In this document: piece after piece, positions 1-43,240 of the stretch
Layout: the number at the start of each line of letters is the position of its first letter
How positions within the stretch are numbered: position 1 is the stretch's first letter
Source of the DNA: Patescibacteria group bacterium
GTDB taxonomy: Bacteria > Patescibacteriota > UBA1384 > 2-12-FULL-50-11
NCBI GenBank assembly: GCA_016861245.1
Contig: BOKZ01000001.1
Coordinates: 143,107 to 186,346 of the forward strand
Direction of reading: 5' to 3'
Length of the DNA: 43,240 nucleotides
Position numbers and translations under genes: made by a program
Notes under the pieces: generated by a model
Seen by the model: only the letters and a program-made list of their open reading frames with translations
Databases searched by the model: none
Told to the model about the DNA's origin: nothing

Positions 1-906
1 GTCCGCATTGATCGGCAAAAAAGTGTAAAGCGGCTCGTAAGACTCGCCTACGAGCGAGTTACCTTTGAGGTACTCTATCACCTCGAGCGATCCGTCCTGG
101 TAGCGCTCGAGCGCTTGGTGCGCCAAAATGTACTGTTTAGTACCGTCTGAAACCTTAACGTACTCAGCGTTCTCGTCCACTGCCAACGCTAGGTTGGCTG
201 GTAGCGTCCACGGCGTCGTTGTCCAAGCAAGTAGGTACACATCGTCGTTTAAAAGTCGGAACGAAACCGTAACGGCTGGATCCTCGACGTCTTTGTAGTT
301 CCCGTCGTCCATCGTAATCTCAAATTTCGACAGCGGCGTAGCGCAGCGCGGACAGTACAACGACACCCGACGGCCTCGGTAAATTAATTCCTGTTCGTAC
401 AGTTGCTTAAACATCGCCATCACCGACTCCATATAGTTGAGATTGTCGGTTCGATACGCGTTGTCGATATCCGCCCATCGACCGATATGGTCGATATACC
501 AGCGCCAGGCACCCGATACTTCCGAAACGTACTGACGGCACTCCTTGATAAACTTATCTAGACCCAGTGTTTGTATATCTTTTTTTGATTTCAGCCCGAG
601 TTTTTTCTCGACCTGATTCTCAGCAGGCAAACCGTGAACGTCCCAACCCCAAGTTCGACGTACAAAACGCCCTTTCATCGTTTGAAATCTCGGCACGACG
701 TCTTTGGCGATACTTGGCAACAGCGTCGCGTAGTGCGGAATACCGGTAATAAACGGCGGGCCGTCGTAGAACGAGAAAACCTCGCCATTTTTAGTTTGCT
801 CTAACGATTTTTCGTAGGTTTTGTCTCGTTGCCAAAAATCGAGCACCGACTCTTCCATCGCAAATAACGACGGAAATTTTTTACCAACAAACTTACGCTC
901 CGGCAT
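1..906 (-). CDS. ileS: isoleucyl-tRNA synthetase, N-terminal ~300 aa (runs off the left window edge)
   Basis: Not in the ORF track because it has no stop inside the window. My minus-strand translation from the ATG at 906 gives MPERKFVGKKFPSLFAMEESVLDFWQRDKTYEKSL..FSFYDGPPFITGIPHYATLLPSIAKDVVPRF..RRTWGWDVHGLPAENQVEKKLG..LYCPRCATPLSKFE..LAWTTTPWTLPANLALA. It stays open to position 1. The blocks match type-2 IleRS. The start overlaps the hisS stop by 14 nt. Confidence 0.85.
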   Translation of the reverse strand, partial: MPERKFVGKKFPSLFAMEESVLDFWQRDKTYEKSLEQTKNGEVFSFYDGPPFITGIPHYATLLPSIAKDVVPRFQTMKGRFVRRTWGWDVHGLPAENQVEKKLGLKSKKDIQTLGLDKFIKECRQYVSEVSGAWRWYIDHIGRWADIDNAYRTDNLNYMESVMAMFKQLYEQELIYRGRRVSLYCPRCATPLSKFEITMDDGNYKDVEDPAVTVSFRLLNDDVYLLAWTTTPWTLPANLALAVDENAEYVKVSDGTKQYILAHQALERYQDGSLEVIEYLKGNSLVGESYEPLYTFLPINAD

Positions 907-2134
907 TCTTAATCCGTTCCCTTGGAATCGATTCTTGTGCCCCGCTTTGCAGGTTTTTTCGTACGATCTTTCCCTGCTTCCAATCTTCTAATAGCGGGAT
1001 TAGCATCTCTTGATAGCCGCGTTTGTCGGCGTATTTTATTTGCTTACCAAGCTCAACAGTCTCATCCAAAAATACTTCAACGTTACAGCCAGCTTGCCGC
1101 AAGTTTTCAACCCAAGGATCGAGTTCTGAACTCGTTTCAGGTAGTCGGGCGATGAACATCGCGGAGTCGTTCGTTTGGCCCTGCTGATCTAGAATATCGA
1201 CTAAGCGATCAACACCAAACGACACGCCCACAGCTGGTACTCTTTGACCGATTAAGCCCTCGACGAGATTATCGTACCGACCGCCGCCGGCAACGCTCGA
1301 CGGGTAACCCTCAACCCGACATTCGATAATCGTACCGGTGTAATAATCGAGCCCTCGAACCATGCTTGGAATAAATGCTGCGTTTACACCGATCCGTCGA
1401 GCTGTTTCCATTAGCTCAACAATCGACGCTATTACTTCTTCGCCAACTAATCGAGCAACGTCTTCGAGCGTTTCATTTTCAAGAAATAGCGATCGTATTT
1501 GGCGAAGTTGAACATCGGTGACGCCAAGCTTTAAGAGCTCTTCAACTAGCGCTTCTTCGGAAATTTTGTCTTTTTTATCTAGCGTTTGTAGCAGCTTCTG
1601 GCGTGAGCCTTCGACAATTTTAAGTTTATTAAAGACGGCCGCTATTACCGTCCGATCGTTTAGTTGTACTTCAAGCGTTAAACCAACCGTACGCTCTACC
1701 TCAGCGACGATTGAAAGTATCTCTTTTTCGGCAGCCAGGCCGGGTGCGCCAACAATATCGATGTCAGCTTGCGTAAATTGGCGTAGGCGGCCTTTTTGGG
1801 CGCGTTCCGCCCGCCAAACCGGACCGATCTCGAATCGCTTATACGGCGTCGGTAACGATTGATAGTTGGACGCGTAGAATCGTGCCAGCGGCAGCGTTAA
1901 ATCGTAACGTAAACCAACTTTACGTTTGCCGTTATCTTCAAATAAATACAGCAACTTCTGCGCCTCTTCACCGTAATCTTTGAGGAGAAGTTCTTGTCGT
2001 TCGATCGCCGGGGTTTCAAGTGGTTGATAGCCGTACTGGAGAAAAACCTTGCGCAATCCAGCAATCAGCCAGTCCTTGGTCGGACCGCTGTAATCTCTGA
2101 ACCCTGAAAGTGGTTGGAGAACTTCTTTGTTCAT
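893..2134 (-). CDS. hisS: histidyl-tRNA synthetase
   Basis: 413-aa ORF with class II HisRS blocks: PLSGFRDY, RYDLTLPLARF, FEIGPVWRAERAQKGRLRQFTQADIDIVG, AGGGRYDNLV. It also has a C-terminal anticodon-binding-like region. Confidence 0.95.
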   Translation of the reverse strand: MNKEVLQPLSGFRDYSGPTKDWLIAGLRKVFLQYGYQPLETPAIERQELLLKDYGEEAQKLLYLFEDNGKRKVGLRYDLTLPLARFYASNYQSLPTPYKRFEIGPVWRAERAQKGRLRQFTQADIDIVGAPGLAAEKEILSIVAEVERTVGLTLEVQLNDRTVIAAVFNKLKIVEGSRQKLLQTLDKKDKISEEALVEELLKLGVTDVQLRQIRSLFLENETLEDVARLVGEEVIASIVELMETARRIGVNAAFIPSMVRGLDYYTGTIIECRVEGYPSSVAGGGRYDNLVEGLIGQRVPAVGVSFGVDRLVDILDQQGQTNDSAMFIARLPETSSELDPWVENLRQAGCNVEVFLDETVELGKQIKYADKRGYQEMLIPLLEDWKQGKIVRKNLQSGAQESIPRERIKNAGA

Positions 2135-2163
2135 GCTCGTATTTTACCCTGAATTGGTTAAGT

Positions 2164-3039
2164 TTACAGAGCGACATGATGGCACGGAAGATGATCGCGA
2201 TCATCAGCGTTAGTCCCAAGAAAGATCGGTTCAGTTTTGTGTCGCCAGAACTGAACAGCCTCGTAACGATCGTTGAGCGTGGTGTTAGCGTAGATCGTTG
2301 CTCGTTCCAATATCGCCTCGCGGTTTTTTGGTTGGAGCTGGCGCGTCGCGATCGCAGAAGCGCTAATAAACTGAGCAGCAGGGAATATCGTTTCGGCGAT
2401 TTTTGTGCTCACGCCCAAACCGAGCCAAGAAAGAAAAACGTACTTACTGCCGCCAACGGCGGAACGAATTTTGCTAACGCGGCTAGAATTTAACTCCGGC
2501 TCGACGATAAGCTGCCCAAGTATTCGGTAGGTCTGTCTGCCTTCGATCAACTTTGCGTCGACGCGTCTGGCTAAAACGAATGAGGCGAAGCCGTCGTGAT
2601 CGGCTCGCTCCTGGTGAGTTCGCAGCTGCTCGAGATTACCGTAGTCCTGAGCTGCTTCAGATACTTCGTCTAAGCGACCAAATAATATTGAGGTAACTCG
2701 GCCGGCGTACTCGTACCGATACTCGGCTAAAAATTCTGAGTGTTGAGCGTGTTTTAAAAGTGTTGGTTTCGAGTTCCGTGACGGGACGACCGGATTTAGT
2801 AGTCGGATAACTTGCTCAAGATGCGTTTGATTGTTCGGCAGTATCCGACGAATCATCGCTAACTCTTGGTTCAAACTCTTTTCATCACCAACTACTCGCG
2901 CGATTTGCAGCGATTCGACGGCTAACAGCGGGTCGATCAAAATGAGTTTCGGTTTATCCTTCTGTTTTTCTTGTAAAAAAAGCAGTATCACAACGATCAA
3001 AAGAAAGACTGGTGTCAGCCAAAATAGTACGATCGGCAT
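2164..3039 (-). CDS. hypothetical membrane-anchored protein; by-eye resemblance to a degenerate P-type ATPase cytoplasmic loop
   Basis: 291-aa ORF with one N-terminal TM helix (IVLFWLTPVFLLIVVILLFL). The soluble part aligns loosely by eye with the N/P domains of the ATPase at 7191-9902. Examples: LILIDPLLAV vs ICVDKTGTLT, SKYVFLSWLG vs MKVVMITGD, QPKNREAILER vs TPTQKLQIVER, FLGTNADDRDHL vs MTGDGVNDAPAL. Confidence 0.6.
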   Translation of the reverse strand: MPIVLFWLTPVFLLIVVILLFLQEKQKDKPKLILIDPLLAVESLQIARVVGDEKSLNQELAMIRRILPNNQTHLEQVIRLLNPVVPSRNSKPTLLKHAQHSEFLAEYRYEYAGRVTSILFGRLDEVSEAAQDYGNLEQLRTHQERADHDGFASFVLARRVDAKLIEGRQTYRILGQLIVEPELNSSRVSKIRSAVGGSKYVFLSWLGLGVSTKIAETIFPAAQFISASAIATRQLQPKNREAILERATIYANTTLNDRYEAVQFWRHKTEPIFLGTNADDRDHLPCHHVAL

Positions 3040-3112
3040 AGAATTATCGTAGCAAAGATTCTTGTTTAAAACCTATTTCGAGCGTATAATTTTTCGTGTC
3101 CGTGGAGGGAAC

Positions 3113-3343
3113 ATGGCACGAACATCGACGCACATCAGTAAACGCGAGCAGATCGCGAGTGATAACTTTCACTTCGAGCAGGCGATCAAAGCAGCTCAAC
3201 GCCGTGATCAGGAACGGATGTACTACCATCTCGGGCAGATTCTATTTGATCGAGTCAGCCCTCGGAAGATCGTGAATCATCCCGCGCTGCGCCGCTACAA
3301 AAAAGATCTGGAGAAGGTCTATCTCGTCAACGTCCGCCCGTAA
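3113..3343 (+). CDS. hypothetical small basic protein (76 aa)
   Basis: The ORF track gives 3062-3343. The internal ATG at 3113 is preceded by a strong SD (GGAGGGAAC then ATG). A hairpin terminator follows the stop. No recognisable family. Confidence 0.55.
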   Translation: MARTSTHISKREQIASDNFHFEQAIKAAQRRDQERMYYHLGQILFDRVSPRKIVNHPALRRYKKDLEKVYLVNVRP

Positions 3344-3360
3344 GGGCGGCTTTATTATTT
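3334..3360 (+). terminator. rho-independent terminator
   Basis: CCGCCC-GTAA-GGGCGG hairpin (3334-3349) with the stop codon in the loop, followed by CTTTATTATTT. Confidence 0.6.
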
Positions 3361-3430
3361 CTCCGAAAAACCGTGATCGGCTAGCGGGATGGAGAGCTTC
3401 CGCTTCGTAGGTTCAGAAAACGAAATGTTT

Positions 3431-3471
3431 TTTCAAAAAAACAAGAAGATACCCTGGGCGAAAGCCCGGGG
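3431..3471 (-). terminator. possible terminator downstream of the sugar dehydrogenase gene
   Basis: On the minus strand, CCCCGGGC-TTTC-GCCCAGGG (one C-A mismatch) is followed about 10 nt later by a T7 run. The T run is further from the stem than in a canonical terminator. Confidence 0.35.
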
Positions 3472-3475
3472 AGAT

Positions 3476-4618
3476 TCATTTTGCAATTGGCTTTACTAGA
3501 AGTAGCCGATCGTCTTGCTCGGTTGGCTTGGTCCTACCGTCGCGATTACTAGTTGTGACATAAAAGGCGCCGTCGCCGCGCGCCGTAACTGCTCGTAAGC
3601 GCCCGTAGGTACCGTCGATAATTGTTTCGTGCCGGAGAATTTTTTTATCCTGTATCTCAATTAGCTGTAGCTTTTGGCCACGCAAACCAGCAAACATGGC
3701 GACGTTGCGCAGATCCCAAATTTTTAATCCGGCAAAATCGATTCCCGAAGGCGCCCAAGTTTCCGTATTGCTTGAAAGTAGCGGCGCCACGAAATTTTGA
3801 TGATCCAAATCGCCTTTGCGAGCTGTCGGCCAGCCGTAGTTTTTGGTTGGCTCGATAATATTTACTTCGTCGTACGCGCTCTCGCCGTGCTCGGTTTCAA
3901 TTAGCTCCTCAGTCAAAGTGTGCCAGGTTATGCCCTGGGGATTACGATGACCAAGCGAGTAAACGAGCGAACCCTTCGTTGGGTTGTCGTCCGGAATAGT
4001 ACCGTCGTCGTTCATCCTCAGGACCTTTCCTTCAAGTCGATCCGATCGCTGCGCCAATTCTGGACGTGCAGCATCGCCAGTTAACACGTATAGCTTCTCG
4101 TCGGGTCCGAATCGTAAACGGCCGCCGTTATGAATTTGGCCACCAGTTAAGTTATTTAGAATCGTTTTATCTTCGGCTAGTGCGCCGTTTTTAAACACGT
4201 AGCGAACGACTTTGTTCTTAAGCTCTCCCCCCGATCGATACGTATAGTACAAATAAACGTAGGAGTTACTCTCAAATTTCGGGTGAATCGCCACACCGGT
4301 TAACCCCGACTCGGAGACGATCGCTACGGGGATCTCGGCAACGGTTGTTGGCTGATTTTTCTTGTCCCAGTGTTTAACCTTGCCGGTTCGTTCAGTAATT
4401 AGTAGAGTTTCGTCTGGCAACACCGCCACATCCCACGGGATCTCAAGCCCGGTTAGCAGAACTTCTGTCTCCCAGGTATACGAAGTCTCTTTAGAATACG
4501 GCGTATCCGTTTTACTAGCGGTTGGATCTGATTTTTTGTAGAGCGCGACGTAGCCAAATGTAAAAAATCCGATTAAAACCGCCAGGAGAAGTAAACGAGC
4601 AGCAAGAGTGTCTTTCAT
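3476..4618 (-). CDS. PQQ-dependent sugar (glucose/sorbosone) dehydrogenase family protein, membrane-anchored or secreted
   Basis: 380 aa with an N-terminal hydrophobic anchor. Family-typical blocks: GLEIPWDVAVLPD, GLTGVAIHP, LYVLTGD, GHRNPQGITW, YGWP. Confidence 0.85.
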   Translation of the reverse strand: MKDTLAARLLLLAVLIGFFTFGYVALYKKSDPTASKTDTPYSKETSYTWETEVLLTGLEIPWDVAVLPDETLLITERTGKVKHWDKKNQPTTVAEIPVAIVSESGLTGVAIHPKFESNSYVYLYYTYRSGGELKNKVVRYVFKNGALAEDKTILNNLTGGQIHNGGRLRFGPDEKLYVLTGDAARPELAQRSDRLEGKVLRMNDDGTIPDDNPTKGSLVYSLGHRNPQGITWHTLTEELIETEHGESAYDEVNIIEPTKNYGWPTARKGDLDHQNFVAPLLSSNTETWAPSGIDFAGLKIWDLRNVAMFAGLRGQKLQLIEIQDKKILRHETIIDGTYGRLRAVTARGDGAFYVTTSNRDGRTKPTEQDDRLLLVKPIAK

Positions 4619-4639
4619 CCCTGGCAGTATACCAAATCG

Positions 4640-6382
4640 TTACCAACTTCCGCCGCCACCGCCTCCGAATCCGCCGCCGGAAAATCCGCCGCCGCCTGAG
4701 CCCGAGCTGCCCGGGGTCGAAGCCATCGCCGTATTCATCGCTGCCGAAACGGTGCCGATATTTTGCGTAAATAATACTGGGTTCCACGGCGTCACGCCGT
4801 AATACCAACTCGGCTGCGCTGGATGGGCACCGATTCTTTCCATCGACTCAGCCAGTTTTTTAGTTACACCAAATACCATGGCGTACGGCAAAACGTCCAT
4901 AAATAAATTATGATTCTCTAAAAACGGTTGACGGTACTTTTCAGTTTGAGAGAGAAACAGCTTATAACCGAGCGTCTTTCGAAGCGCCTCGCGACCCTCG
5001 GCGCTCCGTCGCGGCATCTTAGTTGATAACGCAACGCCGAGAATCGCGCTTAGTAACAGAGACACTAAGGCTACGATCAGCCAAACATTTTGGGAATCAG
5101 CGCTAAAACCAAGGGCAACGCCGGCAAGTATCAGCTGAATAATTGGGATTGTTAAGGCGGTGGCACGAACCGACTGAGGATTCTCGACGAAAAGCTTCCG
5201 ATCGGTAACTTGAGCGTAGAGGTCGTCTTGGACGCTCTTAAGCGAGGCGTGAAACGTATTTTTTAACGACGAAAGATCGACGCTGTCGCCGTCTTGAAAA
5301 AGCAACGACAACAACTTCTGCTCGTATCCGTGCAGTTGATCTTTGCTATTGGGGACTCGAGTAAGAGTGTAGTCGCTGGCTCCAAATACCCATTTTTTCG
5401 GTTTCTCAGTGATAGTTAGGTGTCCGCGAATCGCTAAATCCACAATTGTGGCCGAGACATCCAGCGTATCTGCCCGCTCGTCTACTAAGACCCCGATTTC
5501 AGCCGGTCGGAGCTGATTCGGCGCGGCGTACTCAGGTACGATCGTTTCTTTTGCAAAAAACGGCACCGTCTTAATTGTTGTGTTGGGATCGTGCAAATTC
5601 TTACGAGCGTACCATTCGTCGCGACCGTGTTTGTACCAGCGACGCAGATAATAGATCGGCATTAGGATTAGACCTAAAACTAGCAGGATAACACTAAGCC
5701 AAAGATACGGTACTGGCGGTTTCACTCCTTGAAGAATCGGAACCAGGCCTTTTGTGTAACCGACGGCTAGGGTTAAGCCCTGGTTGGCCAAGAGCGGTCC
5801 GCCGTTAAATTGTGCTTGTCTATCTGTCTGGTTCTCGTTACAGCGATCGGTACTGCCGCTACTACCGCTATAACACGCAACCTGTATAATTTTCTCGCTC
5901 GGTAGAGTAACGGTGGCGTTAACTGTCCCGATCGGCACCGGCCAATCCGTGCCGGTTACGTTCCAGTAGAGCTCGTCGAACGAATCGAACGATCGTAAAA
6001 CCCCGACAACGCTGTAGGTGATCACGTAGGTAATTACGCCCGTTACTGTTCTATTGGGATCACCGATTTTAATCCGCAGATACCCATTATCACGAGTTAA
6101 AGAATATACCGCTTCCTGACTATCCTGTTTAATAGCTATAACTGAGATATTCGTGTAGGTCTTACCGTCCTGGTTAGTATAAATCTCGGGAATGTCCCGA
6201 AAGATCCCGTGTTTAAATTCGCTACCGAAATCAGCAGCGATCGTTTCTGTGATCGTCACTTTACCGTCTTTTTCGATAACGATCGCTGAATTGAACGACG
6301 CGATCCGCCAATTCTCCTCAGCGTGCGCGATCGGCGATATTAGTAAAACAATTAACCCAATAACGAGCGCTAAGCGTTTCAT
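4640..6382 (-). CDS. DUF2207-family membrane protein
   Basis: 580 aa. It has a signal peptide (MKRLALVIGLIVLLISPIAHA), an extracytoplasmic N-domain, several TM helices and the characteristic glycine tail GSSGSGGGGFSGGGFGGGGGGSW. Confidence 0.8.
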   Translation of the reverse strand: MKRLALVIGLIVLLISPIAHAEENWRIASFNSAIVIEKDGKVTITETIAADFGSEFKHGIFRDIPEIYTNQDGKTYTNISVIAIKQDSQEAVYSLTRDNGYLRIKIGDPNRTVTGVITYVITYSVVGVLRSFDSFDELYWNVTGTDWPVPIGTVNATVTLPSEKIIQVACYSGSSGSTDRCNENQTDRQAQFNGGPLLANQGLTLAVGYTKGLVPILQGVKPPVPYLWLSVILLVLGLILMPIYYLRRWYKHGRDEWYARKNLHDPNTTIKTVPFFAKETIVPEYAAPNQLRPAEIGVLVDERADTLDVSATIVDLAIRGHLTITEKPKKWVFGASDYTLTRVPNSKDQLHGYEQKLLSLLFQDGDSVDLSSLKNTFHASLKSVQDDLYAQVTDRKLFVENPQSVRATALTIPIIQLILAGVALGFSADSQNVWLIVALVSLLLSAILGVALSTKMPRRSAEGREALRKTLGYKLFLSQTEKYRQPFLENHNLFMDVLPYAMVFGVTKKLAESMERIGAHPAQPSWYYGVTPWNPVLFTQNIGTVSAAMNTAMASTPGSSGSGGGGFSGGGFGGGGGGSW

Positions 6383-6405
6383 CAGCTCAATCCTAACAGA
6401 AAATT

Positions 6406-6422
6406 GCGGTCCCGACGGGATT
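6406..6422 (-). repeat. exact 17-nt copy of the tRNA-Glu 3' end (tRNA positions ~58-74)
   Basis: gcggtcccgacgggatt at 6406-6422 is identical to 6555-6571, which lies inside and at the end of tRNA-Glu. It is a direct repeat 132 nt downstream of the tRNA in tRNA sense. Confidence 0.9.
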
Positions 6423-6499
6423 ATTTCGACTTCGTCTCAATACTGTTCCTTCACTCCGTTCGGTCACAGTCGAACCTGTTTTCTTGCGAAAACGGGTTC
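6423..6499 (-). repeat. tRNA-linked conserved non-coding module, copy at the tRNA-Glu locus
   Basis: Colinear with 13033-13112. TTTCGNC starts 2 nt after the 17-nt repeat (second base past it), CYTCACTC 27/28 nt after it, and the 12-mer ACCTGTTTTCTT 52/57 nt after it. The 12-mer is followed by GAAAACGG and TTC, forming a 9-bp hairpin. Confidence 0.75.
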
Positions 6500-6520
6500 T
6501 CACCTTCTAGCCCAATTACC

Positions 6521-6549
6521 AAAAATACCCACGATATGTGAGTATTTTT
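6521..6549 (-). terminator. AT-rich hairpin immediately 3' of tRNA-Glu (possible terminator)
   Basis: Minus sense reads AAAAATACTCAC-ATATC-GTGGGTATTTTT, a 12-bp stem including one G-U. The U run is part of the stem, so function is uncertain. Confidence 0.35.
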
Positions 6550-6555
6550 GACAAG

Positions 6556-6629
6556 CGGTCCCGACGGGATTCGAACCCGTGATCTTCTGGATGAGAACCA
6601 GATATCCTAGGCCACTAGACGACGGGACC
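6556..6629 (-). tRNA. tRNA-Glu (anticodon CUC)
   Basis: Hand-folded cloverleaf: GGTCCCG-TC-GTCT-AGTGGCCTA-GGAT-A-TCTGG-TTCTCAT-CCAGA-AGATC-ACGGG-TTCGAAT-CCCGT-CGGGACC-G. CCA is not encoded. Confidence 0.95.
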
Positions 6630-6631
6630 AT

Positions 6632-6762
6632 ACTGCTAAGTACCATTAGATCGGCTGCGCCGATATCTTCTGGATTTTCCGCGGCTGAAGCCGCTTCAAC
6701 TGCTTTCGCACTTCGTGCTTCAAGCAGCGAACCACCAGACATCTAGGCCCAACGACGGGACC
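6632..6762 (-). pseudogene. degenerate tRNA-Glu-like sequence interrupted in the anticodon loop and lacking a T arm and 3' acceptor strand
   Basis: Minus sense GGTCCCGTCGTTGGGCCTAGATGTCTGGT..(59 nt)..TCCAGAAGAT parallels tRNA-Glu positions 1-33 and 38-47. It then diverges (ATCGGCGCAGCCGATCTAATGG..). No CGGGACC acceptor strand follows before the intact tRNA begins. Confidence 0.45.
6675..6733 (-). repeat. third copy of the tRNA-linked module, inside the anticodon loop of the tRNA-Glu-like sequence
   Basis: The plus-strand order TTTTCC, hairpin GCGGC-TGAA-GCCGC, TTCAAC, ~33 nt, GCGAACC is colinear with 6423-6476 (TTTCG, hairpin, TCAAT, .., TCGAACC). It is also colinear with 13033-13091 (TTTCG, hairpin TCCGCCTTGCGGA, TTCAG, .., TCGCACC). 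Confidence 0.55.
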
Positions 6763-6784
6763 AGTAACCTGTTGTAACAAAATA

Positions 6785-6813
6785 ATTCTATAGAAAAATT
6801 CACCTCTGGTCGA
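6785..6813 (-). promoter_or_regulatory. possible promoter for the tRNA-Glu locus
   Basis: Minus sense TCGACC-N17-TAGAAT, ending 22 nt upstream of the tRNA-like 5' end at 6762. The -35 element is weak. Confidence 0.35.
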
Positions 6814-6822
6814 GAGTATCGC

Positions 6823-7194
6823 CTAAGCCGTAAGCGCTTTTGAGACAGCGTCAACAAGTTCTTTTGGCTTTATTTGGGTTTTTAGAAAATACCCTTGTAC
6901 TCGCCCTTCAGCCATCTGCTGGTACTCGGGGTTTGGTAGAGCCGTTAAGATAAAAATCGGCACGTGTTTCGACTCCGGGTGCGAACGAAACACTCGTAGC
7001 GCCCCCAAGCCACCCTGGCGCGGCAACATTAAATCGAGAATTATCGCGTCCGGACGGTACATCAGCGCGTAATCAACTCCAGTCTGGCCATCTCCTGCTT
7101 CGTAAACAGTGAAATCGTGCCGCTTAAACACTTCCGAGTACAGTCTTCGTAACTCTTCGTTGTCCTCAATTAGTAATACCTTCCGAGCGCTCAT
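6823..7194 (-). CDS. receiver-only response regulator (CheY-like)
   Basis: 123 aa with a receiver signature (LLIEDNEE.., DAIILDLMLPRQGG, PIFILTA, lysine near FLKTQIKPKEL). No output domain. The ATG overlaps the upstream ATPase stop by 4 nt. Confidence 0.9.
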   Translation of the reverse strand: MSARKVLLIEDNEELRRLYSEVFKRHDFTVYEAGDGQTGVDYALMYRPDAIILDLMLPRQGGLGALRVFRSHPESKHVPIFILTALPNPEYQQMAEGRVQGYFLKTQIKPKELVDAVSKALTA

Positions 7195-9902
7195 TTGACG
7201 CTAGTATACTCTTCTTTGCTCTCGATCTGTGATATCGCCCACCGGCGGAGCAACCAAAGCACCCATTTGCGCAACTCGTCGGCAAATAAAATGCTGCTAG
7301 CGGCCACAAAGGCAACAATAATGCCACTCGTATCCAGTGCGACCGTGCCGAGCATCTGCTGTAAAAATGGAATCCTCAGAGCAGCCAATTGGAGGATGAT
7401 CGAGATCGGTACGGTAATAAGTATGAGTCGGTTAGTAAAGAACGGGATCTGCGTAATCGATTGGGTGGCTGAGCGGCTGTTAAACACGTTAAACAATTGA
7501 AAGAAGACCATCGTAGTTAGCGCCATTGTTCTTGCGTACGCCTCGCCAAATGTTAGCGAGTATCGATAGAGCGAGATCGTCACAACCGCCATTACCAGCG
7601 ACAATAGCAACATTCGCCCGAGCGTCGCGCGCGTAATTAGCTTGTCGCTCATCTTTCGAGGGCGCATCCGCATTAAGTCACGCTCCTCCGGCTCGACCGT
7701 CAGCGCCATCGAGTTAACCCCATCGGTAACTAAATTCAGCCATAAAATTTGCACCGGCAATAACGGCAACGGTAAACCAAGCAGTAGAGCACTGACAACC
7801 AAAGTTGCATCCGCAATACTGGTAGAAACCAGTAGAAAGACAACTTTTTTAGTATTCTCCCAGATTAGCCGGCCCTGCTCGATCGCGTCGACGATCGAGT
7901 TAAAGTTATCTTTGAGTAGAACCATATCCGAAGTTTCGATCGCCACATCAGTTCCGGCTCGACCCATCGCAATCCCGATATCGGCCTTTTTCAAAGCAGG
8001 AGCGTCGTTGACGCCGTCGCCAGTCATCGCCACAACGTCGCCGTTCTTCTGAAACCGCTCAACAATCTGAAGTTTTTGCGTTGGGGTTGAGCGGGCGATA
8101 ACACCGATTTGATCGCGATCGTGATGTAAAAACTCGTCGGCATGGATCGCTTTGCGTTTTTCGTCTAATAAGCCAAGTTTTTGTCCGATCGAAGTTGCAG
8201 TCAGTAGGTGATCGCCGGTAATCATTACTACCTTCATGCCAGCAGCAATCGCCTTTTGGATCGACGGCGCTGCTTCGTGTCGGATCGGGTCGGTCATCGC
8301 GATGTAGCCGACAAAGGTGATACTTTTAACCTGTTTCTCCTCAACTGGAACCGATTTTGGATAGTCAACGTACGCTAACGCGATAATGCGGTAACCGCTG
8401 CGCGCCAACTCGTGCGCGTAATCCTCAAGCGCGCTTTTTGTTGATGACAATAATCGTTTCGAGGCACCGGCTTGACTGAGAAACGATTGCGAGAGCGACA
8501 AGATCTTTTCCGGAGCGCCTTTCACAATGTAACGATGAAACTTACCGTAATCGTGAACTGATGTTGAATACCGAAGATCTTGGTTAAACGGCACCTCTAA
8601 CACTTCCGGATACTTCTTTTCTTGAGCAAACGCGTAGTAACCGGCCTTGGCAGCGAGCACTGCTAACGCTGTTTCTGTTGGATCGGTCAGCTCGCGAGCT
8701 TGATCGTCGCGAAGATCTTTCTCGGTAATTGTCGACATCGTCGCTAAGCTAGAAAGCTCCAGTAGCTCGTTAAGTGCTTTCTGCTTGTGCGGATCAACGG
8801 TTTTTTTGTCGAGACGGAACGAGCCGCTCAATTGGTAGCCTTCCCCCGTTACCTCGTAGTCTTGGAGCCCGACGTACAGACGCTCTACCATCATCTTCCC
8901 TTCCGTTAGAGTCCCTGTCTTATCGACACAAATAACAGTGGTTGAGCCGAGCGTCTCGGTTGCGGAGAGTTTCCGAATAATTGCGCCGCGCCTATAAACC
9001 CGTAACAAACCAATCGAAAGCGTAACGGTGATAGCGATCGGCAGCCCTTCGGGAATAATCGAAACCATCAGGGTGATCGCAACCTTCAACATATCCGACG
9101 CGCTGATCCCGGACATCGCTCCGATCGTGTAGCTAATAATCGCTGCGACCGCTGCGACGCCCAACAACGATCTTCCAAGAATCGTTAGCTGTCGCTGTAG
9201 GTTCTCCGGCAGCTCTTCTACTTCTGAAACTTCTTTGGCGATCGACCCGATCTCGGTTTTCATGCCGGTACCAGTTACCACCGCAACGGCTTGACCGGTA
9301 ACAACGAGCGTCGACATATAGAGCATATTCTTCCGGTCGATGAGCGCCGCATCGGCTGCAACTACGCCAACTTTTTTATGAGCCGGAACTGATTCCCCAG
9401 TTAAAGACGCTTGGTTAACTCGAAGCCCCTGGCTTTCAATAATACGGGCGTCAGCGGCAACTCGATCGCCGGCTTCCACTAACAATAGGTCACCAACAAC
9501 GACTTCGGCGGCGTCGATTTTCTGCTCGATCCCACTTCGCAATACCCTAGCCTTTGGCGAGAGTATCTGTCTGAGCTTAGACATCGTCTGCTCCGCCTTG
9601 CGCTCCTGGAAAAAGCCAATGAGTGAGTTGAGGACGACGACCGAGAGAATTACTACAACCTCGCTCCACTCGCGCTCCCAGGCAGAGAAAGCAGCAGCAA
9701 ATAGTAGGATATAAAGCAACGGACTCTTAAACTGCCGGAAGTAAATCTCAAAAGCGCTCGGACCCTCTTTACCCGTAAGCTCGTTCGGTCCGTGACGGTA
9801 GAGACGACGCCTTGCCTCAGTAGAAAGTAGCCCCCGATTAACATCTGTTTCTAATTCGTGCAGTAATCGCTCGCTAGGTACAGACCAAAAACGACTCGTC
9901 AT
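7191..9902 (-). CDS. cation-transporting P-type ATPase (type II, Ca2+/Mg2+-like)
   Basis: Motifs TGES, CVDKTGTLTEGKM, MITGDH and MTGDGVNDAPALKKADIGIAMG, with about 10 predicted TM helices. The track ORF starts at GTG 9920. The ATG at 9902 (MTSRFWSVPSERLLHEL..) fits the cation-ATPase N-terminal domain better. Confidence 0.95.
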   Translation of the reverse strand: MTSRFWSVPSERLLHELETDVNRGLLSTEARRRLYRHGPNELTGKEGPSAFEIYFRQFKSPLLYILLFAAAFSAWEREWSEVVVILSVVVLNSLIGFFQERKAEQTMSKLRQILSPKARVLRSGIEQKIDAAEVVVGDLLLVEAGDRVAADARIIESQGLRVNQASLTGESVPAHKKVGVVAADAALIDRKNMLYMSTLVVTGQAVAVVTGTGMKTEIGSIAKEVSEVEELPENLQRQLTILGRSLLGVAAVAAIISYTIGAMSGISASDMLKVAITLMVSIIPEGLPIAITVTLSIGLLRVYRRGAIIRKLSATETLGSTTVICVDKTGTLTEGKMMVERLYVGLQDYEVTGEGYQLSGSFRLDKKTVDPHKQKALNELLELSSLATMSTITEKDLRDDQARELTDPTETALAVLAAKAGYYAFAQEKKYPEVLEVPFNQDLRYSTSVHDYGKFHRYIVKGAPEKILSLSQSFLSQAGASKRLLSSTKSALEDYAHELARSGYRIIALAYVDYPKSVPVEEKQVKSITFVGYIAMTDPIRHEAAPSIQKAIAAGMKVVMITGDHLLTATSIGQKLGLLDEKRKAIHADEFLHHDRDQIGVIARSTPTQKLQIVERFQKNGDVVAMTGDGVNDAPALKKADIGIAMGRAGTDVAIETSDMVLLKDNFNSIVDAIEQGRLIWENTKKVVFLLVSTSIADATLVVSALLLGLPLPLLPVQILWLNLVTDGVNSMALTVEPEERDLMRMRPRKMSDKLITRATLGRMLLLSLVMAVVTISLYRYSLTFGEAYARTMALTTMVFFQLFNVFNSRSATQSITQIPFFTNRLILITVPISIILQLAALRIPFLQQMLGTVALDTSGIIVAFVAASSILFADELRKWVLWLLRRWAISQIESKEEYTSVK

Positions 9903-9964
9903 AATTCCAGCATACCGCACCCGGTGCTAAACTAGCAGTAACACTGCCTTATACGATTTATTAG

Positions 9965-10945
9965 CTAGTAGCGTTCAACCGAGATGGAGCCAGTACCAAC
10001 TTCTCCGCGAATCGCGACTTTAACAGTGGCTGTGTCGTAATTATTCGTCTTGTATTCACCGTCACCTTTTAGCTTATTGTTATCGACGGAAAAGCCACCA
10101 AGACCTACTTCATGCTTAATCGCCAGACCAACTTCTTTTGGAAGTCTGATAGAAATTGAGCCAGTGCCAACAGCGAGTTTAATTTCGCTAATAGGTACGC
10201 TTGCAGCGGAAAAGTCGACATCAACAGACCCAGTACCGACTTCAATTGTAGCTGTGTCAACTCTGAGTGTCTTAAGTTCTAGCTCCGCGGCGCCGGTACC
10301 AAGCTCTAGATCAAGGTCAGTCAAAAGTTCTGGCATTCCAAGAGAGAGTTCATAGCGCAACTCACTGAATTCGTTGAACCAGCCACCAAATTTATCGGAC
10401 TGTCTCAACTCAATTTCTAAACTTTGTCCAGATAATGAATGCTCAAACTTCGGCACTCCGAATGTTGTGCTATGTTTAGCGACCAGATTGGCGATCACCG
10501 CTTCAGCTGAATCGTTCAAAATCAATTTTCCCAAACCAAGTTCAGCTTTGACTGTACGCTTTGAAACCGTTGGGTACTCTGTTGAGGCGATAGATTTCTT
10601 AGTTTCTACTGTCTCGCCTTGGCGCAGCACCTTCGTCGCGTCCCAACTTGGCAAATAACGCTTAACCCAATCGTTTATCTGCTGGTTATTGGCGCTAACA
10701 ACTAATGCCAAAATAAATAACACAGCAATTAACGATATTAGTCCTACGATCAGACGAGAGAAGCGCGATCTACCGAAGATCGCTCGCAGCCCCCAGAGAA
10801 TAAAAATAATTGGCCAGAAACGCCAAAGTACGCCCCACACGCTCCATGGTAAGACGCCAAAATTGTTCAATAGAAATATTAACCCAAGTAGAATCAGGAA
10901 GATTGCGCCGACACTGCTGCCACGCCATTCTTTTTCTTGATTCAT
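9965..10945 (-). CDS. membrane protein with a LiaF/toastrack-like (DUF4097/DUF2154-type) C-terminal domain
   Basis: 326 aa. Four N-terminal TM helices are followed by a beta-rich domain with recurring GTGAAELE / GTGSVDVD / GTGSISIR / GTGSISVE motifs. It overlaps the PspC gene by 4 nt. Confidence 0.7.
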   Translation of the reverse strand: MNQEKEWRGSSVGAIFLILLGLIFLLNNFGVLPWSVWGVLWRFWPIIFILWGLRAIFGRSRFSRLIVGLISLIAVLFILALVVSANNQQINDWVKRYLPSWDATKVLRQGETVETKKSIASTEYPTVSKRTVKAELGLGKLILNDSAEAVIANLVAKHSTTFGVPKFEHSLSGQSLEIELRQSDKFGGWFNEFSELRYELSLGMPELLTDLDLELGTGAAELELKTLRVDTATIEVGTGSVDVDFSAASVPISEIKLAVGTGSISIRLPKEVGLAIKHEVGLGGFSVDNNKLKGDGEYKTNNYDTATVKVAIRGEVGTGSISVERY

Positions 10946-11388
10946 TTTCTCCTGACTAAGATCGCTAAGCCCAGCCCAACCAACAACAACGGCCAGAGTT
11001 TACCCAGATCAATACCAAGCGAGAAATTAAAGTTAACTAGTAGAAAATAAGCGCCGATCGCTAATAGAATGACGCCCCACCAAATCTGCGAGGTATCAGT
11101 TTGTGATTGTTTAGATATCTTTTCTGCTACTACTTTAACATTGTTTTTAAGTTCCTCAGCGTTTTGCTTGATAGTTTCTTTTGGCGTCATTTCAGTCGAA
11201 CTTTCTGACGGAATAATTATCATGAGAATTAAGTATGCCAACACCCCGGCGCCGCCGGCAAACGCAATTAGTACGAATATAACTCGAATAATTGTTGGGT
11301 CGATACCAAAATAGTTTCCGATTCCTCCGCATACTCCGGCGATAACTTTGTCGCTTTCGGATCGATAGAGTCGTTTTTGTGTTTCCAT
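10942..11388 (-). CDS. PspC domain-containing membrane protein
   Basis: RLYRSESDKVIAGVCGGIGNYFGIDPTIIRVIFVLIAF is the PspC-domain signature. Further TM helices follow. Confidence 0.85.
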   Translation of the reverse strand: METQKRLYRSESDKVIAGVCGGIGNYFGIDPTIIRVIFVLIAFAGGAGVLAYLILMIIIPSESSTEMTPKETIKQNAEELKNNVKVVAEKISKQSQTDTSQIWWGVILLAIGAYFLLVNFNFSLGIDLGKLWPLLLVGLGLAILVRRK

Positions 11389-11420
11389 CTCAGCACCAGG
11401 TTAATACTCCAAAGATAAAA

Positions 11421-11448
11421 GTCAAGAAAAGCGGCCGTTGCCGGCCGC
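11421..11448 (-). terminator. rho-independent terminator after the SDR gene
   Basis: Minus sense GCGGCCG-GCAA-CGGCCGC followed by TTTTCTTGAC. Confidence 0.6.
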
Positions 11449-11452
11449 GGAT

Positions 11453-12187
11453 TCAATCTTGCGCTGGCGACTCGATCGCCTCAAGCCCCAACTCTCTAGT
11501 GAGCCGATAGACGTGCGGAGTCTTCGGACCGGCGCCCTCAACGAGAGCGCTGATCGTTTGTGCTACTTCTGCAGCCGACAAGCTCTCGCCGTTGTCGATG
11601 CCTGGTCGCTCAGCGACCGCGCGCTGCCCCATCTCAGTATCACCAACCAAACCCGGGCAAAGCGAGATGAATTGCACGTTTCGCATCTCCTGATTAGCTG
11701 CCATCACCAAGTGCGTCATGCCGCCTTTAATTAAGGCGTAGACGCTACTATTTGGCAGAACGTCCTCGCGCAGACCCGCACGCGAGCTGATGTTTACAAC
11801 TGTGCCGCCGCGAGCTTGCTTCGACATCTGTCGAGCAGCAGCGCGGTTGACCCGAAAAATCATATCGACGTACTTGAGACTCTGTTGCCACTCGTCGTCG
11901 CTGACTTCACACAACGGCTTAGACATAAACGGCGCCGCCGATAGTACGACCACGTCGATCTTACCAAACCGTTTCACGGTCTTGTCGAAGAGAGACTCAA
12001 GGTTCTTTGAAGCCGTCATATCACCAGCAAAGCTGACCAGCCCTGGCAGCTCACGCTCAAGCTCTGCGAGCTTCGCAGTATCTCGAGCAGCCACCATTAC
12101 TTGGTCGCCTTGTTTATGGAAAAGTTCCGCTGTGGCACGGCCGATTCCCTTACTCCCACCGATCACTATTACTACTCTTTTATCCAT
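11453..12187 (-). CDS. SDR-family oxidoreductase
   Basis: 244 aa with the N-terminal cofactor motif VIGGSKGIGRA and SDR-like length and organisation. Confidence 0.9.
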   Translation of the reverse strand: MDKRVVIVIGGSKGIGRATAELFHKQGDQVMVAARDTAKLAELERELPGLVSFAGDMTASKNLESLFDKTVKRFGKIDVVVLSAAPFMSKPLCEVSDDEWQQSLKYVDMIFRVNRAAARQMSKQARGGTVVNISSRAGLREDVLPNSSVYALIKGGMTHLVMAANQEMRNVQFISLCPGLVGDTEMGQRAVAERPGIDNGESLSAAEVAQTISALVEGAGPKTPHVYRLTRELGLEAIESPAQD

Positions 12188-12260
12188 AATTCACCGTGAT
12201 AATTTGCAGCATAACAGAGCGTTGCTTGTTTTCCAGGGTCTGCTGAGGTTAGATATCTCA

Positions 12261-12716
12261 ATGAAGCAAGCCGAGCCTATCGTCGCCGTCCTAGATAACG
12301 TTCGTTCGCTCTACAACGTCGGCAGCATCTTTCGAACAAGCGACGCCTTAGGTGTTCAGAAACTTTACTTGTGCGGGATTACCGGTACGCCCGAGCACCC
12401 GAGATTAGCCAAAACTGCGCTTGCCGCGTTAAATGCAGTCAAATGGGAGTATAAGAAAAGTGCGTTGCAAACCGTTAAACAACTTAAGAAACATGGCTAT
12501 TACATAGTTGCGCTCGAGCGTACTGCCGGAAGCCAACGAGTCGAACCAGTTAAAAATAGGCCGTTAGCAATAATCGTTGGCCACGAGCGCAGCGGCACTA
12601 GTGCTAAAATTCTTGAGCAAGTAGATCAGATAATGGAGATACCTATGCAGGGGGTAGGCCAGTCGATGAACGTTGCGGTCGCCTACGGGATCGCTACTTA
12701 CGTATTAACGTCGTAG
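12261..12716 (+). CDS. SpoU/TrmH-family RNA 2'-O-methyltransferase (short, TrmL-like size)
   Basis: The track ORF 11790-12716 is antisense to the SDR gene over its first 400 nt. The internal ATG at 12261 gives 151 aa: MKQAEPIVAVLDNVRSLYNVGSIFRTSDALG..IIVGHERSGTS..IPMQGVGQSMNVAVAYGIA, which are SPOUT motifs. Confidence 0.85.
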   Translation: MKQAEPIVAVLDNVRSLYNVGSIFRTSDALGVQKLYLCGITGTPEHPRLAKTALAALNAVKWEYKKSALQTVKQLKKHGYYIVALERTAGSQRVEPVKNRPLAIIVGHERSGTSAKILEQVDQIMEIPMQGVGQSMNVAVAYGIATYVLTS

Positions 12717-12984
12717 CTTCGGCCTTTATCGCTTTTCGTAACGCTGCCTCAACCCCGATTAGTACACCCAAATACAGCATCGATGCCAAACAGATTCGAG
12801 CAACTGAGACTTCTGGCGAACCGATTACTAGAAACGTTCCGCTAACTACTTGAACCAGCCCAATTGCTATAATCCCCAACCGGAGCCCCGAAAGATATTT
12901 AGATCGGCTGCGTATAGCAACAATTGAGAGTAGGGCTAGGATTCCCGTGCAAACCGCGCCGAAAATATGCAGGCTTAAAAGCAT
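12694..12984 (-). CDS. hypothetical small membrane protein (96 aa, 3 TM helices)
   Basis: ORF with three clear hydrophobic helices and no recognisable family. Its 3' end overlaps the convergent SpoU gene by 23 nt. Confidence 0.45.
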   Translation of the reverse strand: MLLSLHIFGAVCTGILALLSIVAIRSRSKYLSGLRLGIIAIGLVQVVSGTFLVIGSPEVSVARICLASMLYLGVLIGVEAALRKAIKAEATTLIRK

Positions 12985-13015
12985 ACGTCCATACTAACAC
13001 ACTCGTTTCACGCTG

Positions 13016-13032
13016 TGCTCCCGAGCAGGGAT
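13016..13032 (-). repeat. exact 17-nt copy of the tRNA-Gln 3' end (tRNA positions ~59-75)
   Basis: tgctcccgagcagggat at 13016-13032 is identical to 13160-13176. It is a direct repeat 127 nt downstream of the tRNA in tRNA sense. Confidence 0.9.
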
Positions 13033-13112
13033 CTTTCGTCCGCCTTGCGGACTTCAGCGCCTCACTCGCATCGCTCATTCGTCGTCGCACCTGTTTTCTT
13101 TGAAAACGGTTC
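13033..13112 (-). repeat. tRNA-linked conserved non-coding module, copy at the tRNA-Gln locus
   Basis: Colinear blocks shared with 6423-6499: TTTCGTC, hairpin TCCGCCTTGCGGA, CCTCACTCG, TCGCACCTGTTTTCTT-T-GAAAACGG-TTC. Confidence 0.75.
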
Positions 13113-13127
13113 GATCCTTAACGAGCA

Positions 13128-13151
13128 AGTAAAAACCCGCCAAATGGCGGG
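13128..13151 (-). terminator. rho-independent terminator immediately 3' of tRNA-Gln
   Basis: Minus sense CCCGCC-ATTT-GGCGGG followed by TTTTTAC. Confidence 0.6.
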
Positions 13152-13161
13152 CATTTACTTG

Positions 13162-13232
13162 CTCCCGAGCAGGGATTCGAACCCCGGTTACTAGAGCCAG
13201 AATCTAGCGTCCTACCACTAGACGACTCGGGA
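13162..13232 (-). tRNA. tRNA-Gln (anticodon CUG)
   Basis: Hand-folded: TCCCGAG-TC-GTCT-AGTGGTA-GGAC-G-CTAGA-TTCTGGC-TCTAG-TAAC-CGGGG-TTCGAAT-CCCTG-CTCGGGA-G. U1:A72 and G73 fit bacterial Gln identity. CCA is not encoded. Confidence 0.95.
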
Positions 13233-13296
13233 ATGTATATGAAGAATACTCTGAAGAGTTTATCAGAATTATCCTGTTATTTCGAGAAATTAAGTA

Positions 13297-13324
13297 ACAA
13301 AAAGAGGAGTTGTTAGCTCCTCTT
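13297..13324 (-). terminator. rho-independent terminator after the orphan gene
   Basis: Minus sense AAGAGGAG-CTAACAA-CTCCTCTT followed by TTTGTT. A second hairpin (GGCGAC-ACG-GTCGCC, 13325-13339) lies just after the stop. Confidence 0.5.
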
Positions 13325-13347
13325 GGCGACACGGTCGCCGGAAATGG

Positions 13348-13758
13348 TCAATCAATGACCGGGCGGACAAAAAACTCAAGCTGCCCCTGCTTGAGCTCGT
13401 CCTTGCGCAACCAAAGCTCGGTGGCGGCGCTCTTGCTGCTCTTGACGCGAATCGACACGTTCTGTGCCGTGCTGCGCAAGAAACTCAGGAGCGCCCAACC
13501 GATCTCAGACGTCTTGCAGAACGCCTTCAGGTTGGCCTGGACCGTGGGGAAGTCAGGAGAGACGAGGTTCGATTTAAGCTCGAACCACTTCTTCTCGTGC
13601 AGGTAGCGAAGCTTCGTCTCGGACCCGTCCTCGGCAACCAAGACCATGCAGACGTCGCTATCCCGAGCCAGAACTCGGTCGAGAAACTCTGCCAGCACGT
13701 CGAGGGGCGACATCGACTCAACGATCTCGCGGTCGAACAGGATACTTTTAATGCGCAT
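13348..13758 (-). CDS. hypothetical protein (136 aa), compositionally atypical orphan
   Basis: The track ORF starts at TTG 13797, but that TTG is the -35 box of a promoter. The ATG at 13758 (MRIKSILFDREIVESM..) lies 10 nt after a TATAAT box. No family recognised. The gene looks more G+C-rich than its neighbours, though this was not computed. Confidence 0.6.
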   Translation of the reverse strand: MRIKSILFDREIVESMSPLDVLAEFLDRVLARDSDVCMVLVAEDGSETKLRYLHEKKWFELKSNLVSPDFPTVQANLKAFCKTSEIGWALLSFLRSTAQNVSIRVKSSKSAATELWLRKDELKQGQLEFFVRPVID

Positions 13759-13768
13759 AACGGACGAA

Positions 13769-13797
13769 ATTATACGCAAAAACGCTGTATAGATCAA
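13769..13797 (-). promoter_or_regulatory. sigma70-like promoter (TTGATC-N17-TATAAT), near-leaderless
   Basis: Minus sense TTGATC (13797-13792), 17-nt spacer, TATAAT (13774-13769). The ATG is at 13758. Confidence 0.5.
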
Positions 13798-13815
13798 TGA
13801 GTTTTAGTGGAAGTT

Positions 13816-15204
13816 TTAGATCAGTTCAGCTGTATCACCGTACGGCACCGGCGCTTCGTCGTATCGAACGGAGTTCATAAAAATAAACTGAATTAAGGCG
13901 TAAAGCAGGAACGCCAACAAAATCCTTACGAGAACTGTGAAGAACGTCGGTGCCTCACCGGTTTTAACGGTTAACGTCGCCGCGGTTTTGTCGTCAATAA
14001 ACCCGACGTTCCAAGTCGGTGCCGCTTCGATAGTTGAGACGCTGCCTCGTTTTGCGAGGAAAATACTTAATAGTATCGCTGCAAAGCCAACGATAAACAT
14101 CAGCACCACCACCATCACCCGATCGATATTACTAAACAGCAAGCCGAGCAAACTAATACTGCCGCCGACCAAACCAAGCACGGTCATAAATTTTACTCTG
14201 GTTTCCATGCCAATAATTACCACCATTGCTGAGAAAACGACCGAGATTACGGTTAAGATCGTCTCACCACCTTCGGCGCCAATTAGCGTAACAAACGTAA
14301 TAAGCATAGCCGCTGCAATCAGTAGCCTTTGATGGAAAAACTCGAGCCTTGTCCATGGTTTAAAGAGATGGCCAAACAACGCAGCGGTTTTAAGAAGTCC
14401 TACTCCTGTGATGATAGCTGCAAAACCGATAATTGCTGTTCTGTCGCTTGTAACTTGTCTCGTTACGTCACTGACAAGCGAGGAGAAACTAATGATATAA
14501 AGTATCGTTCCGGCCGAGACCAAAGCTGGGATCGACTCTTCCTGGCCTCGTTTCTTGTAAACCCAGGCAGTAATTAAGCCCAAGAGCGATACCACTGTTA
14601 GGATCAGCGAGCTTCTCCAACCGTTCAAATCTTGATCTGTCAGTAAAAAGATAGCCAGCGCAATGAGATTAAGCGTAACAAGCAACGCGCCGTAACTGCG
14701 CTGTTTAACTAGCGCCGCGTACAAGCTAAGCGGTAGGGCTAATAATACGCTGTAAGCCATAAGCAGCGCGTCCGCTTTCTCGTAATAACCAAACTGATAT
14801 AAGAACACCCCTGCAGTAATCGGCAGCATCAAGTGCGCTGCCATGTGCGTTGTCTCCTTAACTGTCTTTAGCTCGTCGCCTTTAGCCAGGAAACTACCGA
14901 TCGCAAATAAAAAGAAGTTCGGGATCGCAATTAGTAAAAATCGGCTAAGGGGTGAGAGTTGCGGCCAGCTGTAGCCGATAAAAGTAACCGCTGCGATAAA
15001 AATGAGGCTTAATCCAGTGATAAGTAGGACGTTTGTACCGCTGAGATGAAGCTGACTCTCTGTTTTTACCGACGCCTCCCCAGCTACTAATCGATGGACA
15101 GCGATCGGATCCCACCCTTTTGAGAGTAGCTCTTGCCGCAGTTGCTCGTCATCAACGCCGCGTGCTCGCTCTTTAGCGATATACTCTCGAAGTTGGTCGT
15201 TCAT
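13816..15204 (-). CDS. polytopic membrane protein of unknown function
   Basis: 462 aa. A short soluble N-terminus (MNDQLREYIAKERARGVDDEQLRQELLSKGW) is followed by more than 10 hydrophobic helices. Confidence 0.7.
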   Translation of the reverse strand: MNDQLREYIAKERARGVDDEQLRQELLSKGWDPIAVHRLVAGEASVKTESQLHLSGTNVLLITGLSLIFIAAVTFIGYSWPQLSPLSRFLLIAIPNFFLFAIGSFLAKGDELKTVKETTHMAAHLMLPITAGVFLYQFGYYEKADALLMAYSVLLALPLSLYAALVKQRSYGALLVTLNLIALAIFLLTDQDLNGWRSSLILTVVSLLGLITAWVYKKRGQEESIPALVSAGTILYIISFSSLVSDVTRQVTSDRTAIIGFAAIITGVGLLKTAALFGHLFKPWTRLEFFHQRLLIAAAMLITFVTLIGAEGGETILTVISVVFSAMVVIIGMETRVKFMTVLGLVGGSISLLGLLFSNIDRVMVVVLMFIVGFAAILLSIFLAKRGSVSTIEAAPTWNVGFIDDKTAATLTVKTGEAPTFFTVLVRILLAFLLYALIQFIFMNSVRYDEAPVPYGDTAELI

Positions 15205-15212
15205 TGTTTAGC

Positions 15213-15722
15213 TTATTGAAAGTGTGACGGATCGTACTCGTACGTGTTATCCTCGTAGAAATTTGGGACGCCATCAGCGCCATTAAGACTGCTACCAACT
15301 AGAAAAGCAAAGATAAATGACCACATCATCATGAAAAAGACGATACTGGCCACAAATACTCCAATTCCCCAATACATCCACTTCCTCTGTACTTCTTTAA
15401 ATTGCTCAACGCTTTCAAACTTGCGGTGCTCCCAAGCTAATTCGTTCCCTTTCACGCCGAGATAAAACGGCATAACGATATTCAGAAACGGTACGAAACA
15501 AAGTAGCGCGATCCAGACGTTGTGGGAGATCCCCCACAACCAGTTCATAAGAAAGGCTGCCCAACTCCAACGTTTAAGCTCGTCGGGCATCGGGCCGTTC
15601 ATACCGTGCGTTGGATTCGAAACAGTGTGGGTCGTACCAGCCGGCGCTTGTGGTGCGGGCTGCGGCGTTGGTGCTGGTGTTGGTTCGGGACTCGGTGTTT
15701 GGTTACTTGTTTGTTCTTCCAT
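15213..15722 (-). CDS. membrane protein, DUF2628-like, with a proline-rich N-terminus
   Basis: 169 aa with a PEPTPAPTPQPAPQAP tail. RWSWAAFLMNWLWGISHNVWIALL resembles the DUF2628 core. Confidence 0.6.
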   Translation of the reverse strand: MEEQTSNQTPSPEPTPAPTPQPAPQAPAGTTHTVSNPTHGMNGPMPDELKRWSWAAFLMNWLWGISHNVWIALLCFVPFLNIVMPFYLGVKGNELAWEHRKFESVEQFKEVQRKWMYWGIGVFVASIVFFMMMWSFIFAFLVGSSLNGADGVPNFYEDNTYEYDPSHFQ

Positions 15723-15760
15723 TTACAGAAAGCGTAACAAAAAAGTACCGAAGACAATAG

Positions 15761-17230
15761 CTACTCGCGCAGCGATTTAATTATTTTTAAGGCTGTCTCG
15801 ATTCGTTGCAGCGATTCATCTTTACCAAATATCTCCAACAGCTCAAAAACTCCTGGCGATGCCTCGCTCCCGCTTAACGCCACTCGAACCGACCACAGTA
15901 GCTCGCCGTCTTTCAACTCGGCGGCTTGCGCTGCTTTCCGAAGCGAGACTTCTGTTACATCAACTGAGTACTGATCGATCTCTCGTAGTGTTCGCTCGGC
16001 AACAGTTAGCGCCTTCTCCGTTCGCTGCTTATCGGACTTACGAGCGATTAGTAGCGAAGCCGGGTACTCTGGCTTACGGTAGAAAAAAGTAATGAGCGAT
16101 TTCACGTCTGCCAGCGTTTTTAACCGATCCTGAACTAAGGCGATCACTTGTAAATAGCGCTGCACGTCACTTTCTATTTCTTTTTGTAATTCTTTGTCGG
16201 TAATAAATTCTTGCGTTAAGTGCGCGATTTTGCCGAGATCCGAGTTACGAATATAATAGCCGTTCATCCAAAGTAGTTTCTCCGGATCAAATATCGACGG
16301 ACTTTTACCGACGCGGTCGATCTGAAATTCTTGGATTAACTCTTGCATCGAGAAAATCTCTTGATCGGTACCGCTTGACCAGCCAAGTAGAACCAAAAAG
16401 TTAATCAGCGCCTCAGGTAAGTATCCTTTCGCGCGGTAATCATCAGTAACTGAGACCGGATTTTTGCGCTTACTCATTTTTGATCGATCGGCGTTGAGAA
16501 TTAGCGGCAGATGCCCGAATTGCGGGTTCATAAAGTTGAGCGCTTCTGCTAGGAGTATCTGTTTCGCAGCGTTTGGTAAGTGCTCTTCGCCGCGTAGAAC
16601 GTGGCTGATTTTCATTAAGTAATCGTCAATTGTATTAGTAAAAACGAATAACGGCATACCGTCCGTACGAACGATCACAAAATCTCCCATGAGGCCAGCG
16701 TCGTACTCCACTTTGCCGCGGATTAGATCGTCGATAACAACCTTTTGAGGATCGACCTTAAAACGAATAACAAATGTACGACCATCGCGTTCGTACTGTT
16801 GGTGTTGTTCGTCGCTAAGATTGCGGCATTTACCTGAATACTTCGGCGCCAGCCCTTGTTTTTGCTGTTTTTCGCGTTCAACCGAGAGCTCTTCCGGCGT
16901 GCAGTAACATTTATAAGCGGCACCGCTCTCTAGGAGCTGATCGATATAAACCTGGTATTTATCGAGTCGTTCCTTCTGGTAGTACGGACCGAACTCGCCG
17001 CCGACTTCTGGGCCCTCGTCCCAACCGATGCCTAACCACAGTAAACCGTCGATAATATCCTTGGCGAACTGGTCTTGCGAACGCTCGGCATCGGTATCTT
17101 CCATCCGAAGAATAAACGAGCCGTTATTTCGCTTGGCAAACAAATAATTAAACAACGCCGTCCTGGCGGTGCCAAGATGAAATTTACCGGTCGGTGACGG
17201 CGCGATACGGACGCGGATATTATCTGGCAT
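15761..17230 (-). CDS. gltX: glutamyl-tRNA synthetase
   Basis: RVRIAPSPTGKFHLGTARTALFNYLFA (HIGH region) and the KMSKR loop (SKMSKRK). 489 aa. Confidence 0.95.
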   Translation of the reverse strand: MPDNIRVRIAPSPTGKFHLGTARTALFNYLFAKRNNGSFILRMEDTDAERSQDQFAKDIIDGLLWLGIGWDEGPEVGGEFGPYYQKERLDKYQVYIDQLLESGAAYKCYCTPEELSVEREKQQKQGLAPKYSGKCRNLSDEQHQQYERDGRTFVIRFKVDPQKVVIDDLIRGKVEYDAGLMGDFVIVRTDGMPLFVFTNTIDDYLMKISHVLRGEEHLPNAAKQILLAEALNFMNPQFGHLPLILNADRSKMSKRKNPVSVTDDYRAKGYLPEALINFLVLLGWSSGTDQEIFSMQELIQEFQIDRVGKSPSIFDPEKLLWMNGYYIRNSDLGKIAHLTQEFITDKELQKEIESDVQRYLQVIALVQDRLKTLADVKSLITFFYRKPEYPASLLIARKSDKQRTEKALTVAERTLREIDQYSVDVTEVSLRKAAQAAELKDGELLWSVRVALSGSEASPGVFELLEIFGKDESLQRIETALKIIKSLRE

Positions 17231-17594
17231 GGTATTCGATTACTCCTGGGTAATGTTTGAGTTGAGGCATAGTATTAGCGTTGTCCACCGTTATAACGTC
17301 AATTCTGACAGATTCGCTCTGATATTTCATCTGAAGTTCACAAGCAAGTAGCACGAGTTTACGCTGTTTAACTGGAGTAATCATCTCGATCGCCGAGCCG
17401 AATCGATCGCCAGTTTTCGTCTTTACTTCAACCAAAACGAGCGTGTCTCGATCTTTAGCTAGAATATCGATCTCGCCGAATTTAGTTTGAAGGTTTCGAC
17501 TCAGTATCGTCAGCTTCTTCTTCTGAAGAAACTGGCTCGCTAGTGTCTCCCCCCGACTCCCCAGCGTCTTGTTGTGGTTGCTCATCAACCGCAT
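17220..17594 (-). CDS. yraN: YraN-family (UPF0102) endonuclease-like protein
   Basis: LGSRGETLASQFLQKKKLTILSRNLQTKFGEIDILAKDRDTLVLVEVKTK is the YraN signature. Start is ATG 17594 or 17585. Either start lies inside the 3' extension of rplS. Confidence 0.8.
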   Translation of the reverse strand: MRLMSNHNKTLGSRGETLASQFLQKKKLTILSRNLQTKFGEIDILAKDRDTLVLVEVKTKTGDRFGSAIEMITPVKQRKLVLLACELQMKYQSESVRIDVITVDNANTMPQLKHYPGVIEYHAR

Positions 17595-18060
17595 TCTCTT
17601 CGCTCACGGGCGCTTCTGCAACTTCTTCGGCTTGTGGGGTTTCTTCGGCTGCCTCAGCGATCTCTTCTTGCTGCTTGGCTACTTCTTCCCAAACTGTGCC
17701 GGCAACGCCTTTATCTTTCAATTTAAAGCGGCTACTCATCGCGTAGCGTCGGACAAAACCGAGTTTTGCACGGCGAACTTTACCGGTTTTCGTGCGTTCG
17801 ATTTTGATAATCCACGGCGAGTGCAGCGGGAACGTTCGTTCTACGCCAACACCAGTTACAACCTTACGAACGACAAAACTTCCCTGTAAGGATGTGCCGC
17901 TTTTAGTGCCGATTACCAGGCCTTCAAAAATCTGGACGCGTTCTTTGTTACCCTCGCGGATTTTGTAGTGAACGCGAACGGTATCGCCAACACGAACGTC
18001 GGCGACGTTATTTTTAATTTGTTTAGAGTTAAGTTTATTAATCAGAGCCTGTGAATCCAT
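17482..18060 (-). CDS. rplS: 50S ribosomal protein L19 with a ~75-aa acidic C-terminal extension
   Basis: MDSQALINKLNSKQIKNNVADVRVGDTVRVHYKIREGNKERVQIFEGLVI..RRAKLGFVR is L19. The start at ATG 18060 is supported by the promoter at 18074-18102. The C-terminus is EEIAEAAEETPQAEEVAEAPVSEEN..EEEADDTESKPSN. Confidence 0.9.
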   Translation of the reverse strand: MDSQALINKLNSKQIKNNVADVRVGDTVRVHYKIREGNKERVQIFEGLVIGTKSGTSLQGSFVVRKVVTGVGVERTFPLHSPWIIKIERTKTGKVRRAKLGFVRRYAMSSRFKLKDKGVAGTVWEEVAKQQEEIAEAAEETPQAEEVAEAPVSEENAVDEQPQQDAGESGGDTSEPVSSEEEADDTESKPSN

Positions 18061-18073
18061 AATTAGCCTAATA

Positions 18074-18102
18074 ATTATACTGAAACGCCTCGAGTGAAGC
18101 AA
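18074..18102 (-). promoter_or_regulatory. sigma70-like promoter for rplS (TTGCTT-N17-TATAAT)
   Basis: Minus sense TTGCTT (18102-18097), 17-nt spacer, TATAAT (18079-18074). The ATG is 13 nt downstream. Confidence 0.5.
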
Positions 18103-18110
18103 GGGGCTTA

Positions 18111-18146
18111 CTAAAAAGCTGCCGTGACAGTGGCCTATCCGGCAGC
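18111..18146 (-). terminator. terminator after the 180-aa orphan gene
   Basis: Minus sense GCTGCCG-(15-nt loop containing the stop codon)-CGGCAGC followed by TTTTTAG. Confidence 0.5.
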
Positions 18147-18677
18147 GACGAGTGGTTCTGACACCTCCTTTGTATCGGGCGGCTCGAGCGAACCAAGCTT
18201 GAGCAGCTTTTCAAACTCATTCCAGGCGTCTCTAATTCTAAACCGCATCGATTTAACTCGGAGATTAGCGGTAAAGACGATCGAAACGTATGACTGTTGA
18301 GAGGGGTTCGGTCGGTAGATCCGTTCTCGTATCACCGTGCAGTTCCGGTCAATAATCAGAGAGTGGTTCCGAGCGATATGGCCGAGTAGCAAATGAGCGA
18401 AAAGGTGAATCGCACCAAGCCCACTCAAGCGGCCATCGTGCCAAAAGTCGCGCAGCTTCGTCAGCTTGCCAAATTGCAAACACTCTTGCTCGGCCACTAA
18501 AGGCAGGAGCACCTCTTCGATTTTGGCGATCTGAACAGCGGTGTAGTACCGGCCGGCCGGAACTTTGATACGGACCTCAGTGAGACCGTTTGGCTCTTCC
18601 GGTAGACACTTCAGCTGAGAGAGAATCTGCGCGAACGCGGTCGAGTTACGTCTGTGACGAACGACAGAAAAGTTCAT
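18135..18677 (-). CDS. hypothetical protein (180 aa)
   Basis: Long ORF with no family recognised. It contains a His-rich segment HLFAHLLLGHIARNH. It looks G+C-richer than flanking genes, by eye. Confidence 0.6.
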   Translation of the reverse strand: MNFSVVRHRRNSTAFAQILSQLKCLPEEPNGLTEVRIKVPAGRYYTAVQIAKIEEVLLPLVAEQECLQFGKLTKLRDFWHDGRLSGLGAIHLFAHLLLGHIARNHSLIIDRNCTVIRERIYRPNPSQQSYVSIVFTANLRVKSMRFRIRDAWNEFEKLLKLGSLEPPDTKEVSEPLVAAG

Positions 18678-18739
18678 TTCACACCATAAATGTGGCCGCC
18701 CTCCGCAACGCTTCGGGCAGCCAATGGTCGAGAACGCCG

Positions 18740-18970
18740 TTACCAGCGCTCAGTGAGTCGTCTGATCGCGTCAGCGATCTCGTCCTCTGCGTCCACCTCA
18801 GCCAGAGGGTCAATCGAGTCAAGCCGAAGCTCTCCTCCCAGAGGTCTGATTCGCATCAACACCTCATCTCGATTGGGTTCCCCCTCCAGCTCTTGGTAGT
18901 GCCGGGAGAACGGACTGCAATCGGGCAACCGCCGAAGCGGACCCGGGTTGTTTCTCTGATTGTCATCCAT
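18740..18970 (-). CDS. hypothetical small acidic protein (76 aa)
   Basis: ORF directly upstream of the 180-aa orphan and downstream of rpmA on the same strand. No family recognised. Confidence 0.5.
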   Translation of the reverse strand: MDDNQRNNPGPLRRLPDCSPFSRHYQELEGEPNRDEVLMRIRPLGGELRLDSIDPLAEVDAEDEIADAIRRLTERW

Positions 18971-19033
18971 GATCAGTTTTTCGTAACGTGTTCAGCGGTC
19001 CTAGAAACCGCCTACGATTGTCGAGGTGCGAAC

Positions 19034-19306
19034 TCAGAGAACGCTGACGACGGTCTTGAGAGAACGTCGGCCAGTGTGACTCTGAACTTTTCGCTGGTGA
19101 AAAGTGACCACGCCGTCTTTGGTAGCAAAGATGGTATCGTCACCGCCCATCATCACATTCTGACCAGCAAAGAACTTTGAACCGCGTTGTCGCACGATGA
19201 TGCCGCCGCGTTTTATCGGCTGCGCTCCGTAGACTTTAACCCCAAGTCGCTTACTCTGGGAGTCTCGACCGTTCTTTGATGATCCTTTTGCCTTTGTTGA
19301 TGCCAT
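19034..19306 (-). CDS. rpmA: 50S ribosomal protein L27
   Basis: [61 protein letters not shown] is the L27 signature. Confidence 0.95.
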
Positions 19307-19318
19307 AATGTACGTCCA

Positions 19319-19347
19319 ATTTTATGGGAAAACTTCGAGAGAGTCAA
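19319..19347 (-). promoter_or_regulatory. sigma70-like promoter for rpmA (TTGACT-N17-TAAAAT)
   Basis: Minus sense TTGACT (19347-19342), 17-nt spacer, TAAAAT (19324-19319). The ATG is 12 nt downstream and no SD is visible. Confidence 0.5.
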
Positions 19348-19393
19348 GTAGGTTTGTCATTGCTAAGCGAGCCCAGTCTGCTACAAAAAGTGT

Positions 19394-22300
19394 ATGTCGA
19401 AGAACCAATTCGTCCATCTCCATGTGCACTCGCACTACTCGTTGCTCGACGGTCTCGGGAAAATCCCGGAACTAGTAAATCGGGCTGTAGAATTAGGAAT
19501 GCCAGCGCTTGCCTTAACCGACCACGGCGTACTGCACGGCGCGATCGAGTTTTTTACGGTCTGCCAGAAAGCCGGGATTAAACCGATTATCGGACAAGAG
19601 ATTTACGTCGCCCCCAGGAAACTAACCGACAAATCGAGCGGCATCGACACACGCCCGTATCACATGGTGCTGCTGGCAAAAGACTACGAGGGCTACAAAA
19701 ACCTGATTAAACTTACAACCGTCGCCCATTTAGAAGGCTACTATTACAAACCAAGAGTCGATCGAGACTTGCTGTCACGACACAGCAAAGGACTAATTGC
19801 GACCTCAGCCTGCTTGGCCTCTGAGACATCGCGACTTATTCTCGATAACAAAGAGAAGGAAGTGCTCGAAACAATCGGTGAGTACGCCGAGATTTTTGGG
19901 AAAGATAACTACTATTTGGAGCTTCAGCACCACCCCGCTATTCAGGAGCAAGAGGTGGTTAACCGAGCAATTAAAGAGCTCTCGCGAAAATTAAAATTAC
20001 CGCTCGTTGCCACTAACGACACCCATTACGTCAATTCAGACGACCACGTCTCGCACGACCAACTAGTCTGTATCCAGACCGGCAAATTAGTCTCCGACAC
20101 TAACCGGATGCTCTATACTGGCGATTTTTCGTTAAAAACTCCAGACGAGATGGCGCAGGCGTTTAGCGACACGCCAAGTGCGATCGAAAACACAGTCAAA
20201 GTCGCCGAAATGGTTAACGTCGATATCGAGCTTGGCAAAAATTTGCTGCCGAACTTCCCACTGCCAGAAGGCGAAACCGAAGAGTCGCTGCTACGCAAAT
20301 GGTGCGAGAAAGGTTTACACGAACGCTACTCGACCGTGACGCCGGAAATACGTGAACGACTGAATTACGAACTCGATATGGTAATTAAGATGGGCTTCCC
20401 AGGGTATTTTTTAATCGTTGCCGACTTCGTTAACTTCGCCAAATCAAAAAATATCTTCGTCGGCCCTGGTCGCGGATCGGCTGCTGGTTCGCTAATGGCA
20501 TACTGCGCCGGCATTACCAACGTCGATCCGCTTCGGTACGGTCTACTGTTTGAGCGATTTTTAGACGTTAACCGTATCTCGATGCCAGATATCGATATGG
20601 ACTTCGAAGACGTCAGGCGAAAAGAAGTAATCGACTACGTCAGAGAAAAATACGGCGACGATCACGTCGCGGGCATTATTACGTTCGGAACAATTATGGC
20701 ACGGGCGGCGGTTCGCGACGTCGGTCGTGTTCTTGGCATGAGCTACGCTCAGGTTGATACGATCGCCAAAGCCGTACCCGCGCCGATTCAGGGTCGCCAC
20801 ATCCCGCTCTCAAAGTCGGTTAAAGAAGCGCCCGAATTAAAGGAACTTTACGACAACGACCCCGAAGCTAAGCAGTTACTTGATTCGGCGATGAAACTAG
20901 AGGGAACGATCCGACACGCCTCACAACACGCGTGCGCAATCGTAATTTCCAAGGATCCGCTCGACGAATACGTGCCGGTCCAGCAGGCACAAGGCGGCGA
21001 CGTTCACCAAGTTACTCAGTACTCGATGGAACCGATCGAAAAAATCGGACTGTTAAAAATGGACTTCCTGGGACTCTCGAACTTAACCATCATGCGACAA
21101 GCCTGTGAGATTATCGAAGCAACCTACGGTAAAAAAATCGATATCTATAATCTGCCGCTCGACGACAAAAAGACCTTTGCTCTGCTCGGGCGCGGCGAGA
21201 CGACGGGCGTGTTTCAGCTGGAATCGGCTGGTATGAAGCGCTACATCAAAGAGCTAAAGCCAAACCTGTTTGAAGACATCATCGCCATGGTCTCGCTGTA
21301 TCGCCCAGGACCGATGCAGTGGATTCAAAGTTTTATTGATCGTAAAAACGGCAAAGAGAAGATCACCTACCTCCATCCGTTAGCCGAAGAAGCCCTTAAA
21401 GAAACATACGGCATTCCGGTTTACCAAGAGCAGGTAATGCGGTTGAGCAAGGATATGTGCGGCTTCACCGGCTCAGAGGCTGACACGCTACGCAAAGCGA
21501 TCGGTAAAAAAATCCCGAAACTGATGGCGGAGATGAAAGAAAAATTCATCAACGGCGCCGTCAAAAATGGGGTTAAGGCCGACCGAGCCGACGAGATCTG
21601 GAAGCAGCTAGAAGATTTCGCTGCGTATTGTTTTAATAAAAGCCACGCTACTTGCTACGCGCTCATCGCTTACCAAACCGCTTACTTAAAAGCGCATTAC
21701 CCGGACTGTTTCATGGCAGCGCTGATGACAAGCGACCTCGACAATATCGACCGCCTTTCGATCGAGATTAGCGAGTGCGAGCGGATGAAACTAACCGTGA
21801 TGCCGCCGGACGTTAACGAGTCGTTCGCCGATTTTGCAGTGGTTAAAGACGCGCGGTCAATCCGCTTTGGCCTTGCCGCGATAAAAAACGTCGGTTTAAG
21901 TGTGGCGAAAGCGATCGTTCGCGAGCGTAAAGCCAACGGACCGTTCCAGTCGCTCGAGGAGTTTCTCAGCCGTTGCGGTACAACCCTGAATAAAAAAGTT
22001 CTCGAGAGTCTCGTTAAAGCTGGCGCGCTCGATCGGTTTGCCTCGCGCGAGAGTTTGTACGCCGGCATTGAGCTCCTGGTTAAGACTGCGGCCGGTGGAA
22101 ATAAGAGCCACGCCGCCAACCAAATGATGATATTCGGCGAGGAGGAGCAGAAAACAACGATCGCCAAGTTAAATCTGCCCGCCGGTACTGCGGACAAGAA
22201 GCTTAACCTCGTCTGGGAGAAAGAGCTACTTGGGCTGTATCTGTCGGATCATCCGATTAAAGAGTACTCGGAGCTGCTGGCTAAAGTTGCGACCCCGTTG

Positions 22301-22882
22301 CACGAAATTAAACTAGAAGATGCCGGCAAAACTGTGCGCGTCGGTGGGATAGTTCACGAGGTTAAAAAAATAACAACTAAATCAAATCAGATGATGGCGT
22401 TCGTTCAGTTAGAAGACCTTAACGCCGTTGTGGAGCTAGTCGTTTTCCCGACTATTTTCAAAGACAACCAAAAGTTTTGGGAACCAGACGCGATGGTTTT
22501 AGTTGAAGGCAAGATTAACGACAAGGACGGCTCGGCAAAGATTTTGGTCGATAAAGTTTGGCCGCTCGATTCTGTGACACCAGCGATTCTCTCACCGCTC
22601 GACCAGTCAATAAAACCGAATTTCAGTCGCGGTAACTGGTCGAACAACGCTCCCACAACCACCAAACCAACCTCTCGGCAGTTTACAATCGAGTTGCCGC
22701 AACGCACAACGAAAACGGTCATCGAGCAGCTTAAAACCATCTTGCTAGATCACCCGGGCGAAGCGACCGTCGAGCTCCGGATACCACACGGCGGCAGCAC
22801 TAAAATTGTTCAAACGAGCTTAAAAGTTAAGCGCTCCGAAGAATTGGAAGAAGAAGTCCAGCAGTTATTGATGCGCGTTTAG
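19394..22882 (+). CDS. dnaE: DNA polymerase III alpha subunit
   Basis: 1162 aa. PHP domain (FVHLHVHSHYSLLDG), polymerase core (GPGRGSAAGSLMAYCAGIT, PDIDMDF) and a C-terminal OB fold. Confidence 0.97.
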   Translation: MSKNQFVHLHVHSHYSLLDGLGKIPELVNRAVELGMPALALTDHGVLHGAIEFFTVCQKAGIKPIIGQEIYVAPRKLTDKSSGIDTRPYHMVLLAKDYEGYKNLIKLTTVAHLEGYYYKPRVDRDLLSRHSKGLIATSACLASETSRLILDNKEKEVLETIGEYAEIFGKDNYYLELQHHPAIQEQEVVNRAIKELSRKLKLPLVATNDTHYVNSDDHVSHDQLVCIQTGKLVSDTNRMLYTGDFSLKTPDEMAQAFSDTPSAIENTVKVAEMVNVDIELGKNLLPNFPLPEGETEESLLRKWCEKGLHERYSTVTPEIRERLNYELDMVIKMGFPGYFLIVADFVNFAKSKNIFVGPGRGSAAGSLMAYCAGITNVDPLRYGLLFERFLDVNRISMPDIDMDFEDVRRKEVIDYVREKYGDDHVAGIITFGTIMARAAVRDVGRVLGMSYAQVDTIAKAVPAPIQGRHIPLSKSVKEAPELKELYDNDPEAKQLLDSAMKLEGTIRHASQHACAIVISKDPLDEYVPVQQAQGGDVHQVTQYSMEPIEKIGLLKMDFLGLSNLTIMRQACEIIEATYGKKIDIYNLPLDDKKTFALLGRGETTGVFQLESAGMKRYIKELKPNLFEDIIAMVSLYRPGPMQWIQSFIDRKNGKEKITYLHPLAEEALKETYGIPVYQEQVMRLSKDMCGFTGSEADTLRKAIGKKIPKLMAEMKEKFINGAVKNGVKADRADEIWKQLEDFAAYCFNKSHATCYALIAYQTAYLKAHYPDCFMAALMTSDLDNIDRLSIEISECERMKLTVMPPDVNESFADFAVVKDARSIRFGLAAIKNVGLSVAKAIVRERKANGPFQSLEEFLSRCGTTLNKKVLESLVKAGALDRFASRESLYAGIELLVKTAAGGNKSHAANQMMIFGEEEQKTTIAKLNLPAGTADKKLNLVWEKELLGLYLSDHPIKEYSELLAKVATPLHEIKLEDAGKTVRVGGIVHEVKKITTKSNQMMAFVQLEDLNAVVELVVFPTIFKDNQKFWEPDAMVLVEGKINDKDGSAKILVDKVWPLDSVTPAILSPLDQSIKPNFSRGNWSNNAPTTTKPTSRQFTIELPQRTTKTVIEQLKTILLDHPGEATVELRIPHGGSTKIVQTSLKVKRSEELEEEVQQLLMRV

Positions 22883-23403
22883 CGAAGTGTCACTCGAGAG
22901 TCAGAAGACGACTCGCTCACCGAGCGTTGTACCCGTACAATTTCCTGTTGAATATCGTATGGATCTACTACGTCTTCTAAATCAACTCTTCCGTAACTAG
23001 AAGCCGTCTGGATTTTAACTCGACCGAAGTTGAAGACAGTTCGGATCGGTCCTTTGATTTCTGTTGATATCTCTTGAATTCGTTCGATCTCGGCCTCGGA
23101 AATTTCGCGATTAAACAAGCCGTTTTGATCGATTTTAATAACTCGTTGGTTCGTAATAATATAGTCGCTGTTGTTCCAGATAAACCACTGATACAAACTA
23201 TACAGCAGCCCAAAGCCAAGTACGCCAAAGATCGCGTACGAGCTTATCGTTGAGAGCCCAAATTTCCAGACAAGTAGGGCTATAATCGTAATCAGTCCTA
23301 ACCAAACCCAAACGATCGGCATTAATACCCACGGATGCTGTTTTACTACCAGTAGTACCTGCTCATTACTTCGCTTGCCGCGAAAACTATATTCCTCACT
23401 CAT
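22879..23403 (-). CDS. bacterial PH-domain (bPH_2/DUF304, YdbT-like) membrane protein
   Basis: 174 aa with two TM helices, then the motif NSDYIITNQRVIKIDQNGLFNREISEAEIERIQEI. Its stop overlaps the convergent dnaE stop (TTAG). Confidence 0.75.
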   Translation of the reverse strand: MSEEYSFRGKRSNEQVLLVVKQHPWVLMPIVWVWLGLITIIALLVWKFGLSTISSYAIFGVLGFGLLYSLYQWFIWNNSDYIITNQRVIKIDQNGLFNREISEAEIERIQEISTEIKGPIRTVFNFGRVKIQTASSYGRVDLEDVVDPYDIQQEIVRVQRSVSESSSDSRVTLR

Positions 23404-24478
23404 TTACTTGTTTGAGTATAGCGTTTTTTGCGTTTCTCGAGCGCTGTACTGATACGCTAATAACTATAAATAACACAACCAACGCGAGCGCTACTGCGGC
23501 CGCTTGTAGTTTGCCGAACGTCTGAGTATTTAAAGCGACTAATCCAAAAGCTAAACTAATCGCTGAGAATAGCATTGTAATCTGGTACGGCTTCAGGCCA
23601 AGTTCTAGTAGTCGGTGATGAAGATGAATCCGATCCGCTAAAAACGGTGACCGGCCGGTAACGATGCGAGTAATAATAACGCTCAATGCGTCGATAAATG
23701 GTATCGCTAGTACCAAAAATGCCGTTGCCACTTTTCCGCCCGAGATTACCGCCAACACTCCGATAATAAAGCCGATAAAAACTGATCCGGTGTCGCCTAA
23801 GAACGCTTTCGCCGAATTAAGATTAAACGGAAGGAATCCGACAACCGACCCAAGAGCGATCATCGAAAGCAGCGCGTTTGAGTCTTGCGCCACGTCCGGA
23901 CGGATTGAGAGAAAAAAGAGAATTAATAGTGAGATCGAGGAGACGCTACCAGCCAAACCGTCAACGCCGTCGAGCATGTTAACAACATTCGAGAGACCGA
24001 CTAGCCAAAGTGCGATAAAAGCCCAAGCAAAACCCTCAAGAACGATTTGATCTCCAAACGGATTCGTCAGCCATTCTATTCGAATTCCGCACCAGAACAC
24101 GATTAACGCCGCTGCGATTTGAGTAAGTAGTCGAATTTGCCATCGCACCCCTCGAAAGTCGTCATAAATATTAACCGCTGAGAGTAGCAGGACTGCTAAC
24201 AACACCCCTAACAGGTTTCGATCGAGACCGAGCAGCAGCTCACCGCTAAACAAAAGTTTTTCAGGAAAAATTGAGGCAAAAAGTACCGTCGTTATAATAA
24301 ACGACGCAACGATCGCGATCCCACCGATACGAGGAACCGGTTGTTTATGCGTATCTCTAGATCGAATCGGCGGTAAAAAAACTTGGTGTCGATGTGCGTA
24401 GCCGATAAGAAACTTCACCAGCAATCCTGATAGCAGAGCTGAACCGATAAAGGCTATCAGATAGAGATTCGACATCAC
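23396..24478 (-). CDS. glycosyltransferase family 4 polyprenyl-phosphate sugar-1-phosphate transferase (WecA/MraY family)
   Basis: 360 aa, polytopic. Motifs NIYDDFRG, NVVNMLDGVDGLAG, FLGDTGS and HLHHRLL. Confidence 0.9.
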   Translation of the reverse strand: MMSNLYLIAFIGSALLSGLLVKFLIGYAHRHQVFLPPIRSRDTHKQPVPRIGGIAIVASFIITTVLFASIFPEKLLFSGELLLGLDRNLLGVLLAVLLLSAVNIYDDFRGVRWQIRLLTQIAAALIVFWCGIRIEWLTNPFGDQIVLEGFAWAFIALWLVGLSNVVNMLDGVDGLAGSVSSISLLILFFLSIRPDVAQDSNALLSMIALGSVVGFLPFNLNSAKAFLGDTGSVFIGFIIGVLAVISGGKVATAFLVLAIPFIDALSVIITRIVTGRSPFLADRIHLHHRLLELGLKPYQITMLFSAISLAFGLVALNTQTFGKLQAAAVALALVVLFIVISVSVQRSRNAKNAILKQVNE

Positions 24479-24510
24479 ATCCGAATCGTACCGTACTCAA
24501 CCATTGTTTG

Positions 24511-25032
24511 TTAGCGGGTGTGTTTCTCGTGAACCGCCGAGTACGTCGTTAGTTCTTTCGGATCAAACCAGAGCGATAGCTCGATTTTTGCTTCTTCGAC
24601 ACTGCCGGAGGCGTGAACTAAATTCTTAACCGTGATGCCAACGGTGTTGGCGTAATCTTGCGAGACGTGCGCGAAATCGCCACGGATTGTTCCAGCTGGC
24701 GCTTCGTTCGGGTACGTCGAGCCGACGATTTTCCGTACAACAGGGCAAGCGTCGATTCCTTCGACCGCCATCGCCACGATCGGTCCAGACGTTAAAAATC
24801 CGACCATCTCGTCCATAATCTTTGTTGCTTTTTCCTTGCCGAGTTTCTCAGTGTAGCGCTCGATAAAATCGCCGTAGTGTTTGGTCGCTAGCTCAGCTGA
24901 AGCGACCAGTAATTTGAGCCCGACAATTTTCAAGCCTCGTTCTTCGAAACGACTAATTACTCGTCCGACCAATCCCCGTTCAACGGCGTCAGGTTTAAGC
25001 AGCACTAATGTGGTATCGATTTTCATACCCAT
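24511..25032 (-). CDS. ndk: nucleoside diphosphate kinase
   Basis: TLVLLKPDAVERGLVGRVISRFEERGLKIVGLKL, TIRGDFA and NLVHASGS (active-site His). Confidence 0.9.
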   Translation of the reverse strand: MGMKIDTTLVLLKPDAVERGLVGRVISRFEERGLKIVGLKLLVASAELATKHYGDFIERYTEKLGKEKATKIMDEMVGFLTSGPIVAMAVEGIDACPVVRKIVGSTYPNEAPAGTIRGDFAHVSQDYANTVGITVKNLVHASGSVEEAKIELSLWFDPKELTTYSAVHEKHTR

Positions 25033-25035
25033 AGT

Positions 25036-26313
25036 TTACTGCTTCGAGAGGAAATCCGCAAAGATCTGATCGCTTTCGTACGGACCGACCACCGCCATCG
25101 CTAAACGTTCTTTATTAAAAACGGCACTCGCCAGTTCTTGAATTTGTGAAGCAGTAACGGCCTGAACTAGAGACTTTGCCTCTTCAAAACTTTCTTTTGC
25201 CCCAAGTAGAGCACTAGTTCCGTACCAAGTAGCTAGATCAACCGGTCGATCGGCGGAGAGATCGTACGACCCAACAAGTTGCGCCTTGGCCTTGTTTAAC
25301 TCGTCAGAACCGACCGGTTCGGTCATTAACTTTTCAAATTCTTCTGTAAGCGCATCGAGTGTTTGATCAACTTTTTCGGTGTTTACTCCACCGTAGATCG
25401 AGATTAGTCCTGTATCCTCGAACGGATAGAACGAGGAGTTGATAGCGTAAGCCAGCCCTTTCTTCTCACGGATGTTTAAAAAGAGGCGTGAACTCATTCC
25501 ACGTCCCAATACGGCGTTTAAAACGGTGCCGACAAATCGATCTTTTGATCCTAAGCCAAACGAGCTCGTCGCGGTAGCGAGCATAAAGTGCGTCTGGTCG
25601 GTGTTTTTTGTTAAAACTTTCACCGCTTTCGTGCTGTTACCGGTGAATAGTTCTGGTCGACTAACCGTCGTTGGTTTTAACTCTTGAATCTGCTCCCAAA
25701 CGGCGCTTTTAACGTCCTTACCTTCGAGATTTCCGACACAGACGAAGTACGCCTGGCTCGGCGCGTAGTGATCGCTGTGATACTGGCGAAACTGCTCGAT
25801 CGTCATCGCTCGGATCGTCTCTTCTGTTCCAATTACGGATTGTCCGAGGCTGTGATTTTGAAAGACCACGCCACCGAGCAGATCGTCGACTAAGTTAGCG
25901 GGGTCGTCTTGCATCCGACGAATCTCCTCGATAATCACACCGCGCTCTCGCTCTAAATCGTCTGAATTAAGCTGAGGCGTAAACGCCAACTCACATGCTA
26001 CTTTGATGCCCCGTTGATACTGACTGTGCGGCACAACGTTCCAGTAGGCGGTGTGGTCGTTGGAGGTCCAAGCGTTGAAGTAGCCGCCGATTCCCTCAAT
26101 CGCCTCGGCAATTTCTTTTGAGGAGTGGAATGACTTAGTTCCTTTAAAAACCACGTGTTCAAGAAAGTGGGCGATGCCGTTATTCGCGGCAGTTTCGTAG
26201 CGCGAACCGCTTCGAATTACTAAAAAATTTGTGACCGTATGGAAAGACGGAATATGTATCTCAACTAGTTTCATCCCGTTTTCGAACGTGTGAGTTGGGT
26301 AGGTTTTATGCAT
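25036..26313 (-). CDS. M16-family (insulinase/pitrilysin-like) zinc peptidase
   Basis: HFLEHVVFKGT is the inverted HxxEH zinc motif. The track ORF starts at TTG 26340. The ATG at 26313 (MHKTYPTHTFENGMKLV..) lies 6 nt after a -10 box. Confidence 0.9.
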   Translation of the reverse strand: MHKTYPTHTFENGMKLVEIHIPSFHTVTNFLVIRSGSRYETAANNGIAHFLEHVVFKGTKSFHSSKEIAEAIEGIGGYFNAWTSNDHTAYWNVVPHSQYQRGIKVACELAFTPQLNSDDLERERGVIIEEIRRMQDDPANLVDDLLGGVVFQNHSLGQSVIGTEETIRAMTIEQFRQYHSDHYAPSQAYFVCVGNLEGKDVKSAVWEQIQELKPTTVSRPELFTGNSTKAVKVLTKNTDQTHFMLATATSSFGLGSKDRFVGTVLNAVLGRGMSSRLFLNIREKKGLAYAINSSFYPFEDTGLISIYGGVNTEKVDQTLDALTEEFEKLMTEPVGSDELNKAKAQLVGSYDLSADRPVDLATWYGTSALLGAKESFEEAKSLVQAVTASQIQELASAVFNKERLAMAVVGPYESDQIFADFLSKQ

Positions 26314-26319
26314 GGAGCC

Positions 26320-26348
26320 AGTGTATCGGCAACTGGTCAAAGTATCAA
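26320..26348 (-). promoter_or_regulatory. sigma70-like promoter, leaderless configuration (TTGATA-N17-TACACT)
   Basis: Minus sense TTGATA (26348-26343), 17-nt spacer, TACACT (26325-26320). The ATG is at 26313. Confidence 0.5.
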
Positions 26349-26407
26349 CGCGCTATATTTGACACTAACTCAACACGCCATTAGGCTAATAATATAAAGA
26401 GGGGAAA

Positions 26408-27298
26408 ATGTTAAACGTACCAATCGACAGAATCGTGCCGCTTACCGACGCCAGAGATAATTTTTCGCGAATTGTTGCTGATATCGAGAACCAAAAAGAC
26501 GGCTTGTACGTTTTAACCAAAGGCGGCAAACCTGCCATCGCGCTAATAAACATCAGTTACCTCTCAGATCTAATGAACGGCACCGCTGTTTTACCGCAGC
26601 CACACAGTCAGCCAAGCGCCCCACAACCGTCGAAAGAGGCTAAGACTGATGAAGTCGACGAACCGGTAACACCGTCAACTGATAAAAAGTCGATTGAGCC
26701 AGCTGATAAGCCAAAGGCCGAGACGCCGAAACCAGAAGAGCCGAAAACCCCGCCGCCTCCGCCGCCACCAGTTAGGCCGCCAGCAGCGCCAACAACAAAT
26801 CCGATTAATCCGACCTGGACCGGACAACAACCCGCCGCAGCTCCTTCAACCAAGCCTGTTAGCCCGTGGCCGATTCAACCAACGCCCCAACCTACTCAGC
26901 CGCTCGCCGCTCCGAAGCCACCGATCGAAGTGCCAGTAGTAACCCCACCAAAAGCAGTCGTACCGCCAGTTGCGCCCGTGCAGCCAGCGCCACCAAAACC
27001 TGTAGCCCCACCACCCCCGCCGCCTCCGCCGCCACCCCCCAATCCGGTAAACACGCCTATTCCTGTTGCCGTAAAAACAACGCCCGATCTGCCGCCACCG
27101 CCAAACAATCCAACGACAATTCCGTTTGATGAGGCGCCAAAAACGATGCTAGAACCAGGCGAAGAGCCGATCACACCAGCGCCTTCGCTTAGTCAACCGC
27201 AACCAGAGAAGTCGACGCCTACACCAACGCAGTCGTCCCCACCGCCGCCAGCAGCACCGGCACAAAACGCCAGTAGCGTTCAAGATATCGATATTTGA
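26408..27298 (+). CDS. Phd/YefM-like antitoxin-fold N-domain fused to a ~220-aa proline-rich tail
   Basis: IDRIVPLTDARDNFSRIVADIENQKDGLYVLTKGGKPAIALINISYL resembles Phd/YefM. The rest is low-complexity P/T/A/Q with P7 and P11 runs. The SD AAAGAGGGG lies upstream. Confidence 0.75.
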   Translation: MLNVPIDRIVPLTDARDNFSRIVADIENQKDGLYVLTKGGKPAIALINISYLSDLMNGTAVLPQPHSQPSAPQPSKEAKTDEVDEPVTPSTDKKSIEPADKPKAETPKPEEPKTPPPPPPPVRPPAAPTTNPINPTWTGQQPAAAPSTKPVSPWPIQPTPQPTQPLAAPKPPIEVPVVTPPKAVVPPVAPVQPAPPKPVAPPPPPPPPPPPNPVNTPIPVAVKTTPDLPPPPNNPTTIPFDEAPKTMLEPGEEPITPAPSLSQPQPEKSTPTPTQSSPPPPAAPAQNASSVQDIDI

Positions 27299-27343
27299 TA
27301 CCTACAATATTGAGCTGTTTTGATACCCGAATCGGTCGTGAAT

Positions 27344-27964
27344 CTAACCGCCAAACACCTTATAAGCCACTAGCGTCACCGAAACGCCGAGCGCTATTCC
27401 AGCGCCGAGTTGCGCTGGAGTATGTTGCTTTAGAACTAACCTAGCCCAAATGATTGGGATTAAGAACAAGTAAAACCAAAGAAAAATTGAGCCGGAGAAC
27501 AATACCAAAATAGTTACCATCGCCGTCATCGTTGCCGCGTGAAGACTAATTTTCCAGATGAGCGTAATGATCGTCAAACAGATTAAATACGCTACCAGAA
27601 CGTTACTCATAAATAGCAAATTCGTGTTCTCGAGTCTGGCGCTAACTAAATACCCACCAACCAGCGCTCCGAGCGTCGAGAGCATGAGCGGTACGATCCT
27701 GTCCTGACGATCTGAGATATCTAGGTCGAGCTTCCGCTCTTTCGCCCAAATGACGATACTGTACAGCATGCCCGGGACAACCAGTAAGCCGATCGCCGCA
27801 ACAAGCCACTGCATAAATTCTGTAAGGTTGTCGGCGTAGCGATAAATAACAAAACCGGTAGCAGCGACTAATAGAATGACCGGATTCGTAATAAATGAGA
27901 TAACTTCCGCCAACCGCAGCTGTTGTTTGGTTACCGTCGCCATAATCGTTCGAACCATCCCCAC
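27344..27964 (-). CDS. polytopic membrane protein, divergent PAP2-like
   Basis: 206 aa with about 6 TM helices. WKISLHAATMTA and WARLVLKQHTPAQLGAGIALG resemble PAP2 motifs 2 and 3. The first motif is not evident. Confidence 0.55.
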   Translation of the reverse strand: MGMVRTIMATVTKQQLRLAEVISFITNPVILLVAATGFVIYRYADNLTEFMQWLVAAIGLLVVPGMLYSIVIWAKERKLDLDISDRQDRIVPLMLSTLGALVGGYLVSARLENTNLLFMSNVLVAYLICLTIITLIWKISLHAATMTAMVTILVLFSGSIFLWFYLFLIPIIWARLVLKQHTPAQLGAGIALGVSVTLVAYKVFGG

Positions 27965-28497
27965 GCATTATCTAACTGCCGGTTAAAAAATAGTACAAAT
28001 GCGGCGGCGATTATACCAACAGTCCAGCCAGCAATAACGTCACCGAACCAGTGAAAACCGATCGCTACCCGACCGAGGCTACTAACTAACGCCAAAACCA
28101 ACGCAGTATTGCCCAAGCGACGGTAACCGAATTTATAAAGTAGAAAGACTACAGCGGCCATTACCGCTGCGTGATCTGACGGAAAGGCTTTCTGCGGTTG
28201 CTCAAAAAATAGTTCGGTTAATCCGCTACTTGCAAACGGGCGATCACGAAAGCCGTAATTGTTATATAGAAGCGTACCGATGAGTGAATTTAGTACTTTC
28301 CAAGAAAGGACCGCTGCGACCGTAATTTTAAACGCCGAGAGACGATCCTTCGCACTTCGGAAAAATAAGATGATTAATAGTAGAGGTAGCGCGTAAATTA
28401 CTCCACCCGACAGAATTAGAAGGAAGTTCTGCAGAGCGCCGGATTGCTCCTGATAGAACCAGTCCGTAATTTGTCGGTCTAATTCGAGTAACGTCAT
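27931..28497 (-). CDS. PAP2-family phosphatase (BcrC/undecaprenyl-diphosphatase-like)
   Basis: All three PAP2 motifs are present: YGFRDRPF, FPSDHAA and GRVAIGFHWFGDVIAG. Confidence 0.8.
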   Translation of the reverse strand: MTLLELDRQITDWFYQEQSGALQNFLLILSGGVIYALPLLLIILFFRSAKDRLSAFKITVAAVLSWKVLNSLIGTLLYNNYGFRDRPFASSGLTELFFEQPQKAFPSDHAAVMAAVVFLLYKFGYRRLGNTALVLALVSSLGRVAIGFHWFGDVIAGWTVGIIAAAFVLFFNRQLDNAWGWFERLWRR

Positions 28498-28546
28498 TAC
28501 GTGCTACAGTATATCCGATGAAACTAGCGGTAACCAGAAAAACAAA

Positions 28547-29494
28547 GTGAACATGAAAGTTACACGTGCAATTAAAGATTACATTAAGCACTGTCGCGTC
28601 AGTCGCGGGTATTCGCCGTACACTATCCGCAATTATCAAAACTATCTACTAGCGCTTGAACGCTGGTGTCAGCAGAATAATGTATCTGAGATCGAGCAGC
28701 TAACAAGAAGCGATATCGAGGATTTCCAACTTTCTCTGATTGAGGGCAACCCGACGATGAGTAAACGAACTCAGAATTACTATCTCATCAGTATCCGTTC
28801 GTTGTTTAAGTACTTGATCGACCGAGACGTTACCGTTCTGTCGCCTGAAAAAATTACACTTTCGAAAACTCCGGGTCGCGAGATTCACGCGCTTGAGCCA
28901 GACGAGATAGCGAGAATGTCCGAGCCGCAAACTAGCTCAATTAACGACTTGCGCGACAGCGCGATCGTCAACGTCTTATTCTCAACCGGAATGAGAGTAA
29001 GCGAGCTGCTCTCGCTAAAAAGAGCAGATATCAACCTGGAGCGCGGCGAATTTAGCGTTCGCGGTAAGGGTAACAAGGTGCGACCGGTATTTCTAACTGA
29101 AGACGCCACAGCAGCGCTTAAAAAATACTTACAACTACGCACCGACAAGAACCCATACGTTTTTACGCAACACCACCAAAAAACGAATCGATCCGTACCG
29201 CTTAGCGCTCGCGGCATCCAAAGGTGTCTAAATCGTTTAGCCAAACTGGCCGGTATTGTTAAGCCGGTTTCCCCGCATAAACTCCGTCACAGTTTTGCAA
29301 CGGAGCTACTGAGAAACGGTGCAGACCTACGCGCGGTACAAGCGATGCTCGGCCACTCGTCGATTACCACAACTCAGGTTTACACCCATGTAACAGATAA
29401 AAACCTTCAAGAAATACATCGGCGTTTTCATAATCAGAAGACAACGCCGGAACGATTAGTCGAATCAGAACCCAAATCGGGTCAGGTGTCTTGA
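28547..29494 (+). CDS. tyrosine site-specific recombinase, XerC/XerD-like
   Basis: SAM-like N-domain plus catalytic residues in MRVSELLSL, LRHSFATELLRNGADLRAVQAMLGHSSITTTQVYTHV. GTG 28547 or ATG 28553 could be the start. Confidence 0.9.
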   Translation: MNMKVTRAIKDYIKHCRVSRGYSPYTIRNYQNYLLALERWCQQNNVSEIEQLTRSDIEDFQLSLIEGNPTMSKRTQNYYLISIRSLFKYLIDRDVTVLSPEKITLSKTPGREIHALEPDEIARMSEPQTSSINDLRDSAIVNVLFSTGMRVSELLSLKRADINLERGEFSVRGKGNKVRPVFLTEDATAALKKYLQLRTDKNPYVFTQHHQKTNRSVPLSARGIQRCLNRLAKLAGIVKPVSPHKLRHSFATELLRNGADLRAVQAMLGHSSITTTQVYTHVTDKNLQEIHRRFHNQKTTPERLVESEPKSGQVS

Positions 29495-29520
29495 TCTAAT
29501 GAGGCAAAATACCGTATAAT
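29491..29520 (+). promoter_or_regulatory. sigma70-like promoter for the rpsF operon (TTGATC-N18-TATAAT)
   Basis: TTGATC 29491-29496 overlaps the recombinase stop codon. TATAAT is at 29515-29520. The ATG follows 9 nt later with no SD. Confidence 0.55.
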
Positions 29521-29529
29521 TGCCTCTGA

Positions 29530-29913
29530 ATGAGTAAGACAACTATCGAAGAACCAAAAATCACCCACTCGCGCGAGGCAGAGCTATACTTAGCGTCTGC
29601 GCTCGTTACTTCCGAAGACTCTCTTAAGCACTTCGCTCAATTGATCGAAAGCCACGGCGCCGAAATTAAGAAATCTGAGAGTCTCGGACAGAAGCAGTTA
29701 CATCACCCGATTAATAAACATGGTTCGCTTTATCTTTTATCAGTATTCTTCACCGCCGTTCCAGCAACTGTACCAGCGATCGAAGCCGACTTACGTCGCG
29801 ATGATACGATCGAGCGAGCGCTCGTTACTACTTGGCGAGCAGATATCAACCAACCGATGCGTTCTGCTAGGGGACGAACTGACCGTGTTTCTAAGGAGAA
29901 AGAACAAGAGTAA
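29530..29913 (+). CDS. rpsF: 30S ribosomal protein S6
   Basis: Position upstream of ssb-rpsR, plus S6-like blocks (SESLGQKQLHHPINKHGSLYLLSVFF). Confidence 0.9.
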   Translation: MSKTTIEEPKITHSREAELYLASALVTSEDSLKHFAQLIESHGAEIKKSESLGQKQLHHPINKHGSLYLLSVFFTAVPATVPAIEADLRRDDTIERALVTTWRADINQPMRSARGRTDRVSKEKEQE

Positions 29914-30371
29914 TGTTCAGCTTAAACCGCGCTCAAGTTATCGGTAATCTTACTCGCGACCCAGAGATTAAAAATCTTCCAAGCGGGCAGTCTGTTTGCG
30001 CCTTCGCTGTCGCTACTAACCGCCGCTGGAAAGACAAAGACGGGAACACGAAAGAAGATACACAATATCACGAAGTAACGATCTGGGGCAGACTCGGTGA
30101 GCTCGCCTCACAGATGCTCTCAAAAGGTAAAAAAGTGTACGTCGAAGGACGATTGCAAACCAATAGCTGGGAAGCAGCCGACGGCAGTAAGCGCAGCCGA
30201 ACAGAGATCGTAGCCGAGAGCTTTATCCCGCTTTCGCCGAAAGACGGTATGGGTGGTTTTGACGTCGCTGAAGCGATCACTGCTACTTCCACCGACGAAA
30301 CACCGAAGAAAAAGAAAACCAGCGAACCGACACCGACAGACGAAATTAACCTAGACGATATCCCATTTTAA
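29913..30371 (+). CDS. ssb: single-stranded DNA-binding protein
   Basis: [47 protein letters not shown] fold and an acidic tip ending DDIPF. Confidence 0.95.
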
Positions 30372-30373
30372 AT

Positions 30374-30583
30374 ATGAAAAGAAAAGTAGATTGTTATTTT
30401 AAGAAAAACCAAGTCAAGGAAATCGATTATCGCGATACCGCCCTACTTTCCCGATACGTAACGAACTGGGGCAAACTAAAAAGCGCAAAAGAGACGAATA
30501 CCTCAACGAAATACCAGCGAGAATTATCTCGAGCAATTAAGCGCGCTCGTTACCTTGGTCTACTCCCGTACACAAAGCGCTAA
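30374..30583 (+). CDS. rpsR: 30S ribosomal protein S18
   Basis: [38 protein letters not shown] is the S18 signature. Confidence 0.9.
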
Positions 30584-30585
30584 CA

Positions 30586-31137
30586 ATGATTAGCCTTGGT
30601 CAGGCCAAGATCGGCACCAAAATTATTTGGCGCCAGGAGCCGCATGAAATTATCGAAGCGAACCATCACAAAATGGGCCGAGGCGGCGCCAAGTTAGTAA
30701 CGAAACTTCGTAATTTAATTAGCCAGGCTGTCATCGATTACACATTCCAAGGCGACGAGAAGCTAGAAGAGGCAGAAGTCGGTTATCGAAACAGTCAGTA
30801 CCTCTATAGCGAGCAGACCACTCACTTCTTTATGACCAACGACGACTTCACACAATTTAGTCTGGTACTGCCGAAAGATCGAGTGAAATTTCTAAAAGAA
30901 GGCGAGAACGTTGATTTAATGATTTGGAACAACCAAGTAATCGACGTTAAACTACCGAAGAAAGTTGAACTTAGAGTCACGTATACCGAGCCTGGCTTTA
31001 AAGGCGATACCGCCAGCGCCGGCTCAAAACCTGCGACCGTCGAAACTGGAGCGGGTATTCAAGTGCCGTTATTTATCCAAATCGGCGACACGATTCGTAT
31101 TAATACCGATACCGGTGCTTACGATAGCCGCGTTTAG
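30586..31137 (+). CDS. efp: elongation factor P
   Basis: 183 aa with KMGRGGAKLVTKLRNL (loop with the modified-Lys/Arg position) and a three-domain length. Confidence 0.95.
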   Translation: MISLGQAKIGTKIIWRQEPHEIIEANHHKMGRGGAKLVTKLRNLISQAVIDYTFQGDEKLEEAEVGYRNSQYLYSEQTTHFFMTNDDFTQFSLVLPKDRVKFLKEGENVDLMIWNNQVIDVKLPKKVELRVTYTEPGFKGDTASAGSKPATVETGAGIQVPLFIQIGDTIRINTDTGAYDSRV

Positions 31138-31138
31138 C

Positions 31139-34100
31139 CTACGGCGCGATCTCTTGAATCGTCAACTCAGAGCCGACCGAGACCGCTAAGTAACCTCTAA
31201 CTACGCCTCCGTAATAACCGATCACGCGATAGGCGTCAGTCGAGGAGAGCGCCTTGGCGGCGTTAAATAGAAATAGTACGTCTTCGCTATCCGGAATCCA
31301 TTTCATATACCGCGATTGAAGACTATCTGACTTACAGCTGTAATAATCGTCTTCGTCTTTACTGATTGAGTTGCGGGCGCAGTAACTCTTACCGGCTGGC
31401 CCTGTTGTGATTGCTCGACCAACGCCAACTGGCGTAACGAGTATCGAACCGCCGCCGCTGATTCTACTAAACCCAGCAAACATCAAGGTCTTGCTGTTGT
31501 TGTTTTCTGGGGCGTTGAGCGAACCAAACGGCAGGTTGAAGCAGTCACCGCCGCCGGTATCGCATTTATACGGAGTGTACCCTTCCTGGTCCCAACGGCC
31601 ATTGGTTCCGTCGAGCGACTGTGTCGGCCCGCTGAGTATCAACGAACGCGATCCGGAGTCTGACTTAAATCCGTTGCCAGGGTTAACGACCGCCAAACTA
31701 TTACCCCACGAGCTACTAAATCGTCCTAGCGTTCCGAGGTGCCGCATTAACTGATAATCGCAATTCTCCTGACCCAAGAACTGACAGATATTTGACGATG
31801 TTGGCGCACTCGTAAAAGTTAAGCTTTCCTTCGCTACGCCAGTGTATTGTTCTTTGAGTTGGTTAGTAAATTGGGACGCTTTAATAGAAGTACTTGCACC
31901 GGCGTCGACGATCGAAGTAGTGCCGTCAATGTTTGTATTACCGTTTGGCTGTCCCAACACCCTCGGACCAAGCGTTGTGTTATTAAAGCGCCGCTGACCG
32001 CCAAACATAACCATCTTGCCAGTAGTAGTAACTTCGGTTGTCGATCCGTATAAGTTTGGAATATCAGTCGTAACCGAGACACTACTTTTTCCTAACGTCC
32101 AGCTCGGACTCGGGCCAGTAAACCGGTGAGCGTTTTGCAATCTCCAAACATTTGCGTACGGTCCAAACGTACCACTGGCAATAAAAGCAGTCTGCCTATC
32201 CGGCGTTACTGCCAGCGTTCCGTTCTGACGCGGCGCTGGGCGGTTCGAGCCGTTATGAGAATAAGCGCTCGGGAAACGGCCGACCCACTTTTTGGCGTTC
32301 GTTGTACCAGTTATATTATTTACCCATTCCATCGCTCCCTGCGTGTGCTTCGGACGATATGTCTGGTAACTAAGCGCCATCTTATCGTCACTGGTGCCGC
32401 CGACAAGAATATTCGTCGATCTAGATTCTTGTAGCCCAGTAGTCATAAACGCCGGACCGGCTGCGCTAAACACAACGCGATTTGCGCCAGTTAATACTCT
32501 AGAGTCAACAGTGGCGGTCATCATTGTTGTGTTGGTTCCGCTTAACGAGCCAGAGTACGCCATCACAATCGCGCCGACCGGAATTTTGCGCAGCTCAATC
32601 GCCGAAGCGCCGTTATCAACCTGCACGCTATCGACGTTGACTCGTTCGGCGTTCGAAACGCTTACCGAGCCACTATTGCTGTACCCCGGGTAGTTGATAG
32701 CGATCTTGGCGTTGGCGCTATGTCCGACCAGTCCGCCATCCCCGCTGTAACTCGGATGGTGACGAACAGTAATCCTCGATTGGTTGTTCGGATCGATTGC
32801 CGCTACGATCCCCGTAAAGCGTTCCCGAGCTGCTGAGCTCTGTCGTTCGATGATTATCGTGGCACCTTCCGTAACACGTTCTCGGTTCCAAGAGTAATTG
32901 CCCGACTCGTCAGAGACCTCAAGCCGCCAAGTCTTTGCGTCGTCCCAAACTATCTCGGTCTGCGGCGTACCGTTGTTATCCCAAGTTATTTCTTTTGATT
33001 TAATCAGCTCTTCGTTGTTGATTGGGGAATTACTTGTGAACACCGTTGCCTGGCCGGGCATCCTAACACTCTGGAAGGTTAGATTGCCAGTTGGCAAAGT
33101 ACCCATCGCCAGCGGTACTGGGCTCCAGCGATTATTAGCCGTCTCAAACTCCCAGATATCAACCGTGCGAGCGTTTGAAGCGTTTTGCGGTTGGTCGCCT
33201 TGCCAGAAGTAGAGTTTTGTACCAACAGCGTTTAATTTGCCGTTAGCTCGACCGATTGGGAGTAATCTAACTGACTCACCGACTTGAGCTACACCAGTCT
33301 GATAGTCGTTAGTTTGATTGATATCAAGACTATTAAAATTCACTACATTACCGTTGATGCTACTAACGTAACCGGCGTACGTCGCCTGTAATTGCGTTGG
33401 ATTGGTATAACTGTCGTAATGCTCAAGTACGACCGCGTCGCCAAGTCCAATACCGTCAACACGTACGTCAATCCGGCAGCTTTTTGTTGCGTCTTGCCAG
33501 ATACACTTAGCCGAGCCTTTCGTGCGATTAAGAACTGTTACAGACAATGATCGTAAACTAACACTCCCTGTTGCTTCCTTTATCCCGTACGTTTTAACGC
33601 TAATGGCGTTAGCCGCTGGCAACCCGACGACGCGCCCCCAGGTCAGAAGTACTCCGCCGTCAGTTTTGCTGCCGTTCAAATAGACTTCGTCGCCCACCGC
33701 AACGCCGGCGTTACTAGTAGTCAGCGTCAACGTAGTTGGCGTATTTGGGTCGATCGATAAGCTGACGGGGTTAGCGCCGTTATTGGTGTTAACCGTAACT
33801 CTTGTTTGCCAGCCGTCTTTCCCGCTTCGATCTGCGAACCGACTAACAGTTTTTAATTCGAGCCAAATGCCACTACCGTTAGAATTATCGCCAACAATCG
33901 ATGGTTGGTTCGTGTTGATTGGATCATAAACAACCCGATTCCATTGTCTGGTCGTTAAATCGTACCGAAACATAGTACTCGGAAATACTTTTGCTACCCG
34001 AGCACCAGGACGGTTTAGTCCTAAACAGGTTGTTAAATAATAGTTATCGGCACACGTCTTACCGGCACTTATTTCTCCGACCCCGCTGTAAAGGTAGCCA

Positions 34101-36097
34101 CCAAATAGGTAAACGTTACTTCCGACTGCGGCGATACTGGCACCAGCTCTTGGTCCAGGTAGGTTGTTCGGATCACCGGCAGCTGGAGTATTTGGCAGAT
34201 ACGTCCAAGCGGAATTCTGATTCGGTTCTGCTGGATTATACAGCCAGAATCCGTCATTAACGCCGTTAACTCCGCCGTCAAACTCGTTCGCGGTCGTAAT
34301 TCCACCGTAGTACACAACTTTCTCTGCCCCGCCGTCGTTCACAATAGTGGAAGCGAGCTCACGAGTCGGGAGTGGCATCTCACGAAACTTATCGAGCGTG
34401 AAACCGACCATCTGACGTCCAGGACCGTCGAAACTCACTTCAGTTACCCGCCCCCAGACCGGCTCACTGCCTGGCTTGCTAAGATTCACCACGTCGCCAA
34501 CTGCAGGACAAACTACAAAACTAGTTTCGGAGTACTCGCAACTTGATGCTGGTATCGTAACTCGTCGCCCGTCAGACCGAAGCGTGGCGTTAGAAACTGA
34601 GCGCTCAGTCGCGTGCTGCGGTCCAGCCTGTAAACTTCCGACTGCGATCTCAGCCAATCTCACCGCGCTGCCGCCCAGCTTTGTTGGGGTTTGATATGTG
34701 CCGTTAAAAAACGAGAGCTGGATCGCCACTTCGCCGTTACCCAACCTGTTAATACTAGTGATACGCACGTTATAAAATCGCCCCTGACTAGTGCTATCGC
34801 GACTAGTTAAAGCAATCGGTCTGCCCCGACTTTTGTCGATAGCAGTAACGGTAATCGGCTGGTTTAGTCGCAGACCCTCAAGTGAGCCGTAGACGTTGAA
34901 TGAGATCGTTGAGTTGGGTGTGATCGTCCGATTTAAGTCGCCGCTCGGGTAAATGAAGGAAAGCGATTTCGATCCTCGAGCTATCTCCACCGACCAGCCA
35001 GCGTCGTCGGCGCCGAGTACTTTCGTGGGAGTCGATTGACGCTGCCATTGCATCCCAGTCGTAACAGCGCCGCTAATATTATCGATGGTGTACGGTCCAG
35101 ATAAGCCGCTGGCGTAACCGAGCTCGGTATCGGCCTCCGGCAGATCGTTCCAAAGCGACGGCTGCAACCAAGTGACGCGACTACTCTCTTCTCCAGCGTC
35201 GGTAAATAAATCAGCTAGCCCGTACTGATACAGCAGGTCGTTTGTAACGGAGGCGTCGAGCCAGACCTTTAAGTTGTTGTTTTTTATAACGTTCTCGAAA
35301 TCGTCACGGATCTCGGTCGCGCTTTTTCGTATGAGTCCGCTATCGGGTTGGTTGGCGACCCTCAAAACGCCCGTATCGGTGAATCGGGGGAGATACGGGA
35401 TATAAACGAAATCAAGATTTCGATAAAACGAGCCGGTACCTGCTGCGTCTTTTTTATACAGAAACTCGTCTTGCGGACCGCCTAGTTTAACCGTCCAGTA
35501 GTTTCGGTTCGATTCCTGATACCCAGATGGAGCGTACGGATTGTAAAACTGACCGAGCTTGGTTAACTCACTTAGCGATCGCTCCTTCTCGATCGCGCTG
35601 TAACCGTTGGAGTTATTTGTAATTGAACCGATGGTACCAAGCGGTGTGTCGTTAATGATGTTAGCGTAGTAAAACAGTAACGCTGGGTTACTTAACGAGT
35701 CGTCGTTATCCAGTAGATACGTCCCGGTGTTAACCCAGGGCGACAGCACGGCTACTGCCAAACAGCGCGGCAGATTAATAACTTGCGACTCAAGACTATA
35801 AACACTATGGCGCGGATTTGGACGGAAGCGACCTTGGGGCGGAATGTTGACCGATTCTTCGCTGGTAAGATCGTACGCTTCCGGCGCAAACGAGGTCTGT
35901 GCGGTGCTTAACTTCTCGCGCAGCTTAACCAAACCGCTATCAGCGGCCAGTTTAGCTTTTGAAGCGCTCGTAATTCGGTCTGTTGCAAGGAGTTGATCAA
36001 ATCGAATCGCGATCGCCCCGAGCGTTGTGGTTGTTAAAACGCTAATTACCATAATGGCCAACAGCAGCGCTGAGCCGGATCTTAGTTCAGCTCTCAT
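31139..36097 (-). CDS. giant pilus-associated protein: PilX-like N-terminus fused to ~1600 aa with Kelch-like repeats (putative PilY1-like tip adhesin)
   Basis: The N-terminus MRAELRSGSALLLAIMVISVLTTTTLGAIAI resembles the PilX N-terminal domain and has no G/F(T/S)LxE prepilin motif. Kelch-like blades include VVYYGGITT..GFWLYNP, NVYLFGGYLYSG..MFRYDLTTRQWNRV, TKLYFWQGD..IWEFETANNRWSPV and KMVMFGGQRR. It is the last gene of the pilin operon. The ATG at 36097 overlaps the upstream stop (ATGA). The track ORF extends to TTG 36130. Confidence 0.85.
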   Translation of the reverse strand: MRAELRSGSALLLAIMVISVLTTTTLGAIAIRFDQLLATDRITSASKAKLAADSGLVKLREKLSTAQTSFAPEAYDLTSEESVNIPPQGRFRPNPRHSVYSLESQVINLPRCLAVAVLSPWVNTGTYLLDNDDSLSNPALLFYYANIINDTPLGTIGSITNNSNGYSAIEKERSLSELTKLGQFYNPYAPSGYQESNRNYWTVKLGGPQDEFLYKKDAAGTGSFYRNLDFVYIPYLPRFTDTGVLRVANQPDSGLIRKSATEIRDDFENVIKNNNLKVWLDASVTNDLLYQYGLADLFTDAGEESSRVTWLQPSLWNDLPEADTELGYASGLSGPYTIDNISGAVTTGMQWQRQSTPTKVLGADDAGWSVEIARGSKSLSFIYPSGDLNRTITPNSTISFNVYGSLEGLRLNQPITVTAIDKSRGRPIALTSRDSTSQGRFYNVRITSINRLGNGEVAIQLSFFNGTYQTPTKLGGSAVRLAEIAVGSLQAGPQHATERSVSNATLRSDGRRVTIPASSCEYSETSFVVCPAVGDVVNLSKPGSEPVWGRVTEVSFDGPGRQMVGFTLDKFREMPLPTRELASTIVNDGGAEKVVYYGGITTANEFDGGVNGVNDGFWLYNPAEPNQNSAWTYLPNTPAAGDPNNLPGPRAGASIAAVGSNVYLFGGYLYSGVGEISAGKTCADNYYLTTCLGLNRPGARVAKVFPSTMFRYDLTTRQWNRVVYDPINTNQPSIVGDNSNGSGIWLELKTVSRFADRSGKDGWQTRVTVNTNNGANPVSLSIDPNTPTTLTLTTSNAGVAVGDEVYLNGSKTDGGVLLTWGRVVGLPAANAISVKTYGIKEATGSVSLRSLSVTVLNRTKGSAKCIWQDATKSCRIDVRVDGIGLGDAVVLEHYDSYTNPTQLQATYAGYVSSINGNVVNFNSLDINQTNDYQTGVAQVGESVRLLPIGRANGKLNAVGTKLYFWQGDQPQNASNARTVDIWEFETANNRWSPVPLAMGTLPTGNLTFQSVRMPGQATVFTSNSPINNEELIKSKEITWDNNGTPQTEIVWDDAKTWRLEVSDESGNYSWNRERVTEGATIIIERQSSAARERFTGIVAAIDPNNQSRITVRHHPSYSGDGGLVGHSANAKIAINYPGYSNSGSVSVSNAERVNVDSVQVDNGASAIELRKIPVGAIVMAYSGSLSGTNTTMMTATVDSRVLTGANRVVFSAAGPAFMTTGLQESRSTNILVGGTSDDKMALSYQTYRPKHTQGAMEWVNNITGTTNAKKWVGRFPSAYSHNGSNRPAPRQNGTLAVTPDRQTAFIASGTFGPYANVWRLQNAHRFTGPSPSWTLGKSSVSVTTDIPNLYGSTTEVTTTGKMVMFGGQRRFNNTTLGPRVLGQPNGNTNIDGTTSIVDAGASTSIKASQFTNQLKEQYTGVAKESLTFTSAPTSSNICQFLGQENCDYQLMRHLGTLGRFSSSWGNSLAVVNPGNGFKSDSGSRSLILSGPTQSLDGTNGRWDQEGYTPYKCDTGGGDCFNLPFGSLNAPENNNSKTLMFAGFSRISGGGSILVTPVGVGRAITTGPAGKSYCARNSISKDEDDYYSCKSDSLQSRYMKWIPDSEDVLFLFNAAKALSSTDAYRVIGYYGGVVRGYLAVSVGSELTIQEIAP

Positions 36098-37371
36098 TCT
36101 ATCGGCGGATCCTCTCTTCTTGGTCCGCAACTGGTTGCAACCTGAATAACAGACTCGTTTGAGGTTACCGAGCCAACACGCGCCGTGATTCGATCGGTAT
36201 AGACGCCAATAACAGATTGGTAAACGCCGAAGTTAACGCTACCGTTGGCAGGAACTCCCACAGTATACTGCGCGCTCGTAGTTAGGTTCTGCATCGTATC
36301 GTTACTGTAGTAGCCGATAACAGTTAGGTTGAGCGATCGACCGCTCACAACACAAGCAGACGTCGGAGTAAGTTGTAGACTGACGAGTGTCACTTCGGCG
36401 CCACCACCCTGGATCGTCACCGAAGCGATCGCCGAAAAACCGCCGTAGGTAGCGCGCAGTTCGTATACTCCCGGAGTACTTCCGGCAGTGTAGGTATTGG
36501 TCGCTTGGCTGTACGAGCCGCCCTGAGCAGTTACGATGGCGTCGTCGGTAACATCAACGATCGAGTTATCGCTATAGCCAGCTTTAACTAAGAATTGCTG
36601 TGTACCGCCAGGATTGAATGTAACCGGACCGATCGGATCAAAACTAATGCCGAGTAACGTCGGCGGAACGTTTTTATGTTCTGTTAAGATCGGGACACTG
36701 CCAGAGCTATCGATCGCGCTTTGCCTCTGGTTGGCAAACGATTGTGATTCTATCCCTAAGCGATACCGCAGCTGACCGACCGAGCAGGTGATCGTCCCGC
36801 AGTTGTAGTCGGCTTTAACTATCGTGGCGCTAAAATTGGTGACTGTTATCGTCGAGCTAGTCAGTGTTCCTCGATACAGCGACGTCGAGTACTCGCAAAG
36901 ACCGGCGGTATTCATTCTAAAAACCAGTAGCGCGATCTGGGTACCGTCCGGCTGTAAGAAAAATTGTTCGTTGCCGCCGCTATCTTTGACTACCCGGGCA
37001 CGGCCGAGCAGCTGGCAAGTATTGTCTCGCTGCGCGCTACCGAAACGCTTCATCTCGAGGGCGAAACCTTGCTCATTAACACCGTAAGCAACTCGTCCTA
37101 ACTCAAAATTTTGGTCGTTTTGCGGATTCGGGTAACGAACGTCATTAATCAAGGCGATATTTCTTACCGAAGTCTGAGCAAGGCCGCGCCGTAAGCTATC
37201 GGCCGTCTCTCTGGTTCCTTGTACGATCAGCGCCCGCTGTTCGGTTCGCTCAATTAAACTGTTGGTGCCGATGGTAGCAAAGAGTGTGATTGTGATCGCC
37301 AGAACCATCAGCGTCACCGCAATCAGAAGTTCCATTAGAGTGAAGCCGCCTTGTTTAACGCGTCTAATCAT
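36094..37371 (-). CDS. type IV minor pilin-like protein (PilW position) with two C-terminal Big_2 Ig-like domains
   Basis: Prepilin motif KQGG/FTLMELLIAVTLMVLAI. Two Big_2-like segments: FNPGGTQQFLVKAGYSDNSIVDVTDDAIV..ATYGGFSAIASVTIQ and VVSGRSLNLTVIGYYSNDTMQNLTTSAQYTV. Confidence 0.8.
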   Translation of the reverse strand: MIRRVKQGGFTLMELLIAVTLMVLAITITLFATIGTNSLIERTEQRALIVQGTRETADSLRRGLAQTSVRNIALINDVRYPNPQNDQNFELGRVAYGVNEQGFALEMKRFGSAQRDNTCQLLGRARVVKDSGGNEQFFLQPDGTQIALLVFRMNTAGLCEYSTSLYRGTLTSSTITVTNFSATIVKADYNCGTITCSVGQLRYRLGIESQSFANQRQSAIDSSGSVPILTEHKNVPPTLLGISFDPIGPVTFNPGGTQQFLVKAGYSDNSIVDVTDDAIVTAQGGSYSQATNTYTAGSTPGVYELRATYGGFSAIASVTIQGGGAEVTLVSLQLTPTSACVVSGRSLNLTVIGYYSNDTMQNLTTSAQYTVGVPANGSVNFGVYQSVIGVYTDRITARVGSVTSNESVIQVATSCGPRREDPPIE

Positions 37372-37817
37372 TACTCGATCACCTCTGCGGCTGTCGTCTC
37401 TCTACTGGCGCCGCTGCCCCAGCGAACGGTTGCCTGAACGTTGTACGAGTCGGTAGCGCCGACGCGCTTAACAACGACAGTCCTTGTGAACTGAAGCTTA
37501 TTTCTGCCTAACTGAACGGCTTTTCGTTCGCTCGAAAGCTTGCAGGTTTGCGACAGATTATCGGCCGGGCAATCGACGTAACACTCGGTCGCGCAGTTTA
37601 ACGAGTTTAAGTAAGCCTCAAACCCGCTTGGATCGGTCTTTTTTACAAGCGCCACCACAGCGATTGACTCTTCGTTTAATCCGTTAGCAACCGTTTGCAG
37701 TTCGGCGCCGTTTATCAGGCGAAGCGCCGCTGCGTTCAAACTTATCATCGCTAAGCCAACCATAATCAAAAACGCTACCGCGAAGAGTACTTCAATAATG
37801 GAAAAACCTCTTTTCAT
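37371..37817 (-). CDS. type IV minor pilin-like protein (PilV position)
   Basis: Prepilin motif MKRG/FSIIEVLFAVAFLIMVGL. 148 aa. Confidence 0.8.
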   Translation of the reverse strand: MKRGFSIIEVLFAVAFLIMVGLAMISLNAAALRLINGAELQTVANGLNEESIAVVALVKKTDPSGFEAYLNSLNCATECYVDCPADNLSQTCKLSSERKAVQLGRNKLQFTRTVVVKRVGATDSYNVQATVRWGSGASRETTAAEVIE

Positions 37818-37818
37818 G

Positions 37819-39117
37819 CTAGATTTCAGGATTAATTAACATCTGATTGCCGAACTCGTTCTGACCGCTCTCGCCCGTACCGTTGTTGGTATCGCTAGTA
37901 CACGGATTGTCATCTAAATCGAAACCCTCATTGTAAGTAATAACTGGTCGAAAGAGCACCGAACGCTTCGGTAATTTTGATACGCAACCGCCGCCGCCGT
38001 TATTACCGCAATCCCAATCTGTTGGTCGAGCGAACGAAAACTCTTTGTAATCAGAGTAATTAGTAAAGGCGTCAAACGCCCAAACACGAAATACTAACGG
38101 CGTTGGCTGGTTCGCGGTTGTTACAGCACCGGTAGTAAAGCTATAACCGACAACATCTTGGTTGAGCGGACTAAAATATTTACTTACTAACGGTTGGAAC
38201 TGGTCTGCTCCGGCAGCGCCTTGTTTCCAGTGAATGTCGTAATAGACCAACCGATTCGGGTCGGCGTTACTGAGTGTCTCCTCTTGTTTAGATCGATCGA
38301 CTGCTCGCGGATAGGTAAGTAGAATCTCCGAGGTCTCGGCGCGACAGACTAGTGTTAAAGTAGCTGCTGGCGCGTCCTTCCAGAGCGGTGAAAATGTATC
38401 AATAAGCGCCGTAAAGCCTGCTTGAGGATTGGTTCGGCTCACTACTATCTCGGAGTTTAATCGGTCGATAGCGATGTATCGCTTCTCACCGATTTGTTTC
38501 GAGCTAAGCTCTATCACTAAGTATCGAGCGGTACTATTTGGAGCTGTGGCTGTTAGACCACTCCAGTACGGGTTTGAAAGCTCGGCCGAGTCGATTGGCG
38601 CAGAGGTGTCTCCGCACTGAAAACCGACTTTGCCGATCGAAAACCGTACCGTTGCTTCTGGGTCGTTCGGCGATTGATTTGTTGGGAAAAAACTAGATAC
38701 GTAAACATTTCGAGGAAACTTTAACGATTTTAATTTGGTTACACTCCCTTGAGCCACGCCCGTACCGCAGCTGGCGATTCCGCGCTCCAAGCTGGCAAGG
38801 TTGGTTCGAATATCTCCTTCGGCCGTGACCTTACCTTTCGAGACCGAGCCTTGCGGAAAATCGCTAAACGTTACCTGGAAAATCTGCGAGTACCCACCAG
38901 TAATATTATTGGTTGGCGCGATCGAACGCGTCCGGGCGTCAATGAGCATCTGCTCAATCTTGTCGGCGGTGTTGTCGAGCGCGTAGCGCTCGTTGCTACC
39001 GAATAGATTCGGCACACCGATCACCGCCAAAAGCGTGATAATTCCAAGAACGACTAATAGCTCAACTAAGCTATAAGCAAATCGTTTAATAGCTACTACG
39101 CGATACTGTATTGGCAT
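37819..39117 (-). CDS. large GspH/FimT/FimU-like minor pilin with an atypical processing motif
   Basis: KRFA/YSLVELLVVLGIITLLAVIG has Ala at -1, Tyr at +1 and Glu at +5. It is followed by a GspH-like helix (ALDNTADKIEQMLIDARTRSI). 432 aa. Confidence 0.7.
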   Translation of the reverse strand: MPIQYRVVAIKRFAYSLVELLVVLGIITLLAVIGVPNLFGSNERYALDNTADKIEQMLIDARTRSIAPTNNITGGYSQIFQVTFSDFPQGSVSKGKVTAEGDIRTNLASLERGIASCGTGVAQGSVTKLKSLKFPRNVYVSSFFPTNQSPNDPEATVRFSIGKVGFQCGDTSAPIDSAELSNPYWSGLTATAPNSTARYLVIELSSKQIGEKRYIAIDRLNSEIVVSRTNPQAGFTALIDTFSPLWKDAPAATLTLVCRAETSEILLTYPRAVDRSKQEETLSNADPNRLVYYDIHWKQGAAGADQFQPLVSKYFSPLNQDVVGYSFTTGAVTTANQPTPLVFRVWAFDAFTNYSDYKEFSFARPTDWDCGNNGGGGCVSKLPKRSVLFRPVITYNEGFDLDDNPCTSDTNNGTGESGQNEFGNQMLINPEI

Positions 39118-39961
39118 CGATGTTGTTTTGGCAAGCCGTGCCGGTCGCCCCGATGTTAGCCGTCCAACCGGTACCGTCGTTTATTAACGGGGCAAAATCT
39201 GGACGCTTATCTTCGTCAATCGGGTTACCGAGACCGTCGACGGTGCATTGGTAGAAATAACGACCGTCAGTTAAGGAGCCGCTATTAGCCGAGAATGTGA
39301 AATACTCACCAGTCACGTCGGTGTCGTCGTCAAGATTACGGGCGTTCAAGCCGTTACCGTCGAAAAACCACTTCGAGGTATACGTCGCACCATCAGGAAA
39401 CAGCGAGAGCTTGCCGCTCTGATCATTCTGATTTTCCAGCTTAGCAGCTACTAGGAACTCCGAGTAATCGTAGCTAACTCGGAATTGGTACCGGTCGACA
39501 CCGACAAAGAGCGGGTCTTGGACTAATCGGTCCATATACTTAAGACAAACCAGAAAATTATTAACTGAGACGAAACCATCTTTTAGCCTAATCGGTGTCG
39601 TATCGAGATCACTCACCGTCGGCGTAGCCGTAGTTGGATCAGTAAACGTTGCGGTAGCACCGGTCTGAGCCCCATTACAGGCAACAACGTCGGGGGCGAG
39701 GCCGTAGTTAGAATTTTTGGCATCACCGTTATTGTCAAACGAACCCAAGTAAAACGTCGGATTCGGGTACACTTTGTAATCCGAGTTAAAGAGACTCAAG
39801 CCGGAAATAAAGAGGTTAATATCTGCCTTTCTCTTTGAGTCTCGCGATTTCTTTTGGATCGGCAGCACCGCCACCGTCACGATTGTAATTAGAATGCCGA
39901 TGATAGTGATCGAAACCAGTAGCTCAATTAATGTAAATCCCTTAGCGCGATTGTTAGTCAT
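39086..39961 (-). CDS. type IV pilin (candidate major pilin, 291 aa)
   Basis: Canonical class III signal MTNNRAKG/FTLIELLVSITIIGILITIV, then SRDSKRKADI (PulG/PilE-like). It is the first pilin gene after pilC. Confidence 0.85.
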   Translation of the reverse strand: MTNNRAKGFTLIELLVSITIIGILITIVTVAVLPIQKKSRDSKRKADINLFISGLSLFNSDYKVYPNPTFYLGSFDNNGDAKNSNYGLAPDVVACNGAQTGATATFTDPTTATPTVSDLDTTPIRLKDGFVSVNNFLVCLKYMDRLVQDPLFVGVDRYQFRVSYDYSEFLVAAKLENQNDQSGKLSLFPDGATYTSKWFFDGNGLNARNLDDDTDVTGEYFTFSANSGSLTDGRYFYQCTVDGLGNPIDEDKRPDFAPLINDGTGWTANIGATGTACQNNIDANTVSRSSY

Positions 39962-41160
39962 TAAAATTCCCCCGTTAAATTGTAAATTGGTTGCAGCACC
40001 GAGATAATTACGAACGCAACCGCTAGCCCTAAAATAACGATAATAAACGGCTCCAGCAGCGCTGATAGCGCACGCAAACGAGCGTCGACTTCGCTCTCGT
40101 AGTAGTCGGCAAGCGTGGTGGTGGTGCCAGCCAGATCACCCGATTGCTGCCCGACAAAGAGCAGCTGCGTCATCATCTTCGGAAAGTATCGGTTATTTTG
40201 CAGCGAAGTTGAGATCGCCGAACCTTGCTCGAGCGCTCGCATCAACGATTTCAAGGCTTTCTTGTATGTAACGTTGACAGTCGAATCCATCAGGATATCA
40301 ACCGATTCGATAATCGGTACTCCGGATTTAACCAATAGCGACATCGTCCGGTTAAACCGCGCCAAGAAAACATACTGATTCAACCCGCCAAACACCGGAA
40401 AGTTAAGACTAATATAGCTACCAACGTTTTTACCCGGCTTGGTTGTAAGAAAAAACTTAAGCGCAATCAGAAATACGATCAACCCGCCGATAATGTAGTA
40501 CCAATAATTCGTAATAAAGTCGGTGGTTGCCAGTAGAATCGTCGTTGAGAGCGGTAGCTCGCTACCGCTACTCTCAAAAATCGCTTTAATCGGCGGAATA
40601 ACCTTCGTCATAATAATGGCACCGATAATTACCATCACCACCAAAATAAACGCTGGGTAGATCATGGCGCCGCGAACGCGGCTAGTAAATTCGGCCGAGC
40701 GAGCTGTAACGTTCGCGAGCTCGTCGAGCACTTTTACCAAATTTCCTGTGGCTTCGCCGGCTTTAATAACACCGATCTCAACAACTGGGAACGTTTTCGG
40801 GTGGCCGGCCATCGCAACCGAGAGCGGAAAGCCGTTTTCGAGACTAGCAGAAATTTCTCGCAGTATCTGCCGAAACTTGCGATTCGGCGTCTCTGAGACG
40901 ATATCGATCGACTGGGTGATACCGACGCCAGCCTTTAGCATTGTTGAGAGTTCGCGATACACTATCGAGCGATCTTTCGCAGACACTCGGCTAATCGATA
41001 GGCGCTTGAGTAAACCTTTCTCTTCGGCCACCGACAGGATGGTGTAGTTTCTGCTGTTGAGGGCTCGTCGAAGTTGTCCTGCCGAGCTAGCGATCGCCCG
41101 ACCGGTATGAACCCGTCCCTTACTGTCCCTTACCCGGTACTTATAACGGATTTTGCTCAA
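39961..41160 (-). CDS. pilC: type IV pilus platform protein PilC (GspF family)
   Basis: 399 aa with two T2SS-F repeats (LSTMLKAGVGITQSI.., FNRTMSLLVKSGVPIIESV..). TTG start preceded by GGAGGG. Confidence 0.95.
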   Translation of the reverse strand: MSKIRYKYRVRDSKGRVHTGRAIASSAGQLRRALNSRNYTILSVAEEKGLLKRLSISRVSAKDRSIVYRELSTMLKAGVGITQSIDIVSETPNRKFRQILREISASLENGFPLSVAMAGHPKTFPVVEIGVIKAGEATGNLVKVLDELANVTARSAEFTSRVRGAMIYPAFILVVMVIIGAIIMTKVIPPIKAIFESSGSELPLSTTILLATTDFITNYWYYIIGGLIVFLIALKFFLTTKPGKNVGSYISLNFPVFGGLNQYVFLARFNRTMSLLVKSGVPIIESVDILMDSTVNVTYKKALKSLMRALEQGSAISTSLQNNRYFPKMMTQLLFVGQQSGDLAGTTTTLADYYESEVDARLRALSALLEPFIIVILGLAVAFVIISVLQPIYNLTGEF

Positions 41161-41224
41161 GTTCCCTCCATAAAAAATTGTAGAGCAACCTCGCGGTTTT
41201 TGCTAATCTTAACCAAAGGGGAAA

Positions 41225-41725
41225 ATGTTATTGGAACTCTCATACTGCATCGGCGCTCCAGTTATAACCAATTCGAGCACCAAGATCGGCTCGATCGACT
41301 TTCCGGTATTCGACGGTAAGCAAGCTCGTTTGGTCGGATTCCAGGTCGTACAGACAGGAATTGTTAAAAAATTTCGCGGCTTACTTTTTGACGATATCGT
41401 CGAGATTACCCGAAGCGATGTGCAAGTCGCTACTGCTTCTAGCCTTCAGACCAATCTGAAGTTTCTCGATGAGCACTTTCAAGAATACGGCTCTGTTGTT
41501 GGGGTAACAGCCAAAACGGAGAGCGGCAAACGGCTCGGTAAAGTTTTGGACGTAGTTATCGAAACCGGCAGCGGTCGGATTACGCGATTTTATTTACGTA
41601 ACTTCTTGCAAGAGCGAATAATTCCAGTTCAGTTTCTAGTAACTATCACTCCGAGAGAGGTGATCTTTAAAGACGTCGTTAGCCAGCCGATTTTTGATCG
41701 CGTCGCTGTCGCCGAAACCGCGTAA
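41225..41725 (+). CDS. PRC-barrel domain protein
   Basis: Two PRC-barrel-like halves (GAPVITNSSTKIGSIDFPVFDGKQARLVGFQV; GVTAKTESGKRLGKVLDVVIETGSGRITRFYL). SD is AAAGGGG. Confidence 0.7.
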   Translation: MLLELSYCIGAPVITNSSTKIGSIDFPVFDGKQARLVGFQVVQTGIVKKFRGLLFDDIVEITRSDVQVATASSLQTNLKFLDEHFQEYGSVVGVTAKTESGKRLGKVLDVVIETGSGRITRFYLRNFLQERIIPVQFLVTITPREVIFKDVVSQPIFDRVAVAETA

Positions 41726-41743
41726 CTCGGGTAAAATACCCGT

Positions 41744-42067
41744 ATGATTAGCTACGAAGAGTTCTCTAAGCTTGAGATAAGAATTGGTACTGTTCTTGCC
41801 GCTACGAAAGTTGAGGGGACCGATCGACTCTTGAAGTTTGAGTTTGATTTTGGCAATGAGAAACGAACAATTATCGGCGGTTGGGCGCTTTCGTACCCTG
41901 ATCCAGCCGTATTAGTCGGGACACAAATGCCGGTACTAATGAATTTAGAGCCAAAAACTATTCGCGGCGTTGAAAGTCAGGGGATGATTTTAAGCGCCGT
42001 TAAAGACGAACAGCCGCGCGCCTTGCATCCAGACACCGACGTTGATCCTGGCACAATCGTTCGCTAA
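41744..42067 (+). CDS. tRNA-binding domain protein (CsaA/Trbp111/MetRS C-terminal-like)
   Basis: FSKLEIRIGTVLAATKVEGTDRLLKFEFDFG..IRGVESQGMILSA is the EMAP/tRNA-binding OB fold. Confidence 0.85.
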   Translation: MISYEEFSKLEIRIGTVLAATKVEGTDRLLKFEFDFGNEKRTIIGGWALSYPDPAVLVGTQMPVLMNLEPKTIRGVESQGMILSAVKDEQPRALHPDTDVDPGTIVR

Positions 42068-42131
42068 ACCGCTGACATAACCGAGTGAATCAGGTATACT
42101 TTCGCTAATTACTTTTGTAAGGAGGTATTCT

Positions 42132-42812
42132 TTGCAACAAGTCGAACTTCGACATTTAACGCTCGATCTGTGGTTTGCAATGTGGGACGGCTTAGCCGAG
42201 CTCTGTCAAACAACCCAGTACAGCAAACGACCTTCGTATCTTTGGTATCGCTTTCGCGAGCACCAGAACGACAGAAGACACTTTCACAACCTCGTCCACA
42301 TCGACGAGTGCGTGGGACACTGGGTAGCGATTCAGGACAAGTTCCGAGATTCAAAGTGGCTCTCGCTTTACACGCTCGTGATGCACGACTACGTCTACGA
42401 CAGCGAGCGTACGGATAACGAATCCGAGAGCGCAAAAGCTGCCGAGCAGTATTGGGATCTTGTCGGATTGCCGTCGCGTAGCACCTGGCTCCAGTGGGTG
42501 CAGCTGGGCATCCAATTTACCGACCACAAACGGTTTACTACCTACCCGGATTACCAGCGAATTTGCGATATCGACCTAATGAGCTTGAGCGTCAACTGGC
42601 CGCAGTTCAAACGCAACGGCGTTCTGATCCGCCGCGAGTATTCCCAGTACAGCACTGAAGATTACTGGATCGGTCGTCGCAACTTCTTCGTTGAATTCGC
42701 CAAACGTCCAAAGATCTATCAGTCGGCTGAGTTCGCTCAGTTCGAACAAGTCGCGCGTGGCAACATGCAACGGATGATCGAACTGATCAACGCCAAGTAC
42801 CCACCGCCCTAA
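42132..42812 (+). CDS. HD-superfamily phosphohydrolase-like protein (COG4339-like)
   Basis: RHFHNLVHIDEC and LVMHDYVYD resemble the H..HD motifs of that family. TTG start 6 nt after AAGGAGG. Confidence 0.65.
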   Translation: MQQVELRHLTLDLWFAMWDGLAELCQTTQYSKRPSYLWYRFREHQNDRRHFHNLVHIDECVGHWVAIQDKFRDSKWLSLYTLVMHDYVYDSERTDNESESAKAAEQYWDLVGLPSRSTWLQWVQLGIQFTDHKRFTTYPDYQRICDIDLMSLSVNWPQFKRNGVLIRREYSQYSTEDYWIGRRNFFVEFAKRPKIYQSAEFAQFEQVARGNMQRMIELINAKYPPP

Positions 42813-42826
42813 TCGGGCGGTTTTTT
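42804..42826 (+). terminator. rho-independent terminator
   Basis: CCGCCC-TAATC-GGGCGG with the stop codon in the loop, followed by TTTTTT. Confidence 0.7.
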
Positions 42827-42853
42827 ATAAAAAAGTGCGCCCATGATGGGCGC
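42827..42853 (-). terminator. rho-independent terminator 3' of tRNA-Gly
   Basis: Minus sense GCGCCCAT-C-ATGGGCGC followed by ACTTTTTTAT, 17 nt after the encoded CCA. Confidence 0.6.
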
Positions 42854-42870
42854 GTATGATGGGAATGATA

Positions 42871-43007
42871 TGGAGCGGGTGGACGGATTCGAACCGCCGA
42901 CCTCCTGCGTCTGCTTCGCTGTGGCAAGCCCCAGAAGCTGGTTACCTACCCTCTTGATTTTTTCGCTAAGCTTGGCAAGCGCTCTAACCGCGTTGAGCTA
43001 CACCCGC
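42871..43007 (-). tRNA. tRNA-Gly-like gene with ~60 extra nt in the anticodon arm (137 nt, CCA encoded)
   Basis: Minus sense: GCGGGTG-TA-GCTC-AACGCGGTTA-GAGC-G-CTTGC-[66 nt]-GCAGG-AGGTC-GGCGG-TTCGAAT-CCGTC-CACCCGC-T-CCA. G1:C72, C2:G71, G3:C70 and U73 fit Gly identity. The 66 nt contain two TTGCCA (GCC anticodon-like) motifs. Confidence 0.7.
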
Positions 43008-43026
43008 TCTCTGATGTGCGAAGTAT

Positions 43027-43055
43027 ATTGTACCGCCATCTCTCGAGTAGATCAA
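43027..43055 (-). promoter_or_regulatory. sigma70-like promoter for tRNA-Gly (TTGATC-N17-TACAAT)
   Basis: Minus sense TTGATC (43055-43050), 17-nt spacer, TACAAT (43032-43027), ending 19 nt upstream of the tRNA 5' end. Confidence 0.5.
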
Positions 43056-43085
43056 GACATTATAAAAGCGGTGAGGAGAAATTCT

Positions 43086-43240
43086 TCACCGCGGTTCGTC
43101 TCGGCCGTATCGTAGTGTCACGGCGCCGTTCTCAATGATCAAGTAGCTGTAGATTCTGGAAGAAAGGAATAGACCAGGATTAGCGTATCGCGCCGAATAG
43201 TCGACTTCGGCCCAATGGGTGTGGCCGGTTACCAGCCAAT
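43086..43240 (-). CDS. metallophosphoesterase (YfcE/MJ0936-like), C-terminal 50 aa (runs off the right edge)
   Basis: My minus-strand translation is WLVTGHTHWAEVDYSARYANPGLFLSSRIYSYLIIENGAVTLRYGRDEPR*. The GHTH motif is typical of calcineurin-like phosphoesterases. The stop lies at 43086-43088 inside a hairpin followed by TTTTAT. Confidence 0.7.
   Translation of the reverse strand, partial: WLVTGHTHWAEVDYSARYANPGLFLSSRIYSYLIIENGAVTLRYGRDEPR

Follow-up and report, generated by a model that had tools for sequence, protein, structure and literature searches.

By comparison with sister strains (same species, 98-99% identical) in which the sites are precisely empty, three discrete insertions, X1, X2 and Y, can be recognized at tRNA genes in the window (the whole 43,240-nt stretch of DNA that was analysed). 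X1 and X2 share a conserved hairpin module, and we give about an even chance to the reading that this module is the right-hand part of miniature, gene-less, non-autonomous integrative elements that target tRNA genes and depend on a recombinase acting in trans. The sequence-only reading of this DNA had described a non-coding module of ~55-80 nt in three copies, always joined to tRNA sequence at a loop. The features that it listed (the tRNAs, the 17-nt copies, the shared hairpin and the tRNA-Glu-like part) are all present, and every copy does abut tRNA sequence at a T loop or an anticodon loop. The payload, however, is not ~55-80 nt: it consists of complete insertions of 144-149 bp, including a replacement tRNA 3' end and a terminator.

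Insertions X1 and X2 at tRNA-Glu and tRNA-Gln

X1 (149 bp) is located in the tRNA-Glu gene and X2 (144 bp) in the tRNA-Gln gene, each flanked by a direct repeat of 17 nt (Table 1), with repeat spacings of 149 and 144 bp, respectively. Both tRNAs are 100% identical to those of the empty-site strains. Beyond the displaced tRNA-Glu end, the flank is shared with the empty-site strains L001, L003 and L004, where it borders their only tRNA-Glu, and the flank at the displaced tRNA-Gln end is identical to that of empty-site strain L001.

Table 1. Positions of the tRNA genes and of the parts of X1, X2 and Y in the window.
Feature	Positions	Strand	Basis
tRNA-Glu(CUC), intact	6555-6629	minus	ARAGORN; Rfam, 62.6 bits
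X1 left direct repeat, final 17 nt of tRNA-Glu	6555-6571	minus	exact repeat
X1 left part: spacer, terminator-like hairpin, TTGTC	6496-6554	minus	read from sequence
X1 intrinsic-terminator-like hairpin, AAAAATACTCAC/GTGGGTATTTTT	6521-6549	minus	read from sequence
X1 spacer	6496-6520	minus	within X1 left part
X1 H0 hairpin, CCGTTTTC GCAA GAAAACAGGT	6474-6495	minus	exact pattern match; covariance model R1, 70.7 bits
X1 variable module M	6423-6473	minus	read from sequence; predicted fold
X1 right direct repeat, displaced native tRNA-Glu 3' end, AATCCCGTCGGGACCGC	6406-6422	minus	exact copy of 6555-6571
tRNA-Gln(CUG), intact	13161-13232	minus	ARAGORN; Rfam, 61.2 bits
X2 left direct repeat, tRNA-Gln 3' end	13160-13176	minus	exact repeat
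X2 left part: spacer and strong intrinsic terminator	13110-13159	minus	terminator scan; inverted repeat
X2 terminator, GCCCGCC ATTT GGCGGGT TTTT	13135-13152	minus	terminator scan
X2 H0 hairpin, CCGTTTTC AAA GAAAACAGGT	13089-13109	minus	exact pattern match; covariance model R1, 69.1 bits
X2 variable module M	13033-13088	minus	read from sequence
X2 right direct repeat, displaced native tRNA-Gln 3' end, ATCCCTGCTCGGGAGCA	13016-13032	minus	exact copy of 13160-13176
Y, 133-bp insertion at tRNA-Glu 5' end	6631-6763	minus	12-nt direct repeat; missing in L001, L003, L004
Y direct repeats, 12 nt	6619-6630 and 6752-6763	minus	repeat search; spacing 133 bp

The two units have a common layout, with the 17-nt copy of the tRNA end followed by an intrinsic terminator, a spacer, the hairpin H0, the motif GGTKCGA, two variable hairpins, GAAA and the displaced tRNA end. 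The variable module of X1 reads GGTTCGA, stem-loop 1 (CTGT...ACAG), TATTGA, stem-loop 2 (GAC GAA GTC) and GAAAT, and that of X2 reads GGTGCGA, a variable stretch, CTGAAG, the stem-loop TCCGC AAG GCGGA and CGAAAG. A 30-nt imperfect inverted repeat is centred on the left part of X1, and the hairpin there is conserved with its flanks in a unit from a distant Patescibacterium (L081, see below). The X2 terminator is embedded in a 20-nt inverted repeat (90% complementary) that extends into the tRNA end. X1 places its terminator between tRNA-Glu and a DUF2207 gene, where the gap in empty strains is only 24 nt, and the units would also alter the expression of neighbouring genes.

The hairpin H0 (CCGTTTTC-N3/4-GAAAACAGGT, 22 nt) is found in both units, against a chance expectation of 0 matches. 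Alignment of copy 1 (in X1) with copy 2 (in X2) gives a score of 38, compared to a maximum of 28 for shuffled sequences. The similarity that remains after removal of H0 and GGTKCGAC is not significant, and the two copies are truly related, but solely through these two parts. The third copy, located in Y, does not align significantly with copies 1 and 2 (57 and 492 of 1000 shuffles, respectively, equal its scores), nor is it found by a covariance model of the H0 core. A descriptor of the motif order (GGTKCG, 30-50 nt, TGAR, a small hairpin and GAAA) matches exactly three sites in the window, with an average of 0.095 in shuffles, but it was composed after all three copies were known, which makes this test lenient. 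The proposal of one module in three copies therefore stands for copies 1 and 2, whereas copy 3 shares the motif order only. The window holds two homologous copies and a third element of similar architecture, and each of the three adjoins tRNA sequence at a loop.

Two paired positions show compensatory changes. One base pair of H0 is U-A in one half of four copies and G-C in the other half, and one pair of stem-loop 1 differs between X1 (CTGT/ACAG) and the L081 unit (CTGC/GCAG); in both cases the two sides are altered together and the pairing is kept. No terminal inverted repeats of the units were found. In searches against Rfam, only the tRNA family passes, the other matches being weak and driven by tRNA or terminator sequence. 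An internal antisense match to the 3' half of the tRNA falls short of significance in both X1 and X2, and for this reason is not taken as a defining feature, although it is clear in L025 (14-nt exact matches split by a conserved hairpin) and significant in L081 (4 of 500 shuffles).

Insertion Y and RNA-level readings of the module

Y contains a diverged tRNA-Glu-like 5' part, copy 3, ATCCAGAAGAT and a small hairpin. Copy 3 (6675-6733) replaces the anticodon loop of the tRNA-Glu-like part (6763-6640) and is located between both strands of the anticodon stem. The similarity of this part to tRNA-Glu is significant (2 of 500 shuffles score equally), and it lacks the 3' strand of the acceptor stem. 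A native promoter-like site (6813-6785) is located upstream, and Y would therefore be transcribed as a tRNA leader. Y is an insertion separate from X1 and X2 with a similar motif order, and its homology to them is uncertain.

A third tRNA of the window, tRNA-Gly(GCC) at 42874-43007, has an unrelated insertion of ~46-59 nt in its anticodon loop.

The motif order, found three times and each time at a loop position, could point to a module that functions as RNA: a tRNA-linked sRNA, a tRNA-like RNA, or a short cassette that inserts into tRNA loops in the manner of an intron. The sequence-only reading had raised such explanations, and we consider them very unlikely. The fold z-scores are -2.7 to -2.9 for the X2 module and -2.1 to -3.2 for Y but merely -0.7 to -1.4 for X1, and they are weak as support for a structured RNA. 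The compensatory changes in the hairpins and the unrelated tRNA-Gly insertion would agree with an RNA function, as would the native tRNA promoter upstream of Y. Neither X1 nor X2, however, contains a predicted promoter, and in both the intact tRNA lies beside the module and not around it, with a terminator between them. Moreover, the sequence similarity of copy 3 to the other two copies is not significant, and there is no matching Rfam family.

Introns of tRNA genes interrupt the functional tRNA, are removed from its transcript and have a group I core or a bulge-helix-bulge motif, and the short ones of archaea have been proposed to transpose between tRNA loops. Y and the separate tRNA-Gly insertion resemble them in having a cassette of ~55-60 nt at a tRNA loop. 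The host here is a bacterium, on the other hand, and in X1 and X2 the functional tRNA is uninterrupted; in addition, no intron family of Rfam is matched, and the tRNA-like host of copy 3 is incomplete as noted above. In a related explanation, the variable module of ~55-60 nt (GGTKCG, two hairpins and GAAA) would itself be a mobile, intron-like tRNA-loop cassette, occupying a T-arm-like context in X1 and X2 and, in Y, the anticodon loop, or else H0 would direct a hitherto undescribed recombination or nicking system acting in trans and specialised on tRNA T loops. We regard this pair of possibilities as quite unlikely. If the cassette were real, it and the interrupted tRNA-Gly(GCC) would mean that the tRNA genes of these bacteria contain short insertions other than group I introns, which the cells have to process.

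Empty sites, relatives and cargo

Among strains with an identical DUF2207 protein, the distance from the response-regulator gene to the DUF2207 gene is either 158 bp or 440 bp, and the tRNA-Gln locus is either 165 bp or 832 bp. The short alleles have a single intact tRNA and the same outer flanks. The unoccupied site is represented by a single tRNA-Glu in L001, L003 and L004, and by a single tRNA-Gln in L001 and L003. The filled and the empty states were each found in several independent samples, and the sites are also empty in an outgroup species (L141, 53% protein identity). Filled and empty haplotypes are further distinguished by their flanks on one side, with recombination tracts around the locus, and homologous recombination seems to have carried the filled allele from strain to strain. 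Recent transposition therefore does not follow from the filled/empty pattern. The empty alleles could stem from deletion between the direct repeats rather than from excision.

These haplotypes also fit a different explanation, that X1, X2 and Y are att-proximal remains of larger, integrase-bearing islands that are now immobile, with the strain differences produced only by deletion between direct repeats or by homologous exchange of alleles. The distribution of relatives bears on this. A covariance model (R1) applied to ~1 Mb of fetched loci finds matches only downstream of tRNA genes. Outside the window the matches are located at tRNA-Glu in L010 and L081 and at tRNA-Cys in another distant Patescibacterium (L025/L133), and the family so far has at least five members. 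The L081 unit likewise spans exactly 149 bp, counted repeat to repeat, and matches X1 at 75% identity along the full length, while the rest of the 8-kb L081 locus, apart from the tRNA, has no DNA-level match to the window species. The conserved length and this identity in a distant genome suggest defined miniature elements rather than random scars.

The relative in L010, a sister species, carries cargo. The order there is tRNA-Glu, terminator, 2.7 kb with AbiEii, H0 module, tRNA fragment, and then the same flank as in the window before the DUF2207 gene. Larger relatives can thus hold cargo between the terminator side and the H0 side, as in this AbiE island. The only proteins of the island are ORF169, a 68-aa protein and AbiEii, and the last is ~70% identical across many phyla of the CPR (Patescibacteria) and is therefore mobile cargo. 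In other genomes AbiEii adjoins tRNA-Ala (L146) and tRNA-Gly (L149), and the H0 module is absent from these two loci.

The sequence-only reading had listed scars of integrative elements among its explanations. The location of the H0 module at the attR-side end of the L010 island is partly in keeping with this, but the copies in the window look like defined miniature elements, with no integrase in or near them. That all of them are inert remains is, in our view, unlikely. The same right end does border a larger island in L010, the direct repeats of L010 and L081 are decayed, and no recombinase is located in or near any copy. Separate deletions, however, would not yield three units so close in length (149, 149 and 144 bp) and identical in internal order, nor 75% identity between distant genomes whose other DNA does not align. 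In addition, the direct repeats in the window are perfect, and H0 is conserved, with a compensatory change.

Wider searches gave few additional copies. An exact-pattern scan of genome contigs found no match. A relaxed pattern gave at least 119 matches, mostly a conserved Collinsella motif and chance occurrences, with L081, L025 and L133 alone being real among the matches listed. In viral contigs and JGI metagenome contigs, all matches were chance occurrences inside coding regions. The literature searched does not describe such elements for CPR bacteria.

A possible mechanism and comparison with known elements

Islands in tRNA genes are recognized by a split gene that the island restores, with the displaced fragment marking the far end (PMC4383910), and attP cores in tRNA T loops have been documented, for example in phage Ms6 (PMC1762012). 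As in the tRNA and tmRNA islands of tyrosine integrases (Islander, PMC4383910), the units start in the T loop in the 3' part of the tRNA and restore the gene, and X1 and X2 have both the split and the restored tRNA. The displaced native fragment is located at the far end, close relatives have precise, unoccupied attB sites, and islands with cargo occur at the same site. There are marked differences, however. The units are 144-149 bp rather than kilobases in size, consist of a terminator and a conserved hairpin module, and have a constant length across distant genomes. They carry no integrase or other gene, X1, X2 and Y being too small for any. The earlier suggestion of targeting by an integrase was a sensible lead, but no integrase is located in or near any copy, the L010 island included.

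Each unit begins in the T loop and brings its own version of the final 17 nt of the tRNA, so that the gene stays intact. In the mechanism that we propose, the unit would enter and leave by site-specific recombination between the tRNA 3' end (attB) and the identical block on the element (attP). The recombinase would be encoded elsewhere and act in trans, and H0 together with the hairpin region may be the arm that is recognized by the recombinase or its helpers. The direct repeats are 17 nt in X1 and X2, 12 nt in Y, 28 nt with 3 mismatches in L081 and 11 nt in L010; the variation among 17, 17, 28 and 11 nt fits blocks of identity between attP and attB rather than a fixed staggered cut. A target-site duplication fixed at 17 bp, as in a casposon-like element, was rejected on the repeats of 28 nt (L081), 11 nt (L010) and 12 nt (Y) and the lack of terminal inverted repeats.

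X1, X2, Y and the L010 island contain no recombinase gene, and none was found within several kb of any copy, those in L081 and L025 included. The sole tyrosine recombinase of the window is an Xer-type gene (28547-29494) in a housekeeping setting, 15 kb away, and the ~57 kb of this genome that was read holds no cognate integrative conjugative element (ICE) or integrase for this att site. A circle of ~149 bp, moreover, is very small for a tyrosine recombinase, which counts against the model of a recombinase in trans.

Cis-mobilizable elements (CIMEs) keep attL and attR intact and have lost the genes for integration and transfer (PMC6323972). Like them, the units have no recombination genes and are bordered by intact repeat sites (perfect direct repeats); they, too, presumably rely on a recombinase made elsewhere. 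CIMEs, however, are kilobase-sized decay products of known ICEs, with the cognate ICE in the same species, whereas the units are uniform at ~150 bp. IMEX elements use the host Xer recombinase and integrate at the dimer-resolution site dif. The units are likewise integrated without a recombinase of their own, and the one tyrosine recombinase of the window is of the host Xer type, but they are located in tRNA genes and not at dif; use of Xer by the units would be pure speculation. The units also resemble MITEs in being very small, non-coding, structured, non-autonomous and variable between strains. In contrast to MITEs, they lack terminal inverted repeats, and the repeats that flank them are 11-28 nt of tRNA sequence instead of a fixed short duplication.

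The hairpins might instead serve the mobilization of single-stranded DNA, with H0 and GGTKCGA as the recognition or nick site of an HUH-type enzyme (a relaxase oriT, or IS200/IS605-, IS91- or Helitron-like chemistry) and the small hairpin immediately inside the right end as a termination signal. The conserved hairpin H0 has a variable loop and precedes the conserved GGTKCGA, and a hairpin is located 3-8 nt before the right boundary of every unit. The direct repeats of 11-28 nt that match the target are not made by these families of elements, however, and no relaxase or HUH gene is located near any copy. H0 loosely resembles the repeat and nick region of the R1162/RSF1010 oriT, CCAGTTTCTCGAAGAGAAACCGGTAAGTGCG, in a match that is short, gapped and without statistical support. 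We take CCAGTTTCTCGAAGAGAAACCGGTAAGTGCG to be the oriT sequence of R1162/RSF1010 (MOBQ-type); it is present in 135 plasmids, all predicted to be mobilizable, whereas blastn of the module itself against plasmids gave chance matches only. Taken on these points, mobilization of this kind seems very improbable to us.

X1 and X2 each have a scaffold-like hairpin that ends in GAAA and, directly after it, a stretch of exactly 17 nt identical to the tRNA, as in a guide RNA, either a short homing crRNA of a type V-K CRISPR transposon or an omega RNA of TnpB. The target tRNA is merely ~130 nt away, however, and Pfam scans of the window and the related loci found no cas12k, tnpB or Tn7-like genes and no CRISPR repeats. 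With no Rfam match, and with the length of the tRNA match varying from 11 to 28 nt in the relatives, this explanation is largely refuted and hardly credible.

Genes for tRNAs are classic landing sites of genomic islands, and the elements described so far are kilobases long and encode an integrase or have recently lost one. Here, a replacement tRNA end, a terminator and a conserved hairpin module make up the whole unit of ~150 bp. If truly mobile, the units would be the integrative-element counterpart of MITEs and would point to a trans-acting recombinase widespread in the poorly understood Patescibacteria. Their mobility would also explain why tRNA loci break assemblies and vary between strains. 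Each unit would then represent a minimal pair of att sites with a recognition sequence, which is directly testable.

Discrete insertions at the tRNA loci

The window is part of the core chromosome of the bacterium, encoding HisRS, GluRS, ribosomal protein L19, DnaE, NDK and EF-P, together with LiaF/PspC, type IV pilus genes and an Xer-type recombinase. All of its tRNAs are on the minus strand. Named homologs of the DUF2207 protein that flanks insertion X1 are no more than about 50% identical and come from Candidatus Andersenbacteria and other Parcubacteria, so the bacterium belongs to the Patescibacteria (CPR). Searching with this protein also gave further contigs of the species, obtained from different samples (98–99% DNA identity). 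The interval from the response regulator to DUF2207 is 158 bp in three of these contigs (L001, L003 and L004), compared to 440 bp in the window. The shorter interval contains one intact tRNA-Glu, and its 5′ and 3′ flanks match the outer edges of the 440-bp region. The locus is window-like in L002, L005 and L012. The tRNA-Gln locus is 165 bp in L001 and L003, compared to 832 bp in the window.

Alignment and repeat finding resolve three separate insertions, each bounded by exact repeats and matched by an empty site: the gene-less X1 and X2, at the 3′ ends of tRNA-Glu and tRNA-Gln, and Y, at the 5′ end of tRNA-Glu. The tRNA sequences are 100% identical between filled and empty strains. In L141, which represents a more remote species (protein identity 53%, gene order kept), the single tRNA-Glu has its own terminator and the locus lacks the module. 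The payload of 55–80 nt proposed in the sequence-only reading is therefore the right-hand part of a complete unit of 144–149 bp. A substitute for the tRNA 3′ end opens this unit within the T loop, a terminator follows, and the far boundary is the native tRNA end that was displaced.

Positions of the features in the window
Feature	Position	Strand	Length	Direct repeats or remark
tRNA-Glu(CUC)	6555–6629	minus
tRNA-Gln(CUG)	13161–13232	minus
Third tRNA, interrupted, tRNA-Gly(GCC)-like	42874–43007	minus		Rfam
X1			149 bp	17 nt, 6406–6422 and 6555–6571
X2			144 bp	17 nt, 13016–13032 and 13160–13176
Y			133 bp	12 nt, 6619–6630 and 6752–6763
Module copy 1	6423–6499
Module copy 2	13033–13112
Module copy 3	6675–6733			inside Y
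Indel upstream of the tRNA-Gln promoter region	13270–13816		553 bp
ORF in the indel	13348–13797	minus	136–149 aa
Terminator of this ORF	13302–13324

L001 is identical to the window over 2.4 kb downstream of the X1 site and 2–6% diverged just upstream, and around the filled locus L012 has about 2 kb without differences from it, in a background otherwise 2–3% diverged. It is therefore clear that homologous recombination moves alleles, and recent transposition of the units is only a possibility. Empty alleles could also arise by deletion between the direct repeats.

Between the tRNA loci (window 9965–11388; L001 5095–6699; L012 4813–6417), strains carry either the PspC/LiaF gene pair or the gene for a 534-aa M48-peptidase/CHAP protein, which is encoded on the opposite strand. 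All four combinations of this swap with filled or empty tRNA sites are seen, indicating recombination between strains. The 553-bp indel, unrelated to X1, X2 and Y, occurs together with them in every contig seen and stands in place of 23 bp of the empty-site strains; its ORF has no match in Pfam or NCBIfam.

In the interrupted tRNA the acceptor, D and T arms are intact, CCA is encoded and the terminator is good, but the anticodon-loop region is longer by about 59 nt, an insert flanked on both sides by GCTTGCCA. It scores 49 bits with Rfam and is matched by ARAGORN in intron mode only, with a 46-nt intron. The same structure is found in L145 (a 96%-identical strain) and loci L007/L008, and a different tRNA occupies this site in sister species L144. 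If this is the sole tRNA-Gly(GCC) gene, the insert would need to be removed from the transcript.

Organization of the module

All the sequence features described in the sequence-only reading are present in the window. On the minus strand, tRNA-Glu and tRNA-Gln are both followed by a terminator hairpin, a spacer, a conserved hairpin (H0), GGTKCGAC, a stretch of about 45 nt that contains two small hairpins, GAAA(T/G), and a 17-nt exact copy of the tRNA's own 3′ end from the T loop onward. H0 has the form CCGTTTTC-N3/4-GAAAACAGGT, with two exact matches in the window and none expected by chance.

Of the three copies proposed to be related, copies 1 and 2 are significantly similar, and the alignment of copy 3 with either is not significant. 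The similarity of copies 1 and 2 is due to H0 and GGTKCGAC only, as the remainder aligns no better than shuffled sequence. Copy 3 separates the two strands of the anticodon stem in a tRNA-Glu-like 5′ part that has diverged, and is not recovered with a covariance model of the H0 core. It does have the motif order of the other copies (GGTKCG, 30–50 nt, TGAR, hairpin, GAAA). A descriptor of this order matches exactly the three copies in the window, with 0.095 matches expected, a lenient test since it was written with all three copies already known. The module is real beyond chance for two copies, and kinship of the third by architecture is plausible. A search of the X1/Y and X2 regions against Rfam finds no family except tRNA.

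The case for an RNA-level role or an intron-like cassette consists of the shared motif order and loop positions, the likely transcription of Y predicted from the native tRNA promoter, and moderate fold z-scores, and we consider it improbable. A guide RNA is less credible still, as effector genes are absent from the window and the related loci.

Relatives in other genomes

A cargo-bearing relative exists in a sister species (L010/L011, 81% protein identity), with the order tRNA-Glu, terminator, 2.7 kb, H0 module, tRNA 3′ fragments, window-type flank and DUF2207 gene. H0 shows a compensatory change here (stem strands CCGGTTTGC/GCAAACGG). The 2.7-kb island has three ORFs, one encoding an AbiEii toxin, and lacks a recombinase. 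With an identity of about 70% across many CPR phyla, the AbiEii is mobile cargo; no H0 is seen at its other loci. The island (L010 1–2780) is located in tRNA-Glu, and all three contigs with it break inside the tRNA. That level of identity, reached by AbiEii homologs from Doudnabacteria, Jorgensenbacteria, Levybacteria, Falkowbacteria, Omnitrophota and others, is unusually high for hosts so distant.

Most of the listed matches from a relaxed pattern scan of species-representative genomes are by chance, and the covariance-model score supports three of those listed as real: L081, which is Patescibacteria isolate LejiaD_49_69, and L025 and L133 (uncultured bacterium, 733-kb contig). The L081 unit, downstream of tRNA-Glu(UUC), has a repeat-to-repeat length of exactly 149 bp and is 75% identical to X1 over the full length, including the terminator. 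Except for the tRNA, the rest of this locus has no DNA-level alignment with the window species. Between the intact tRNA and the unit is a decayed copy of tRNA positions ~44–75 (4422–4490, ATCACATGTTCAACTCCCGTTGGGAGCGC), preceded by an antisense T-stem piece, which suggests layered insertions.

Two units follow tRNA-Cys in L025, and H0 is in the second. Downstream of each of the tRNA-Cys, Leu-TAA and Leu-TAG genes come a terminator, an antisense copy of the gene's own 3′ end that a conserved hairpin interrupts, and a direct 3′-end copy from the T loop. These units (1800–2090, 2700–3020 and 3100–3500), in a CPR-like genome, are also in L133 (97% identical), except for the tRNA-Leu(TAG) unit, which is missing there. 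The antisense copies correspond to the acceptor and T-arm 3′ strands, the splitting hairpin is AGCAAGCAAACTGCTTTGCTTGCGT or a variant, and AAAAATTATCTRTGACCGA precedes the direct copies.

Also among the listed matches is a motif that is conserved in many species of Collinsella and seems to be intergenic (L022 4170–4300 and about 70 other loci, L023–L139), retrieved solely because it fits the search pattern. Its two hairpins, GTCTCACCAAAGTTGAGAC and GTTTTCGCAGGAAAAC, precede GGGTGCGACTCGGAGCC; it has no Rfam match, and the adjoining ORFs are without Pfam domains.

In an alignment of the four best copies the H0 structure is fully conserved, and one of its pairs is U-A in two of them and G-C in the other two. 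Compensatory changes also distinguish stem-loop 1 of X1 from that of L081. The family has at least five members, at several tRNAs in several genomes.

Nature of the units

X1, X2, Y and the L010 island contain no recombinase gene, and none is close to the L010/L011, L081 and L025 copies. At about even confidence, X1 and X2 are miniature non-autonomous integrative elements that depend on a recombinase acting in trans. The 17-nt identity block would be the site of recombination, with H0 and the hairpin region as a putative recognition arm, and the elements may still be mobile today. The variable repeat length (17, 17, 28 with 3 mismatches, and 11) favors identity blocks over a fixed staggered cut. 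That X1, X2 and Y are inert scars is unlikely, being weakened by the conserved unit length and organization. Hairpin-directed single-strand mobilization is doubtful; H0 may loosely resemble the oriT repeat and nick region of R1162, a sequence present in 135 plasmids predicted to be mobilizable, but no relaxase is seen near the copies.

Known tRNA-targeting integrative elements include those with attP cores in T loops (PMC1762012). X1 and X2 differ from these elements in scale and content (about 150 bp, no gene), in a hairpin core that is conserved, and in a unit length that is conserved too (149 bp in X1 and L081, 144 bp in X2). Among named categories the cis-mobilizable element comes closest: its integration genes are lost while attL and attR are retained (PMC6323972). 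Unlike X1 and X2, however, such elements are kilobase-sized decay products of known parents. On this reading, the unit is a new, miniature form of tRNA-targeting integrative element in an under-studied phylum, and the finding would be of greater value should the enzyme acting in trans, or a mechanism at the RNA level, prove new.

Follow-up and report, generated by a model that had tools for sequence, protein, structure and literature searches.

The window analysed here, a 43,240-nucleotide stretch of DNA from a Patescibacteria group bacterium that resembles Berkelbacteria and has a tiny genome, carries a minus-strand operon of six tightly packed genes, in which the gene for the platform protein PilC is followed by a 291-aa pilin gene, three pilin-like genes and, in last place, a gene coding for a giant protein (Table 1). 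Glu is found at position +5 of all four upstream pilins and Leu at the same position of the giant; the neighbouring pilins also give weak N-terminal matches to the Verru_Chthon cassette proteins C and D of NCBIfam. As the giant comes after the major pilin and three minor pilins that have Glu5, in an order that is conserved, the genes make up an H-I-J-K minor-pilin set. The first-pass annotation had recognized a gene order like that of fimU-pilV-pilW-pilX-pilY1; the likeness to fimU-pilVWX or gspHIJK holds and extends beyond the window. Five of five related loci (L001, L002, L003, L014 and L015) show the same succession of PilC, two pilins, a ~150-aa gene, a further pilin and the giant, so that the giant is linked to pilin genes in every one, and the gene in I position codes for 145–183 aa in all of them. 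At every locus examined, three pilin genes precede the giant, which keeps the K position, with start/stop overlaps or gaps of 14 nt or less. The operon lies between core genes, those for S6, SSB and EF-P on one side and those for a PRC-barrel protein and a tRNA-binding protein on the other. The related loci all share these flanks with the window, and on this ground the idea that the giant is the cargo of a mobile element was rejected.

Table 1. Genes of the pilus operon and domains encoded by the giant gene, with positions in the window.
Feature	Position	Strand	Evidence and remarks
PilC/GspF platform protein, first operon gene	39961..41160	(-)	T2SSF 5.9e-56; GspF 2.2e-88; PilC 3.6e-79
Putative major pilin, 291 aa, G/FTLIE (slash, residues -1/+1)	39086..39961	(-)	N_methyl 1.9e-9; PilA/GspG N-terminal matches
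Pilin-like gene, H position, 432 aa, A/YSLVE	37819..39117	(-)	Weak N_methyl, pilin and XpsH matches
Small pilin-like gene, I position, 148 aa, G/FSIIE	37371..37817	(-)	Weak PilV 5.6e-4, XpsI 9e-4 and GspI matches
Pilin-like gene, J position, 425 aa, G/FTLME	36094..37371	(-)	N_methyl 7e-5; weak GspJ 3.9e-4
Giant gene	31139..36097	(-)	1652 aa + stop, 177.9 kDa, pI 6.5; full-length homologues
Giant: leader and helix, aa 1-65	35903..36097	(-)	Basic MRAELRSG, then hydrophobic SALLLAIMVISVLTTTTLGAIAI; AF2 helix; Leu at +5
Giant: alpha/beta domain, aa 66-345	35063..35902	(-)	pLDDT 70-89 for aa 110-330; most conserved globular part
Giant: beta domains A (~360-465) and B (~480-570), aa 346-575	34373..35062	(-)	pLDDT about 90
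Giant: Kelch blades 1-2, aa 576-740	33878..34372	(-)	KVVYYGG...W618...W631; NVYLFGG...W719; Cys682/Cys691 hairpin; Pfam Kelch, PDB profile
Giant: first nested insertion, beta domains C and D, aa 741-940	33278..33877	(-)	DSSP of model, pLDDT about 85-94
Giant: Kelch blade 3, aa 941-1000	33098..33277	(-)	KLYFWQG...W982...W991; model
Giant: second nested insertion, beta domains E and F, aa 1001-1250	32348..33097	(-)	Model; least conserved part of giant
Giant: remaining Kelch blades, aa 1251-1652	31142..32347	(-)	AFIASGT...W1318...W1333; KMVMFGG; TLMFAGF

The longest open reading frame of the giant spans 31139..36130 (-) and would code for 1663 aa from a TTG, but the ATG at 36097 is likely the true start, giving 1652 aa. 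This ATG overlaps the stop codon of the upstream 425-aa pilin gene as ATGA at 36094-36097, an overlap read directly in the sequence that bears out the translational coupling claimed earlier. The frame itself is real, since ~1650 open codons are not attainable by chance at 49% GC. Likewise, the giant frame that the first-pass annotation placed at 31139-36130 is matched by ~45 full-length homologues (21–98% identity, 1470–1840 aa, no protein named), whose collinearity from end to end rules out a fused or mis-called ORF. The homologue set consists of 42 proteins from one search and five more distant giants from an exhaustive profile search; all are confined to Patescibacteria, mostly Berkelbacteria metagenome-assembled genomes. 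A scan of genome contigs returned only 10 loci, too few for a taxonomic census. Synteny reaches relatives in which the giants share 21% identity (hhalign probability 98.9%).

Conservation is uneven along the chain, ranging from 0.71–0.82 at the C-terminus, 0.69 in the N-terminal helix and 0.60 for aa 66-345 to 0.36–0.48 in the second insertion, for which a further calculation gave 0.42. A most conserved N-terminal module and a least conserved second insertion are what one would expect of a protein that docks through a constant part and binds through a variable one. The isoelectric point of aa 346-575 is 9.5 and that of aa 1251-1600 is 9.3, as compared with the overall value given in Table 1. 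The giant also contains six close pairs of Cys, all conserved, which suggests from sequence that it is extracytoplasmic. CPR bacteria are enriched in a thiol-disulfide oxidoreductase and lack PilQ (PMC6744442).

The C-terminal portion of the giant, modelled by AF2 with a pLDDT of 82.3 and a pTM of 0.82, forms a Kelch-type propeller of ~1,070 residues (aa ~580-1652) into which small beta domains are set at two places, a pair at each. In Foldseek, its best PDB matches were the Kelch propellers of KLHDC2, FBXO42 and LZTR1 at a probability of 1.0 (E 4e-7), with TM-scores of only 0.25–0.31 due to the nested insertions; endosialidase, galactose-oxidase-like and NanM/YjhT propellers were also among the matches. 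The propeller anticipated by the first-pass annotation is thus recovered by structure prediction, whereas its blades, which had been described as spread over the whole length, are restricted to aa ~580-1652 and broken up by beta domains. Sequence profiles agree with the model. Pfam Kelch matches fall at aa 585-730, where Kelch_4, with a cut-off of 21.6 bits, reaches 21.8 bits; PF24681 matches the window protein at 2.2e-9, below its cut-off, which two relatives exceed (P0050, 63.2 bits; P0053, 50.9 bits). A PDB profile search with the full giant profile returned only Kelch proteins, at 1e-6 and over the length of about one or two blades. The GG...W pattern of Kelch repeats is present in the blades, which resemble one another in hhalign comparisons (K2-K4, 88%; K3-K4, 87%; K2-K5, 70%; K2-K3, 56% probability); their number is estimated at 6–7. 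In a viral library, the only Foldseek matches were phage proteins of Kelch, galactose-oxidase-like or endosialidase-like type, all with low TM-scores, and these structural matches show no sign of a phage origin of the giant.

The small beta domains recur before and inside the propeller. Domain B is marked by the motif GDxVxL...WGRVxxV and by two invariant cysteines, Cys520/Cys530, and hhalign relates it to C and to D at probabilities of 70% and 59%, respectively. The C/D motifs lie at 797-825 and 883-915, together with a pair Cys865/Cys874, and domains E and F align with a probability of 32%. The second insertion (aa 1001-1250) is a candidate ligand-binding surface. Downstream of it, the blades of aa 1251-1652 are elaborated by loop and helix insertions at lower confidence, with a pLDDT of 50–80 after about aa 1370; the highly conserved C-terminus (aa 1601-1652) follows, and its three final strands, at 1622-1651, probably close the propeller with strand 582-588. 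At the other end of the chain, the alpha/beta domain of aa 66-345, for which profile searches found no relatives outside the giant family, is proposed to be a docking module that would attach the giant to the other minor pilins.

The N-terminus of the giant has the makeup of a class III leader, in which a hydrophobic helix of ~20 residues comes after a short basic leader whose last residue is Gly or Ala; the string RSGSALLLAIMVISVLT occupies aa 6-22. AF2 predicts a 57-residue helix at aa 8-64, with a low pLDDT of 45–68. The residue at -1 is Gly in 33 of 44 family members and Ala in the other 11, and prepilin peptidases cleave after Gly or Ala (PMC10191384). Ser at +1 and Leu at +5 are conserved family-wide, and S9, L11, L12 and L13 are nearly invariant. 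The methylation motif of Phe/Met at +1 and Glu at +5 is missing from the giant, which has no N_methyl match to PF07963 or TIGR02532. As a rule, a subunit without Glu5 caps the tip complex, a known exception to the motif, and assembly proceeds from tip to base (PMC10191384). Residues 1-65 of the giant are a pilin-like alpha-1 helix of this cap (GspK/PilX) type.

The N-terminus had been called PilX-type in the first-pass annotation; its pilin-like character without Glu5 stands, but the PilX_N profile (PF14341) has no match in the window protein at E<=10, and in relatives it stays below threshold, aligning in register with 6 of 17 family N-termini at 8.5–18.7 bits (E 0.0018 to 2.7) against a gathering cut-off of 25.5 bits. 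GspK/T2SSK (PF03934) gave no Pfam or NCBIfam match and none in PDB profile searches, and NCBIfam returned nothing for the giant at E<=1, Verru_Chthon cassette protein A (TIGR02600) included. Foldseek on the model of aa 1-600, a multi-domain query that could miss weak similarity, found no pilin or GspK at E<=1e-3 and returned only weak Fab/tandem-Ig-like matches (TM <0.2), which probably reflect the two beta domains. An N-terminal profile of 324 positions had 0 matches at E<=10 in the PDB, and an exhaustive search with the N-terminal profile recovered the module only in giants and fragments, never in ordinary minor pilins. With its helix and first strands at low pLDDT and no structural match, the model does not demonstrate a pilin fold for the N-terminus.

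On balance, the giant is probably a type IV pilus cap subunit in the GspK or PilX/PilK position that carries its own adhesin head. In the mechanism we envisage, the short basic leader and the hydrophobic alpha-1 helix would insert the giant in the membrane in the fashion of a pilin, where prepilin peptidase may cleave it. A subunit that has no Glu5 would need no subunit above it, and the giant could thus start assembly together with the three minor pilins in H, I and J position. Growth of the pilus from below would then push the tip complex outward, placing the Kelch-type propeller at the very tip, where it may act as an adhesin for a ligand that a host cell or a surface presents. A head of 178 kDa would face no channel-size limit, as Patescibacteria have no outer-membrane secretin. 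Several observations count against a cap: Ala is found at -1 in a quarter of family members; none of PilX_N, N_methyl, T2SSK and GspK matches the window protein significantly; the exhaustive profile search recovers the N-terminal module in giants only; and Foldseek finds no pilin or GspK for the N-terminal model.

The sub-threshold pilin and PilX_N profiles, the N-terminal model for which Foldseek finds no pilin and the 11 members with Ala at -1 would also suit a membrane-anchored surface protein with an uncleaved signal anchor, either an adhesin or a carbohydrate-active enzyme merely co-expressed with pilus genes; the endosialidase, galactose-oxidase-like and NanM/YjhT propellers among the structural matches leave room for an enzymatic role. 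We regard this as unlikely. A plain anchor would have no need for the Gly or Ala that all 44 members display at -1, nor does it sit well with the K position behind closely spaced pilin genes at every locus examined or with the fact that the weak match recurring in register is PilX_N. A functional precedent for a pilin-type subunit is provided by PilX2 of TM7x, as described below.

Improbable as well is a pilus cap with a head for DNA or some other ligand not of host origin, in which case the giant would serve as a competence receptor like ComZ of Thermus for the scavenging of nucleotides or DNA. The basic segments at aa 346-575 and aa 1251-1600 would be in keeping with such a receptor, whereas the overall pI of 6.5 and the failure of Pfam and Foldseek searches to match any DNA-binding family or fold argue against it. 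Kelch propellers, moreover, typically bind proteins or sugars. The type IV pili of CPR bacteria have been widely proposed to take up DNA (PMC6744442), but the TM7x pilus with a propeller pilin made no contribution to competence (PMC11623550). A genuine homologue of PilY1/PilC in fusion with PilX, one of the two readings put forward in the first-pass annotation, would agree with the C-terminal beta-propeller and the position at the end of a minor-pilin operon but is very improbable, as there is no PF05567 match at E<=1 and no PilY1 chain in the best 50 of 84 significant Foldseek matches, the propeller being of the Kelch type by structural matches, PDB profiles and GG...W blades alike. The annotation's other suggestion, that of a tip protein both new and very large, describes the giant best.

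The giant as a pilus cap with an adhesin head can be compared with several known systems. It resembles the GspK/PilX (PilK) caps in being encoded by the last gene after the H, I and J pilins, in the absence of Glu5, in its Gly-ending leader and in being the largest of the set. The giant is roughly five to eight times larger than GspK and PilX proteins, and it also differs from them in that neither T2SSK nor PilX_N matches it at their curated thresholds and that no structural match was obtained. With the PilY1/PilC family (PF05567 / IPR008707) it shares the character of a large propeller protein at the end of a minor-pilin operon, presumed to be a tip adhesin. PilY1 is no pilin, however, and docks on minor pilins via its propeller (PMC10191384, PMC8179133), whereas the giant has a pilin-like helix of its own and a propeller of the Kelch type.

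The closest parallel in design is PilX2 of TM7x (Nanosynbacter lyticus, Saccharibacteria). This minor pilin, whose C-terminal part is an RCC1 beta-propeller of seven blades, was proposed to be a tip adhesin and is required experimentally for efficient host binding (PMC11623550). Both proteins come from Patescibacteria, are the largest pilin-like product of a minor-pilin locus, have a non-canonical signal peptide and combine an N-terminal helix with a beta-propeller head. They differ in the type of propeller, Kelch in the giant and RCC1 in PilX2, and in the additional parts of the giant, namely a conserved alpha/beta domain of ~280 aa, a further two beta domains and, inside the propeller, four nested ones. 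The sequences showed no detectable relationship: the N-terminal profile found only giants of 1470-1840 aa and fragments, and PilX2 was compared by its description. A functional module grafted on a pilin-like N-terminus, to be displayed on the pilus in a monoderm-type envelope, is also seen in modular pilins such as PilB (vWA) and PilC (lectin) of Streptococcus sanguinis (PMC8179133). The 2021 survey of modular pilins by Raynaud et al. required the IPR012902 motif, and its most extreme case has 860 residues (PMC8179133). By comparison, the giant has 1652 residues and, in place of a single linked domain, a propeller with nested insertions; the extra domain is present as the Kelch propeller, and an equivalent of the IPR012902 motif was not detected in Pfam or NCBIfam. 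The authors of the survey pointed out that such pilins escape a signature-based census (PMC8179133). No literature report was found that joins CPR, pilin and Kelch.

Taken together, the giant is most likely an unusually large version of the known pilin-with-adhesin design and no relative of PilY1. More tentatively, it may be the largest pilin-type subunit yet, about twice as long as the 860-residue extreme of the 2021 survey, and a single-chain equivalent of the PilX plus PilY1 of diderm bacteria. Its fast-evolving nested beta domains would then be the surface by which uncultivated Berkelbacteria recognise their hosts, a design that the lack of a secretin would permit. Pilins onto which an adhesin is grafted are known from PilB and PilC of S. 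sanguinis and from PilX2; the giant extends this idea to a protein that is far larger, is built differently and is of a type that escapes signature-based censuses, and it shows a way of uniting the roles of PilX and PilY1 in one chain. Berkelbacteria and their relatives are uncultured and have genomes of about 0.77 Mb, as judged from one related contig. A 5-kb gene kept in the same pilus operon across this lineage is a prime candidate for the host-recognising molecule. If the nested domains do form the recognition surface, the variable insertions at aa ~1000-1250 would be host-range determinants usable as baits for hosts. Host cells or glycans could also be probed with the recombinant head.

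The ORF at 31139..36130 (minus strand), last gene of the type IV pilus operon, measures 1663 aa counted from a TTG and 1652 aa from the ATG at 36097, the position equivalent to homologue starts. Its product (hereafter the giant; 177.9 kDa, pI 6.5) is rich in Ser, Gly, Thr and Asn, and aa 6–22 read RSGSALLLAIMVISVLT. ORF, sequence and gene order in the window confirm the reading frame, N-terminal string and operon setting of the first-pass annotation, and the translational coupling it proposed is borne out by the ATGA at 36094–36097, shared with the TGA of the preceding pilin gene. The upstream genes, all on the same strand, overlap by 1, 32, 1 and 4 nt, with a single 1-nt gap. At the other end (31137–31141), 1 nt separates the giant's stop (31139–31141, minus) from the convergent end of EF-P (30586–31137, plus), leaving no space for separate intrinsic terminators.

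Operon genes upstream of the giant (nt, window) and domain layout of the giant (aa; AF2 models and sequence evidence together). Minor-pilin slots H to K are named by analogy with the gspHIJK order; a slash marks the residue −1/+1 junction.
Feature	Position	Strand	Matches
PilC/GspF	39961–41160	minus	T2SSF 5.9e-56, GspF 2.2e-88
Pilin, 291 aa, G/FTLIE	39086–39961	minus	N_methyl 1.9e-9
Pilin-like gene, H position, 432 aa, A/YSLVE	37819–39117	minus	
148-aa gene, G/FSIIE		minus	weak PilV/XpsI/GspI
Pilin-like gene, J position, 425 aa, G/FTLME	36094–37371	minus	weak GspJ
Leader and helix	aa 1–65		
Conserved alpha/beta domain	aa 66–345		
Beta domains A, B	aa 346–575		
Blades 1–2	aa 576–740		
Inserted domains C, D	aa 741–940		
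Blade 3	aa 941–1000		
Inserted domains E, F	aa 1001–1250		
Remaining blades with looser insertions	aa 1251–1652		

The 291-aa putative major pilin is unusually large for its kind (205–328 aa in related loci). In the H-position gene, which shares 32 nt with the pilin gene before it (38 nt in the related locus L001), Ala rather than Gly precedes the hydrophobic helix (KRFA/YSLVE). The J-position pilin reaches 425 aa, whereas its counterparts in related loci have only 187–346 aa. Its additional ~200 aa at the C-terminus match Big_2 (Ig-like) weakly (E 0.051), and it looks like a second case of lineage-specific enlargement among the minor pilins.

The giant's short, basic leader is directly followed by a hydrophobic helix. 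Residue −1 is Gly in 33 and Ala in 11 of 44 members, the residues after which prepilin peptidases cleave (PMC10191384). Position +5 is Leu, whereas all four upstream pilins carry Glu5, and the gene holds the K position of an F-G-H-I-J-K-like order. These features favour the PilX-type N-terminus claimed at first pass, as does PilX_N, which recurs as a weak, in-register, full-length match in six of 17 N-termini. Against a family assignment, none of these matches reaches the 25.5-bit cut-off (best 18.7), and the profile does not match the window protein itself. Profile searches with N_methyl, T2SSK and GspK returned no match for the giant, and Foldseek found no pilin match for the N-terminal model (aa 1–600). 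By position and sequence logic the giant would thus work like a cap pilin, yet it cannot be filed under PilX_N or GspK. The profile and fold nulls would also suit a surface protein or enzyme with an uncleaved signal anchor, a reading we consider unlikely beside the leader and K position.

Five related loci were compared: L001 (on a Berkelbacteria contig of 768,650 bp), L002 and L003 at 30–35% identity, and L014 and L015 at ~21%. All share the order PilC, pilin, large pilin, 145–183-aa gene, 187–346-aa pilin, giant, so that linkage to pilin genes holds down to ~21% identity; the J-position gene and the giant overlap by 4 nt in three loci and lie 3–14 nt apart in the others. A divergent PRC-barrel protein precedes PilC, and convergent EF-P, (S18,) SSB and S6 follow the giant, in all five as in the window. 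With order and flanks kept throughout, the operon belongs to the vertically inherited core of the lineage, and its reading as an island was rejected. An XerC/D-type tyrosine recombinase (28547–29494; Phage_integrase 3.7e-46) adjoins S6-SSB-EF-P; its identical placement in L001–L003 marks it as housekeeping rather than a mobile-element sign. The otherwise minimal, housekeeping-rich window also encodes a glucose/sorbosone dehydrogenase-family beta-propeller protein (3476–4618; GSDH, 1.8e-80).

A word-indexed protein search yielded 42 full-length homologues (30–98% identity, 1507–1763 aa) and a few truncated ones, all named solely 'hypothetical protein', from Candidatus Berkelbacteria and other Patescibacteria MAGs; a copy in MAG DTUPAT3 is 97–98% identical to the window's gene. 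The family alignment is collinear from end to end, with a mean column identity of 39%. An exhaustive HMMER search of 1.84 billion representatives with a 324-position N-terminal profile retrieved only 29 proteins: family members or fragments, five more distant giants (1470–1840 aa) and one weak exception, the 901-aa P0054 (four-stretch match, E 2.2e-4); it found the module in no ordinary-sized minor pilin. The distant giants P0051 and P0049 (~21% identity; L014 8001–13391, L015 8001–12818) occupy the same operon position and define a wider superfamily; P0051 aligns with the family profile over 1172 columns (21% identity, probability 98.9%). The distant giants' N-termini look more PilX_N-like (best match E 0.0018, in P0055).

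The AF2 model of aa 1–600 (mean pLDDT 76.9) predicts one helix at aa 8–64, whose low confidence is typical of exposed pilin helices, followed by a mixed alpha/beta domain at ~110–330 (pLDDT 70–89) and two beta domains at ~360–465 and ~480–570 (pLDDT about 90). The aa 571–1652 model (mean pLDDT 82.3, pTM 0.82) is nearly all beta and has 84 Foldseek matches in the PDB at E<=1e-3, including endosialidase propellers and led by Kelch propellers: KLHDC2, FBXO42, LZTR1, KLHL proteins, YjhT/NanM and designed six-bladed Kelch proteins (probability 1.0, E about 1e-6 to 1e-7, TM-scores only 0.25–0.31, attributed to large insertions in the giant's propeller). Structure prediction thus recovers a Kelch-type beta-propeller. 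The Kelch blades noted at first pass are present, but not spread over the whole length, the sole correction to that observation; they lie within aa ~580–1652, broken up by inserted beta domains. Sequence evidence agrees with the fold: Pfam Kelch matches fall at aa 585–730 of the giant, and a PDB profile search matched Kelch proteins down to 1e-6. Distant relatives carry Kelch motifs in three separated zones, and in two of these relatives PF24681 passes its curated cut-off. Profile-profile comparison of sub-alignments linked blades K2, K3, K4 and K5 at 56–88% probability and the small beta domains more weakly (B-C 70%, B-D 59%, C-D 38%, E-F 32%); the latter share a GDxVxL...WGxVxxV motif (aa 531–556, 797–825, 883–915, 1075–1101, 1172–1199). 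The last three strands (1622–1651) and strand 582–588 probably form the closing blade, which would account for conservation being highest (0.71–0.82) at the extreme C-terminus. Six closely spaced Cys pairs (520/530 and 865/874 invariant, 682/691 and 1573/1588 almost invariant, 1438/1446 and 1512/1519 conserved less strictly) point to a putatively extracytoplasmic, disulfide-stabilised protein; among CPR bacteria, a thiol-disulfide oxidoreductase with a presumed role in the folding of pilins is enriched (PMC6744442).

For this family, we infer the route from operon gene to tip adhesin as follows. The helix would insert the giant in the membrane, the leader probably being removed; the giant and the three minor pilins that carry Glu5 would nucleate the filament. 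Since filaments grow from the base, the giant would stay at the tip, displaying the propeller head. A head of this size could be extruded because CPR bacteria lack the PilQ secretin (PMC6744442). Conservation, 0.60–0.69 in the N-terminal module and 0.36–0.48 in the E/F insertion, is consistent, as judged from the alignment, with docking by a constant part and recognition by a variable one. A cap that binds DNA or another ligand not on a host surface is a distinctly improbable reading. The only experimental precedent for the proposed tip role is TM7x PilX2 of Saccharibacteria, a minor pilin whose RCC1 propeller has seven blades and whose signal peptide is non-canonical; without it host binding is inefficient, but filaments still form (PMC11623550). 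The PilX-PilY1-type fusion of the first-pass annotation is very improbable as true homology and stands contradicted, since propeller searches match Kelch proteins and PilY1 is absent from the best 50 of the 84 structural matches to the aa 571–1652 model.

A carrier pilin with a binding module grafted at the tip is an established concept, from modular pilins (PMC8179133) as from PilY1/PilC and TM7x PilX2. New in the giant are its size, about twice the 860 residues at which the 2021 census of modular pilins peaked (PMC8179133), and its Kelch propeller, unlike those of TM7x PilX2 (RCC1) and PilY1. Equally new are an N-terminal module without detectable relatives, for which a docking role is proposed, four small beta domains predicted to nest between propeller blades, and a separate, unnamed family spanning the lineage.

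Follow-up and report, generated by a model that had tools for sequence, protein, structure and literature searches.

A gene on the minus strand of the window (the whole 43,240-nt stretch of patescibacterial DNA analyzed here) is predicted to encode an expressed, non-decoding tRNA-like RNA derived from tRNAGly. With moderate confidence, this RNA is considered to contain no removable intron and to represent a natural "tRNA scaffold". Since a conserved, folded arm of 47–67 bases takes the place of the anticodon loop, a tRNA-shaped non-coding RNA is the most likely product. Judging from the gene sequences, the upper half of the tRNA is fully kept (the acceptor with C2:G71, G3:C70, and U73, the T arm, and the elbow of G18G19 and T-loop), as is the anticodon stem. 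The anticodon loop is replaced by a predicted irregular helical arm which extends the anticodon stem through helix P2, a bulge of 8–14 nt containing (U)CAAGAG(G), helix P3, and, in part of the lineages, hairpin P4.

The gene occupies positions 43007..42871 and specifies a tRNAGly-type cloverleaf with its own promoter, terminator, and encoded CCA (Table 1). The coordinates and anatomy given by an earlier sequence-only reading were confirmed; the strand, which that reading did not state, is minus. Read 5′ to 3′, the RNA begins with GCGGGUG UA GCUC AACGCGGUUA GAGC G CUUGC, continues with 66 nt at the site where a normal anticodon loop has 7, and ends with GCAGG AGGUC GGCGG UUCGAAU CCGUC CACCCGC U CCA. 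It has a 7 bp acceptor stem, a D arm with G18G19, and a T arm with a UUCRANY loop. The Rfam tRNA family (RF00005) matches 43007..42874 over the full model (1–71) with 49.0 bits against a gathering score of 29, placing a 65-nt insertion in the anticodon loop, and the match is above chance (E = 1.3e-7 over the window). Both this match and direct reading of the sequence bear out the Gly-type tRNA body described earlier, with intact acceptor, D and T arms, U73, and CCA. ARAGORN, run on the window, did not call the gene. The folding energy of the whole molecule is ordinary (z = -0.79), so that support for the structure comes from the comparison of relatives and not from energy.

The expression signals show the gene as a predicted transcription unit of its own. 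A consensus scan recovered the TTGATC-N17-TACAAT promoter named in the sequence-only reading, about 20 nt upstream of the mature 5′ end, and the terminator also held, as GCGCCCATCATGGGCGC followed by a T run at 42853..42837. Promoter and leader are almost the same in lineages L134 and L136 (88–93% identity over -60..-1), and promoter, terminator, and CCA are kept across all lineages. The CCA is encoded in this gene and not in the genes for tRNAGlu or tRNAGln of the window.

Table 1. Coordinates of the tRNA-like RNA gene, its predicted parts, and neighboring features in the window.
Feature	Position	Strand	Basis or remark
Sigma-70-type promoter TTGATC (-35), 17-nt spacer, TACAAT (-10)	43027..43055	-	consensus scan
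Whole tRNA-like RNA, 137 nt including encoded CCA	42871..43007	-	Rfam tRNA; covariance model R1, 167 bits
5′ tRNA part, RNA positions 1–33	42975..43007	-	acceptor 5′ strand GCGGGUG, U8 A9, D arm, G26, P1
D arm GCUC/AACGCGGUUA/GAGC with G18 G19; anticodon-stem 5′ strand CUUGC = P1	within 42975..43007	-	
66-nt insert, RNA positions 34–99; folds as P2, bulge, P3, P4	42909..42974	-	MFE folds
P2 5′ strand GCUUAGC	42965..42971	-	pairs with 42913-42919
J2/3 purine-rich bulge GAAAAAAUCAAGAG	42951..42964	-	most conserved single-stranded element
P3 5′ strand GGUAGGU	42944..42950	-	pairs with 42923-42929
P4 hairpin CCAG-CUU-CUGG, tip of arm	42931..42941	-	MFE fold
P3 3′ strand GCUUGCC	42923..42929	-	contains supposed "GCC anticodon"
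P2 3′ strand GCGAAGC	42913..42919	-	MFE fold
3′ tRNA part, RNA positions 100–137	42871..42908	-	GCAGG, AGGUC, T arm, acceptor 3′ strand, U73, CCA
Anticodon-stem 3′ strand GCAGG; variable loop AGGUC; T arm GGCGG/UUCGAAU/CCGUC; acceptor 3′ strand CACCCGC	within 42871..42908	-	
Intrinsic terminator GCGCCCAUCAUGGGCGC / GCGCCCATCATGGGCGC, then U run (T run in DNA)	42829..42853	-	kept in all relatives
Stand-alone tRNA-binding domain gene, 107 aa (MetRS C-terminal / Trbp111 / CsaA type)	41744..42067	+	Pfam tRNA_bind 1.1e-21; NCBIfam metG_C_term 4e-26

The same gene with its insert was found in 10/10 independent contigs from different samples, as well as in the NCBI MAG GCA_021463485.1 and two further runs. 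These at least 13 independent metagenome or MAG contigs rule out an assembly artefact. Three lineages that are more diverged (L136, L133/L134, and L239) carry homologues at the same locus, between the tRNA_bind gene and a gene of 143/153 aa, and across lineages the insert measures 47–67 nt. In L239, where it has 47 nt, a normal tRNAPhe follows in the same transcription unit, and in L134 the RNA is co-transcribed with a second, odd tRNA. The acceptor identity set of tRNAGly comprises G1:C72, C2:G71, G3:C70, and U73. All four elements are present in the window RNA, L136, and L134, and the acceptor 5′ strand of the window RNA is identical to that of a canonical tRNAGly(UCC) in L215. L239 keeps C2:G71, G3:C70, and U73, has A1.C72, and carries compensatory changes in pairs 5:68 and 6:67.

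All carriers belong to a narrow, Saccharimonadia-like (CPR) clade in which PilC is at least 80% identical; with only four diverged lineages from one narrow clade, few independent evolutionary events are represented. No member of the RNA family was among the matches listed from a scan of genome contigs with an overly general pattern, and none of the 102 stretches from a scan of metagenome contigs belonged to it. A search of about 1.4 Mb of loci with covariance model R1 gave no additional member; the model is unspecific, ordinary tRNAs scoring 40–70 bits and L239 48.5.

The window is a chromosomal stretch with genes for DnaE, HisRS, GluRS, ribosomal proteins, EF-P, and pilus components. A phage or mobile origin of the region was rejected, there being no match in phage records or viral contigs and the insert being single-copy. 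The locus itself varies among strains by inserted PIN/MazE, ASCH, and metallophosphatase genes. In all four lineages the tRNA_bind gene lies less than 1 kb from the RNA. A functional link between the RNA and this Trbp111-like neighbor is weakly suggested, and is weakened further because L249 has the gene without the RNA. The neighboring proteins of 226 and 143 aa had no match in Pfam, NCBIfam, PADLOC, or the PDB, and the AlphaFold model of the former was unusable (pLDDT 40.6). Its motifs RHFHN..HI, MHDYVYD, and DNE are, we presume, reminiscent of an HD-type hydrolase.

Folded independently lineage by lineage, the arms adopt the same P1-P2-bulge-P3 architecture in their MFE structures. P2 reads GCUUAGC/GCGAAGC in the window RNA, GAUCGC/GUGAUC in L134, and UCAGCG/CGCUGA in L239, so that 6/6 paired positions have changed with the pairing intact, of which the tool counts three double changes. 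The core of the J2/3 bulge is UCAAGAG(G) in the window RNA and L239 and ACAAAGAG(G) in L134, and in L245 the A run alone differs. P4 keeps its stem around a variable loop (CUU, UUU, or UUUU) and is missing in L239. The junctions vary: P1/P2 is a 3x4, 9x8, or 2x1 internal loop by lineage, its residues are wholly different (CAA/AGAC, GUAGUGUGA/GAACGGAC, and AC/U), and J3/2 has 3, 0, or 4 nt. The residues adjoining the anticodon stem are the least conserved part of the RNA; the conserved features are the long irregular arm and its purine-rich bulge (U)CAAGAG(G). The insert matched no Rfam family, ribozyme, riboswitch, T-box, or intron up to an E-value of 10, and no second copy was found in the window or in the loci of relatives that were examined. 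Sites complementary to the bulge (CCCTCTTGAT with at most one mismatch) occur in the window at chance frequency.

Comparison of the relatives shows that selection on the RNA acts on base pairing and not on sequence. In alignment A4, which was model-fitted to eight sequences from four lineages, 38 pairs are paired in 97.9% of cells and 11 have changed on both sides; none of 500 shuffles reached any of these measures, and sliding the partners gave 36–50% paired. A manual alignment revealed compensation in the acceptor, D, P1, P2, P3, and T helices, although for P2 and P3 the alignments are manual or model-fitted and such alignments favor structure. The T stem of L134 (GGUUG/CAACU) accounts for two double compensatory changes. 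For L239 the homology of the arm to that of the window RNA is uncertain, as MAFFT aligns GGCUUGC there instead of UCAAGAGG. In the close variants L009, L010, and L245, changes are confined to loops and single-stranded joints: they lie in the loops of the D arm and P4, in the A run of the bulge, in J3/2, and in the run of G residues separating P4 from P3. L136 has four changes; the two that affect base pairs each compensate or form a pair. As for rates, the exons are about 80% identical to those of L134, the insert 69%, and the flanking genes 80–82%; relative to L239, the RNA is 63% identical and the genes 57–63%. By these sequence comparisons, the RNA evolves much faster than real tRNAs, at about the rate of the neighboring coding DNA.

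From the predicted structure, a division of labor between body and arm can be proposed. The tRNA body would be a handle, giving 5′ processing by RNase P, a CCA end, and stability, and might be bound by proteins that recognize the elbow or acceptor of tRNAs. GlyRS is able to charge acceptor helices, and glycylation of the RNA may therefore be possible. The arm would block decoding on the ribosome and display the conserved bulge to a putative partner, which may be a protein or a pyrimidine-rich RNA. In topology, the molecule would resemble a miniature tmRNA and form a natural counterpart of the laboratory "tRNA scaffold". A more specific proposal, which we consider speculative and rather unlikely, is that a glycine-charged RNA barred from the decoding site serves as a non-ribosomal glycyl carrier or charging sensor, or as a decoy or adaptor bringing the partner of the bulge to the tRNA-handling machinery.

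Two sequence motifs had given rise to other ideas about the insert. The sequence-only reading had taken two TTGCCA motifs for GCC anticodons in loop context, within an 8-nt direct repeat (GCTTGCCA) whose copies lie at 42980-42973 and 42929-42922, 51 nt apart. Neither motif withstood comparison. The first copy consists of G26 and the anticodon-stem strand and is not conserved (GCCUGUGU in L134, GCUGUAAC in L239). The first seven bases of the second are the 3′ strand of P3 (42929-42923), and its GCC is ACC in L136 (U.G to U-A), a bulged G in L134, and missing in L239. An exact 8-nt direct repeat arises in 11–22% of shuffles of the 137-nt sequence, and the repeat is missing from relatives; both it and the CAAGC/GCUUG pairing are confined to this one lineage and lie at chance level. 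A target-site duplication or MITE was likewise rejected: cutting one copy and the spacer (51 nt) leaves a 15-nt loop, and the repeat is unconserved and at chance level.

A different reading holds that the gene encodes a functional tRNAGly interrupted by a short bacterial intron of a new kind, the arm being removed by a protein endonuclease and an RtcB-type ligase or by self-cleavage. This would be still more novel, as it implies that short inserts in bacterial tRNAs are spliced by a new route; we judge it unlikely. In its favor, the insert occupies precisely the place where tRNA introns classically lie, the anticodon loop, in a tRNA body that is intact and subject to selection. Intervening sequences are also a known trait of the rRNA genes of CPR bacteria. 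Moreover, short inserts in the tRNAs of other bacteria (families A and B) restore a perfect anticodon arm when removed, so that short bacterial tRNA inserts which require removal seem to exist. However, the 66 nt between the stem strands do not provide a 7-nt anticodon loop with U33, an NCC anticodon, and R37, and an exhaustive scan of single deletions produced no 5 bp stem with a 7-nt loop bearing U33 and R37 in the window RNA, L136, or L239, whereas most members of families A and B pass the same scan. On L134 the scan gave trivial, inconsistent solutions only. The failure to obtain a clean loop by removal of one segment, already reported by the sequence-only reading, thus stands, and one-step splicing was rejected on these grounds.

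Further evidence also argues against an intron. The would-be loop, that is the residues flanking the anticodon stem, is the least conserved part; the P1/P2 junction, as read from the folds, appears to lack bulge-helix-bulge geometry; and the sole triplet resembling a Gly anticodon is base-paired and unconserved. The exons evolve about as fast as coding DNA, unlike those of any essential tRNA, and beyond the absence of an Rfam ribozyme or intron match, no EndA or RtcB gene was found among the ORFs of the window. The short intron in a functional tRNAGly(GCC) which the earlier reading had implied is left without positive support, while its remark that the insert is much shorter than group I introns (200 nt or more) agrees with a length of 47–67 nt and no Intron_gpI match. 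Two introns enclosing a 7-nt micro-exon CUUGCCA were rejected because this segment is base-paired and variable (ACC in L136, GCU in L239) and because splicing of an unknown kind would have to occur twice. A bulge-helix-bulge, a K-turn, and a T-box Stem-I-like platform were rejected as well, the junction geometry being unconserved and no T-box or other Rfam family matching.

In other bacterial phyla, recurrent inserts of about 50 nt were observed at position 28/29 of tRNA genes, and once they are removed the anticodon arms are perfect. One case is an insert of about 45 nt in tRNALys(UUU) of Flavobacterium hercynium DSM 18292 (L027). Short introns in tRNA genes may be more frequent among bacteria than textbooks hold, and this side observation may matter more than the RNA described here.

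Alternatively, the tRNA body could be a processing and stability cassette from which the arm is excised without religation (e.g., by RNase III or RNase E, like rRNA intervening sequences), yielding a free small RNA hairpin or two tRNA halves. The arm is predicted to form a long quasi-continuous helix, a plausible substrate for a double-strand-specific nuclease, and its conservation peaks distally, in the bulge and P3, and not near the tRNA. Co-transcription with another tRNA in L239 and L134 suggests that the RNA is fed into tRNA processing. However, a conserved cleavage motif was not found, and compensatory changes have preserved elements that matter only for a folded, intact shape (the T stem, D stem, G18G19, and P1); excision is regarded as improbable.

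It is very unlikely that the gene is a disrupted tRNAGly pseudogene, an old insertion scar persisting by chance in a few close strains. The narrow taxonomic range, the fast drift of the sequence, the missing anticodon, the absence of an ARAGORN call, and a strain-variable locus with its inserted PIN/MazE, ASCH, and metallophosphatase genes would all fit such a scar. Against it, all helices, including those of the insert, are still paired at 20–37% divergence, with the 11 double-sided changes and 97.9% of cells paired. Changes in L009, L010, and L245 affect unpaired positions only, the two pair-touching changes of L136 improve or create a pair, and promoter, terminator, and CCA have been retained in every lineage. 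The compensatory substitutions in all helices support the earlier view that the gene is no decaying pseudogene.

Least credible of all is a miniature tmRNA-like or ribosome-directed RNA, charged with glycine and carrying in its arm a short frame or a Shine-Dalgarno-like AAGAGG: the topology fits, with ends that form an acceptor/T domain and the rest inserted below, frames can be read (GCG AAA AAA UCA AGA GGG UAG in the window RNA, GCA CAA AGA GGG AAG UAA in L134), and AAGAGG resembles the few Shine-Dalgarno sequences of the window, such as AAAGAGGGG upstream of the gene at 26408, but the RNA has G3:C70 and not the G3.U70 needed for alanylation, the complete D arm and anticodon stem give it no space for mimicry of the SmpB type, ARAGORN reports no tmRNA and the Rfam tmRNA family does not match, the "tags" are unconserved in length, frame, and sequence (the L239 frame differs), and most genes of the window have no Shine-Dalgarno sequence. 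Both a tmRNA-like tag and a Shine-Dalgarno sequence with a start codon were rejected as not conserved.

The preferred reading, a non-decoding tRNA-shaped RNA with a structured arm, has a close natural parallel in tmRNA (SsrA). There, too, the ends form an aminoacylatable acceptor/T-arm domain with CCA, the rest is inserted at the site of the anticodon arm, beginning with a long irregular helix, and the product, which does not decode, mimics a tRNA and is a stable RNA transcribed from its own promoter (stability being predicted for the present RNA). tmRNA differs in its G3.U70 pair for Ala, degenerate D arm, lack of an anticodon stem, pseudoknots, conserved tag frame, and length of 300–400 nt; the RNA described here has G3:C70 with U73, a complete D arm and anticodon stem, a hairpin arm of 47–67 nt, and no conserved frame. 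Bacterial group I introns, which lie in anticodon loops, and archaeal and eukaryal bulge-helix-bulge introns share with it an insert in the anticodon loop of an otherwise intact tRNA gene. Group I introns, however, have a P1-P9 core, of which the conserved P3-P9 part is catalytic, and the present insert falls well below their 200 nt. Bulge-helix-bulge introns leave a canonical loop after one excision, which is impossible here, and have two 3-nt bulges around a 4 bp helix, a geometry missing here.

YrlA, a bacterial Y RNA-like family, combines a tRNA-like module with a protein-binding helix and is a substrate of tRNA enzymes (RF02553; PMC4201824). Like the RNA described here, it is a non-coding RNA of modular build, in which an extra helix is joined to a tRNA-like module comprising D arm, T arm, and elbow. 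YrlA is permuted, with ends in the Ro-binding stem and a closed acceptor-like stem, whereas the present RNA ends in a true acceptor with CCA and closes its extra helix, the opposite topology. The Rfam YrlA model scored 16.1 bits on it against a gathering score of 69.

The design of the RNA is identical to that of the recombinant "tRNA scaffold", which Ponchon and Dardel reportedly devised in 2007 by grafting an RNA of interest onto the tRNA anticodon stem. In both, a foreign structured RNA replaces the anticodon loop of a full tRNA body, and in the laboratory scaffold, man-made unlike the RNA here, the body provides correct processing and nuclease resistance. Neither the literature searched nor a review of non-canonical tRNAs (PMC7609411) describes such an RNA or a natural bacterial counterpart of this design. 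The review does cover staphylococcal non-proteinogenic tRNAGly and irregular "allo-tRNA-like" genes, which do not serve normal decoding and some of which lie in polycistrons with odd tRNAs (PMC7609411). These are similar as extra genes of tRNAGly type or irregular tRNA genes, and the L134 polycistron with its second odd tRNA adds to the likeness. They have a normal 7-nt anticodon loop and normal size, however, and deviate in the T arm or in acceptor and T stem lengths (PMC7609411), whereas the deviation here is the expanded anticodon arm.

Non-decoding tRNA-shaped RNAs are few, and each of them (tmRNA, YrlA, and viral tRNA-like structures) opened a field. The RNA described here would be a natural case of a design from RNA engineering, a full tRNA body with a foreign structured arm. 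Its hosts, the ultra-small Patescibacteria, have an almost unknown repertoire of non-coding RNAs and a translation apparatus that is already unusual. Because ARAGORN misses the gene and the tRNA covariance model calls an "intron", it may be miscounted in tRNA inventories of reduced genomes. If the RNA does act as a glycyl carrier or sensor, or as a decoy or adaptor, bacterial tRNA-like RNAs would gain a new functional class, one found to date only in episymbiotic Patescibacteria.

A tRNA-Gly-type gene with extra sequence in its anticodon arm, as claimed by the sequence-only reading, is present on the minus strand. It gives a full-length match to the Rfam tRNA model (49.0 bits; gathering score, 29), in which the anticodon loop carries a 65-nt insertion; ARAGORN does not call it. 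The RNA reads, 5' to 3', GCGGGUG UA GCUC AACGCGGUUA GAGC G CUUGC (66 nt) GCAGG AGGUC GGCGG UUCGAAU CCGUC CACCCGC U CCA. The upper half of the tRNA, its elbow and its anticodon stem are preserved, and no anticodon can be recovered. The promoter (TTGATC-N17-TACAAT) and terminator (GC hairpin and T run) named in the same reading were recovered by consensus scans, and the gene forms a separate transcription unit. The best-supported reading, towards which we lean somewhat, is a tRNA-Gly-derived, non-decoding tRNA-like RNA.

Coordinates of the tRNA-like gene, its signals and neighbours, and other loci met in the analysis
Feature	Location	Strand	Remark
tRNA-like gene	window 43007..42871	-	CCA encoded
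Promoter	window 43055..43027
Terminator	window 42853..42837
Direct repeat GCTTGCCA	window 42980-42973, 42929-42922		8 nt
G run between P4 and P3	window 42932-42935		RNA positions 76-79; length polymorphism
226-aa gene	window 42132-42812	+	convergent; clade-restricted
tRNA-Glu (CUC), tRNA-Gln (CUG)	window 6555-6629, 13161-13232	-	ordinary; CCA not encoded
ORFs with TAnAnT box (examples)	window 3476-4618, 6823-7194, 22879-23403, 29530-29913
Second odd tRNA	L134 5921-5996, L133 6698-6773	+	9 nt after tRNA-like gene
Partial copies of second odd tRNA	L131 6401-6460, L132 980-1006	-
Odd tRNA near same locus	L248 791-866	+	own promoter and terminator; sister lineage, PilC 68%
Syntenic intergenic region	L244 7270-7450	+	lineage without tRNA-like gene; ~130 nt non-coding
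GroEL-to-tRNA-like-gene stretch	L004/L005 11343-14733; L003 12835-13504; L136 953-1963; L245 7861-8893		strain-variable
GGGTTAT-ending family	L137 76-206	-	also L182, L167, L185, L160, L207, L189 (metagenomes); L026, L059, L077 (Myxococcota)
GGGTTAT-ending family, by motif only	L073, L030 (Myxococcota), L021 (cyanobacterium)
Flavobacteriia/Bacteroidota family	L027 3300-3417	-	Flavobacterium hercynium DSM 18292; also L067, L078, L083, L112, L122, L125 (two copies), L095, L049
tRNA with second tRNA-like module in anticodon region	L150 5181-5314	+	metagenomes; also L151, L153, L157, L166, L176, L180, L187, L190, L194, others

An assembly artefact was excluded, since all 10 contigs located via the neighbouring 107-aa protein, from different samples, contain the gene and its insert; both also occur in NCBI MAG GCA_021463485.1 and two further runs. 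Variation among close relatives is limited to the G run, the D loop, the bulge A run, the P4 loop and one C-to-U change in J3/2, the joint opposite the bulge. The G run is GGGG in the window, L004 and L005, GGGGG in eight other close relatives (L001-L003, L006-L010), L245-L247 and L134, and GGUGG in L136.

Diverged loci were reached through the flanking 226-aa and 143-aa proteins, which are confined to this lineage (3 and 4 homologue clusters among 5.8 billion proteins), and, for L239, through PilC homologues. L136 belongs to the lineage of a 143-aa-protein homologue (P0007, 87% identical), and its tRNA_bind protein is 92% identical to that of the window lineage; PilC identity is 92% for L133/L134 and 80% for L239. 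In all these lineages a Gly-type tRNA-like gene occupies the same site, downstream of the 143/153-aa gene and convergent with the tRNA_bind gene, and is interrupted at the identical point by an insert of 67 nt (L136), 65 nt (L134) or 47 nt (L239). Four more distant lineages (L240, L244, L248, L249; PilC 68%) have no tRNA-like gene at the locus, and no further family members were among the matches listed from a genome scan with a very general pattern and a second large-collection scan.

Other RNA genes were seen at this locus. In the second odd tRNA of L133/L134, a Pro-like C1:G72/A73 acceptor and an encoded CCA go with an anticodon loop of 6 nt (CAGCAA); ARAGORN lists it as 'tRNA-???', its anticodon 2 nt long, and Rfam gives 49 bits. 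It is missing from the window, although the flanks are otherwise homologous. The odd tRNA of L248 combines a Gly-type acceptor (GCGGGCG/CGCUCGC), U73 and G8 instead of U8 with the anticodon loop UUAACGG, called Val-AAC by ARAGORN; this tRNA could be related or ancestral to the tRNA-like gene, or else have mismatched identity and anticodon. The L244 region, with a promoter-like TAAAAT box and a strong terminator (CCCCGCC..GGCGGGG, then Ts), has no Rfam match at gathering score and may encode an unrelated small RNA.

A structured arm with a purine-rich bulge is conserved. Independent minimum-free-energy folds of each lineage gave a common plan, in which a small internal loop separates the anticodon stem (P1) from P2 (6-7 bp), and an asymmetric loop, its 5' side 8-14 nt and its 3' side 0-4 nt long, separates P2 from P3 (6-7 bp); the window clade has an additional P4 hairpin. 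P2 persists despite differences between lineages at all six paired positions (GCUUAGC/GCGAAGC, GAUCGC/GUGAUC, UCAGCG/CGCUGA). In the T stem, two pairs differ in both partners (GGCGG/CCGUC to GGUUG/CAACU), and compensation was also found in P1, the acceptor and the D stem. A covariance model was built with the proposed structure and eight distinct sequences were realigned to it; in this alignment, which is fitted to the model and covers few lineages, 97.9% of cells in 38 pairs are paired, and both partners changed in 11 pairs. No pairing measure was equalled in any of 500 shuffles, and slid partners gave 36-50% pairing. The folding energy of the whole RNA is ordinary (z = -0.79). The model is non-specific, ordinary tRNAs scoring 40-70 bits; membership of L239 is therefore proposed from synteny, its Gly-type acceptor, the same insertion point and the shared strings UCAAGAGG and GGCUUGC, not from score.

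That the insert is a novel intron is improbable. Among unpaired elements, conservation is highest where the 5' bulge has its 3' end (window RNA, AAUCAAGAGG; L134, CACAAAGAGG; L239, AUCUCAAGAGG), and the least conserved residues adjoin the anticodon stem (CAA...AGAC, GUAGUGUGA...GAACGGAC, AC...U), those needed for an anticodon loop after splicing. The GCC earlier taken for an anticodon in loop context is actually the 3' strand of P3: L136 has ACC there, its U.G pair becoming U-A; in L134 the partner U is deleted and G bulges; in L239 GCC is absent at that site. The 8-nt direct repeat of the same reading does occur twice but is not significant, because 11-22% of shuffles of this size hold an exact one; its first copy is just G26 plus the P1 strand (GCCUGUGU in L134). 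Every single contiguous deletion leaving 22-23 nt between the D and T stems was enumerated for a 5-bp stem and 7-nt loop with U33 and R37. As the sequence-only reading had anticipated, none worked for the window RNA, nor for L136 or L239, and L134 gave chance solutions only, consistent with nothing else. The test does succeed on other interrupted bacterial tRNA genes, and so is able to, yet fails here. No bulge-helix-bulge geometry was found in the RNA, no Rfam intron, ribozyme or riboswitch matched even at E up to 10, and the RtcB-type ligase or splicing endonuclease suggested as a check is not encoded within the window.

The interrupted genes that pass surfaced as recurrent bacterial families in scans for tRNAs carrying additional nucleotides between their D and T arms. 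In two families, neither with an Rfam family, a perfect anticodon arm with varied anticodons (Lys, Ile, Thr, Pro, others) is regained once ~45-56 nt directly after position 28/29 are removed. The GGGTTAT-ending insert (~50-56 nt, conserved GYCCGCC..GGGCCG, in the anticodon-stem 5' strand) occurs in Myxococcota, one cyanobacterium and many soil metagenomes. Excision gave a perfect 5-bp stem and 7-nt loop in 10 of 15 members tested (Lys-CUU, Lys-UUU, Ile-GAU, Thr-CGU, Pro-UGG, others), the rest having no canonical solution; the insert looks like a mobile short tRNA intron. With the Flavobacteriia/Bacteroidota insert (~45 nt, GGTCAATnAAAAyTTACTTC, same position) removed, 7 of 9 members tested (L083 left out) yield tRNA-Lys(UUU) or other tRNAs; two such genes lie in tandem in L125, neither with a canonical solution. 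Both families may merit separate study. Also seen were tRNAs with an apparent circularly permuted second module, a T arm (GGTTGAGAGTTCGATTCTCTCAAG) followed by a D arm (TTAGCTTAACGGGAGAGC), in many near-identical copies across samples.

An arm that is excised, or a processing cassette, is a shade less credible than an intron. A pseudogene is very unlikely. A tmRNA-like RNA is hardly tenable: tmRNA is closest in topology, its ends forming an acceptor/T domain with the rest inserted below, but the RNA fails every defining feature.

The window is chromosomal, encoding DnaE, HisRS, GluRS, L19, S6, SSB, EF-P, NDK and a P-type ATPase, along with a XerC/D-type recombinase and, in a type IV pilus cluster, a 1663-aa Kelch-repeat protein; no phage match was found. 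The host is placed as a Saccharimonadia-like member of the Candidate Phyla Radiation, because the nearest named homologues of its PilC/T2SS-F protein (63-66% identity) belong to Candidatus Saccharimonadales, 'Patescibacteria group' and Berkelbacteria. Upstream of many window ORFs, a TAnAnT box lies 7-12 nt from the start codon and a Shine-Dalgarno sequence is lacking, GGAG/GAGG preceding only a minority, which suggests that leaderless or very-short-leader mRNAs are common. Between GroEL and the tRNA-like gene, relatives carry different inserts (metallophosphatase, PIN/MazE toxin-antitoxin and ASCH-domain genes); the gene thus adjoins a hot spot of gene gain and loss.

Flanking-gene DNA is 80-82% identical in the window lineage and L134, and the RNA 75% (exons ~80%, insert 69%); for L239 the values are 57-63% and 63%. 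Real tRNAs are nearly invariant at such distances, and the RNA has therefore lost decoding constraints while retaining a constraint on shape. As a non-decoding tRNA-like RNA, the transcript would be matured by RNase P and at its CCA end, since the gene is joined in a single unit to a normal tRNA-Phe in L239 and to a further tRNA-like gene in L134, and encodes CCA although the window's tRNA-Glu and tRNA-Gln do not. Glycylation may be possible because C2:G71, G3:C70 and U73 persist despite changes in other acceptor pairs. The arm, with its bulge, would offer a functional surface to a putative partner. The neighbouring Trbp111/MetRS-C-type tRNA-binding protein is a candidate, weakly associated because L249 has its gene without the RNA. 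The 226-aa protein, with no family or structure match and an unusable AlphaFold model, has motifs (RHFHNxxHI, MHDYVYD, DNE) that we take to be reminiscent of HD-type metal-dependent hydrolases; since L239 lacks its gene and L133 has a disrupted copy, it is no obligatory partner.

Modularity is shared with YrlA, of which the RNA is the opposite circular permutation (16 bits with the YrlA Rfam model against a gathering score of 69), and it is a natural counterpart of the engineered 'tRNA scaffold'. The literature searched, including a review of non-canonical tRNAs (PMC7609411), yielded no account of an RNA of this kind.
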